A stretch of DNA of 63,416 bases, filler included, from Choristocarpus tenellus KU-1152 (taxonomy: Eukaryota > Protista > Phaeophyceae): NCBI GenBank assembly GCA_964200185.2. It is 12 parts of 12 records of this genome, joined end to end, with 100 filler letters (N's around TTAATTAATTAA, not from the genome) between each part and the next. Parts side by side here need not be neighbours in the genome. Positions count along the whole stretch, not along the records: positions 1 to 4,706 come from CAXNAD020013390.1; 11 more parts are not named here. The stretch is one strand, 5' to 3'. Each line of letters starts with the position of its first letter. The first letter of the stretch is position 1. This document shows, piece after piece, positions 1 to 63,416 of the stretch. The notes under the pieces were generated by a model, which saw only the letters and a program-made list of their open reading frames with translations, did not search any database and was not told where the DNA came from. The position numbers were made by a program, and so were the translations under genes.

Positions 1-40
1 CCAAATGGACGCGGCCCTACCCTCTAAGATACTTTGGCTC
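1..40 (+). mobile_element. MITE family A, right end only (contig start), abutting copia gag
   Basis: CCAAATGGAC box followed by TACCCTCTAAGATACTTTGGCTC, the same terminus as the full copy at 3702-3958. Confidence 0.9.
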
Positions 41-3000
41 ATATGACCACAGAGGTAACAGGAGAAACAAGGACCTCGGGGGCTATGGCGCTGCATATAG
101 GGGCAGAGTCACAGACAAGGAAACTGAGGTCTAGGAGCGGCCTCAGTTCAAACCAATGTACGTTGCCAAGGATATAATCACCAGTGGCGAGAATGCTGCT
201 CATATTTGGATGACCAACCTCCTGCTAAGCGCCCCCAGGGGTCGACGAAACCACAATTTCCACCACCACCAACCAAGAGACGGAGCAAAGGTGGCAGAGG
301 TGGAGGCAAGGCAAATCGGCAAGGATTATCAAAAACATTTCTGGCCATGAATGTGTCTGTGGGGTAGGAAGTGTATGACAGAATGGAGGAGGCAGCACAT
401 CTATCCTCCACTAAAGATCTGACCAAGACGAAGACCATCAGCCTACTATGTGACTCGGGGGCAAATGTGCATCTTACCCCAAGACTGCAGGACCTCACTG
501 CAGCAACAAAGATCACTCGCATCTGCACATTTGGTAATAAAGGTACACTCGAAGAGAAGGCAACTGGCGAGATGATGTTGAAAGCCAATAACGAGAAGGG
601 CAAGCCGACCAAGATTGTGCTCCAGGATGTGCTCTGGGTACCTGGTCTACCATGTAGACTTCTTAGCACAGGTAGCCTGCGGCGCAAGGGAGGTGAATTT
701 GTGGAATCTGGGATTAGAAGAAGCTACATTCTACCCAACAAAGGGGCAGCCAAGATCCATTTGGAGGAGAAGGGTGCTTTCCTGATGCTGAAGGTCCAGT
801 TTCAGGCAGACAATAGGAAGAAGGGCCAGCCCAAGGTCAATGCAAGCTTCGCCAACAAACAACAGCGTCTCTCCCTCTTAGACGGGCATAAAATAATGGG
901 TCACCTCAGCCCCTTTGCGATAAAGCACCTTGAAAAACGAGGACTCCTGGATATCGCAGATGCTATAGTCACCTCTGAGCTTCACTGCAAGGTATGCAAA
1001 GAGTGCAAGTCTGAAGCACTCAGTTATGCACGGGGAGGCCACAGTCCCAAGACAGTGGGGGAGGTGGTACACACAGATATGGAGGGACTTTTAATCCGGA
1101 CGTGACAGGAATGAAATATTTTCAGGTGTTCGTGGACGAAGCTAGCAGGGAAAAGCGTGTGATAGGACTGCGTACCAAGGACGCCGCTACAGCAGTCACT
1201 GCCGCCTACATAGATGAAATGGCTCGGGATGGGGTGGTAGTGAGATGCATCAGTGGAGATGGCGCTGGCGAGTTCGGAAGGAGCATAAGGTTCCAGCGCA
1301 TGCTGTCAGAGCGGGGCGTGAAATGGCGCAAGACACCCCCACGCACGCCCCAGAGCAACGGTATTGCTGAGCGGGCAATAAAACAGATTATGCAAGCTGC
1401 TCGCAGCCAGTTGATTCAAGCTGGAATGGGGGAGGAGTTCTGTTTTTTTGCAGTGGCAGACGCCACATTCAAGACCACTGGAATGTCACACGAATACTTG
1501 GGAGGCGAGACACCATATGAGCGCCTGACCAACACACCCTGTAACTACAAATGACTTCGAGTATTTGGGACAGAGTGTTTTGTACATCGAACCAAGCAAC
1601 AGCATGGCGCCAATGCTAAGTTCCACCCATATGCAAAACGGGGGATCATTGTTGGACATGACAGAGCGTCATTATGCTGGCACATATGGATTCCACACGA
1701 GGGTAAGCTGGTGACCTCAGCACAAGTGTCTTTCCAGCCTGAAGCCAAACTGCTGGAGTTAGTGGGGGAGTCAGAGCTGGACATACTGGAGGAATAAGAG
1801 TTTGATGACGACATGGACATGGGCATGAAAAATGAAGAAGAGGCTTCTGCAACAGGAAGCGAGGCAGACATGACTGAGGGTGAGAACCAAAATATTGGGC
1901 GTAGGGCTCAAGATACAAAGCACCCAGCATCCCCCCAGAGTCAAGAAATTTCTACCAGGATGGGACAACGCCAGCGCATGGATAGGGCTGCACAGATGGC
2001 AGCCAAGCGCCTAACCCCACACTCTGGACTTCGGAGATCTGCCAGGCAGGAGCAACGCCAGCAGGTAGCCTACACATCTCAACTATGTGATCAGGAAGAA
2101 GAAGAAGAAACAGCCATTAACCATTTCGTGTCAACCCTCGTGCAGCAGAATAATGAAGAAGTGTACAGTTTTATGGGTCTCATGGGGGAAGTAGCAGCAG
2201 GTCCAGACGAGCCATCTACAACCAAAGCAGCCTTGAATGGGCCAGATGGTGAGCAATGTCAAGAGGCAATGGGGAAGGAAATGTCAGGGTTATGGCAAAA
2301 GGGAACTTTTAGTGATAAGGCCCTGCCCCAAGGGAGGAAGGCAATCAAGACACGATTTTATTTCAGGATCAAGCGCTTGGCAGACGGGTGAGTGGAGCGA
2401 TATAAGGCAAGACTTGTGGCCCGTGGGTTCACCCAAAATGCAGGAGTGGACTTCTTTGAAACCTTCAGCCCGGTGGTGGGATATGACACACTACGATGCA
2501 TCATATCAGTCGCAGCGTACAGAGGTTGGAGCATAGACGCCCTGGACTTTACACAGGCCTAACTCAACGCGGATCTGCAGGAGGACATCTGGCTGGAGCT
2601 TCCTGATGGCCGCACAGTCAAGGCCGAGAAGGCAATTTATGGGCTGAAGCAGTAAACAATGGAATGGTACCATAAACTACGCAGTATCATTATATCAGAG
2701 GGATGGACAAGCAGCCAACATGACGAGTGCCTCTACTTCAAGAAGAGTGAAGACGGACGCATTGCCATTCTCACGACCTATGTGGACGACGCCTTCACCA
2801 CTGGGGACTTCACAGAAGAAATACAGGGGACGAGGGCATCATTGCTGGAAAAGTACGAGGGGTGAGACTTAGGTACACCAGACAAGCTAATTGGCGTGGG
2901 CATCACTGTGGGTGAAGATGGAATCACCTTGGATCAACAAATGTACGCTAAAAGCATTGTTATGGCTGGAATGGGTACTATAGAAATACGAAAGACATCA

Positions 3001-4055
3001 ACACCACTGGACCCCGGCATGGACCTCTCTGCTAAACAAGATCACGAGGAGGAGCTAGATCCCACCATATACCCCTATGCCAGTATTCTTGGGAAACTCA
3101 TGTTCTTAGCAGGCATGACTCGACTAGATCTGGCTAACAGTGTTCGTGAATTGGGGCGTAGAGCAGTATCTCCATGCATGAGACACTGGCGCGAACTACA
3201 GCACGTTCTGCGCTACGTAGCAGGGACATTGGATGTCTGCAATTATTATAATCGAGGAGACAAATATATGAACGAGGGGGACGAAGAACTTCTAGTGGGT
3301 TATGGAGATTCTGACTGGGGCACAGACTCCCAAACACGCAGGAGTGTCACAGGCTACATGCTACTGTTAAACAAGTCACTGATTGCCTGGCGCTCCAAAC
3401 TTCAAGGTGCTGTCACCCTCTCCAGCTCGGAGGCAGAGTGGACGGCAATGGCGTATGGCATGCGCCACTGCATTTTCCTTCAAGGCATTCTGGGGGAGAT
3501 TAGCATATTACAGGATCAGACTCCCTGGTTCTGCGACAATCGTGGTGCTATACAGGCGAGCAGAATCACAGGTTACAATGGGAGAACAAGACACGTAGAC
3601 ATGAAGCTGAAGTGCACTAGGGAATATGTGGACCAAGGCCTGTTTCATGTAGAATATGTTCCAACATTGAAACAACTAGCTGACATTTTGACTAAGCCTT
3701 TGAGTGAAAGTATCTTATAGGGTACGGGTTTTGCCCTGTTTGTCCATTTGGGGCTTGGCTTCTCATGCCTTTTTTATGACATTTTACATACTCCAAAATG
3801 TTTCTGAGTAGTTAAAAAAATACCTATGAAAAGTTGTGTCCAGAAGACAGATATTGACACTTCCTAACAAACACGATGACCAACATTGCATCAAAATCGT
3901 AACATTGGATTTTGACCCCCAAATGGACGCGGCTTTACCCTCTAAGATACTTTGGCTCCTTTGTGTAAGAATCTTACTTCGAATTTTGTGCATTCTGTGC
4001 TTTCGCATCGGGGGTGAGCTTTTGCCTTCAACTTTGCTGCACGCTCATGGGGGAG
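41..4055 (+). mobile_element. Decayed Ty1/copia LTR retrotransposon, internal gag-pol region
   Basis: Frameshifted CCHC knuckle near 157-198 (C..CQGYNHQWREC); protease LCDSGANVHLT; pre-integrase H..MGHL/CKVC; integrase VHTD, YFQVFVDE, DGAGEF, TPQSNGIAER; RT YGLKQ, YVDD; RNase H GYGDSDW, SSSEAE, QLADILTKPL. Order PR-IN-RT-RH is copia. Several in-frame stops and frameshifts. Removing the MITE at 3702-3958 plus one TSD copy restores TKPL-CKNLTSNFVHSVLSHRG*. Polypurine tract GGGGGAG at 4049-4055. Confidence 0.95.
3702..3958 (+). mobile_element. MITE family A, full copy (257 bp), TSD CTTT
   Basis: GAGTGAAAGTATCTTATAGGGTA...TACCCTCTAAGATACTTTGGCTC; CTTT at 3698-3701 and 3959-3962; interrupts copia RNase H. 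Confidence 0.95.
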
Positions 4056-4260
4056 TGTACAATATAGGCTGATAGTCTATATGGTTTATAGGTGTTTAGT
4101 GAGCACTACTAAAGACAATAGGAATGTTGGCTAAGTGGAACAAGTGTCATCGACTTGTGTTCGTGTGCTTAAAGTAATACGTTCAAGTCTCAGATGGTCG
4201 ATTTCTTATTACTTGATATAACTGGACTGATGGAGGAGTTCTGAAAATTTTCTAGCTACA
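4056..4260 (+). repeat. Probable 3' LTR of the copia element
   Basis: Starts TGTA directly after the polypurine tract; a TACA at 4257-4260 is a plausible end. The 5' LTR is not in the window, so the right boundary is unverified. Confidence 0.5.
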
Positions 4261-4348
4261 CAGGATAAGTGACATGATACGGTGTAACGGCAGGACACAT
4301 TTTGATGCGTCAGCTGATGTGTCAGCTGATATATGTGGTAAACAATAA

Positions 4349-4460
4349 GATAATAAGAGAGAGCACCCCCCACCACCGAGGGTAGTGCTCACTCCGCTAA
4401 TAAACACATCCATACCACACAAAGCAAAATACTATATTTGAGTAGCTCTAATTTGCAAAG
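4349..4460 (-). repeat. Dispersed repeat with GC hairpin (copy 1), possible Helitron 3' end
   Basis: Aligns over about 110 bp with 50235-50346; hairpin stem GAGCAC/GTGCTC. Confidence 0.6.
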
Positions 4461-4652
4461 AAACCAACACTATCGAGTTAATATTAGCCTTTCATCTACA
4501 TAACTAAGGATGAATAGCAAGAGATAAAAAGAGTGGCTAAAATCCAAAACGGGCGAAATCTGGACAACTCTCGTTTAATTTGGCTTAGTTTCGACACGCA
4601 ACAATGAGTCAACAACTTCCTGAGTACAATACTTTACTTTGCCACACAACAA

Positions 4653-4706
4653 GGGTCAAAGTATCTGGGGGGGGGATGTCGGCGTCCGTTTTTCACCCTT
4701 TTTTCG
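4653..4706 (+). mobile_element. TIR element family D, end fragment cut by a contig gap
   Basis: GGGTCAAAGTATCT-G run-ATGTCGGCGTCCGTTTTTCACCCTTTTTTCG, nearly identical to 60638-60704. Confidence 0.8.
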
Positions 4707-4806
4707 NNNNNNNNNNNNNNNNNNNNNNNNNNNNNNNNNNNNNNNNNNNNTTAATTAATTAANNNNNNNNNNNNNNNNNNNNNNNNNNNNNNNNNNNNNN
4801 NNNNNN
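4707..4806. other. Artificial contig linker N44-TTAATTAATTAA-N44 (first of 11)
   Basis: Identical 100-bp spacers at 4707, 16366, 23489, 34135, 38179, 41155, 45220, 48073, 55068, 58068 and 60705. The 12-mer gives stops in all six frames. Confidence 0.98.
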
Positions 4807-5214
4807 CCCCAGGTACTTTGAGCTATTGGTGTGTACGATGGATTGGTTGAACCACCTCATTGGCCAATGAGATTATGCAAACAAGAGGGGGGGGTAAAAA
4901 ACCCTCTACTAGCAGACAAATCAAGAATCATTACACAGGCACTACATCATTTCAAGCACGTATTACATCACTTTTTTCAATTAGGACTAGGTCAATGTGT
5001 GTGTGTGTTGTGTTTCATGATCATAGTAGAAATTTGTGATGCCAAGAGTGAAGAGGAAATGCAGTTTAGAGAGAGACAGGTACGCAAAAATGGAGAGCAT
5101 TTTTGTGGAGATAAATTATCCATCGAGTACCTACCCTTACATCAAGCTACAGTAAAATATATTTTAATGTTTACCTGACGGACATGCTCAGAGGTGCCAA
5201 AAAAAAAAGGAAAT

Positions 5215-5622
5215 TGCATTCATGACTACATTAGTGACTACATTAATGACTACATTAGTGACTACATTAATGACTACATTAATGACTACATTAATGACTA
5301 CATTAGTGACTACATTAATGACTACATTAATGACTACATTAATGACTGCATTAATGACTACATTAATGACTGCATTAATGACTACATTAGTGACTACATT
5401 AGTGACTACATTAGTGACTACATTAGTGACTACATTAGTGACTACATTAGTGACTACATTAATGACTACATTAGTGACTACATTAATGACTACATTAGTG
5501 ACTACATTAATGACTACATTAATGACTACATTAATGACTACATTAGTGACTACATTAATAACTACATTAGTGACTACATTAATGACTACATTAATGACTA
5601 CATTAGTGACTGCATTCATGAC
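5215..5622. repeat. 12-bp minisatellite (GACTACATTA[A/G]T), about 33 units
   Basis: Perfect 12-bp period from 5224; variants AAT/AGT, TGC and AAC; bounded by TGCATTCATGAC on both sides. Confidence 0.97.
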
Positions 5623-5891
5623 AGATTGATGTCTACTGTCCGGTTCAGGGGATGCAGTACAAAACACAGTATAGGACCAGTTTGCGTCGTCTCTGTAGGG
5701 GAACTCCTGGCTTTGCGCTAACAAATGCTCACACATAAAATAAAAAAATAAGCTTTGTCTTGGGGATTACTTAGTGGGGGGCGGAGTAGAACTCAAAGAA
5801 GCGGCCACTCAATGGTCTGGAGGTAACCTTCCCGTGGAGAAAAGTTTGACTCCATGATCTCATCGAGGTGGACCTATCTGTTCTGGCGTAC

Positions 5892-8800
5892 CTGGGTTGT
5901 CTCACTCTTGGTGACGTCTTGAACAAGGAGGGGAGAGATAATGCAAGGTGGTCGTGCTGTTCGCCTAGTAGTCTCTCTCCTCTCACTCCCCTCCCCAACT
6001 TGCCCTCCCATGCCCCTGGCCTTGGTGTCCTTCCCTGTGTCCTTGCCTTTTCCTTTTTTTTTTGTTTTTTTTTCTTTATCAGTGGTCCCCTCTTGAGGCA
6101 TACCATCCTTGCCATCGCCGGGCTCGGACAAGAGCTCAGACTGAGATCGATGTGGGGATGAGGTTTGTGGTGTTCTTGTCATTGGCTTTGGCACTGGTGT
6201 GATACAACTTTACTTAGAGTTCTACATTGGACAGAGATCGATACCAAGTAGTACTGTATCAACAACAAGAAGGAGCCTCCTGTTAAATTGGTTCTAGTTG
6301 ACATGGATGGACAATTTTTTTCTTTGTAAGCATGGAAAGGTTACATATGATTTTACATCTTATATTTTGCAGCCTCCCCCCTCCCGAATGGTGGCATCAC
6401 TTGGCACCCCTCCACGAATCGATGTATAGACTGAAGAGATTGCCTCCACAAAGGTATTGTTTTGAACAAGAAATATCCCCCTCAACACGAGCTTACCTCA
6501 TCTATTTCCCAAGAGTGTGCTAGAGAGAAGATGACACACACAAGTTCATAACAATTGCTTTTAAAGCTCAGCACTTCAAGAAACAATTCAAGGTCAAGAA
6601 AGGCCAGGTAAAAGAGAGTGTGCGTATGACCACTTTGTCTAAGAGTGTCAGTTGTCTGTGGTTCAGGAATAGATTGGGGTGGAGAATAATAATAATAATA
6701 CAAATAATAATAATAATTATTATTTGTATTATTATAGTAATCGCACGTTTTTGGTTCTGATTTTCTTACTTAGAAGAGGTACTCAAGAGTATTTTGGTTC
6801 CACTTGGCGCATCCTACATCAAAACGCCTACATACAGTAAAGTTCACTACTCTCTGCTGTGTATCTTGCATTATCATGGAGAAGATAGTGAAGGATAACA
6901 AACAAGCTCCGGTAGAACTTTGGTGTATCAACATCTCAATGAAATTGAGGCCATGGCAATGCCCGACTTCGGCTTTGGGCCATCACCCCACTTGTCTCTG
7001 CTTTGTCCAAAAGTGTCCCAAAGTGTCCACCTCAATCTTATTGTTTTCCTCTGAGCACCACTGAAGTCGTACTTCACTCTATCCTTTTCCATCGCAATGG
7101 AGGGAGCGGAAAAGGTGATCCAGGTCAGACACTATACAACCACCCGGCATTTTGTTTCATGAGTTGAGATACCACAGTTCCACTAAGTTATAGTTGTTGT
7201 GAATTGGACAAGGAGGGGCAATAACCCACTGACAAAATTAATGTCGATTTGAACATGTCAATACCTCTCTGAGGCACACAATTAACAAATGGTCTTGCAC
7301 TGGACTAATGTACCCCTGAGGAATAGCGGCATCTTTATACCTTGGCATTAATTTGTTCTCAATTTGAATGTAATACTTGTCAATGGAAAATACATCCCAA
7401 TTCAACTGAGCTTGAATCCACTTGCTCACCAAGAAACACATGTAGCATCTATTTATTCCCCCAGAACTGAGCCATTGTGTAGCAGTAGCATGAGTAGGTT
7501 AGAAAGTGGATCAGAGAGACCGGATTCACTGAGTGCACTCTTCTTCAGGTCTGAAACGTCCCAACCATGTCAAGCAGCAACAGTTTCTAGGATGTTCATA
7601 TTTTCAACTCACCAGCACCAACTTCTTTCCATCCACAGACCCTTGCACACAGGAATGATGATAGTCATGGAGGAGAGACATACCAGCGTGGAACCGCTCC
7701 ACCTCTGCTTGCATCAGTAGCATGAAGTGATTGAAGACCATGCCAACCTGTCGCTCTACCCAACCTACAACCCATAAGTTAGGGAAGCGGGGTTAGGGTA
7801 AGCGGAGCTCAACCTCTCTCAATCCTCTCCAGTCCCTTGAGGGTAGTTTTTCGAGGCACTATGGTACAATCACTATGTTGGGAGGTATCACTACACTTCT
7901 AAATAGGTCAAGTACCAGAATACGTGGCACTCATCATGAGGTCACTCAGAATGCTTTGAATCAAGGCAACTACGTTATTTTGTATCCAGTATCTAGTAAT
8001 ACACTTTGTAATTGCTGACCAAAGGAATGAATATTTGAATATTTGAATATTTGTTATTGCAATAGCACTCGGTCACCAGGAATGAATGAAATGTTAAGTG
8101 AAGTCTATGCCTCCGGGAAGCTCACTCTGAATACATCAATGTCTTTTCCTTGATATGTATTTAGATAGGGACAATAATACAGCTATGTGAAAGTATCTTA
8201 GGGTTAGGGTACGGCTTTTGCTCTGTTTGTCCGTTTGGAGCTTGGCTTCCCATGGGGTTTCTTTATGACATTTTCCTGCTCCAAAATATATCAGAGTAGG
8301 TAATATGTGTACAATATGAAAAGGTGTGTCCGGAACAAGGATATGGACATTTCCTAATAAACACAATAGACAAAATTACATCGAAATCACAACATTGGAT
8401 TTTGGTCCCCAAATGGACGCAGCTCTGCCCTCTAAGATACTTTGGATCAACTGAGAGTTCAGCCTTGTCCCCTAGGATATAGTTTTCTAGCAAAGGTAGT
8501 CCCTACTCCTACCCCTCACCATCATTGCAGATCTCTGACAAGATCTTGCTGGCCAACGTTTTCCTGTCCTCTACCTCCTTCCATAGACTATCCCTGCACT
8601 CCTCTGCTTGAAGGAGAAGCTCCATCTGAGTACACTCCTTGAACCGCAGGTCCTGAATAGCAACCAGGCAGGTACATAAATTTAATAATGTGGATTGGGA
8701 CTGTACTAAACATTTCTTATTTTTACATTGCTAATAGCAGTCAGGTTAGTCACACAGTAAGACATGGTAAGATGTACCAACATGGTTTTGGGTTGCATTA

Positions 8801-11800
8801 CTTCTGACATTATGTGGATTCTTCATTGTGATGTGGGGGGTTGCAAGAGAGTGAGACAGCATTGGTGAGTGGTTCAGAAGGCTTTGTGATGTTGCCTTTC
8901 CACTAGCAGGTGCCGTGTGTGTGAGGTTTATGAGTTTCATTTATATACGTTATTGCTTGTGGCACCTTTAACACAGGCTCAGAATTGACAAGTATGACTG
9001 TGAAGTGTCCCAATGTTGACAGCCAAAGCCTTCTCTCCACCTCGTCTTTGAGCATAAAATCGCCTTCCCCATGACACGTTGGGTTTACATGGATCACTGC
9101 TTCAACTGTTCATGTTGATGATAATACACAAAAAAGAAGGAAGGGCATATACACTACCTGGTCGATAGAGTTGAAGGAGAGGCAGAAGGCGGTGATTGTC
9201 CTTTGCTTGTCATCGGGGCGGGTCATGCAGACCAAAAAGGAGTCCTTCAACTGCCGGATGTGGGTGCTCACAAGATAGCGTTGGTTGCGCAGCTCCCGAA
9301 ACACCTAATTGGAGTGAATGTATTGGTCTTTGGCAGCCTAGGAATGATGGGCACTACGACAAGTCACACCAGAATGGAAAAATATATAAATCACATCAGA
9401 CCTCCATCAGGGTGTGATCATGATAAAATTTGAGTCCTTCCTCTTTTCAACTGACGATGGCAGAGGCTATATGAGTTTATCCCTGACTACTTTTGCGAAT
9501 TCTGGTGAATATGTGAAACGTTTTTTCCCGGTGATGCTGTATTCACATGTTCTCATATGATGACCCAAAATTCGTGACAGAGTTAGGGCATTACCACACT
9601 ACTACTGTTTCAAACCGGTTGCCGTTGTACTACCTGTCTAACAGTCTCCTGAAATTGCTTCTCTGCCACATCCCAGTGTCCTGCAAGTGCTGCGGCCATC
9701 TCTCCGGACATGAACGCCTCCCTGATTTCCCCCTTATTTCCCTCGTTTTTGTCTGCCTCATCAATGCCAATGCTCTGGTCCTCTAGTCCTTTCCTACCAG
9801 CCACCCCATCTGAGATGCATATCTTGTCATGTACTTTTTGCAAGTCATCATTCCCCTCCCCATTCCCATCCTCTTCCTGAAGGGTGCTGGCTTCGACACC
9901 ATCGGCCGTCTCAGCCATTTTTTCGGTGGAGTCTGGAACAGGCTGTTCATCTCCGCGGAACAATTGTGGTTGTGAAATTTCTTGCCTTTCCTCTTCAACC
10001 TCAAACTCATTGGCAGTCCTTGAATCATAATTTTTTCCCTGTTGTTGTGAGGGGGCGGTGCCACATTGAAATGAATAAAATTCATTTGAAATTCATATGA
10101 AAAACCCCAACAACAATAAAATGCCAGCCTCAACAATACCATGCTTTGAAGTATTATCAAAATAGCAATGTGATAATAACATTGGACTAGTTCATTCCAT
10201 TGACCCAATGTGGCATCTAGCCTACCATGCACTATATTTTGTAGTGGTATCTGTAACACTCCAAAGTAGATGCTCTCAACAATACCCTTCACTTTTCAGA
10301 ATTTGAATTGAGGATTCGTTATTCTACGGTCAGGATTTTTTTTTCCTTTTTGAAACGCCTTCCACTGTGAGGATGTGGTTCTTGTGAGGAAACCCTTCCT
10401 CATCGTTGAAATAAAAAGCATTCTTGGATACCTTCTAGTTGATACCTGCCTCTTCTAATTAAATGTTTTGAAATGCTGGGATACTTTCCTACTGCAACTG
10501 TTGCATCTCTCTTCACGCCAATATCCTTTCCCTGCTGAACCCAATTGAATGCATACTAGGAAGGTCCTTTACACATTATTCTTGATTGATCCTTGCTGTT
10601 GTTGACCAACATTTAGCCACAGAGCGCCACAAAATGATCACAGAGCACTGTGCACGAGGGCTGTGACCATTGAAGGACTCACATTGAGAAACACCGAGCT
10701 GACAATGGTATTGAGCACTCCAAAGAGCGCGTCAGCTGTCATTCCGGTGCTTTCCACAATCCTCAGGGTGCGGAAGCGTTTGAGAAATGCCTTGAGTTCA
10801 TCTGCTTTGTGTGCCTGTGAATAATCCACATGGGTGATCCTTACAGCTTAGTGGGTAAGGACCAGCATTCCATTGGAGGCATTCACGGGTTGAAACCCAC
10901 CCATTGTGATATTTCTTTTCACAGAATTCTGGGGTGAGTGATCCAAATCCTGATGCGGAAAGCTCTATGAATTATACACCTTAATTATCCTATATGCCCC
11001 TATACCAGAATATATCGAGTGGTGTTCGAAAGGAAGTGGTGGGTCTACTTGTTGTGGAGTAATACCAAAGAATGAGAGTAGGTAGTATCAGTTGAGGGAG
11101 GAGATTGAGCATTGAGTAGTGGGATGACTGAAACCGATACTATGGAAGCAAGGGCATAATGGGGTTAGCACAATGGTAGTGACGTGGTATGGGAAGTGGG
11201 TCAAAGTATCTTAGAGGGTAGAGCCGCGTCTGTATGGCGACAAAAACCCAACGTTACAATTTGGATGTAATTTTGGCTATCGTGTTTTTTAGGAAGTGTC
11301 AGTATCCTTGTTCCAGACACACCTTTTCATAATGTTCACATTACACCTACTGCAAAACAATTTGGAGTAGATAAAATGTCATAAGAAACCCATGGGAAGC
11401 CTAGCCCCAAATGGACAAACAAGACAAAACTCTTACCCTCTAAGATACTTTCACTCAAGTAGTGCAGTGTGAACTCTGACCATGGGATAGGCTAGTCCCC
11501 AGGTCAATGTGAAGAAAAAACAAACTCGAAACACAAGATGATGGTGTGGCCCTGTAGGGGGTGAACAGGATATAACTAGACAAGCAGGGGAAGCTTAACA
11601 TCAACCAAGGTTTGGTAATTTCAGGACCTCGTTATGTGAAAAAAGAGAACTCAAAGTCAGCGCTTAGACACAGGGAGGTGGGGTTGGCCTTCTCGTCCAT
11701 CAATCTCATCTTTGGGGCACATGGTAAAATTAGCACTTTCCAATACAAAAGGTACTTGATGGTGGACGGGCAGTAAGGCATGTTACAAGGGACAATTTTA

Positions 11801-14800
11801 TCCATCGCTAGAGGTGAAGCTTTGGACAGTTGTAGCTATCACCAGACAGACGCCCTAACTTGGTAAACACAGGAAGAAAAAATCAACCCATTCAATCTGG
11901 TCAATAAGATATTGTATCATACAATACCATATCACGAAAAAATACCCAGCTTCAGCATTTGAACCTCTGGAAAGTGCGAACAGAACAGGGTCTAGTAAGG
12001 TACCTAAACAAGTTTGAAAGATGTGTTACAATGCTACAAATGATATGTAACGTACTCAAGACTTCAAATGACGCATAGCGATGACTGAGCTAGAACCTCT
12101 AGCATAAAAGTACATCTTCCAATGATATAGCCCTAACCCTTACCTAGTATCGGGATGCAGATTTTCTTATAATACATAATTCCTCCAAACCCTAACCCTT
12201 CAAAGACCGCTCACGAAAGTAGTCTGTAGTAATATTGAACAAGGTAGTAAGTACTTCACTCAATCAATACTCCGGGTGTGCCCCAGAATAGTTCAGTAGA
12301 AATTATTCTTTCCTCAAGCAACTGTGATGTCTCTGGCCCAAAGTATCTGGGGGGGGGAGGGGATGCAGAGATGGAGGCTGGTGATGAGGAGATTGNNNNN
12401 NNNNNTCTGGCCCAAAGTATTTGGGGGGGGGGGGTCTACATCAGAGTGCCCATTTGGACCAAAACCAGGAAAAGTGTGCTTTCATTATCCATCCAATGTA
12501 TGGAACCAAATCACACAAAAATCATGACATGAAAAAAATGGCTCCAAATGGACAGCCACCACACCCCCCCCAGATATTTTGAGCCTCTCACAGCTTCATA
12601 TTAGAACATTTTAGGGTACTAACTCAGATGGATAGAAAAATGCAACTCAGTGAGGCCATCATCTCGACTTGCCTGCGTGGAGAGCTGGAGAGCTAGGTGA
12701 GAGCATGTACTTGCTGGATCCTCTGGACGTACTAGCCTCTCTTTGCAGACCACGTCATAGTGAGGTAAGGAGTTCTCAAAGTGATACCTGCAACATTTAC
12801 CGATTATTGGAACAGGAAAGCATAGGCTGAAAACCTCTTGGGTATGCAGGACACATATTGTAAAAACACTAGTGTATGATAGTTTTTACCCATAGTATCC
12901 TATTGGGGGCCTGTGTGACCCTGTAGTCATTTCCATGTCGTTTGAGTTTTCATGTCAGATGTAAGGGTAATTTATTCAAAGGAAAATAACTCGCAAAATG
13001 GGCATGAAACTGGGATATCTTACGGCACTTTACCAGGCCCCGAATGGACAACATGGGCAAGACATCTTCCACTCTAAGGTACTATGACCCTTTTTTACCC
13101 AGCAGACTCTTAGATCTGATTCCTAATACCCCGATAAGGAAATTGGTTCCCAGTCTGCATAACATTGATTGCTGCTCTTTGTGTGGCTGGGCTGGAACCT
13201 TTTTCAAATAAACGACCACTTCCATGTCTCACACTTTAACCCTCTGATTGGGTGCGGGACCAGGGATCGTAAATGGGGGATAACAGTAAGATCAGTACAA
13301 GGTATACCTGCTTTTGATACACACTAGTACAAGCGTAGGATGCTTAATTTAAAGCCTTGCTTCTGATCATTGCAGAGAAGGGTATATTAATTGCAACTCT
13401 TGATTGTGAACTGATCAAACGGGATCTCAAACAGAACTGCTTCCTTTATCATCTTTTTAATTCATCAGCGTTACCAACGACCCCTCACTTGGACACTCAC
13501 CTATGCATGCAAGTTCTATCCTTTTCTACACACCACACCTGCTAGGGTATAAGGGAGGGTATGCACCATTATCAGTGATAGTGCCACGGCCTCAGGATAC
13601 ACATTAGGAATATGACAATGTCAATGCATCATTTTCCATTCCATTTTATTTTTTCGAGTTGTCCCAATTTGGGCTCGAGCTAGGTATACCACGGGCCCTT
13701 TGCCAGTGAAGATGGGATGCTCAAGGCACACTCACGAGTTTCCTGTCAAGGGATCGAACATGCGACCAAGGCTCCTCCGGAAGATGAGCTCCTTTGGAGC
13801 CTCAATAAACAGGACAAGATCAATGCCCGAAGGGACTATAACCTGTTCAGCCCATTGATCCAGAAAGATAGAGCAGGCACAAAATACAAGTGACACCATG
13901 ATTGCAATGATGTAAGATATTGAATCATGGAGGTAGGATGTCAACAGCCTCTGACTTTGTCTACAACTAACGTCTATCAGACCAGAAGGGAGGATGGCCA
14001 CTCTATATATCAATAATCTCTGTCCTTAGTATCAGCACGACAATGATGCAACATGTTGCACAACCATCACAGAGTTTTTTTTGTTTGTTTGTGTGACACT
14101 GTTCCAGAAAGATTGGCCTCATAATTCACATGTTGCGCTTAACTGTTTCAGTGTCCAGACTGGTGGGAGTCAGTGATGCATAGTAGGGAGCTACAAGAAT
14201 AATGTGGTTATCAAATACAATAGAATTGCCTGTTGGGCAGCCAGCTTATCCAGAAAAATTATTTCGAAACCGATATTGAGAAACCAGTAGATGGATTCAT
14301 ACTCTAAACACTGAACACAGCATAAGAAGAGCAGCACATATGGCAATGATCCACACCTCATCTCCCCCTTTCACTAGTATTGGATTGGCTTCAGCAATCT
14401 GGGAGGCCTTGTCAAGGCGGGATGGTATGTGGGCATCTCCATCATATCCTGAGAGGCATTTCTCGAGCTCTGCTGCCTGTCAGCAGGTACGAGGGGTATG
14501 TGTGAGATAGCTTGTGGCTATTTGACATCAAAGTTAGATCTACCAAAAAGGTTTGTGGGTATACTAAAAGCGTTCAAACAGGCACACATAATTATAGACA
14601 CATAGACACATAGACACATAGACACACCTGTTTTGCTGTCCCTGGAAAATCCTCAATGACCCAACCAAGATACTCTTCTTGATCGGTGCTTCCAATGCCT
14701 TGAGGGGTTTCATTCCCAGACAAACTCGCTTCCTTTATATTATTGTTTTCGATTTCGATCTCCCTGATACCCAAAGCCAGAAGTTGAGCATACACCTTAT

Positions 14801-16056
14801 TGAGAAAAAAAGGGGAAGTGGAAGCAAGGTACATTGGTTTTTCAATGCATGCTGCAGAGAGTATGCCCTGAATGTACAGTTTAAGATTTTTTGGGGGGTG
14901 GGCAGTTTCAACGCCGTAGTGATGTAACAGATTTTTGTTGTGGTTGGTGTAATGGATCATGAGCAGATCCTTGAAGGGTAGAGGTGGAACTGAGAATTCT
15001 TTATGCAACCAGAGGAAAAGATGATGCCATGGGGTGGGGACAAGTCAACAAAGCTGAGGACAAAGCTCTATCTATTCATCCCTTAAGGTGCATGTTTTTA
15101 CTGTTCTTATTCTATCCCCGACCTATCGGTTGTTACTTCCTCTGGTGCACGGGGCATTGCAGTGTGATTGCAGCTGCGGCTATGATAGAACAACTGGTAG
15201 GAGTTGTAGAATATTTCTGGCATTGTTAGAGAGGCTACTCCCTGGGTAGTTTAGTGGTTTCATTCCTGTGGTTGGAATCCTCGTGGCTCAGTGAATGAGG
15301 AGAATTTTCCTTGCTTGAATTCATTGGTTTTGAACTTTGTTGATGCCAGAATTCTCTTCACAAAAATCTGGTTTCAGTTATCTAACTCCATACGCTAAGC
15401 TCAATAAATTGCATACTGGTACCATCCTGCCTGTCACTGTCTGTCTCTGTCTGTTACTGTCTGTTACTGTCTGTCACTGTCTGTCACTGTCTATCACTAT
15501 GCCAAAAGCAAAAAACACCTTGCAAAGATTGAGGTGGTAATGTCAAGGTGGGTACAGCACAAGATTTGAGGGGGAAGGTGGGGGGATGAGCGGTGGGAGT
15601 ACCGAAGGCAATGCCTTTGAAGGGCAGCACCATTAGCAAGACATGAAAAAGGGCAGCACCATTAGTTGCAGTGCAACGATTAGTTGTGAGAAACAGTACA
15701 GTGTGCAGTGCCTCCAGCCACAGTTCAGGATAGTCCACACACTAAATTGAAGATATATGAACAGAAATTTATCTTTTTTAAAAATGAGAATCTCCTGAGA
15801 TCGAAGATTCTCTCCTGGAGATTACTATCACCATATTACCTATTCTATCCAGGCATGTATTGGCACCTTTCAAGTCTACCCAAACATGTTTGGTGATTGT
15901 TTATCTGACCTGGTCAGGGATGGTGCAGCCTTGCATCAGATATGCCAGAGCCCTCTGTCCGAGGGTCTCCTTTAGGTTCATTGCCCTGGTTCCACTTGCA
16001 AGGGCCTCACTTGCTGAGTCCATAGCTTGGCGTGCCAGTTCTTCTGCGGAGAGAAC
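5892..16056 (-). CDS. SPEF2: SPEF2/CPC1-like central-pair protein, partial (11 exons)
   Basis: Phase-consistent exons 16056-15910, 14795-14628, 14476-14357, 13842-13736, 12787-12673 (GC donor), 10814-10683, 10038-9634, 9304-9158, 8652-8520, 7764-7613 and 6140-5892 (last one weaker). They give an adenylate-kinase-like region (IPDQVYAQLL..GWVIEDFPGTAKQAAELEKCLSG..RRSLGRMFDPLTGNSYHF) followed by the SPEF2-type block HWDVAE..VFRELR..RPDDKQ..FNSIDQDLRF..LW..GWV..LMQAEVERF..LLHDY. Both gene ends lie outside the contig. Confidence 0.85.
8185..8448 (+). mobile_element. MITE family A (intronic); left TIR carries TTAGGGTTAGGG
   Basis: Family A body and TIRs; flanks AGCT/AACT. Confidence 0.9.
11198..11456 (-). 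mobile_element. MITE family A, TSD AAGT
   Basis: GGGTCAAAGTATCTTAGAGGGTA...TAAGATACTTTCACTC with AAGT on both sides. Confidence 0.95.
12409..12585 (+). mobile_element. MITE family B (G-run TIR), TSD TCT
   Basis: GGCCCAAAGTATTT-G run...C run-AGATATTTTGAGCC; TCT at 12406-12408 and 12586-12588. Confidence 0.9.
12887..13090 (+). mobile_element. MITE family C (copy 1)
   Basis: TACCCATAGTATCC...AGGTACTATGACCC, T-runs on both flanks; internal homology to 61808-62086. Confidence 0.7.
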
Positions 16057-16068
16057 CTAATCTCAAGA

Positions 16069-16118
16069 TGTTAGGAATGGAAACATGTTAGGAATGGAAA
16101 CATGTTAGGAATGGAAAC
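16069..16118. repeat. 17-bp tandem repeat x3 (ATGTTAGGAATGGAAAC)
   Basis: Read directly; lies beside a SPEF2 splice acceptor. Confidence 0.85.
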
Positions 16119-16170
16119 ACAACAGTTGAACTCCGTTACCATTTTGAATTCCACCAATAGAAGGAAGTTC

Positions 16171-16342
16171 GACTCAAACTATCTGGGGGGGGTGACTGCT
16201 GTCCATTTGGGGTCCGTTTTTCCATGTCGCAATATTTGGGTGAATTTGGTTGCATGCGTTGGATGGATATTGAAAATGCACTTCTCCTGGTCAGGGCCCG
16301 AATGGACACTCTGGTGTAGAAGAAACCCCTGCCCTCCCCCCG
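16171..16342 (-). mobile_element. MITE family B, near-complete, at contig end
   Basis: GACTCAAACTATCT-G8, GTCCATTTGG box, family B body. Confidence 0.85.
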
Positions 16343-19300
16343 CCCATACCGCCTGTAGCACCCTCNNNNNNNNNNNNNNNNNNNNNNNNNNNNNNNNNNN
16401 NNNNNNNNNTTAATTAATTAANNNNNNNNNNNNNNNNNNNNNNNNNNNNNNNNNNNNNNNNNNNNCCTCCTGAGGAGACAACTGTGGTAAGAGTATGCAT
16501 ACCATGCCCATGTTCTCACGCCACCTCGCTATTGTAGTTGGTACCAATGGCATTACATGTATGCCTTGAACCTTTTTTGTCAATGTATGATGTGCAACTC
16601 TCCCCATGACATGTACTTAATTGCCTGACTTAACGCAATGTTTTCCTACACTCACAGGATTATGTCATTATTCAGTATTCATGGTTGATCCTAATCCTAT
16701 AGCCTGTACTGTACTTGCCTACCATCTGCTTGAAATGCAGTCCAATGTATTAGTTGCAGTCAAGAAATGTGATGTCATGAATTCTGTCTTTGCACTTGAA
16801 TTGTCACAACACTCTTTGGAGGTGAAACTATTCACCTAGTTTTGGTTGCTACCTGATGGTCATGTATATGTATGGCAGGTGATGAGTATCATAGAGGAAG
16901 TGAAGAAACAGCTCTAAGGCAAACATGTGAGATGCTAGGACTGGTGATAAGGGGTACAAATACTTTTTGTGTAAACATTTTCATCTCAAGACAGTACATA
17001 CATTGCTTAGGTCCTCAACCCTTTTCTGCCTGGTGCAGCATGATCTGGTGTCAAGGCCTGTATCTTGCAGCCCAAATAGTGAGGATAGAAAGGGTTTTTT
17101 TGGAAGTTCCCATTACCTGGTTGTGATTTTCTCACAAAGCTGTGTTGATGTGTTGATCGCTCTACATCACAAGGCATCCAGTGGATGAGAACAATAAATT
17201 TGGGGCATAATTTTGAGACAACTTTTGTAGTTTTTATTAAATATTTTGAGTGGTGATGCAAGAAATAGTTATGTTGACACATTCTTAGGTTGGAACCAAA
17301 TATAGTGGCAGTGGGAATAAAGAACACTTCGTAGGAACATTTCTACCCAACTACACGATGGGATACACTCATGAGATTACAAAGGATGCCATTCCGTAAT
17401 TACAAGCATAATTTTGATTGTTGTAGGACAGAATGATTTGGAATGATAAATCACCTGTTGGAAGATCCTTTTGAACTTTTTCTTCAAATATCACACAAAG
17501 GGTACTGTGCTCTATATATTTCCAATCCAATGACCCTTGGAGTACATGCTCACAGGGAATGCACAGGGTACCACCACTGGAAAATACTCAAGGGGGTGTG
17601 CTCAGTTCTTGCAACCAGTGCTGAGAGAAACAATGTGAAAGAAATATGTGATCTTTTTTGCAGTTCCTTCCAAAAGGGGAGGGTTGTTTCTGAAGCAAAC
17701 AGCTGCCCACCCTGTGTTGTCACTTATTTATTGAGACCACGTATCTCAATAGTTTTGAACAGCACACCGTTCACATTACAAGGGCAGTGCCCGGTTGGAG
17801 CTGTTACTACTGGTCTCATTTATCAACAGGTTTTATGGGAAAAAAGTCTAGTTAATATGAGGGCACAACAGAAACCACTTTGTGGAGCAAGGAGATATGA
17901 TGTAGTGGGTAAGGAAGGCAGTCGAAAATGCATACCAGTTGACGAGGTATAAAAGCACCATTCAATCAAGATCGGCCTTGGCCCTATGCCAACTCAAAAA
18001 TACTTCATCAGGTCAAGAGTGTCAAGAGTCAGCTCATTCCTCTCCTTGGAAAAGTGGAAGGAAAAGTGCTTAGGGCGGTCGAGAGGAAAAATATCAGCAA
18101 GGAATGTGATGGAGTTGAGTAAACCTGATAAAGGATCAAGATCCGCAGCACAACCATATGGGGAAACTCTGTGAAGACATGTACCACACTTGGTCTCTTC
18201 TTTCACATCTCTTACTACACCATGGTAGGGTGTCTTGCCCATGTATATTTAGGTAGCAGGTGACTGGGTAGTCTGTTGAATTGATACTAGAAATAGTTCA
18301 TTTAATACAGAGGCTGGTCCTTAGGCTTACGTTCATTCTCCTTGTTGCATGTAGGCGTTCCATTCATTCATGTAGTACGGATGTTCAGTTCAGAGTTTCT
18401 GTTTCTGTCCATAGTTTTCTTCTGTCAACACTTGTTCTTGTTCAAAGGTAATGCGAAGTGGTCCTCCGTATGATGTAAAATAATACAATTTTCATGTTAT
18501 CTTCTTGTTTTGCCTTGAACGATCACCAGTCCTATTTTACAGGTCAAAGAGTTGGAATGCTCAGTGTATGCCTCTTACACCATTCACCTCTGATTTGGAG
18601 GAAATGATGGCTTTGGACATTGTAACATTTTCCCTCTGTTGACACCATACCAAACAAATACTCCAGATTCAATCTATTTAGGGTGTGATGATTGGAAGGA
18701 TGAACTTTGAGCGCACTAGAATTTTTTTGCGCTACATAGGCTTGATGTCCTCCTTACCATCACTTTATCACATAGAACCAGCATGAACTGGGTAAACCAC
18801 ACCCCACACAAACTGTATGGGGCGGTTGCCCATTGTGATCAGAACATAACTGCCTTTCACAAAAGTCTAGAAAATCACAAATGTGAAACTGGTTGTATTG
18901 CTGAACGGTTTCCTTCATTTGAAATTGAGAATGGAAGGTGCAAGGTACAAAAATTAATAGCTATTCTGGGGTGGAAGGTTCCTGTTTGATATACCATTGA
19001 TCATCACAAAGAGTTGCAGAGTAACCCATCAAGGCTTGGTAGTTTGGTTAGCTCCAAAAAAATGAGGCGAGCTAATAACTGAATTGGAATCACATTTTCA
19101 TACTTGACACAGTTTTTTACTATTGTATGATGTGTATGGGGGCAAGGATTAATAAATGCATCAACAATATTTGGTCAATAGCAAGTATCAGATCATAATA
19201 ACCCCCAACAGAGAAGTGCTTGTTGCCCATTTCTTTCTTTGCTTCCCATCAGAAATTGGCAGTAACCAGCACTGGAGGATGGTGACTTACGCTTCATACA

Positions 19301-19399
19301 CAGAAGCCAGGAACAAGCACCCAACCTGAGTTGTTCGTAATATATTGAAGGGTAAGTGAGGAGTGGGAGGCAACTGACACTAGGACCCAGGTAAGAGGG

Positions 19400-21595
19400 T
19401 GGATGCCACTACCTACAATTGAAGGATGGGCGCACTCCCCTTCCGTATGCCTTTGCTCATTGAGCAGCCAGCACATGCCTCCAACTCGATCACCAATGTA
19501 ATGCCCATTGAAGCGGCAGTGGACATGAGCAAATCCTTGTGAAAATGGTCATAGGAGCGTTGGAAAAATTTGATGTCCACCTAAGCATGGGGAGCAGAGT
19601 TTGTGTGTGTGCGTGAGGGGGTGGTGATGACTTTGAGGGCAGTTTGAGAAATTTTAGACTTGCAGCAAAATACGTTGACCTCGCAGGGTGTAGTGACAAC
19701 CGGGAATTCTTTTGAAAACGAGGTTGCCACCTAAACGTGAGAAGGTAATAGTGTTCCGGTACATTTAGCGCCCATGCCAGCTTCAGCTTGGTAAGAGAAG
19801 AGGTGAAAGCCAAGATTTGGGACAGGAGCGACATTTCGAAGTAGTACCTCCACTTCCTTATTGTCATGCAAGGGAAACAAGATAGGTCTCCATGACTTTC
19901 AATATGGAAGGAGTTCTGACTAGCAGTGATTATCTTTCGATCAACCACACAAGGCTTGTAGTGTTTGGTCATGAATTTTCTCATATTAGTCGTATACCAC
20001 GAGGCCACATTGTGACAAATCCACTCTTCTCCTCGTGCACCATCCCCAACACTTGACAACAGACACTCATTTACCCTCCACTTGCCTTGAGAATTGCTGC
20101 CCATAGAGTCTTCAGCAGCAACTAGTAGTGCATACCGCTCATTGTCCCCTCTGCTGATCACACTTTCCACAGTATTGTGGGAAGATTCAGTCTTGATTTT
20201 GTCCTGCCCAGTAGCCCCCTTTTCTTCCCCAGCTACAACCATGGTCATAAACACTTTAAGTACATGTTGTAGCATCATGGGCACGTCCGCCACACCTGGT
20301 GCAAATGAGGGTTGGGCAAGCCACCTCCTTGTATCCATTTTTGACACACCTATCACAAGGAGTCTTCTCCGAACTCTTAGGATTGGAATTAGAATCATTC
20401 TTTTCTTTGCTCCATAAAGCTTACACCCCCCTCCACAGCCTTATCCGTTACGATGAGACTGGCTCTTCTCATGTGTTGACCTTCCAGTCATGAGATTATG
20501 ACTGTTCTTCGTTTTGATGTAACACTGCTTGTCCTTGATGATATTGATGCGGATCTCTCACGGATCGTCCATGACGTCCGCTGGAGACAATGAGCTCCAA
20601 GAAGCCACCATGCATACCTCATGTCATAATCAGAAGCTGAAGTAGTATTTTGTCATAGATGACAAGGCTGCTGTCATCATCCAACTCTGTAAGAACTCTA
20701 GTTCTGGTATGGTGAGGAGTGGGTTAGAGTGGGTTAGCCCCCATCTCCACCTTTGAAGAGAAGGATTGGCGAAATAAATCTTGACTGTTGCCCACCGTGT
20801 TTTAGTAATCCACAGCCGCAAAGAGCTTGCTAGGGCTCAGGTGTGTGCAGCATATGTTACAGCACGCTCCAGAAGCTTACAGNNNNNNNNNNATGCACAT
20901 ACAGGACTCCTGATGCACAAGTCGTCAAGTATGCTGGATCTCTCACTTGGATTATTCCTTCATAAGTATGGTCAATACCATGGTAGAAAAAGGGACTGGC
21001 ACCTATTTACCATGTGGGGGTATGATAGTAACTAAATAATAAATATTTAGACAAGTACAATATATCAAATCTAGGACTTCAAGGTCATAATGGTGTTTAT
21101 GAAACTGCCATCACGACATATCGTCTGAAACACATTTACCCTCTGTGGCAGGGGCAACAAGGGCAATGGTAAGTGTATAATATGCTTCCTCAGCCATCCA
21201 AATCTCCTTCGCACTATACCCATCAGCAAGTAAGTCCTCGTGCGATTGCTCCTGATTGATAGGTCTTGGGATAATTAGTCCAGATAACCAGCCAGTGTAC
21301 TTAAAGTGGATCGTGAAACGACTTCTCCAATCACGGTAGTTGCAATTGTTCAACAATTTGGACAGTTGGTTCTTTGATAGTGCCTTCTGCTGTAGGGAAT
21401 AAGATCGATTCCAGGCCCTGAGATTGCCAAAGAACATGATCTCTGACTCATATCACTCCTAACACTAAATCCGTCCGGACTGTCACCATTTCGGAAACCT
21501 TCGCACACAACGAGTTCATCGACTTTGGTCAGTACAAAGCCAGCTGGCGGCTGTGTGCTGGGCACAGCGACTTGGATAGCGGGATGATCCCCACC
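19400..21595 (-). mobile_element. Second decayed Ty1/copia fragment (gag, protease, pre-integrase Zn finger)
   Basis: Gag-like NYRDWRSRF; degenerate protease EEWICHNVASWYTT..IITASQNSFHIESHGDL..ALNVPE; frameshifted VDIKFFQRSYDHFHKDLLMSTAASMGITL..CAGCSMSKG. Integrase core and RT not found. Confidence 0.75.
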
Positions 21596-22475
21596 ATGAC
21601 TCTAAGCCAAAGTATCTAAGAGGGTACAGGGTTTGCCCTGTTTGTCCATTGGGGGCCTGCAATATTGAGCCGATTTACGACTTTTTCATGCATTTTTTAT
21701 GGTTTTCAGTGTTTCGAAGTTGTTAAAATGTACGCAAATTACGATCTAAAAGCTATTGTCCTCATTTTTTCCCTCCATTGGATTTTTCGAATGCAGCAGA
21801 AAATTTGATGTTTGGGTGTTTTTTGGGTGATCATATAATGGGTGAAGTGTTGGGTGGTGGTCTAAAATTCGATACATTCAACCCATTTGCATTTGAAAGT
21901 GTTTTAGGATGTACTGAAAACATCTCCTGGCCGTCTCTGTGTTACTCTCTATTGATACCGAGTTTTTTGGGGAAGAGTATCTTCTTGTGCACCAAAGCTC
22001 CGAGCGTTTCTGTCTTGTCTAAACCAGAAAGTACCAACTTCAACACGTCATCAGCCCACAGGCTAATAGATATACAAGATCAAGACAGAACCTCTCAAAA
22101 CTTGGGAACACAAGAGAACACTCTTCCTACAAGACCAGAAGCGTGGGGATGGACATAATACACACCATCGCCCAAATTGTAGTTGATAAAATAAGGGCCA
22201 AGGGGAATCAAGTAGAATTTGAGAGACACGCACATACACAATAAATGTAGCTGTCATCATCTCAATGCACAATACCAGGATGTTGCCCAAAATATATCAA
22301 CCTCTGTTGAGTTAATTGTACGCACTTCACTTATCACGACCATATCCGGTTCCAACAAAAAGAGGGGAAAAAAACTTAGAAAAATGACATGTACAAGGAA
22401 AGTAAAAATGCACTGATACAAGACCTAATTCGAAACACCTCACATTGTGGAATCAAACCTTTCCGCCTCTACTAA

Positions 22476-23460
22476 TCAAACATCCACCCTTATTGTCCAG
22501 AACCAGCTTCCCTGAGTTGTCCCTTGTCCGATGTCATATCTTTCCGCCAACAGCCAGACATTCCGCACCTGGCCGTCATCCCACCTGACCTCGTAAGGGT
22601 AGTTGACTGGCCCTTGTCCATGGTCAACCACATACTCGTGTTGGTGTCTTGACACAGTGCCTCTCATCCACCACTCTTCATCCCGGAAGTACAATCCCCT
22701 GCCCGCAGCACCACGAAGAAGGGTAGTCTCTTCTAGAACAGGCACAACCTCCAACCCAGGTTCTTTGAGGATGCACCTCCCCATTCTTCTCTCATTTTCC
22801 ATCCGAGTGAAAGTATCTTAGAGGGTAGGAATTTTGCGCTGTTTGTCCGTTTGGGGCTTGGCTTCCCTCGGGATTTTTTACAACATTTTCCTACTCCGAA
22901 GTTTTGGAGTAGGTAAAATGTATAAGTTATGAAAAGATGTGTCCAGAAGAAGGATATCAACCATTCCTAACTTATACGATAGCCAAAATTAAGTCAAAAT
23001 CGCAACATTGGATTTTGACCCCCAAACGGACGCAGCTTTACCCTCTAAGATACTTCGAATCATCGGCCTAAGTTGCCGTTCCTTCCGCTCGTTGTATTGA
23101 ACTTGGAGTGTTTCGCGCTCCCTGTTCCCCTTCTCCCGCAGCAGTTGAACGCCCTCCTCAACCTCTTCCTCCAGCATGTGCGATTATAGCCCTCGGGGCA
23201 AGGACTGGTGGCCATGTTCGGCCTTGTATCCCACGGAGTACACCAGTCTTTCTTCATTATCAACACCCACATTGTAAATTCTCCCCCTGATGACGGCATC
23301 ATAACAGCCAGGCGGTATGAATTCTGTCCCTCGTCCAAACTTGGCGTGGGATGTGTCCCTGCGGGTTCGTTTTTGGAGAAGACTACCGGAGGTCCCCCCG
23401 GGAAGATGGTGTAGGTCTTGTCAACCTCATTGTAGGGGAGCTGGAGGAAACCAGGGACGA
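22476..23460 (-). pseudogene. Disrupted ORF, C-terminal part, with a Tudor/SH3-like tail
   Basis: Removing MITE 22805-23061 and a 4-bp TSD fuses ...KERQLRPM-ENERRMG... in frame. One frameshift near 23175. Tail WWMRGTV..PYEVRWDDG..VWL..Y..GSW. Confidence 0.65.
22805..23061 (+). mobile_element. MITE family A, TSD ATCC/ATCG
   Basis: Both TIRs present; excision with a 4-bp TSD restores the host ORF frame. Confidence 0.93.
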
Positions 23461-24367
23461 CGATGACCCAAAGTATCTGGGGGGGGGGNNNNNNNNNNNN
23501 NNNNNNNNNNNNNNNNNNNNNNNNNNNNNNNNTTAATTAATTAANNNNNNNNNNNNNNNNNNNNNNNNNNNNNNNNNNNNNNNNNNNNCCCCCAACTCTC
23601 CCCCCACGTCACAGCTATGCCACTCCTGCCCCTCACCTGCGACTGCGGTGAGAAGGGCAAGTGCTGCAGAAATGAGAACCCCGGTCATGGAGACAAGGAA
23701 GTACCCTCTTCCTACTGCTTCTACAGCACCATTTCGAAGTTTGGGTAATGCCTTTGGTGCTTTTCCCTTCGACATAATGGAGATGACTGAGTTGTTTGCT
23801 GCAGATAATGTCCTAGACCTTCTTGGGTCACCTGACCTGCTTCTCAAGAGATAAACTTGGGGACAAGAAAGATGGGTGGAAAGCACATGACAGACAGTCC
23901 AGATATGGGCAAAGGGGCATTAAAGTATCAGGAAGATTATATGGGTTAATGGACATGTATTTGTGTAAGGTGTTACTCTTTTTGTGAATTACCTGTAATA
24001 TCCATGCCCTGCAACCACTTGGCTGAGATAGGTACAGCGTGCTTGAGTTCCTCATGAAGTTTCAGTTGCATGAAATATCAAGTTTATCAAGGAGGTATGT
24101 AGCATTGCAGATTGAATTAGTCCAACTACCTTCTTATGATACGGAGGCTATTATATTGATATGTGCGTATGTACATTGCTTGTTGCACTGTTTTATTTCA
24201 CCAGCTCTTAAAGCTTGGCATAACTCTCGTTACTCAACATATAACCCTGCTCCTTCACGGTTGTTTCTCTTTGGAGGTACTTGACGTAGGAATGACCTGA
24301 ATAGATAGGGCAACACACTCCACTGAGCATTCTCCCATCCCATTCCCTACTTGTTTTTCTTGGACTC

Positions 24368-24374
<7 letters not shown>

Positions 24375-24431
<57 letters not shown>

Positions 24432-24449
24432 CACACACACACACACACA
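24375..24449. repeat. (CA)n microsatellite
   Basis: Read directly. Confidence 0.97.
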
Positions 24450-26664
24450 TCCTGTCATCAATGGAGAAGGATGGACACATGTCCTAGGACGACACTCAGT
24501 GGAGCTGTGCCTTATTCTGCTTAGTGCCTATACTGTAATGTTTTGAAAGACAAGTTACTATTTGATTATCTGTAGATATGCCCTGTGTAGTTCAATAAGC
24601 AACTGAAGAGTGGCCTGATAGTTCTTGTCAATCAACAATGAAATATTGTGTCCGACAATGTTGGTTTTCACCAATGCTGCAAGCAAGGGGAGGAGGGGAA
24701 AGAATACAAGGCTCAGGGATCTGCACTGACAGGGGCATAGGCTCCTCCTAGTCTCATTATTTAGAAAATGTGTTGCCCACTCGTTTGACACTTATTTCGT
24801 ATTTCTGGACCAAAACAATGAGCCTATTGCTTCACCCTCGTAATCAATACTTTGTAAATAGATTATCACTGATTCATCATGTATATCCTTCAATCCCCAA
24901 TCCCACTCTCACTACACACCTCTGGCCACCTAGATCCCTCCAAAATTCATTACGACAAGAGAGAGGTTATTGTGCTGTCATGCTGTATGGCACTGAAGGT
25001 ATCTTTCATTGCGCTCTACGAACAATGTCATGGGAAAGAGCGAGAATAAATTCGTCAACTCCACCTCCTCCTGAATGATACCCTCTCAAGTTTTGGATCA
25101 GTATCGAAGTTGCAACAATGATGATGGGTATCACCTCGAAACCACACCCCTTGGCCATCCTACAAATACATATGGCAGTTGGTGCCAAGTTGCACATGTA
25201 CAAACAGATATGACCAATCCATCTAATATGAACTCCGGAGTATATGATGAGTGAGAGTTAAATATAAAGTCCAAAATAGAAAGTCGGATGGATCAATACA
25301 ATCTTCACCCAGACACCGACCTCAGAACTCAGGAGGAAAGCGTCTGGACAGAAGTATTTTGGGGCTCGGTGCTAGGCGAGAAGATTAATTGTAGAGCTCC
25401 CAAAATTATACCAAAAAATGTCCATCGGCCAAGTATGCACTTTATAGAATTGAGAGACAAGTACGTCTTCCAGAAAGAAGCCGTGACCAGATCCAAGCTC
25501 CCACGTAAAATTATCGTTTCTGTCACAGAGTAGGCCTCACAAGCATTGTGCACCCGTAAATTCGCTTCGTTTAACCCACCTTAGGAGTTCAAGTTTCCCA
25601 CGATAGAGTTATAGGATTGGTGTACTCTAGTTCATCAGGACCTGGCCTCGCGCCAATTGAATTGTAGCCTCGTCGCACTTCAGAAAGTCTTGCTGCGCGC
25701 AGGAGCTCCCCCCTTGCCGCCCGGGTGGAAAGATCGGCACTCAGCCAGCTTCTATTAACCCAGAACAAGCTTGTTCCCCAGAAAAAGGTTTCACCCTACC
25801 CTTTTGTCTTCACTTGTCGTTCGGCTCGGCTCAATATATCACGAGATATCACAGTCAACTCGCGAGAGGTTCCATTCCCCGCCTAATATAAGGGTGAGAA
25901 GACGAGCACTCAGCTCGCTATTATTCACCAACAAGAACTATTTTTCCTAGGAGATGGGTTATCCCGAAGTCCTTGTTTCCCAAGGTGGCCTCGTTGTTGT
26001 CACTTAATGACTAGATACCTATAGATGAGTCAAGACGCACTCTCTTTCCCTCCACTCGGATATACCAACACTTCATCCACCCAGAAGACCCTGTCCCCCA
26101 CCAACCAACAGCCTTCCTCCAGGTATGTCTCTGTTCTCCTAAGCTGATGAATGATGAGGAACCCTTAACTCTACACAAAAGTTTTGTCCTTGAGTCTAAG
26201 TTGATGGGTAGAAAATAAGATGGAAAAGTGTCTCATAATTCATTGTGGAACTGACCAATAGAAACATGCCTGTCATAGAGAACGTTTCATCGGTTATTCG
26301 CAATGAATTAGTTGATGTATAGTGTGAGAGGTTTTGGTAAATGTTGACAAGGTGGAAGCATCCCCGATCATTCAAAAAATGAAAGGTCAATCAGAAAGAC
26401 ATCTGCATCAAATTAAATAGATGCCATGGTCTCCAGGAGTAAGTGTGGATTCGTGGAGCTATAATGATGCAATTCTATGTGTTTCATCGTGATGCCTGTA
26501 CCCTTCAAGGCCGTTGAGGTCCTATGGTCGGCTAGGTTCTCGTAGAAATGGCCAGGTTTCACCCCAATTGAAGACTGTCTCTGATTTGTCACAAAACATA
26601 CCTAAGTCAGAAACCACCTCCAAATTGAATTAATCCAGATCGAGAGGTTCAGACTCTGCCATGC

Positions 26665-27078
26665 ATGGGGAAGGATAAGGATGTTGTTACGAGAATATCG
26701 GCAACTTTGTCCGAGAGTGATGAGGACAGATGTACATCTGAGGAAGATTATCCGTCCGATTCGTTGGAATCGGCACTGGGTAGCCTGGGTGAGATCCACC
26801 ATGGTCAACCAAGGTCGAACAAAGTGACTTGTGATCCTGGTGAAAGTATAGAAGACGGCTGCGGTAACCCTGGAGACCAGGAGTGGGATTACGGTCAGGA
26901 GGAAGAATATTGGGACGACTCTAGTGAGGATAGTGGAATCTGTGTTGGGGAAAATTCTGAGGCCATAAAAGGAGAAGGAAGTCAGAGCTCGAAGAAGGTT
27001 CGTTTTGGGCTTCGGAACAAAATGAGGAGATTTTCATGGTTCGACTCCAGGTACATCGCCCAAAGATTGAAACGATGA
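26665..27078 (+). CDS. Hypothetical acidic low-complexity protein or exon
   Basis: 137-aa ATG-initiated ORF, D/E/S-rich with a basic C-terminus; no recognisable domain. Confidence 0.35.
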   Translation: MGKDKDVVTRISATLSESDEDRCTSEEDYPSDSLESALGSLGEIHHGQPRSNKVTCDPGESIEDGCGNPGDQEWDYGQEEEYWDDSSEDSGICVGENSEAIKGEGSQSSKKVRFGLRNKMRRFSWFDSRYIAQRLKR

Positions 27079-27979
27079 TATCCTGTGAAATTCGATAAAC
27101 TTTGGTATATACTTGCGATGTTTTGTATTTTCTGTCTCATCACAAATTTGGTTTCCACACCAAACGTTTCTTTTGTGGGTTAACCATTTTCCTCTTCTAC
27201 TTTTTATCTTTACCCTTCATCGAAGTCAGGATGTGACGAACTGAAAATGGAGCAAATCAGTAGTGAATGAAAAAAAGACACTTTCAAGGTGGACGAAGTT
27301 TTTCGAAGTCTCATATATTTTCAAACTTTCAAATATTTTGGAACATAATCACGAATTGGCTAAGTATATATCCAAACACGCCCTCTAGACTCGCGATCCA
27401 ATTAAATCTTTGATATGTTAATCATTTGGTGAGGGGAGGAGTAACTACAAAACGGGACTGGATACAAGCATTCAAACAGATCAAGGCAGGACCTGAACTC
27501 CACTCTCTGACTTACAGGACTCACTTGGCCACTTGTGTGGTTTGATCCTCTTGGGGACGAAATTAGACCTGATAAAATTAAATGCTAATTACAGCCTGTG
27601 ACTCAAGCATGGCTCAGATTCCATACACCAACCAAAATACAACTGTGACCAATATTGAGTCTGTCCTCGTTGGGACGTAATACAATGATCTTTGAGAGGT
27701 GCGGGAGGTTGAGCAAAGAGTAAGTGGTGCATGTACACCTACTGCGGCAATGTATATGGTACACAACATACTAATGTACATAGATGCAGCTATTGCAACC
27801 CACCTTCGAGATGTTGTAGAAAAGAATGTCACACTCCGGTCTTGCTGGTCCAACCTCGCAACTCTACCAACATTGCATCAAATTTCCCTCTACACACATC
27901 CAAACCTATGTGACATTGACAACCATATCATCGAACTAAATGACTAATCACTCTGGCATATTAACACACTCGGTAAAAA

Positions 27980-29161
27980 ATGAAGCCAAGCGCCCACATC
28001 ATTGACTCTCACAGACAGCAAAAACAAAAATGGGCGTGTGAGAGTCTGAAGGGGGAATGGGATGATAACAGCATAGACACGGGTGCTGTAGACCGTGGAG
28101 CTCCTTCAATAAAGGACAGTAGTGTCTTTCAGGGTGACAAGTTCAAAGATGATGTGTCCCAATCATCAACAGTGGAGTTTCACAGCAGTGCAAGCGAGAA
28201 CGTTCCCCTCCAGGAAAACAAATCAATGTCCAGGGAGGATGATGGAGATGTGAGTCAAGCCCTGCCCTCGTCGACCTCAAGCAGGATGTTGGAAGGGGCA
28301 ACTGCGTTGAACCCGCGGACTTTCCGGGTCGTGCAGCCAACTGCCATTGCAGAGAAAGACCAGCCTATTGAAGAAAAGGTTTTGAGGGCTGGGAACAAAG
28401 GAGAAGCCGTGCCCTCTTGCTTGGAAGAGATAGTGGTGGTAGGGGCAGGGTCTGACGGGGAAGGTGTTGATGGGAAGAAGATCAAGCACGTTGGCGTTAC
28501 TATGAGCGAAGAATGCCGAGAAGGCCATAACCAAGTTGGCCCCAACACCAAAGCAGACAATGCAACAACCAGTAGGTGGCCCAGACAAGCATTGTTTCCT
28601 AGTCTTCCCCGATGGCCCAGCCCTCCGTGGCTACGATCCCTTGCAAGTTTCAATGTCCTCCTACAGTTAGCCTGCGCACATGATGAAGTGGAGAGAGATA
28701 AGCAACCGATTGAACACGAGGGTGCAAGAAGTCACCAAATATTGGAGAGTGGGCAATACCTATCAGGTGAACAAGATTTCAAAATTTTGTTGGGGAGTCC
28801 TGAGCGTATTGGAGGGGTAGGCAAACATTGCACATTGCTTGTGGACAGCCGACAAAGCAGGGTTTCCGTGATGGAAAGGCGTGCAAACAGAGGAGGGGCT
28901 GCAGGTCAGGAGGAGGGCAAGGTTAGGGAAAATAGAAGCCCAGTGGAATTGACGTCAGCGTTACCACAAATGCAGAGAGCATACTTGCAGTGGTCTGATA
29001 AACTAAGGGAAAAGATAAGGGCTGGGGTGGAAGCAGTCATGCTGGCATGGCGAGTGCGGATTTGGGCAGAACGGATGCAAACTTGGAAACTGTTGCGGGA
29101 GCTAAAGTGTCGGCAGAGGGCTGAGGCAGCCGAGGTTAGTCACGCAGGAAAGGAACTTTAG
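27980..29161 (+). CDS. Hypothetical protein, large exon
   Basis: 393-codon open frame with purine-rich coding-like composition; possible donor GAG|GTTAGT near 29133; no family recognised. Confidence 0.55.
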   Translation: MKPSAHIIDSHRQQKQKWACESLKGEWDDNSIDTGAVDRGAPSIKDSSVFQGDKFKDDVSQSSTVEFHSSASENVPLQENKSMSREDDGDVSQALPSSTSSRMLEGATALNPRTFRVVQPTAIAEKDQPIEEKVLRAGNKGEAVPSCLEEIVVVGAGSDGEGVDGKKIKHVGVTMSEECREGHNQVGPNTKADNATTSRWPRQALFPSLPRWPSPPWLRSLASFNVLLQLACAHDEVERDKQPIEHEGARSHQILESGQYLSGEQDFKILLGSPERIGGVGKHCTLLVDSRQSRVSVMERRANRGGAAGQEEGKVRENRSPVELTSALPQMQRAYLQWSDKLREKIRAGVEAVMLAWRVRIWAERMQTWKLLRELKCRQRAEAAEVSHAGKEL

Positions 29162-29207
29162 GCAAGTTATGATTACAAGCGGCAGCAAAATGCTCTGTGA
29201 TCACAAA

Positions 29208-29467
29208 AGGTGAAAGTATCTTAGAGCGTACGAGTTTTGCCCTATTTGTCCGTTTGGCGATTGACTTCCAATGGGGTTTTTTATGACATTGTACCTACTC
29301 CAAAATATTTTGGAGTATGTACAATGTGTACTTTATGAAAAGGTGTGTCCACAACAAGGATATTGACACTTCCTAACAAAAACGATAGACAAAATTACAT
29401 CAAAATCGCAACATCGGATTGTGACCCCCAAATGGACACGGCTATACCCTCTAAGATGCTTTGGCTA
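29208..29467 (+). mobile_element. MITE family A
   Basis: TIRs and body match other A copies; A-rich flanks. Confidence 0.9.
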
Positions 29468-29804
29468 AAAAATAATGCATGAAATGCGACAGGTCATGGA
29501 GAGACACAGGAGCGTGGCCTGATTAGTTCTCTGAGAGGAAAGTTGGTTTGTGAATTAAATGCTGGAAGCGGTTCAGTCGAAACAATCACGTTGCACCATC
29601 GGAAACTTGTCACTCAACATTAAAAGAACATCGTTGATCGTTAAAAATGAATGTCGACTTGTTCATCTCCAAACAGTACCACAACATCATTTTTATATTT
29701 TATCTTGCGTTTGCACCAAGTGTCGGTCAGGTATGAGCGCTGTCATTCGGACTAAAAATAATAATCATATGTCCGTAGTAACCCTAGAGATAGCAATCAA
29801 AACA

Positions 29805-30062
29805 GAGCCAAAGTGTCTTAGAGGGCAGGGCCGCGTCCATATGGGGGCCAAAATCCAATGTTGTGATTTTGATGTAATTTTGGCTATCGTGTTTGTTAGG
29901 AAGTGTCAATATCCTTCTTTCGGATACACCTTTTCATAATGTATACATTTTATCTACTCCAAAACGTTTTGGAGTAGGTAAAATGTCATTAAGAACTTGT
30001 GGGAAGCCAAGCCCCAAATGGACAAACTGGGAAAAACTCGTACCCGCTAAGAAATTTTACTC
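29805..30062 (-). mobile_element. MITE family A
   Basis: GAGCCAAAGTGTCTTAGAGGG... with a degenerate far TIR. Confidence 0.9.
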
Positions 30063-30757
30063 ACATAGTGTGGCAATCTACCTCTTACCTTATAGAACTA
30101 AGCTCCTTAGGATGGCAATAAGTTCATCATCGCAAAACAAAAACAAAAAGAAGTGTCCTTTTCGCCTTCAACAGTACATCCAAACCCAATAGCGCGCACA
30201 CGCCCATCGAATCACAACCGCAGCAAAAGGCCCCAACTGGGAGTAGTACATCCTCTCCAGAAGAGCACCCTCATGCGTATCCTCACCTTCCACCCATGCA
30301 AGCTCTGCTGTTACCTCAAATCCCCAAACACATTGTGCGACCCTGTTCCAGCTCAAGCAACGTTTCGAAATGGAAATGTCCGGAGAGAGTGAACATCACA
30401 ACAACGGAGGTCTGACCCCTCTTGTGCTCGATCTGATCGCGAGAGAGGGGGCCCTGCAGGGGCAGGGACAACCTGCTCTGGCAACGAAGATGCGGGCTGC
30501 GGCGCTGGCCGCCAGGCTAGTCGTTGAGAGTACACTAGTCTAGGTTGATCTTTGCATGAACTTGCTTTGTCGCGGCATCATGGTACGTGGGGTTGGAAAG
30601 TCGGAGGTTGACATCCCATTGGTGTCTCTTGATTGGTAACTTTTTTACATGGTCGTAGAAAATTTAGCCCACAAGCGCAAAATCGTATGTGGAAAAAAAT
30701 TAAAAGGCCAGGTCAGTGAACTCATGGAGTTTAATGCCTTAGTATGTGTACTGATCC

Positions 30758-31016
30758 TTGTGAAAGTATCTTAGAGGGTACGAGTCTTACCCTGTTTGTC
30801 CATTTGGGGCTTGGCTTCCCACAAGTTCTTAATGGCATTTTACCTACTCCAAAATATTTCGGAGTAGGTAAAATGCACATGTTATGAAAAGCTGTGTCCA
30901 GAACAAGAATAATGATAGCTCCTAACAAATATGATCGTCAAAATTACATCAAAATTGCTACATTGGATTTTGGGCCCCAAATGGAGGCGGCTCTACCCTC
31001 CAAGATACTTTGACTC
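30758..31016 (+). mobile_element. MITE family A
   Basis: TIRs and body match; TSD not clear. Confidence 0.9.
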
Positions 31017-31328
31017 TGAAACAGGGCAGATACACTGGCATACACATAAATGCACCTCTTTGTACGTTTGAGAGGTGTAAAATTGATCGTAATATGATCT
31101 CTATCGTGCTTTTGAGAGTCAATCATTAGTGCTCTAGGGAAGCTGGGCAATGATAATTCTTCCTCCAACTCCATTGTCAACCTCGCTTAGCTCTCATCTC
31201 GAACCCCATACTTCTTGTAGGGATCGACTACACTAGCCAGTTCCAAGGCTGGTCGTCACTATTTCTACTATGATACTATTACTGAACTATGGCATATTGA
31301 GGCCTCTCCAGTACGTGATATTTCATTC

Positions 31329-31599
31329 AAGTGAAAGTATGTTAGGGTTAGGGTACGAGCTTTACCCTGTTTGTCCGTTTGGGGCTTGGCTTCCCGCGTT
31401 TTTTTTTTATTGACATTTTACCTACTCTGAAACATTTCAGAGTAGGTAAAATGTACACCTTATCAAAATATGTGTCTGGAACAAGGATATTGACACTTCC
31501 TAAAAAAAAACAATAGCCAAAATTACATCAAAACCGCAACATCGGATTTTGACCCCCAAACAGCCGCGGCTCTACCCTAACCCTAAGATACTTTGACTC
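31329..31599 (+). mobile_element. MITE family A with TTAGGGTTAGGG in both TIRs
   Basis: AAAGTATGTTAGGGTTAGGGTACG...TACCCTAACCCTAAGATACTTTGACTC. Confidence 0.9.
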
Positions 31600-33228
31600 G
31601 ATTTCTATTGTCAACTCACCTACCAAGTAAAATTCCAAAGAATAGATGGACGCTAACGGGTACACTACAATGTGCAAAGGTGGTCATCGCACCGCACTTT
31701 ATCAACCATGTCACACACGTGTGTACACCTCCTGTACTCGAAGTAACGAGTACCTCCTCTGTGCTTCCAGGAGGCAAGCACTGCAGGGGACTAGGGACAA
31801 AGAAGCCCCAAGGTTGACTCGTCTTCTCGAAGAGCTGAGGATTCGGCATAGAGGACAGGGGGATAGACTCTGCCAGAGTGCTAAACTGCTGGAGGTACAA
31901 CCCATATTGGCTAAGATCTGTTGCCACATAAGGGTTGGGAGGAATCAGGGAGGCAACTGTCGCCCAAGGCTGCAGCAGTTAATGATTTTGACAGAAAAAA
32001 AGTAGCTAATTTCAATGTGACAGCATGTCGGTTTGAGGTACACCAACTTACGTCATTCGTTAAGTCTGTCATACCATACTGCCAACTAAAATGCCAGCCT
32101 ATTTTCATCTCTGGGAAGGGTGCTTAAATGACCCAAATGTTATTGGTCGTTGGAGTGAGGGGCGGTGGGGGGGAAGGACAAGCACTCTCATGCTTGGATA
32201 GCACCACATCTGAACTGCAGCAGAAGTTTGTACGCAGGGGATTGAGGGACAGGGACTGAGGGGTGGAGGAACTGCTGAGCTTTGGGAATGCAGACTTTAT
32301 TTTGTAAGAAGAAGCTTCAGGGGGAATGTGGTCAATTCCTCATTGTGCAGAAAGGAAAGTTCCTGAAAAGAGATTCAGAAGAATTGAATAGTGTGCTGAA
32401 CTTAGATTTGATGTTTGAGGGGTTCAATTGGGCGAGTGTATCATGCATGTATTGACATGTCCAGGCCGGTGATGCTTTCGTGCATTCCTCTAAATCCAAA
32501 GTAAGCATTGCTAAAAGACGACCCATTCCCTCCCCACCCCCCTTCTCTAATTGTCCGGTTTATCATAAGCATATTTCTGTTACTACCACTTCCTGGCCTA
32601 TCTTGATGACATTTTTTTGGACATCCTCAATATTTGTTCATGAAATTCTCTATCAAGGCCCCCAACTCTATACTTTTTACTCCACCCTCTCCCAAACCTT
32701 AGCATTCTTCAACACACCTTAACATCCTTACAAGTCCTCACTCTAGTACAGCACATATAGTTTTTCAAATTGCTGATATCCCTTCAGTTTATCTTCTGAA
32801 GCTCGTACCAAGAATGAAGAGGTTGATAACATGTATGGCCTCTAACTTTTTCGAGCATAGAATGACATTGATGCTGCACCGAGCCAAAAGGATGCATGCG
32901 TATACCCAGCAACCTCCCCTCTCCTCAATCTAGGCATCACTTCAGCCCATGTCGACCTCCCTCTTGTCCGTCCACCATTCTAGACTCTGACCCTTCACCA
33001 TCAACACCCTCCGTCCCTACCAACCAGCATTTTTTAAGAACATTAGTTAAATAGTCTCAAACTAGGAGCTAGCTCTATTTTGGAGTGGAGCCCAGAACAA
33101 GGGTTAGGGGTATTTCTAGCTGATTCTTTGTTTTTTTTTTATACTTCAAACTACTTCAGAGCATAAGCTATTCGAATTGTTCGAAGTGTTGCCAGTCCTA
33201 CCATAACTCATAGCCCCCAACGTTGTTA

Positions 33229-33408
33229 GGCTCAAAGTATCTGGGGGGGTGGGGTGGCGGCTGTCCATTTGGGGCCAATTTTTTCTTGTCGCGATTTTTG
33301 GGGTGATTTGGTTCCATACGTTGGATGGATAATGAAAGTGCACTTTTCCTGGTTTTGTCCGAATGGACACTCTGGTGTAGACTCCCCCCCCCCCAGATAC
33401 TTTGGGTC
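33229..33408 (-). mobile_element. MITE family B, full copy (180 bp), TSD TTA
   Basis: GGCTCAAAGTATCT-G run...C run-AGATACTTTGGGTC; TTA at 33226-33228 and 33409-33411. Confidence 0.95.
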
Positions 33409-33924
33409 TTATTTTTCCTGAAATCACTCTCCCAAAATCTAAATATTTCAACTGAGGTTCTTCTGGTAACCCAGGGCGAAGAAAATATATTGCTCTAACC
33501 TTGAAATTAAGGGAGAAGGGCTGAAAATCTCGGCAAAAAAAGTAGCAGAAAGGTGCGTGTATGGTGTCAAATCGCTGCTGCAAACGTCAATTATTGACTT
33601 ACACGCAATCATCAATGCAAGCCTTTTTATGTATCTCTCTAGCAACAAACTATATGAAGTCTGGTCAGGGATCAGGTTAGGGTCCGGGTTAGTGTTAGGT
33701 GTATCATTTGTCGACATGCACTTGGCCTCCCATTCACGCATCCCCCCCTGCACTTACATCATTATATATCCCACTCTAGAGTCCTCAACAAGAACGAGTA
33801 ACAAATATTCCAGAGTATAAAAATATAATTGAACAGCCCTCTCCAGGAAAGGGGGGGGTCCGTACTTTGGACATACAGACTCCCTTGAAAGTCCAATGTG
33901 TGTGTGTGTGTGTGTGTGCATACA

Positions 33925-34105
33925 GACCCAAAGTATCTGGGCAGGGGGGGAGGGTCTACACAGAGAGTGTCCATTCGGACAAAACCAGGAAAAGTGCACT
34001 CTCATTATCCATCTAAGGTATGGAACCAAATCACCCAAAAATCGCGACATGAAAAAATTGGGCCCAAATGGACAGCCGCCACCCCCCCCCCTGATACTTT
34101 GAGCC
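33925..34105 (+). mobile_element. MITE family B
   Basis: GACCCAAAGTATCT...GATACTTTGAGCC; flanks ACA/AGG do not match. Confidence 0.9.
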
Positions 34106-34637
34106 AGGGTCGAAAACGGATGCCGGCACCCCCCNNNNNNNNNNNNNNNNNNNNNNNNNNNNNNNNNNNNNNNNNNNNTTAATTAATTAANNNNNNNNNN
34201 NNNNNNNNNNNNNNNNNNNNNNNNNNNNNNNNNNAAAACAACCATCCTCATAGTCCTGCACCATCCTCAATTTTGAGAAATCCCTGTTACATGTTCTCCG
34301 GGTGAAGATGGCCTTTTCTGGCGTCAAAAGCATCCTAAAATGCGCGTTTCGCGCGCGCAGACTACTTGATTTATGTATGGTCCTGTAATTCTCACGATTA
34401 CTGTAAGTTGACCAACCGAGACCCACCAAATAAGGTTAGCCATGCTGATGCGATTACAGCAAACGAATTTTCAAGGAAAAAATTGTTTGTGATCAAAAGT
34501 TAAGGCACGACAAAGTTGATGCTATAGGAGGCGATTGCCAATGCTGTATCCATATATGATTGATAGTACGACCGCTGACATTTTGCAGGTAGTAAATAAT
34601 TTTGATGTGGAGGGAACAAGTAAAGTAGTAATATATA

Positions 34638-34821
34638 GTCCCAAAGTATCTGGGGGGGGGGGGTCTACACCAGGGTGTCCATTTCGACCCTGAACAGGAG
34701 AAGAAGTGAAATTACATTATCCATCTGACACATACATGTAAACAAATCACCCAAAAATTGCGACATGGAAAAATGGGCCCCAAATGGACAGCTACACCCC
34801 CCCCCCCAGATACTGTAAGCC
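34638..34821 (+). mobile_element. MITE family B, TSD ATA/GTA
   Basis: Both TIRs and both boxes present. Confidence 0.9.
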
Positions 34822-35311
34822 GTAGTACTGTAGGGCACGACCTAGTGACTTGCATCATGTAGTACTTCGTGTGTATTAGTGGGACAGGAGGTCGGACCAG
34901 AGAGTGGCAAAGGCACACCTGCCTGTGACAGGTTGTATCCATCACGACTTCAGTGCCAATCCAATATGCGAAGGAGGTGTATACAGATTCATGGGACTCA
35001 TCCCTTGTTCTTAAGACCAACATAGATAGATAGTGCCAGTATAGTTCGTAGGAGTTGTCTCAGCTGAGATGTGTGTGTCTTCATAGGTTGCATACCTCTC
35101 AATTAGCTTGACTCACTTTCCAAGCAAAACGCATTTATAATTATTCTTAAAGTACTAGAAGTTGTAGTAGTAGTGGGCTGGTAGCCCAGTCTGTTTTGAG
35201 GTCTAGCAGTCCTAGATGCTTTGTTGTTAATACATGTTTTTGCAGACCAGTCAGCTGCCCGGTCTGGTTAGAATCTCTGATGGTCCTAGATAAAATATTA
35301 TATTAGTGGAA

Positions 35312-35571
35312 AGGTCAAAGTATCTTGGGAGGGGGGGGGGGGGGGGGGGCCCCCCCGGGGGGGCCATTTGGGAGTGGGCGGGGGGGGGNNNNNNNNNNGG
35401 GAGGCGGGGCGCATGGTCGTCTACACCAGGGTGTCCATTTGGAACTTGACCAGGGGTAGTGAACTTACACTATCCATCTGAAGGATGCAACCAAATCATA
35501 CAAAAATCGTGACGTGGAAAAAAAAGGACCCCAAATAGACAGCCGCCACCCCCCCCCAGATACGTTGAGCC
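35312..35571 (+). mobile_element. MITE family B spanning a small gap, with low-quality G-run sequence
   Basis: Family B body at 35418-35571; left part is G-run noise and N10. Confidence 0.75.
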
Positions 35572-35574
35572 TCA

Positions 35575-36568
35575 TCGGCCCAGGGTAATTTCGTCTCCCA
35601 GTAAGAAACGGCTTCCGAAAGGGTAGGCTATGGAGGAAAGAAGGGTGGGCCGCAGGAGAAAGGGCGGACCCTTCCAAGGTACAGCACAAGGGTCACGTTC
35701 CTAAGTTGATGTTCATCTGGACCATTTCACGACGGGATCCTTCCTGCGATTTTGACGGCAAGATTGGAATATGGCATGTTTGCGTCATCAAGCAGGCGCA
35801 AAGAAATTCGCCCCGCTGAGAGACAGGGCAGCAGTATGACTTTGATGTGACTGTCAACGCCGAGTGGTAGCGGGAGTGCTACGTGGAGACTTTTCTCCCG
35901 GTGTCAAAGGAAAAAATGCCGCGTTTGGAGGGCGAGGAGGTGGTCGTGCAGTAGGACAGACCGACCCCCCATACCGGAAAAGATACACCGTGGAAGCTCG
36001 ACGAAGCTGGGAGGCAGGTGGGGTGGAACGCCAAGGTCATAACGCAGCCCGCACAATCATCTGATCTCAATATTAACGATTTGGGGTTCTTTCCACCCCT
36101 AAAGATTAGGGTTCGTTGCAGTTACGATAGACCTTGTGAAGGGGTTAAAGAGCATGTACGGCACGTATGATGCAGCTACTTTAGAGAGGGTGTGGCAGAG
36201 CCTCTTTAAGCAGTACGATCAAATTTTCAAGGCGCTAGGGGGTAATGATCGAGGTACAGTACACAGGAACTAAGAAAGGCAGCGTGAGGGAAGTCTGCCA
36301 AAATCAGTCAGAATGGCTCAAAGCATCTGGGGGGGGGGTGGCGGCTGTCCATTTGGGGTCCATTTTTTCCACGTCACGATTTTTGTATGATTTGGTTGCG
36401 TGCGTCAGAGGAATAATGTGAGTTCACTCCCCCTGGCCAGGTCCCAAATGGACACCCTGGTGTAGACCCCCTCCCCCCCCAAGATACTTCGATCCAATTG
36501 ACGATGGGGCTTTAGGCATGGCATTGGATTGGTGGATTGATGAGTATGAGGAAAGCGACGAATATTGA
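35575..36568 (+). pseudogene. Tc1/mariner (plant-mariner-like) transposase relic, DD40D
   Basis: KVQHKGHVPKLMF..FDGKIGIW..VVQ*DRPTPHTG..TQPAQSSDLNINDLGF..TLERVWQSLF..GGND; stops, frameshifts and a MITE insertion. Confidence 0.9.
36315..36495 (-). mobile_element. MITE family B inside the mariner relic, TSD AAT
   Basis: AAT at 36312-36314 and 36496-36498. Excision restores SVRIDDGALGMALDWW, colinear with SVEVR*AASAAALDWW of the other mariner copy. Confidence 0.93.
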
Positions 36569-37636
36569 TTTCATGTAAAAAACAGCAAGGAATCCAACAT
36601 AAAAATACGTTTTTTCATCTGAGATCATGTAAAGAAATTATAACCTCAACGTCACAGGCTTATGGGTCAAAAAGGAGTATAATAATAGTTATTGGGTAGC
36701 AATAGAAGGATGTTGGTCAACTTCCCATGCTGTATATTACTCAAAAATATCGAAAAATCATAGTATCATTGATGAAGAAAAGGATTTGTTTCATACTGAA
36801 TAGGACGGAGTCTTGAGCGCTTCAATCGCACTGCTACCAATACTTGCTGGGAACAGCACGAGGTGGCAACAACAAACCCATGTGGTGGTACCTCGAGCGA
36901 AATAATCATTCATCTTTTGAGGGAAAAAGTTGACTTCATCATCACCATATTTTGTCTCACGAAAGTATTTATCCTAACTACTACTACTACTGTTGTGTTT
37001 TTCAATTGATATCACACACTGCTTACTAGTTCGATATTCTCAAACCCATGGTAATGCAGACGCAATAAAAAAAAGTAGGCATTTCTTGAATCAATCCCTC
37101 CTACTACAAAATCACTTCTATCTGGGAATTAGATGCACTGTGGTACTGGTGTCTTGTGAAACTTAGAAGGGAAGTAAATGGGTACGTTGGCGTTTAGACA
37201 TTGATGTTTATTACTAGTTTGTTGGTAGTACGGTGCTCAAGTTTTGTTACCTTACATCTCTTCCATCACTATTTTCTTCTTTGCATAACCTTGGAACATG
37301 GGCTCTTGGAGAAAATTGGGCTTCTATACTGACCCAATATTACTACCAACTGGTAATAATGGTGAAGAAACATTTATATTATAAGATAACGTTAAGAAAA
37401 CGGAAACTACAAAGTTCTGTGTTCGTGGTGTTGTGGTGTTCTACTACCAGCCCCTTTTCCCCCCTCATAACATTCATATTGCGACATGGTATTCACAAAA
37501 ATATGATCACAAATTATGATAGAAACAGACTAAATCTAAAAAAACCAATCGATCATTCCATGAAGTGCAGCATTGCCTACATGAGCGAAAAGTTCAACTA
37601 CGAAAAGATCTTTAACGTACAAAGTTTGACTAAACG

Positions 37637-37710
37637 AGGAACCACCGTGGCTCGAACCCGGGACCCTGTCGGTATTAACGGCATTTTCTAACCAACTAAA
37701 CCATGGCGCT
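37637..37710 (-). pseudogene. tRNA pseudogene, probably derived from tRNA-Val(AAC)
   Basis: A box TGGTTTAGTTGG, B box GGTTCGAGCC, anticodon arm TGCCG-TTAATAC-CGACA; stem mismatches. Confidence 0.7.
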
Positions 37711-37937
37711 CTGGAGGATATATATTGATGAGATTGTGGTTTTCTCTCCCAACCCCGTTTTTTCACCCTTACCGCATCCATATTGCGACATGGTATTAAG
37801 AAAATTATGATAACAAATTATAATAACAACAGATTAAATCTAAAAATATCAATAGATTATTCCATGAACTGTATTGCCTACATGAGCAAAAAGTTCAACT
37901 ACCAGAAGATCTTTAACGTACAAAGTTTGATCAAGTC

Positions 37938-37999
37938 AGGTACCACCGGGGTTCGAACCCGGGACCTTGTCGATGTCAACGACATGAAACCATGGCGCC
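37938..37999 (-). pseudogene. tRNA pseudogene with D-arm deletion
   Basis: Anticodon arm TGTCG-TTGACAT-CGACA and perfect T arm CCGGG-TTCGAAC-CCCGG; about 12 nt missing from the D arm. Confidence 0.7.
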
Positions 38000-39622
38000 C
38001 TGAAGATTGTACGATTGAGACAGTGTGGATTTCTTGTCCAAGCCATTTTTTCCCCTCACCACATCCATATTGCGACATGGTATTAAGAAAACTATGATCA
38101 CAAATGTGAATCGTGTGATTCTATGGCGGTGTGGTTCACTCAGGCAAGGGTGGCGAAGAGAATCACCGGACAAGATGGNNNNNNNNNNNNNNNNNNNNNN
38201 NNNNNNNNNNNNNNNNNNNNNNTTAATTAATTAANNNNNNNNNNNNNNNNNNNNNNNNNNNNNNNNNNNNNNNNNNNNCCCCCCCCAAGATACTTTGACC
38301 CAAGACACCCCCAACTCATATCCCCTGGTTGCATTGATTAGAGTATGGATCCTGCAGCTCCCACCACCGCCAACATTTTCCATGTATCCGAAGGTCTGAT
38401 GAAGGGAAGTCCTTATTCCCATGCGCCTTGAAAAGCACACTCACGTTGTCCATTTTGGGTAGCAGGAAGTAGGTTCTAATAGAATTTTTTGTCTCCACGA
38501 TTGCCAAAAAATCCACTTTCTAGAACCTTGATAGGGGCCTCATTGCACTGGGAACAATGAGAGCGAACAGAGGGGCAAACACTTCCAGCGTGCTAATGAA
38601 CATAAGTCGCAGAACGTAATGGCGCAAAACAAGAGCCAAATATCCCCAAGGCATACTTGTCCACCACGTGTGTGCGCCAGATGCATATTGTAGCTTCTCG
38701 CTCATTGGTTTCAGCCACATCCCACCACTGGATGCTCTCCCTCCTCTCTCCAGCTCTTTGCTGGATCCGTCTTGGCGTCTTGACTTTTAGTTTGGGGACT
38801 ATCCAGACATGTGGTTGTTGCTCCTCAACAAACACATCCTGCTTTGTTTTGGCTTTCCTGCACCTTTTTTTTTTGTTATGCAACAGATGGGATAGTACAG
38901 TTGCGCAATCTAATTTTGTCCACAGGGACTTGGGATAATCAAAAACTGAATTTCCTAAAAAGGCATCTAACGTTGAGGAGTTGAACTCACACAAAGAAAA
39001 CTGTTCAATTGACCCCATGTCAGGGACAAATAAAACCGTACTAATCATCGCATCACGAGAAGTTCCTACAATACAACACAATGTACATACTGTGCAAAAT
39101 AGGACAATCGTAAGGTGCACCCTGTTTTGTGTATATGAAATTAAGGCGTTGGATTCACTCCATCTAATGTAACTAATGAGATAGTACATCCAGATTATAT
39201 ATGGAGTTTGGCATTGCATTTAAAATACTCTGGCATAGCCGTTGACTTACATATGAGACACAAACATTGATATTAAAAAGCAATAGAAGAAACCTCACAA
39301 GGTCACTCTTCTAATTTCATCCACCCATTCTTTTCACTTTCAGCAAATGGGGTCGTGTGAGGCTCCACACCTTCTTGTCTTTACTACCGATCAAACAGCT
39401 TCACTTTTCCTAGGTCAATTACACACACATGCAGCAGCTGTAGACCCATTTCCCAACAATACACTATCATCCACCTTCCACCCCCCAGGTACAAGGCATA
39501 TACTGGGAGGGATCCATCGCTACTCTCTAATAGCAAGAATAGTATCCATCAAAACAATCAGCAAAGAGACATTCCGAGGTTGGTCACCACGAAGGGATGC
39601 AAAAAGTTGTGTTGAGGAAGAA

Positions 39623-39879
39623 GAGCCAAAGATCTTAGAGGGTAGAGCCGCGTCCATTTGGGTCAAAATCCAATGTTGCAATTTCGATGTAATTTTGGTT
39701 ATCGTGTTTGTTAGGAAGTGTCAATATCCTTGTTCCGGACACACCTTTTCATAACGTCTACATTTTACCTACTCCGAAATTATTTCGGAGTTGGAAAATG
39801 CCATAAAAAAAAACTAGGGAAGCCAAGCCCCAAATGGATAAACAGGGCAAAACTCGTACCCTCTAAGATACTTTCACTC
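39623..39879 (-). mobile_element. MITE family A, TSD AGAA
   Basis: AGAA at 39619-39622 and 39880-39883. Confidence 0.95.
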
Positions 39880-41254
39880 AGAAAAACAAGTCCAGAAAAG
39901 CTATTCATCTCCAGAGGTTCTTGCACAGTAGTAATAGTGTAACGAATATTACAAAAAACAGACCAAGCGAGACACATCCAAGTGGTTTCATAAGTTATGA
40001 CACTATCAATCAGATTCCAGAAAACCCATCACCAGATTCCTCAGCAACCACCAGCGAGAAGTTGAGCTGGTGGTCGCAGTTTTTTATTGGAGCAATATGG
40101 TGGATTGTGGTCTTGTCAAGATAGTCTACGCTTTTTCTCAGTTCTCCATGAAATGCTGGTGGACTCCATCTAGCATACAGGTTTTCCATTGGCTTTCTTT
40201 TTCTGTATGAACCCTCCATCCTTGGATTGAATCCCTAAAAGGGCGAGATATTCAACGTCCATTGGTTCTTTTCAATTCTTACCACAAGCAAACTCCTCAA
40301 ACATCAAGATTTTGGGGAGTCACTAATCATCCGATTGCTACACAATATATCGTGGAAACAGGAGTAGACTTTTTCAAAATGCCGTCTCAATGCCCTTGCA
40401 CTCAGGCTGGACCGAGTGTTCACAAAGGGTCTGATATACCTCAGATTAAATCTTGCCGCCAAGTTCGTTTTAGCATCATCTCTTCCAGCCGCTGCTGAAC
40501 CCTCTGTCCAGGTTACTGTAAGCCATCGTTCGGGAATGCAACCAAGGTCTAGCTGAGTGGATTATTTTTGCATTTGGCCTTCACATTTATTTTTGATTCA
40601 GGTTCTCGGTGAAATACTCTGGACTCTCTAGAGTACTAATTTGGCTAAGTTCCATTCTCTTTAGTTACAGCTTTCAGCTAACATTGGATCTCCAAGTAGA
40701 TCCAATAAATGACAAAGGTGCTTCATGAATCATAATCATCCCAGTCCAGTGAAGAGGAAAGAAAAGTAGTTGGTTGTGTTCATACTGAAAAATTATGTAG
40801 ATGATGTAGCTTGAGGATTTTCACAAATTGTGACACAGTTCCATATACATCATGCTAGTGCTTATTTCGGTCTCCAGACATGGTGAGAGCTAACCTTCCT
40901 TCCCCAGGCAAGGGTACTCGATTTGGAGGTATGAACCTCAGTGTGCACAGAGATATTGCGCGAAACTGATGACACACAGGGGTTATAAGGATGTTGCGTA
41001 TTCTACACCATTTTTGACAATATTTTGGATCATTTTTAAATGAGGACGGTGACCTGTTCTCAGATACACGTTTCATCTCATAGTTTAGGTATATGAAGTA
41101 AGGAAGGTGTAAGAAAGGAGATTGAGCTTCAAACCCCAAAGGGGGTGTCATTGCNNNNNNNNNNNNNNNNNNNNNNNNNNNNNNNNNNNNNNNNNNNNTT
41201 AATTAATTAANNNNNNNNNNNNNNNNNNNNNNNNNNNNNNNNNNNNNNNNNNNN

Positions 41255-41344
41255 AAATCACACAATAATCGCGCCATAAAAAAATTGACCCCAACTGGAC
41301 AGCCACCAACCCCCCCCCCTCCCCCCCCCCAGATAGTTTGAGCC
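41255..41344 (+). mobile_element. MITE family B fragment at contig start
   Basis: Family B body ending AGATAGTTTGAGCC. Similar contig-end fragments occur at 4807-4824, 23465-23488, 38279-38301 and 60805-60875. Confidence 0.85.
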
Positions 41345-44224
41345 ATGTCAAACCCTTGAGAAAATTCACAGACAAGAAGGTTTCCCCACGAGTGCTGACC
41401 TGTTTGCACACTGTGGTAAGGTTCTGCTTTCCGTTACCAACTAACCTGTTGAACCTTCAGGTCCTGGAGAGTACAACATTGAAGCTGGTACAAGCCTACG
41501 GAGTGGGAGCAGGAGAGCCTTCTTAGGCTCTGGCAGGGACACGGACATGAGCAGCGTGAAATCTGCCTCGGTGAGAAGGGCACGTAGGCATGCATTGAGG
41601 CCCAACAATCAGATGCAATTTTGGTGCTGGAGGTGTCCTTGAAATTCCGAAAAAAGTATGTAACGGAAGTACTTTGAATTCCATTCATTCAATTATCATT
41701 ATCGTACCGGGTTGAGGTCCGACTGAATTGCAGTTTGGCACCTACCCAACGATCTGCTCGGGCTCCTGGTTATGTGCTTGTATGACAACAAATGCAGGGG
41801 GTTCTCAATGCCTGAGAGGCAGAGACATAATCAGAATTGCTCCCTTCTCTCCTACCACTTGGTGACACTGTACCTCCTGACTCCTTTTGATCCTGTCATC
41901 CCTACACACCGCTACCTAACAAACAACACTTGAAACAAATGTGGACGGTTGCATGGGAGCAGCTGCCTGGACCCGGCAGCTACAATATTGCTCAGGCGTC
42001 TACCCCGCTGAGCCTTGTCCGGCTTAGTAACAAGACCGTCCATGCTTTCCAAGAAGAGCTCAACATTTTATAGGGGTCTTAGTGGCCCAAGGCGGTTTAT
42101 TGTCGCTTCTCAGGATTATCTTTCTTTCTAGATAAAGAGGAGGATATAGGACGACTGGTGCAATCAAACTACGCAAAGAGATTGATTCACAATGGCTCAA
42201 CAGAGAGGTAGAGGCAGGAGTGGATTCACGGGCAGGGGTGTGAGTAGTGACAGAGAGGATGGACTGCACTGTACTATGGACACATCATAGGCGCACAAGA
42301 TTGTCATTAGTTGCAGGATTTGTGTGGATGAAATTGGTGATGAAAAGAAGGTTTTTGTATATCGTGGAGGGAAAGAGGTTGTGCTCAGGGTGTCCTACTT
42401 ATAATCCCCTCATCAGCAGCATGCCCATGAAATGCATACTTAATTATTTTTTTTCGAGAGGGGGGTATAGTAGTAGGAACTTACCCCCTCCAGCATCACA
42501 CACTGTTGATAAAGATAAGGACATGCGGTTGCCATGGTTCCAGGGTACTCCTTTCTTGTTGTTCCAAATGAAGCTGATACAGATTGTTTTCACTGCACTC
42601 CATACTTGGGAATGTTTAAGCGCACATATTGCTACACGGTAAGGGATCCAAGAAACTCGTAGGATAGATCCCAAGTCTTGTCATGGAATACATTGTGACA
42701 GCTCTTCCTAACCCTTCCAACCCACCCCACCCCTCCTTTGTGCCTCCATTAGATGAGATAATCCGTGTCTAGGTCAATAGACAAGCATGCCCAAGTAAAG
42801 GTATTTTCGAAATGAAGGTAGTTTTCTTCCTCATCACACTTTGTGTCGTTAGCCGCCACCTTACTGCCGATCTACTCTGGATTCGTAAATGCTCACCGCA
42901 TGCCCTTATGAAAAATAAATAAATGAGTGTGCACATATACTATTGTCCAAGGGAGGAAAGTAGTTGTCCTGTCTCAAATTGTTCTTTTTCCTTCTCACTA
43001 CTTCGTACTTGACACATCACATTTCGTCCCTGCTGACAATATTCCTTTGTCAGAACAAACTTCGTTTTTTTTTTGGAGCCAACTATTGATTTTGGCACCA
43101 CATCTCCACTACTGTGTCAGGTGCCCAAGTTATTTGTCAACCGTATGCACATACGTGGACATACATGTTTCAGTGAATGTGTTCTTAATTTCAGAAGTTA
43201 ATGCCTAGCTTAAGCAGACTTTACGAGAAAGAATAGTTGCCGAATGTTCACTACTCCGGAGTCCCATCGAACAGTGGATTTTAATAATTGAGGATGGAGT
43301 GGGGCTATGAGGATGGTTGTTCTGCGAAAACGGTCTTGAAAAAGTACCGAAAGGTTTATTTTTGCAACTGTTTTTGCACTTGGAAGGGCCCGGGATATGT
43401 TCTTTTTTTGGAAATGTTTCGGCACTTTTTAAGGGTCAGGATATATTTTTGTTCAAATATTACGGTGCTTTTTGTAGAGGGCCTGCAGCTCTTCACCCAG
43501 CTGTGTCCTGGTGAATATGTTCTTCCCTTTTTTTATCCCACGGGAGAACCTGAAGAAGGTGAAACGCATGCAGGCAAGTTAATTTCGAGGCGGGGGCGAA
43601 AGAAGCGAAGTGGAGAACCAACATATACATGCAGGCACATACATGCTCCGATGAGTCATGTATACGGAAGTATAGATATGAAAATGGGTGATGCGTATAT
43701 ATTTATTTTTTTATTTGTTTGGGGAGTATGTTATGAAACAGTTTAGGCAGCAGCTCTTCTTGTAGGTAAATTTTGTTGTGGGGAAATGAAAAGCCAATAT
43801 ATCAATTACAGCGTTCAACCATAAACCTTCCATTGGTGCAACAAGTGTGAGCTGCAAGCCTCGAGGCAGTATCTGTCCGCGTAAAAACATTATGTGGCTA
43901 TCGAACTTGCATATAGATATTGCCTAAATACCTGGAGAAGATCTGGTCGATTTTGATGTGCGTGTGCCCCACCATCATAAAATGTATCTCGACAACAACA
44001 CAAATGACACTCGCCGCAACCAACAACCCCGCATATCCGAGAAAGAAATTGTAGATGGTTACGAGTAGCCAACTTTGTGCACGCAGTTACCCACACCACC
44101 ACCACTGGAAATCGCGAATCCCCAAGTCTTTGCTGTGATCGAGAATACGTCGTAACGTCCCCATTCCCACACAAACAAAAAACATAAGAGCATGCTGCAG
44201 TACACCACAACATCTTTAACCAAC

Positions 44225-44242
44225 TAACCCTAACCCTAACCC
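44225..44242. repeat. Interstitial telomere-like (TAACCC)3
   Basis: TAACCCTAACCCTAACCC read directly. Confidence 0.7.
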
Positions 44243-44551
44243 ATACATATATGACAAAACCTTATCGCACGGCCAAACCCACTTCACTGCCACATTATTG
44301 GACTGTCACATATACGCACGTGATGCTACAGGTATCCACGTCTCTCGCTCAAGAGCGCGTGATAGGCCCTTCCTGCCTGCCGAGAGTCTTAGGACAGACC
44401 ATCGTCCCAATGGAGATGCAGCGATGTTTCGCTGAGGCCGTCCGTCCATCCTCAGGGAAAGGCGATGGGACGCGATGAGGCGACCATATTCGTGGCAAAG
44501 GAAGTTGCAACGGGGTTAGGCTACCAGGTCGAGGTGAATGTGGTATGGAAT

Positions 44552-44909
44552 GAGTGAAAGTATCTTAGAGGGAAATAATTTTTAACTGTTTGTCCATTTG
44601 TGGTGCTTGGCACATGATGGACTTTTTTTTCTGACGTTTTCCGTCTCATTGGTATGTTTCGGAGTAGTAGGCAAAATGTATACGTTTGTGGGGCTTGGCT
44701 TCCCACGTTTTTTTTTTTTTTTATGACATCAGCCGGCTCTGAAAATGTCTCGGAGTATGTAAAATGTATACGTCGTGAAAGGCGTGTCCGAAATTCTGAT
44801 ATTGACACTACTTCCTAACAAACACGATATCCAAGATTTCACCAAAATCTCAACATAATATTTTGACGACCAAATTTACGTGGCTCTTCCCCCTAATACA
44901 CTTTGGCTC
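44552..44909 (+). mobile_element. Long variant of MITE family A (358 bp), TSD GAAT
   Basis: GAAT at 44548-44551 and 44910-44913; internal segment duplicated. Confidence 0.9.
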
Positions 44910-46072
44910 GAATGCGCTGATTTACTGATTTTGTTAAGATCGAACAATATAGTTTAGTTACCAACACACACGATATACAATTTGTTTTTGTTCGTAAGTC
45001 CTAACCTACTTAATGCGGCACCCAAACACGACATAGTGTACACATATGTGGCCCTTATGGGTAGCATTGCGTCGGTAGCGTGTGTGACTTCTTGCCACAA
45101 CAATGTTGCCGTCCCTGCACCACCTTCTTCAGACGGTATTACCTCCAATTAACTAACACTCATAAATCGCCGTACTATAACCCCCCATCAACACCCCTTG
45201 ACCCCACCCAACCCCACCGNNNNNNNNNNNNNNNNNNNNNNNNNNNNNNNNNNNNNNNNNNNNTTAATTAATTAANNNNNNNNNNNNNNNNNNNNNNNNN
45301 NNNNNNNNNNNNNNNNNNNCTCTGTGTGATGGCCTTCAAACAGGATAAAGATACAGCGACAGCATCTTACAAGGTAACCTCGACGCCGTCTATGATACAA
45401 AATACATTTTGCTATATTCCTTCCAGACCAGTTTTGAATCCTAACCAGAAATCAAGACAAAGTAAACAACAATCTTGTTGAAGTAAGGAGGTCGCCAAGA
45501 TGTAAGAGAAGAACATCAACCACACAATGCTCTTTGTCCCTCCCCTGCAACAAAAAAATTCAGACGACCGCAGAAATGCGCGCCTTGAATCATAGCAGAT
45601 ATACAGGGACCCCAACCGAAGAGACCAAGGTTGCTGGAAGCACGCACACAGTAGTCACCGTACAGCAGTCGATCAGTCCTGGGGAAAGTCACGTTTCGTT
45701 TGTTGCCCTTCAGATAACTCAATAATCGGTGGCTTCAGAAAACAAGCAATTGCATGTGGATCAAGTACAAAAAAAGATCTCTCAGCAAGGACGGCAGATG
45801 ACGCCAACTCTTAACTGCATGCCTGTCAACTATCGGTTGGAGAATGAGAGAGAAGAGAAGTCAGCAGACAAAGAGTATCCACCCAATCCTGCATTCATAT
45901 CATACACACGTACCCTGCTCTGTACAGTGAGCAGCAGTTGAAAGGTGGGAGTCGACAATATGCATACAAGGCGAAGTGGCAACAATCGGGCATGCTACAA
46001 TGACTATCCCGATAGACCATACCCCGATAGACCATATCTGGCCAGGAAGAAGGAGCTCATGGCTTTCTCCTC

Positions 46073-46474
46073 TCAATCCAAGAGACGGCGTTTGTAGGGT
46101 TTGCTCTTTTGGATAGTTTTTCCGCTAGAGCAAAGCGGGAAATGCTTTCCCTTCTTGGCCTTCTTCTTCAGAACAGACTTCTTGAAAAAGCAACTACGGC
46201 AGTTCGTTATGCCTTTCTTCCCACAACCGCTCCGGAGCAACGGATCTCCCTGCCTTGCTGTACACCTCTCGTCACAGAAGTTGGTCTTCTTCTTCTTCGT
46301 CCCATCCTTTCTTATCTCGCTCTTCGTTTTGCACTCGGTTCCACACGTCGGCATCTGTAGGCCACGCTGCACTCTCGTTACCACCCTCGATTCTTCAACG
46401 GCCCTGGAGCAGGCAATTCCCACCAGAAGGGACACTAGCAGGAAGACGATTCGCAGGACCCGTGAAGTCAACAT
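46073..46474 (-). CDS. Small secreted Cys-rich, Lys/Arg-rich protein (133 aa)
   Basis: ATG at 46474; signal-peptide-like MLTSRVLRIVFLLVSLLVGIACSRA; RGLQ propeptide-like site; 8 Cys in the mature part; single exon with coding-like GC. Confidence 0.75.
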   Translation of the reverse strand: MLTSRVLRIVFLLVSLLVGIACSRAVEESRVVTRVQRGLQMPTCGTECKTKSEIRKDGTKKKKTNFCDERCTARQGDPLLRSGCGKKGITNCRSCFFKKSVLKKKAKKGKHFPLCSSGKTIQKSKPYKRRLLD

Positions 46475-47649
46475 ATTGCCTTTACTACTGCTCGTTGCTT
46501 CTCTGGAGAGAATGACCAACCAACCTCAAAGGTGTGTGTAAGTAGTGGAAAGTTGAAGTATGTAGGGCGGGGACGCTATGAGTTCATAACTTACGTGTAT
46601 TACTTGCTGTGATTCTCTCCTCTATTGAAGTACGAACCATTATACCAGTTATTCCTCCACATAACCATACACTGCATCTTTGGACTTCGTGAGATGGGTT
46701 TGAGATCAAAGAACAGGATATATACACCTCTCATAGAGTTATAGTTCCAAAAAAAACCCCGTACATTAGTCTCAAAACATGTACATACAGTACTCTACGT
46801 ACATCATATATGGCTCAGACTGTTATCGCATTCTGAATATCATAACTTAACCACCGTTTTAAGGAATATCGCCCTCAAAACCATCACACGACGAAGTGCA
46901 AAAGTGGATGGTACACTTTTGACCGGAAGAATCTGTAGAATAATTATGGTTCATAGAATATTGATGAACTGAAAGAATCCCTACAAGTATGGTTCGTAGA
47001 TAAATTATGGTAAAATATGTCTATGTAGTCTTATACATCTTCATATTCAACCTATTGTTGATCCTCCCACACCCCTAACGATCATATATGTATATATATA
47101 GTATAATTGGGTACGGAGGGTTTGTTGGATTCTTGGGATGCCTCCCTAACTCCTCACTCTAAGGTACAGGAATAGGTAGATTTGAGGAACAGAAAGGCAT
47201 TGGTGCAACATAGATAGTAGTGAAGTAACAAATAGATTAGTGTTTTTCACACTTGTGACATACTTTGCTTCTTTAGGAATTATACTGACATGTGAATAGT
47301 TTTCATTGGTTTTCCCCCTGACACATCTGTACAATGTCAGAGGGCATAATAGTAAAAAATATTATATATAATACTAACGATCAAAGATATACTATACAAT
47401 ATTGTTACGCTATTCGACATTCTACGGATGTGTCAGGGGAAAGCCAACACAATATCATAAGAACTCCTGTAAAAGTAACAATTTTCGAAAAGGTTAAAGG
47501 TATCTCTCTAGAATATATTAACTATTGACTACTCGCTATATGCTACACCACTCCTCTCCTATGCCTTAAACTAAGCTTAGCCCTATACCACAGGGTGAGG
47601 AGCTAGGGAAGCATCCCTAGATGTTCGTTCTATCCTTAGTATGTGCAAT

Positions 47650-48018
47650 TTTTGTCGAAATGTGTTTATTTGCAGATTTGACGGAACCCCTCCCAAAATT
47701 CACTAATAAAGAGTCCTTAACACGCCCTTCCCGTGAATTAGGAAAAGCATGGACATCAATCCATGATACTGCATCTACTGAAATGAAAACGGCTTTGATC
47801 TCGACCCCTCTCTTATACTATCCGAAGTCTTCGAAATCCTTTGTGGTGGTACACATGTGGATGTATCAAATTTGGGCAGCGGTGGTCTTCTAGCTCAAAT
47901 AGGGTCTGAAGACATGACTGACACCTCGTTTCATATTGTAGCCTATTTCAGCAGAGATTTATTTCATGGAGTCCAAAGAAATTACTCCGCCACAAATAAA
48001 GATTGTTTAGCACTGCGT
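47650..48018 (+). mobile_element. Ty3/gypsy RT-connection/RNase H fragment
   Basis: LTEPL..WT..MKTALISTPLLYYP..F, frameshift, DVSNLGSGGLLAQ..VAYFSR..QRNYSATNKDCLAL; cut by a MITE. Confidence 0.85.
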
Positions 48019-48072
48019 AAGTCAAAGTATCTTAGAGGGTAGAGTCGCGTCCATTTGGGGGCCAAATTCCAA
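48019..48072 (-). mobile_element. MITE family A end at contig break
   Basis: AAGTCAAAGTATCTTAGAGGGTAGAGTCGCGTCCATTTGGGG. Confidence 0.88.
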
Positions 48073-49291
48073 NNNNNNNNNNNNNNNNNNNNNNNNNNNN
48101 NNNNNNNNNNNNNNNNTTAATTAATTAANNNNNNNNNNNNNNNNNNNNNNNNNNNNNNNNNNNNNNNNNNNNAGAGAGAATGCACCATACGGGAGCTTTG
48201 TCTCTGTTGAGGGGGGGGGGGGGGCTGATGACTGACTATCTAGTAGAAGCCATCACTCAAGTTTATGCCATCAAAAGTTAAGAGCAGTAGATTTTTTGAT
48301 GGCTGTAGTGGGAAAATAGGAAACTATGATAGAAATCACCTGTCATGTGTTCAATATTTGATCATCATATTTGGCGATTTGAAATGCATTGGTGTCCATG
48401 GGGAACAATGTCAAGAAATGCATTTCTTGACTAACATTCGAAGGAAATATTCAAAAGTCAAATGCATTTCTTGACTAACATGCTTGAGCGTTTTGACTTG
48501 CAGCACTATGGATCCAATATTCAAAAGTCAGCACTGACAAACATTCTCTGATTGGTGATAGACCACAGCCTTATAATATAATGGGAATACAATAGTATGA
48601 TGAAGGTCAATGGAATGGCTGGGAGTACCAAGTGAGTAGTAGAGATGTAGGCACAACACCCAAATGTGAATGATGAGTAACTTTAGTCCTGCCAGATAGT
48701 TATCCTGAGGAGAGTTGAATCACGTCAAGATAAAAATTATTATAATTTCTACAACTGATACATACTTATAATATTTGTATTACTACTCTAATTATAGTAC
48801 AAATGGTATTGTAAATCCATATTGGTATGCTCGTTATTAGAATCATAACAATTAGTAAAAACTACTAGTAGGACCATAATTTGTTTCTAAGAAGTATATT
48901 AATATTAGTAGCATCATGATCATTACACTAATGTTACTATAATTAATAGTATTAAAAAAATATGGTACAATAAGGAGAGATTGGGTGATATATAGGACAT
49001 GTTTTCAAAAGTAACAACTGCATCAATAGGAAAGGTTGAACGCCACATTGAGCCAACAGGACACATTTGCCATGTAAACTCTTCAAACTCTTTTGTCTTG
49101 CTTGTTGGGATTATTCAGAAGGGTGTCCTCCTGCAGATGCTCTATGGAAGCACGTGCCATGGTTGTGAGGACCAGACCTACTGTAGTTGCGCTGTCTTGC
49201 ATTATTTATCAGTGTCAAATGAACTAAATTAATTTTGACATTCAATACGCTTCATAGTACAACACCAGTAGGCCACCTCATATTGTAACCA

Positions 49292-49617
49292 GGCCCAAAG
49301 TATCTGGGGGGAGGGGGGGGGGCTACACCAGGGTGTCCATTTGGGCCATGACCAGGAAAAGTGCACTTACATTATTTGTATGACACGCCCTTCAAGAGAC
49401 CACCCCCGGGGGGCCCCTTGATGTTGTACGCGGCGCAGAGGGGGGGGGGGGGGGGGGGGGGGGTCTACACCAGGGTGTCCATTTGGGCCATGACCAGGAA
49501 AAGTGCACTTACATTATTTATCCAACACATGCAACCAAATCACCCTAAAATTGCGACATGAAAAAATTGACCCCAAATTGACAGCCACCACCCTCCGCCC
49601 CCCAGATACTTTGAGTC
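49292..49617 (+). mobile_element. MITE family B with internal duplication (probably an assembly artefact)
   Basis: Both TIRs present; flanks CCA/ACA; about 55 bp repeated around a long G run. Confidence 0.85.
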
Positions 49618-49845
49618 ACAATATTTGTATGGTGTGAGAGATCATCCGATGACTCTTGGCAACAAAAGGGCTGTAGTACTAGTTTATTAAAAAAAATGCC
49701 AGAGGAGAAGAAAATGAGAAGAGCGTTCACATGAAGAAAAAAAACTGTAGCGCCACACTGCAGGAACTATGCTGCCAATTGGAGGGCCTACAATCACGGA
49801 AGAGGGAAGAGGAATGTACTGTGTGGGGGCTACCGTTTTGGTCAC

Positions 49846-52788
49846 CTGGATGAAATGAATACAAGTCTCTTCTTCTCATCCTTCTCCTCACTAGTGTGTT
49901 GACAGGTTCCTGGTTCAGCCTCCGGAGTTGAAATCGTGAGAATATCCACACGCCGTTGCTGAACAGTCGTGCAAAGGACCTCCCGGCGAAGAAACGGAAG
50001 GTTCAACCGCTCCAGGCTGTCCGTTTTCACAAGGGCAAAAAGGTTAGGGTTTGTGCAATATAGGCTAGGTAGTCTATAGAGTCTTATGTGTTTAGTGACC
50101 AACACTAAACAACAGAAGTATTGGCTCAGTAGTGTAACTTGAACTTATAAGTGACTGACATAGTGTGATTATCACAAACATATTTCAAACATATTTCAAA
50201 CACATTTCTGACATGTTTAATGATGAATGCATCAGATAACAAGGGAGAGCACCCCCCCACCTCGAGGGTAGTGCTCACTCCGCTAATAAACAAAGCCATA
50301 CGACATAAAGCAAAATACTCTATCAGAGTAGCTCTCTTTTGCATAGGGTTGAGGGTTTTTTTTGGAGGTGAGTATACAAGCATTGAACAAGAGGCCGGAG
50401 TAGAGCACGAGCTGTGTTGGAGAGAGGATGGGATAGTGATCGGAATGTGTCCCTGTCGGAGGGAAGAAGCGACGTCTGCACCAAAGCAGTAATAGTAAAC
50501 ATAAAATAAACATAAAATAAACATAAAATAATAATAATAATAATAATAATAATAAACACATGTATTGCATCAGACTGGTGGGATGTGTATCTCCTTGCAA
50601 AGTCTCCTGTGTTGCTCCCCTCGAGTTGGCATCGCTCACAATTTGGGTTAGTGCAAAAAAGAAGAAGATTGAACGCAAGGACGTGGCTGAGATAGAGAGG
50701 GCAGTCGAAAAAGATGCACTACAAAAATTGAGATAGTTGAAACCCGTTTGCAATACTTTTGCTAGTTCCGCAACTACTTTGTAGGTCACTTATGGTACAT
50801 GCTTGTACATGCTTACGTTATTGTTTTGTGGGGATGGAATGGCACACAATGGGGGACAGCTGCAGGGAAGTTAGGAGGTTGGCAAAGCTCTCTTATGTTG
50901 CGTATGTCCTCGCCAAAGTTGGGTGATTTTCGTGTCCTCCAATGATCCAGGAAAGCAGAGAAATATGTGCATTCAAAACTAGCTTGATTGGGGACTCTGA
51001 GAATGCAACCGGAAAAACAATTAAAAACTTCCTTTTGATGAGCAGTACACTCCCGACCTAAGACTTCTACTTGAGGAAAGTGGGTTGACCTAGGCTACAG
51101 AGGATAAATTGTCCCTCTGGACACAGTAGTATATTCACAAAAGCAATGAGACCACGGTGTTTGAACACACTGATATAGCCACATTATGGCTCGAGTCTGT
51201 GTGCTATTAGGAGGAGAGTCTGCGGATTGTAGGTTGGGAAGAAAAGGATAAATAATCTCAATCAGTTCACAACTAACTGTTGTTATGACACTTAACTCAC
51301 TCTAGTTTAATTCAAGTACATGCTCAGCTCTTGGATTCAAGAAATGAATCCGTGGTTGAAAATGTCCCCACCTTTACCCCCCACTTCCCCAACACACTTC
51401 TTTGTCTTTGAATGCAACGTTGTAGTGGTGATACCTTCACTTGCCTGTATAAGTACTGCTGAAGGTCCGAGAATGTGTAAGGGTATGAGTAGGCAAAGAA
51501 GTATGTGTCCTCCGGGTCGTCAAATTGAAACAAAAATGACATTACATACGACGTTTTCCTACCAGAACCCTTGGGACACCTGTAGTACAAAACCTGAGAA
51601 GAGGGCATGCGCTTAAAGGGAATCAAGCATGGCAAGGGTCAGGAGAGGCTCAGACAGTCAGCAAAGTTCGAATGCAGGGATCAGATTATGGATGAGATGA
51701 GATGTAGGGGAGGGGCAGTGGCGTCCTCCATGTAGGCGAGATCTAGGTGTGAACGGGTATGGCATCCATATTCTTGTGAAAGTGTAATCCTTCTGTGAGT
51801 TTGATGGGGAACTTGAGCGGTTTGTGACTACTCGATATGTAGAGCTCTGGTGGGTTGTTCAGGATTATGGATGGTAGAATCAGACCTCTTATCCCAGTGG
51901 CAGCAGTGATGCAAGGCTTACTTATTAGCCAAAGTCTCATTTTGTTTTTCCCTCACATTCCAGTATGGCCTCTGTTTGGAGCAGACAACAGGTGCAAGGC
52001 CCTCCCGATACAGGCTTTTTGTTTTGGAAAAGTTGGTGATGGTGAGTAGCACCTTCCGTCCACAACCATATTCCAGTTGACATTTAGGTGATGAGCACAT
52101 CAAAATAGGGTGTGTGTGAGAACTCATAGATTGTGTGGCTCTGTAGAGAGTCGTTCATAAACCTACCATTAATACAATTAATTGGAAGTACAACTGTACA
52201 ATAACTTCATGCCACTAAACAATCAAGTACGAGGGTCTCCTACTCAAACACTCTGACAGGAAACAATTCTAGCTTGTACTCCAGACTACCAATTGTATGA
52301 CTGTATTGCGTTGTATCTTTGTTCTCCACGCCCCGTATGGGAATGGGCTGGTGAATTTATCTTTATATGTAGGCACTTGAGACTATTTTCTCTCATACAA
52401 CTACTTAGACTTTCATGTGCAATGGTGAGGGCTGCATGAAACTCAATCATTTGCTTGCCATGGGATTTACTCATCAAACACAAAAAAAGATGTGGAGAAA
52501 AGTAAATTTATTATAGGAATCCGACCCAAAGCTCACTCCCTAATACTTGTTAAGGGGACGTTAGTGCTATAAATGCGCTACATCAACAAGGTGGGGGGTG
52601 CTTGGCACCTTTCCTTCCCGCGTTAACTGTAGCACTGCTATTGACAGGCAAGTAATACCTGTTGGTGTGGCAGAACATTCGAGATGGAGAAGTAGAACCA
52701 GAGTCTATGGCGCTGATTGTTGGTATCAGGCCTTATCTTAATGCTATATTCGCACTCCGACACCTGCTCAACCTCGCCAATATTCCCA
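49846..52788 (-). CDS. AGBL4: Cytosolic carboxypeptidase 6 (AGBL4/CCP6)-like tubulin deglutamylase, N-terminal exons
   Basis: Exons 52788-52659, 52052-51957, 51611-51445 (GC donor) and 50016-49846 give GNIGEV..EYSIKIRPDTNNQRHRLWFYF..NFSKTKSLYREGLAPVV..RPYWNRMP..YYRCP..YVMSF..FAYSYPYTFSDLQQYL..REVLCTTVQQRRVDILTI..VFISSR. First exon and catalytic exons not located. Confidence 0.88.
50235..50346 (-). repeat. Dispersed hairpin repeat (copy 2), intronic
   Basis: Homologous to 4349-4460. Confidence 0.6.
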
Positions 52789-53858
52789 CTAGTTACCAAG
52801 GTGGTTCCAGGGGTAGTGTGAACAAAATTCAAGCATACAAGGCTAATTTAGTCTTATTTTGTCCCATCACATTAGGAGCTTCTGCGCCATCGGAATGTTG
52901 CTACAATTGACTTGTAGATTGAAGTCCAGATTGCACCAAAGTTCCATATTTCCTACCTTGGCATCTCATCAATAGCAAAGCTGAGATAAAAATATTTTTC
53001 ATGGACAACTTCGATGGTCGCTAGGTAGAACTGCAATTCCCCGTAGGTCAACGTTACCTGCCATGCTATAAGTATTGTTGTATTGTGTGGATGCTGATGT
53101 ATGCAAAGTTATCAACAATATACTGCATTCAAGAAGTGGTTGAGTGTGGGAGTGTCGGTCAATTGTCCTGGAGAAAGAAAGTTTTTCCAATGCAGAGGAA
53201 CACGCTTATCAACTCACCTCTCGAAAGTCGCATCGAACTCTAGGTTTCCACGGGGAAGTTTCTGTAATTTCGCATTTCCCACACTTCCAGCCTGAGGAGT
53301 ATTGTTCGCTTTCCCAAACGAATGCTCGCTCATGAACCTAAAGCCCTGATTCTTTTGAGAAGACTATTCAAAGTGCTGAGTGCCTCACTCTTGTTTTGGA
53401 AGTAATTCTCTTACTGACTCAATCGTGGGGAAGATAAAAATACTATCCGATAGAAACAAAGTTGGTACGATGTACCTCTATTTTCTGTTTGGACTCCTCG
53501 ATGATCTCTCTCAATTTGAGTCAACGGTTACAAGTACGTTACAACAATTCAGGACTCCTACAATTGTGATCAACGAGACCCGATATGGACAACCTCTTGC
53601 CCCTGGGAGAAAGATACGATGTTTCGAGCGATGGTTTCCGGGAGAGCGTATTGCCACATCTACTGTGGGAGGTGATTGCTGCACAAGGGTAAATGTTGAA
53701 CCCTCACTCGAGGCATGGTCAACACATGACTCGCATGCTTGACTCTTCACTCAGTTGTAAACTTATTGGCTGTTATTATATACTCCAAACTAACCCCGAC
53801 GAACCTTGCCCATCGAAGTGTCTTACCTGTTGTATCCCTGTCCTCTCTCATTATAAAA

Positions 53859-55067
53859 GGGTAAGAAGACAGAGTGCGTTCCTAGCACCCCGTCCGAAAT
53901 CGTCCATCTGCTACCATCAATTGGGAAGGACAAAGCATTACGAAGGCCAAACGAACCTTCTACGCCAAGGGTTGTGGAGCCTGGTCTTCCACTTCCTGCT
54001 CCTGTTGACCGCAACTTGCTCGGTTTATATGACCCCTCATTTGACCCAAGCCCAATTGGGGTGGAGAAAAGAGGTATCACTCAGCCCGTACAAATCAAAC
54101 GGCCAGCTCCATGCGCAGATTGGGTTGAGGCAACCTTTGGCAAGGGTACACGACCATCGATTCGATCAGGACAGGAAGCAACAGGAGGGTCAATCGTTAC
54201 CATTTTGAATGGCTACATTGACCAGGGTAGTTCTACTGTAGAAGACAAGGAAGAGGTGCCTTGTAGCAACGCATCAACAGCAGGAAAATCCATGACCCTT
54301 GACGTGTTTGTGAAAAGAAATTCGAGACGGATTGAGCATGTGGCAATATATCCGAAGGAGATGTTTCGCCGAAACCTGAAACTCAATTCTTCAATGCATG
54401 CTCATCAGGAGGATGCCGCAGACTACTTCGAAGTGTCAGAGACCATAGAAGAGAAAGACGCCTTGCGCGGACTCACAGTCCTTTTGGCCAATGCAGCGCA
54501 CTGGCCTATCCAAACCGATGATTCCTTAAGCGAAACGCGTAACATAGGACAGCCATTCCGTACCCTGCTAGATGTGGCTGCCCAGGAAGATGGAGCTGAC
54601 TCTGGTCAAGATCCACATGCTGAAACTAACAAACTGCCTTCCAACTCAATAGATGTGCTCTTCAGGCATAGAAATGGCAGTGTGGGCCCTCCTCCAAGTG
54701 CCTTCAGAGTGCAGTTTGAGCCAGGGCCACTTGGTATGGAGCTTGAGCAGGATCCGAGCGGGAAGGGTCTGGTACAGGTTAGACGCATTCTCCAGGCTGG
54801 ACAAGCTGAGGACGATGGGAGACCCTCTGCTGGAACCTTGGTTGTGGCAGTCGGTGACTGGGATACTTCCATTGATGGTATATCTCACACCAGCAATAGT
54901 GATTACCATGGCAGAGCCACTGACCCTGAGGATGGGAGAGTAGGTTCCCTCAGCAGTCTCGACACCCTGGCAAATAGCGAGGGGCAGATTACCACCACCC
55001 TCGTGCGAACTCTTGATGACTTCGAGGCAGCTGCACATAGAAGAGGCAGAGACAGTCTTTTTTGTGT
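53859..55067 (+). CDS. PDZ-domain-containing protein, large exon truncated by a gap
   Basis: About 400 open codons; PDZ-like VQFEPGPLGMEL..VQVRRILQAGQAE..G..SAGTLVVAV; possible upstream exon ending AGG|GTAAAT near 53688. Confidence 0.7.
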
Positions 55068-55656
55068 NNNNNNNNNNNNNNNNNNNNNNNNNNNNNNNNN
55101 NNNNNNNNNNNTTAATTAATTAANNNNNNNNNNNNNNNNNNNNNNNNNNNNNNNNNNNNNNNNNNNNCTTCAGCAAGCGACCCATCTTCATAATTGATTA
55201 CTCAATGCCTGTCTTCAAGGCAGATTCTGCGTCTTCATCTGACGCTTAATCGTCCTTGCCATCATCCCCCGCACGTCCTAGGATATGTCCTGCAAATGGG
55301 TCAACGTCATATAGTCATGTAGGTACCCTCCCTCACCGTCTTCAGAGTACGTGGGTACATTATTAACAGCTTCCTATGCAGTCCTAGACACGTTTAGAGT
55401 GCTTGTGTGGTTGTTTGTGTCTGTGTTTGCCCTTCTCTCTCCCAAATATCCCAAAGAAGAAAAAATCATACGAGGAATTGGTCCCTAAACTTTAGGCGTC
55501 AACTTCCGACTTAATCGATACGATTACCAACAGTAGATATTCGAAATTAGTCAGATTTCTGTGAAACAAAGGTTGGCGTTGATGGGGTTTGAATCAGCGA
55601 AACTCCACGCGCAAAAAACGCAAACATGCGTATCAAAACCTTGAAAGGGTGAAAGA

Positions 55657-55730
55657 CGGTCCCGGTGAGGATTGAACTCACGACCTCTCGATTAACAGTC
55701 GAACGTTCTAACCAGCTGAGCTACGGGACC
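55657..55730 (-). tRNA. tRNA-Asn (GTT)
   Basis: GGTCCCGTAGCTCAGCTGGTTAGAACGTTCGACTGTTAATCGAGAGGTCGTGAGTTCAATCCTCACCGGGACCG folds into a cloverleaf with anticodon GTT; T runs downstream. Confidence 0.96.
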
Positions 55731-58167
55731 TAATTGCATCATCTGCCGACTATTAAATATTTGAACTATGCCTATACCAAGAATTCTAATAGTGAGGTTA
55801 CGATAGAGGAAGATATGATTCGAGTATCTCGTGTTGAATTTCCAGACTGTCACTTACAGCTCATCGCCTAAATCAATTTAGTTCCTCTACCACTACGCAG
55901 CATCGTCCAGTTCATCAGCAACCTCACTTGAGCAACATATGCATGGACAGAGACAGAATTTGCAGACTTGGTAACCAAACACTCAACAACGTTAAACCAT
56001 TTCTTTACAAAAGTTCAATGGAGGTGCGTGCAAACAAATATATATTCACGGTCAGTATATCGCATTGCTGATCAACGAGTTATATCCTACCTCACCCAGA
56101 CACTCCGTATGCATTGCTGCTTACGTATGCAAGGAGAATCACCCCAACCATTTTGTGTCCTAACTCCGGTATATTACCAGAGGATTGAAGCAGCTTCTTA
56201 GAAGTAGAGGATTTTTTTTTTATATTCGTTTTTGTTTTACCCTAGTAGAATTATAGTTACTTACATTTGTAAGCTCACATTTCTACTCACATTTTTGACA
56301 AGGATAACTACTAATTCTCCGTATATATTTAAAACTTACATTTGGGGTAATGACGTCTCTCTCCATTGTAGAATAATCATAACACCAGCCATCCTCATAA
56401 TAGGTAACTGGAAGTGATAATCTCAATACTAGGAAAGATTTGTATTGATCAGCAGTGCGTGTGTGTGCAAGTTACCAGTTTAAAGTTATCTGGACTGTGG
56501 CCGAGAACAGAACTGCTACTAATTAATTTTAACATTTCGGTTTTCTTGTATAAATAATCATATTGGAACTTCAACTAAATGCACGCACAGTGCGCTCTCT
56601 ATCGTGTGCGTGTCTCATTCAAAAACACAATCATGTCGACCCTGGCGTCTTGAGTCCCAGTCCACCTCACTCCCTCTCTGTACACAACACATCCGCGGAT
56701 CTATTTCACCAATGTAGTAGCACATACTACTATACACATTTGTTGTAATGCATTATTTCCATGATAAAAGAGGGCTAATGGTCTGACCCAGTCAGTGATG
56801 TATGTATTATTGTATGCGTAGCTGAGGATAGAAATTATAATGGCCTATCAACACTATAGTTGTTGTAGATTATGACGTTTCCTCGTCCTGTTGTAGAGTT
56901 GAACCAACTGAAAAGTAGGCAGGGTTGCATTTTAAGGATCCTGAGAAAGAGCAAAAAGATGTCATTTTGTACAATTGCAAAAAGAGTCTTTACTGAATTG
57001 TGGTGCCACTTCCTGTATGGAAAGGGGAAATATCAATTTCGGGTACCCAGGTTTTAGACGTTTTGCATCTTAAGTCACATTTTCCATCTTTTGCACCTCG
57101 CCCTTATTTCTATGAGGTCAAGCGCTAATATTAAAGACTTGAGATGGTTTATTTCTCTCTTGTTTGAAAACTTTCAACAGAATTTTAGAAAAGTCCCCAT
57201 ACACGTGTTCACAAAAAGTCGGAATTTGCACATACTTTTTCTAGCGTCCTTAGAAAAGTGCAACCCCGAGAGTACCTCACTTAGCTTATCTCAAAAAGGG
57301 CTCTAAAAACAGAAGGGAAAAAGATTTGCAACCTCTAAAATGCTTGTATTCCAATTTCAGAAAGAACACTACTAGGGGAAGTCACATCCCCCGAACTTCA
57401 CTGTGATCAAAATATTTGTTGCCACAAATGGGCCAAGAACCACCGACGAAGGGCCAGTAGTAGTTGTTGCTGATGATCCACGAACCAGACTCTGGGACCA
57501 TTTCGGGTGTGCCAACAACTGATCCTATTGATGCTACTAGAGGGTCAGGCATCGACTTTGGATCTCATGATGAAGGCATTTGAAAATCACTTGAGGGAAC
57601 ATTGTCTTTATCATGCAAAATTTTGAAAGGTTTACTAGCTACAAGTGCTTGTTCATGAATGAAAATATAACCTAGAAATGGTTGGCCTACATTCCACATG
57701 GAATCAATTGGGTACGTTATTTTTTAAGAGGGTGAAATAATTAGACACCAACTCAAAACCATTCAATAGAGTAAGGTGGAGAGAGAGGTTGAAGGTTGGA
57801 GTTGAGAGATCAGAGTTTCGATTTTGAATCAGAAGAGAAAAAGGGAGATAGAGTTCTACATATAGGTCAAGATCTAGGTACTGCAAGGTACCCATTTCTA
57901 GTTTTCTTTCAACCCCAGGAACATCCCCCTCGGTAGTACCTGTGTGTGATACAAGCCATTGGGCTTAGAACAGCCTCTCACCAAAATTGAGGATACTATG
58001 GAGGATGGGTTTGACACAAAATGGTGCTCGGAAAGTGCCCATATGTTTTTTTTTGTAAATGTTGCAGNNNNNNNNNNNNNNNNNNNNNNNNNNNNNNNNN
58101 NNNNNNNNNNNTTAATTAATTAANNNNNNNNNNNNNNNNNNNNNNNNNNNNNNNNNNNNNNNNNNNN

Positions 58168-58344
58168 TTCGTACTCCAAAATGTTTAGGAGTAGGTAAAG
58201 GGTGTATGTTATGAAAAGGTGTGTCCGGAACATGGATATTGATACTTCCTAACAGACACGACAGTAAGAATTACACCCAAATCGCAACATTGACTTTTTG
58301 GTCCTCAAATGGACGCGGCTCTACCCTCTAAGATACTCTGGCTC
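58168..58344 (+). mobile_element. MITE family A fragment at contig start
   Basis: Family A body ending TAAGATACTCTGGCTC. Confidence 0.9.
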
Positions 58345-58619
58345 TTTGCGTTGGATTCCTTGGAACATTTTATATTATAAAACTAAATCCAAAGAATTAT
58401 ACCAAGAATTATGTTCTGAAATGGTTCCGAAAGAATGGAAGACAGAATGGGTCATATTTTTTTTATCATTTTTTAATGTTTTTGCTACAGCGTGGAGCCG
58501 CACAACACTCTCAAAAACCCCATGGCGAGCTCCCACAGACCATCGTCCCCAATCAAAAGTCCACCGTCTCAGGGAAAGAACTGCAAGCTAATCGAGGAAG
58601 GTCGGACCGCACTTGCTCT

Positions 58620-59857
58620 CTGTGTTACGCATTGGCTCTTCCTCAGTGTCACGAGAGGCTCCTGAGAGGTGTGGGGTCTAAATTGGCGAAAAATTTGGAG
58701 TGGGAGGGGGACACCCTAGATGGGTGTGGGCTCGCGTCAAAGAACAGTTAAACAAGAGGATTACTGTCTCCCTCGAATCACAAGCACAATCCAGACTTTG
58801 CGCCAACGAAACAAGCGAAGATCCGGGGAATCAATGCTAGAAATCGCGCGCTGACTATCAACCAACTTTTCCCCAAGCTCGTCGAAGCAGGTCTCGCAGT
58901 TGGTAGTTCAAAGTTTCATCACTGGATTGAAGTCATGGGAGCAAGGAGGGTTCAGCGGCGTGTCACCCCTAGCCTTTCGTTTTCTCACAAGAAGAACAGG
59001 GTGGACTTCGTCCTTCACCAGATCTCCTGCAACTGCAAAACCTACAGGACTGGCCCCAACAACATCCTCGTCGATGAGGTGTGATTCTACCTCATCCGTG
59101 AACGAGAAATGGTGCGCATGTTCCTTGGGGAGGAAAAGGTGGACTCGGCGAAGGTGCAGCACAAGCGTCACATTTCCAAAGTGATACTCGTATCTGTCAT
59201 TCACGCCTGTATCCTTCCCATGATTTGAAGGCAAGATCAGGATTTGGCCAGTTTGTGCGAACTAAGGAGGCGCAACAGACTACAGCGTGGCAAATGAAGG
59301 GTGAGTAGTACGAGGTCAATGTCACTGTCAACGCAAAGTGGTACCTGGAGTGGTACACGGAGCAGCTGTTGCCAGCAATCAAGGAAAGAATACCGTGGCT
59401 GGAATGGGGGGGGGTCTCCATACAGCAGGACAGCGCAACCCCACATACGGGCATCAGCATGGTGCAGAATCTGAACGCAGTAGGGATGGAGGAGGGACGG
59501 AACATTAAGCTCGTGACGCAGCCAGCACAGTTGCCTGATCTCAATATCAATGATTTGGGGTTTCTTGCATCTCTGAAGAGCAGGGTTTGGGCGGAGTGTT
59601 ATGGCACCATTGATGGACTTGTAGAGGGAGTTTCAAGCATGTTCCACACGTACAATGCAAACACGCTCAAGAGGGTGTGGCAGAGTCTGTTTGAGAGGTA
59701 CAACCAGGTGCTAAGGGCGCTGGGGGGGAACGATTTCGAGGTAGAGCACACCAGGACCAAAAATAGGCAGCGGGAGGGTGAGTTGGCTACATCAGTCGAA
59801 GTACGTTGAGCAGCCTCTGCAGCGGCCCTGGATTGGTGGGTTAACAGTGTCGAATAA
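58620..59857 (+). pseudogene. Tc1/mariner (plant-mariner-like) transposase relic, near full length, DD40D
   Basis: HTH-like N-terminus; LVDEV*FYL, VQHKRHISKV, LLPAIKE, IQQDSATPH, QPAQLPDLNINDLGF, GGNDF; frameshifts and stops. Confidence 0.92.
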
Positions 59858-60209
59858 AGGTGAGGCATACACATTTAATGTAAAATATTCTAAGGAATCC
59901 AACGCAAAGGTTCGTTTTATAATTGGAGGTCATATCAAAGAGCTGCAACATAAAAGCCCAGACTTATGTGACAGAGGGAGTATGGAGAAGAGAGAGGCGT
60001 CCTTGAGTGATTTGAAGTGGTGGATGGATGGCGACAACTAGAGGCCATTTCCTACACTTTCCTACAAAACCCCCCTAGAAATATGGGGTTTGTGTATTGC
60101 ACTGACACTAAAAGGTTGCCGACCAAAATCTCCAGGAAAATGGGACAGCCTAGACCTATCTATGTCGCCACCCATGACGCTCTCCAAAACTCCCTTCCGG
60201 CACGGGATT

Positions 60210-60468
60210 TTGTTGCATCCACCAGGGCATTCAGAGGGAGCTTGCCTGCCCTCTCAGCCTTTTCCTTGCTAAGATGGGATTCTTGAAGACGTTGTCAAAC
60301 CTTGGACCCCAGCACTTCACCATAGACTGCGAAGAGGCTCTGCCAGATGCGCTCTAGTATCTCCCAGGGGTACAGATCGGACTGTTCCATTGTGGCCTCC
60401 ACCAGCTCCTCTCTGTTGGTCACACCCAACTCTTCTTTCAATTTCTGGATGCAATGAAAGAATCCCAG
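60210..60468 (-). pseudogene. Third mariner transposase fragment (C-terminus)
   Basis: LGFFHCIQKLKEELGVTNREELVEA..YPWEILERIWQSLFAVYGEVL; cut at the MITE at 60469. Confidence 0.8.
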
Positions 60469-60637
60469 GAGTGAAATTATTTTAGAGGGTACGAGTTTTG
60501 CCCTGTTTTTCCATTTGAGGCTTGGCTTCCCATTATTTGTTTTAGTATATTTTACCTACTCAGAAACGTTTTGGAGTAGGTAAAATGTAGATGTTATGAA
60601 AAGGTGTGTTCTGAACAAGGATATTGACACTTCCTTA
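60469..60637 (+). mobile_element. MITE family A, interrupted by a family D element
   Basis: Family A left TIR and body up to GACACTTCCTTA, then GGGTCAAAGTGTCT. Confidence 0.9.
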
Positions 60638-60704
60638 GGGTCAAAGTGTCTGGGGGGGGGGTGTCGGCGTCTGTTTTTCACCCTTTTTTCGATTTTCACT
60701 TTTT
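60638..60704 (+). mobile_element. Family D end nested in MITE A
   Basis: Matches 4653-4706. Confidence 0.8.
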
Positions 60705-61807
60705 NNNNNNNNNNNNNNNNNNNNNNNNNNNNNNNNNNNNNNNNNNNNTTAATTAATTAANNNNNNNNNNNNNNNNNNNNNNNNNNNNNNNNNNNNNNNN
60801 NNNNCCCAAAAATTGCGACATGAAAAAATTGACCCCAAATGGACAGCCGCCACCCCCTCCCAGATACTTTGAGTCAGTACTTGGACTTTCAGCATTGTCG
60901 CATACAGAGTACAGTATATTTCTACACAGTGCTAGGGTTAGGGTTCCACACAGTATTAACAATGCGCCGGATATGGAGCTGGGCGGGTTAGGGATAGGGT
61001 TTTTATAATGTTGTCATGGAGGGTGTGAGAATGAATGTCAATGCTGATAAATGTGCAAGGTGGTTGAATCTTGAAAATAAAGGTGGGGGTCAGGAATCTG
61101 TTGGATGGCAGACTTGATGTGGCAGCGGTTGTGTGAAATATAATTGTGTTTGAGAGACTGTTATGTGAGAGTTTGACTCTTTGGGGGTCAGATAAAAGTC
61201 TTCTTCATCGGTCTTCTTAGACCTCTCCTTTGGTTTAATGAGGGGCGTTGCTGCGAGCTAAATCCAGAACGTTCCCGATTTTTCTGCCAGCTGGAGATAT
61301 ATGTAAATTCGAGACTTGAGGTCTTACTTCCAGCAACGTGGTGGAGGGTACCAAAATGTTGCTGTTTGGCATAGATGGTACGCACAGATTTGGCTTAGTA
61401 ACAATGTGTCATTTTGGCTGTAGAAGTAGTTTCTTTGATAGGAGAGGATGACACTTCAATGGAATGACCTACCTGTGTGATGTAGTACCAAAACCCAAAG
61501 TACCAACATGAAAAACTGAAAGAGCTTTGCACATAACAACCACCTACAGACCAGGGTTTCGTAAGAATATGCTATGACAATGACTTGCCAGTGCTAGGTA
61601 CATCAGGAATGAACGCAGAGATGAAATTCTGCCGGTGTTCAAATGTAGAACTATGATTCAAAGTAGCTCAAGACTAGCATTGTTACATATTACTATGTAA
61701 GGTGTTTATGTAACTTGAGATATAGTGAGTGTAATTGTGTTTGAAGCATGAAAGAATGCAACGCCTCATCATGCCTTATACACACACTTTCACACCCAAC
61801 ACCCAAT

Positions 61808-62086
61808 GGTCCTATAGTATCCTAGAGGGGCGGGGTCAGGCGTCCATTTTGGGGTCTGTGTGACCCTGTTGCGATCTCCGTGTCATTTCAGTGAACGCAT
61901 CAGATTTAAGGGCAGTTTCCCTTTATCTAACTAAACCCACCTCCCTTTTCCATCCCCCCACCTGGGCCAAATCCGAAAATAATCACCCAAAGAATGAAAT
62001 CAAACTGGGGTGTCACAAAGCCTGATAAAGCCCCAAATGGACAACCTGGTCAAAATGCCCCTCACCTCTCTAGGATAACATTGGCC
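61808..62086 (+). mobile_element. MITE family C (copy 2)
   Basis: ATAGTATCCTAGAGGGG..GTCCATTTTGG...CCAAATGGAC..CTCTAGGATA; homologous to 12887-13090. Confidence 0.75.
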
Positions 62087-62132
62087 ACAATGGGTCGCAG
62101 AAACAAATAGGGTACGGGGCATATATAATCAC

Positions 62133-62875
62133 CTCAGATGCTCCGGCAGCACTCCTCCAAGGCTGCCATCCCCTGTAGGGTTCCCCTGAAACCTAATGCA
62201 GTTACTCAACTGGAGTCGAATAGCGTCCACCCCCCCGCATGCCACAGTAACCTGTATGGTGTCAGTTACATATCACACCATTGTCCGGATGGCAAGGGAT
62301 GCATTGAAGACATGGAGTAGAAGTCAAAGGTGGTTGTCAACCTGCTAGACTGCTAGAGATGAGGCATCAATGGAAGGAAACTGTAACTACATGGTACAAA
62401 AACGGAAAACTGAGTCACCCCACCTCACCACAGGAGAGGGAACAAAAGAGCTGTTGATCGACATGCGTGGAGCATTTTGTTACGATATCATAGTTCAAAG
62501 AACCGTACGATATCATAATCTTCAGGGGGGAGGAGAACAAAGCAACTTTTTTTTCTATATAACTAACATTGTCTTAAGTCACACAACAGGGTAGAGTGCA
62601 TCATCCCCTTTTGGGGTGGGTAACATAAAACGTAAAGCCACGGGCCCATATCCCCCAACTACTCTCCATTATTCGTTCCAAATCCCTTTCCCATGAACCA
62701 TGACAGGAATATGGATAAGATACCAAAATATACCTCATGGACGGTGACTGGCCTCAAGAGGAATATCGTTAACGTGTGAGGGAACAACCCTGATGATGCC
62801 CAGAATGAAAGGTTCTGGCCATCGACCACAGCCAATGGGGGGTGAAGGGGATCAAAACTTGTCCCCATCACTTTG
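62133..62875 (-). CDS. IFT25: IFT25/HSPB11-like protein, two internal exons
   Basis: Exon 62875-62734 KVMGTSFDPLHPPLAVVDGQNLSFWASSGLFPHTLTIFL resembles the IFT25 pattern TS.D..HPP..I.DG...FW...G.FP. It is phase-compatible with exon 62251-62133 (VTVACGGVDAIRL). Confidence 0.7.
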
Positions 62876-63238
62876 CTGGGGAAGTAAGTGTACATGCAGG
62901 GATAGCACGAGGAGTGATGTGGGATACCAAGTAAGAGTTGGTTGAGGTTAGGCAAGGGTGGTGGGGACTAGCACGCATATCAAACGAGAGAGAGATAGGG
63001 GTGTCGATGTCTTGTCATAGACAGTGGTGGGAGTCGTGCTCATGGGCTGGTAGTGTTACCACTAAAGAAAAAACAAGGAAGGGGGTCCTCTCAGCCTTGA
63101 ATCTCAGCTGTTAAGGGGGCACGGCCGAATCAGATTAGTGTGGTATAGCTTGAGATTACCCCTGAGCCTGCCCCTCTGTTGTGGAGAACAAGATCACAGC
63201 ATCTGTTTAGAAGAGTCTTGGACATGCCCATGGGGTAT

Positions 63239-63416
63239 GACTCGAAGTATCTGGGGGGGGTGGCAACTGTCCATGTCGCGATTTTTGAGTGATTTGGTTG
63301 CATACGTCGGACGGATAATGTAAATGCACTTTTACTGATTTTGGTCCAAATGGACACTATGGTGTAGCTTCCCCCTCCTCCCCTCCCCCCCCCACCCCCC
63401 CCCCTACTCCCCCCCC
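63239..63416 (-). mobile_element. MITE family B at window end
   Basis: GACTCGAAGTATCT-G run, family B body, CCAAATGGAC box, terminal C run. Confidence 0.85.

Follow-up and report, generated by a model that had tools for sequence, protein, structure and literature searches.

Non-autonomous DNA transposons with phased, asymmetric ends in the brown alga Choristocarpus tenellus

We identified the element at positions 3702–3958 (+ strand) of the window (the whole stretch of DNA to which positions refer, 63,416 nucleotides from C. tenellus, filler included) as a genuine non-autonomous cut-and-paste transposon (MITE). It probably belongs to a clan of related MITE families (A, 257–261 bp; B, 179 bp; and the older D, ~258 bp) that share phased asymmetric ends and depend on a DDE enzyme acting in trans, most likely a Sola2-like transposase of the Sola superfamily. 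The asymmetry is real and not unprecedented, since P elements, Transib and piggyBac are similar; the novelty lies in the persistence of phased asymmetric ends in two families that have diverged, in an unstudied alga. A first-pass annotation of this DNA had described the asymmetry and proposed that the transposase requires it; the observation was largely right and the interpretation overstated.

A MITE family with exactly defined tips

The element lies in a 4,706-bp contig that consists almost entirely of a decayed Ty1/copia retrotransposon (41–4457, + strand), with pieces of protease, integrase, reverse transcriptase and RNase H (Pfam domains Pol_BBD, rve and RVT_2) and a 3′ LTR at ~4056–4457; the insertion breaks the end of the RNase H. 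The copia sequence carries several stops and frameshifts, a purine tract near 4047–4055 and an LTR of ~400 bp ending near 4457. Its nearest proteins are from C. tenellus (79–88% identity), and positions 38–3717 match contig L001 of assembly GCA_964200185.2 at 89% identity over 3.7 kb. Copia relatives are plentiful in Choristocarpus, Discosporangium, Sphacelaria and Ascophyllum.

The copy at 3702–3958 is a complete member of family A, 257 bp long and without coding capacity. As expected of MITEs, family A is short and non-coding, has inverted termini, is flanked by a target duplication and occurs in many uniform copies. The 14-bp termini of the long end (3702–3715, +) and the short end (3945–3958, −) are identical, and the inverted repeat that the tips share runs to ~23 bp. 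Termini start with GAG or GG (tips GAG, GGG or GGC), with an outer repeat of 14–23 bp. A second copy of family A is represented by its short end at positions 1–40 (−), where the contig edge truncates it; the box of this end is at 1–10 and the flank, at 41–44, reads ATAT.

The tips can be placed exactly, since hundreds of differing flanks in public sequencing runs share the boundaries at 3701/3702 and after 3958; in run X1, 519 and 599 different flanks were counted at the two family A tips. Logan contigs of four runs contain the empty allele, in which the joint skips 261 bases (257 + 4). The Logan contigs used come from four runs of a single study; run X4 carries the label of another organism, yet its variants are the same, at low depth, and we did not count it as independent. 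The hundreds of unrelated flanks, together with the 261-base skip, make the tips of family A certain and imply at least several hundred copies.

The window copy is flanked by a 4-bp target duplication, CTTT, with its left copy at 3698–3701 (+) and its right copy at 3959–3962 (+), as judged from empty sites in seven other copies of the copia element. Formally, 5 bp (CCTTT) could be read as the duplication of this copy; we rejected this because the flanks fix the tips and because 261 and 257 differ by 4. Measured against empty sites, the duplications are of 4 bp (CTTT, ACCT and AACA) or 3 bp (TCT and TGA; n = 5), and two further family A copies have a damaged duplication pair in one case and no right tip, owing to a deletion, in the other. 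The target sequence of family A is not fixed, and the insertion sites are unrelated. In another member of this copia family, family A inserted independently at a point 14 bp upstream of the site that it occupies in the window; that copy (L007 2418–2676) has lost its right tip through a short deletion.

Our sample comprised the 4,706-bp contig and ten further contigs of GCA_964200185.2, 118 kb together, plus two Discosporangium contigs (32 kb). The ~118 kb of repeat-rich C. tenellus contigs held 17 clan copies or fragments. Among eight family A copies, pairwise identity was 77–97% and size 257–261 bp. Contigs break within elements (window 1–40 and 4653–4706; L027 1–26 and 10336–10399), so complete copies are under-represented in this short-read assembly. 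The predicted fold of family A has a z-score of −4.6 because its ends are inverted. A joint running from the right tip directly to the left tip (3958 to 3702, with no letters between) is listed in three runs; it is possibly a head-to-tail dimer or circle junction and may mostly reflect adjacent copies. Among the joints listed, an opposite-strand joint inside the body (3774/3810) was considered as a long/long element and rejected, since it coincides with an internal hairpin.

Inner boxes occupy two phased positions

Behind the terminus shared by both tips of family A, the first-pass annotation had placed an inward-facing box at nt 41 of one end and nt 31 of the other. Both positions are exact: the main box of the long end is at 3742–3751 (+; nt 41) and is invariant across eight copies, and that of the short end is at 3919–3928 (−; nt 31). 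Every one of the eight family A long ends has its box starting at nt 41. Of the eight short ends, seven have it at nt 31 and the other, owing to a 2-nt insertion, at nt 33. For family B, a long and a short distance had likewise been claimed, and we measured 43 and 32 in the one complete copy (L007 6346–6524, 179 bp, boxes at nt 32 and 43), with two single B-type ends also at nt 32. The B-type end in the window (4653–4706, +), which has a G-run spacer and is cut by the contig edge, has its box at nt 32 (4684), followed by a second, weaker one at nt 43 (4695). Apart from these, the complete family B element has a third box in its body, at nt 82 from the far tip and pointing inward from that tip.

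The claim that complete copies join one long to one short end was borne out, with a near and a far box in all seven two-ended family A copies and in one complete family B copy (offsets of 10 and 11 nt). Plotted as the annotation had suggested, terminus-to-box distances in the 118 kb of same-species contigs, that of the element included, are bimodal (31–33 or 41–43, none between) rather than continuous. The combination of terminus and box was found 21 times (one of them a family D end), versus 0–7 times, on average ~1.6, in shuffled sequence.

In family A, 208 aligned bases of the long spacer contain no indel and differ by substitution at a rate of 7.7%, and the long-end box has no substitution at all; the body has 12.5% substitutions and ten indels, the spacer indel counts being too small for significance alone. 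The lower rate of change in the long spacer and box than in the body is suggestive of constraint, on small numbers.

To describe each end by a single box is incomplete. All three near-type ends of family B carry a second box at nt 43, exactly where the far end of B has its single site, and six of seven family A long ends carry a weak site at nt 32–33, the position of the short-end box. The second boxes of B score 9.1, 8.5 and 6.0 (background P 0.0004–0.0012), and the weak site of the window copy (3733–3741, +; nt 32), in the register of the short-end box and homologous to the box of family D, scores ~4 (background P ~0.005); these secondary-site scores are somewhat circular, as the box matrix was built partly from D and B boxes and the copies share descent. 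The ends are thus better described as short phased arrays of two slots, one around nt 32 and the other around nt 42, which lie 10–11 bp apart and are unequally filled, and it is better to ask which site is kept than how long the spacer is.

Families A and B are diverged relatives

The first-pass annotation had called the bodies of the families unrelated. This did not hold up: the short ends of A and B align over ~67 nt, with 21 of 26 nt identical beyond the box and ~9 of 16 in the spacer, and the bodies align weakly (z 3.8). Judging from these alignments, A and B are relatives. Their long ends are far less alike (5 of 18 nt identical behind the box), and the inner half of the long spacer has diverged, in agreement with the earlier statement that the spacers differ in sequence while the asymmetry is kept. 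Since A and B are kin, their shared asymmetry is a single inherited state that survived one divergence, not a repeated invention. That it was kept in both families despite the divergence of the long ends suggests a constraint imposed by the transposase.

Family D is older and related. The window holds a fragment (4458–4586, −) that adjoins the end of the copia LTR, matches L007 6128–6257 at 66% over 130 nt, and has a decayed terminus (4573–4586) and a box-like site at nt 33 (4544–4554). This site sits in sequence homologous to the long spacer of A; the other D end is too decayed to read. Without the B copy nested in it, a further copy (L007 6126–6565) measures ~258 bp; it has an apparent 3-bp duplication, and the nested B lies ~41 nt from the D tip.

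A probable affiliation with Sola

By its ends the clan fits Sola best, since it combines mostly 4-bp duplications and G-starting tips with a shared box core, and we rate membership in this superfamily as slightly better than an even chance. Sola elements make 4-bp target duplications (PMC10741241), and Ectocarpus Sola2-1 (Sola2-1_Ec32) has GG-starting termini, a 26-bp imperfect TIR and a 4-bp duplication (PMC12477816). Sola resembles the clan in its short, imperfect, G-starting TIRs, its mostly 4-bp duplication of unfixed sequence and its presence in brown algae. The Dictyostelium Sola2 element DFa-2 starts with GAGC at both tips, and GAG is likewise among the tips of the clan. The 8-nt core of the clan's box also occurs in the insect element Sola1_NA, at nt 28 of its TIR (PMC3845634), but this TIR is symmetric, unlike the ends of the clan. 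Three of the five duplications measured against empty sites have the 4-bp length of Sola, whereas two are of 3 bp, a length absent from Sola descriptions. Under the Repbase filing rule, the first 11 nt of a non-autonomous element should be alike within one mismatch (PMC4455052); the few Sola ends compared (DFa-2, PPa and Sola1_NA) are not alike to this degree. In the literature on Sola we came across no description of boxes spaced unequally at the two ends.

The 118 kb of same-species contigs contained no transposase or autonomous partner, and unannotated ORFs in the fetched contigs had no Pfam match. A scan with the published insect Sola1 TIR, aimed at the transposase, gave no match. When the clan's end patterns were searched for in collections of viral, metagenome and bacterial sequences, chance matches or none were returned; phages and plasmids had no match and Rfam no family. 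A pattern match common to five gut-metagenome contigs (L015, L017, L019, L020 and L022) was due to chance; it has a G-run of variable length and is unrelated to the element. No clan copy was found in 32 kb from the related alga Discosporangium, too little sequence to show absence. Among the curated Ectocarpus DDE families that we compared, none is described with both these termini and such a duplication. Elsewhere, the low-complexity repeat ORFs at L148 7852–8928, which are long and built of 6-residue and Ala/Val-rich units, fall within a gene model of 571 aa that matches no Pfam family and by its appearance is not a transposase.

Several assignments were rejected on target or terminus. The five duplicated sequences rule out the AWWT or TTAA targets of Sola1, Sola3, Kolobok and piggyBac, and the 3-bp TWA/ANT duplication of PIF/Harbinger is absent from the measured sites. 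Neither the CA termini nor the 7–8-bp duplication of P elements is present. The CAC termini and 5-bp duplications of Transib/ProtoRAG are both missing as well, as the annotation had already noted; the duplications are of 3–4 bp and the tips start with GAG or GG. It is possible, though rather doubtful, that the partner is not Sola and belongs to AcademX, to a Harbinger-type group or to an undescribed DDE superfamily. Ectocarpus Harbingers have similar GG-starting termini, with imperfect TIRs of 35–43 bp, but Harbinger duplications are 3-bp TwA/AWT, found at none of the five sites here. AcademX makes 3- or 4-bp duplications, as measured in the clan (PMC10045372). However, the Ectocarpus library lists no Academ. 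Academ tips, moreover, start with a pyrimidine, whereas clan tips start with G.

Discussion

In DDE cut-and-paste transposition, the transposase binds the two ends and brings them together, cleaves at the tips and integrates the element at a slightly staggered cut, which gives rise to the duplication. In the clan, the outer 14–23 bp would be gripped and cut by the catalytic core, and the box is a putative site for a separate, flexibly linked DNA-binding domain. Sites that repeat every 10–11 bp would face the same side of the helix. Because one end has its best site in the near slot and the other end in the far slot, the paired-end complex would probably be asymmetric, as in P element and piggyBac, and by analogy the ends of the clan may work like those of these two systems.

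The first-pass annotation was correct that the asymmetry is real and persists between A and B, and had compared it with RAG and Transib; precedents beyond these exist. In the Drosophila P element, as in the clan, a terminal repeat and an inner site lie at unequal distances: 9 versus 21 bp separate the TIR from a 10-bp transposase site, an arrangement explicitly likened to the 12/23 rule (PMC7776569). P elements differ in their CA-starting 31-bp TIRs, 7–8-bp duplications and offset of 12; the clan's offset is 10–11 and binding there is presumed. Ends of Transib and RAG signals are bipartite like those of the clan, which has no CAC heptamer, A-rich nonamer or 5-bp GC-rich duplication. Transib5, Transib2_AG and TransibN1-3_AG have bipartite ends offset by about one helical turn, whereas most Transib are symmetric (PMC1131882). 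In piggyBac, terminal and inner repeats are again arranged unequally, one end having an insertion and a duplicated segment, but the TTAA target and CC-starting termini have no counterpart in the clan. With the native piggyBac enzyme, only the asymmetric pair of ends both excises and integrates, and this pair is needed in cells (PMC7351741).

Pairing of a near with a far end could be obligatory or merely an inherited, efficient arrangement, and we lean somewhat towards the latter. We think it unlikely that the transposase follows a strict 12/23-like rule, needing one long and one short end, that evolved independently of RAG, P and piggyBac. Such a rule agrees with the near/far pairing in every two-ended family A copy and the complete B copy at offsets of 10 and 11 nt, with the length that the long spacers of A and B keep although they differ in sequence, and with the roughly equal abundance of the two ends in sequencing runs; piggyBac shows that such a requirement can exist. 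However, long/short pairing in all copies is expected when they are copied from a single master, and the eight two-ended copies go back to two masters that are themselves related. The near ends of B also hold a site at nt 43, so that B has a symmetric far-site pair, and the predominance of symmetric families in Transib, with few 12/23-like, indicates that asymmetry can be tolerated and not required. Put in terms of the enzyme, it is improbable that a Sola-type or undescribed algal transposase enforces near and far pairing through boxes one helical turn apart, as an independent 12/23-like origin with 3- or 4-bp staggered cuts.

At the other extreme, the arrangement may have no functional basis: an imperfect ~52-bp TIR would have acquired a 10-bp indel or short duplication once in an ancestor, which was then inherited, the size of a helical turn being coincidental or merely tolerated. 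The families are kin, the two ends of A make up a single inverted repeat that a 10-nt indel interrupts, and the extra DNA of the long end resembles a decayed box copy, all of which would follow from this history. Yet the long spacer of B has no decayed copy and an unrelated inner half, and its box still lies at nt 43; near and far positions also recur in phase in A and B. We doubt this account as well, and our preferred reading is the clan of MITEs with phased asymmetric ends set out above, mobilized in trans by a transposase that is most likely Sola2-like.

We know of no biochemistry yet for the Sola superfamily. If near and far pairing is obligatory, the clan would be a further independent case beside RAG/Transib, P and piggyBac and would support the view that asymmetric synapsis is a recurring solution of DDE enzymes, and the ends described here would be the first to be mapped in a Sola-like system. 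Regardless, the elements form an abundant, apparently undescribed repeat clan in an early-diverging brown alga, and their ends offer a hook toward the transposase.
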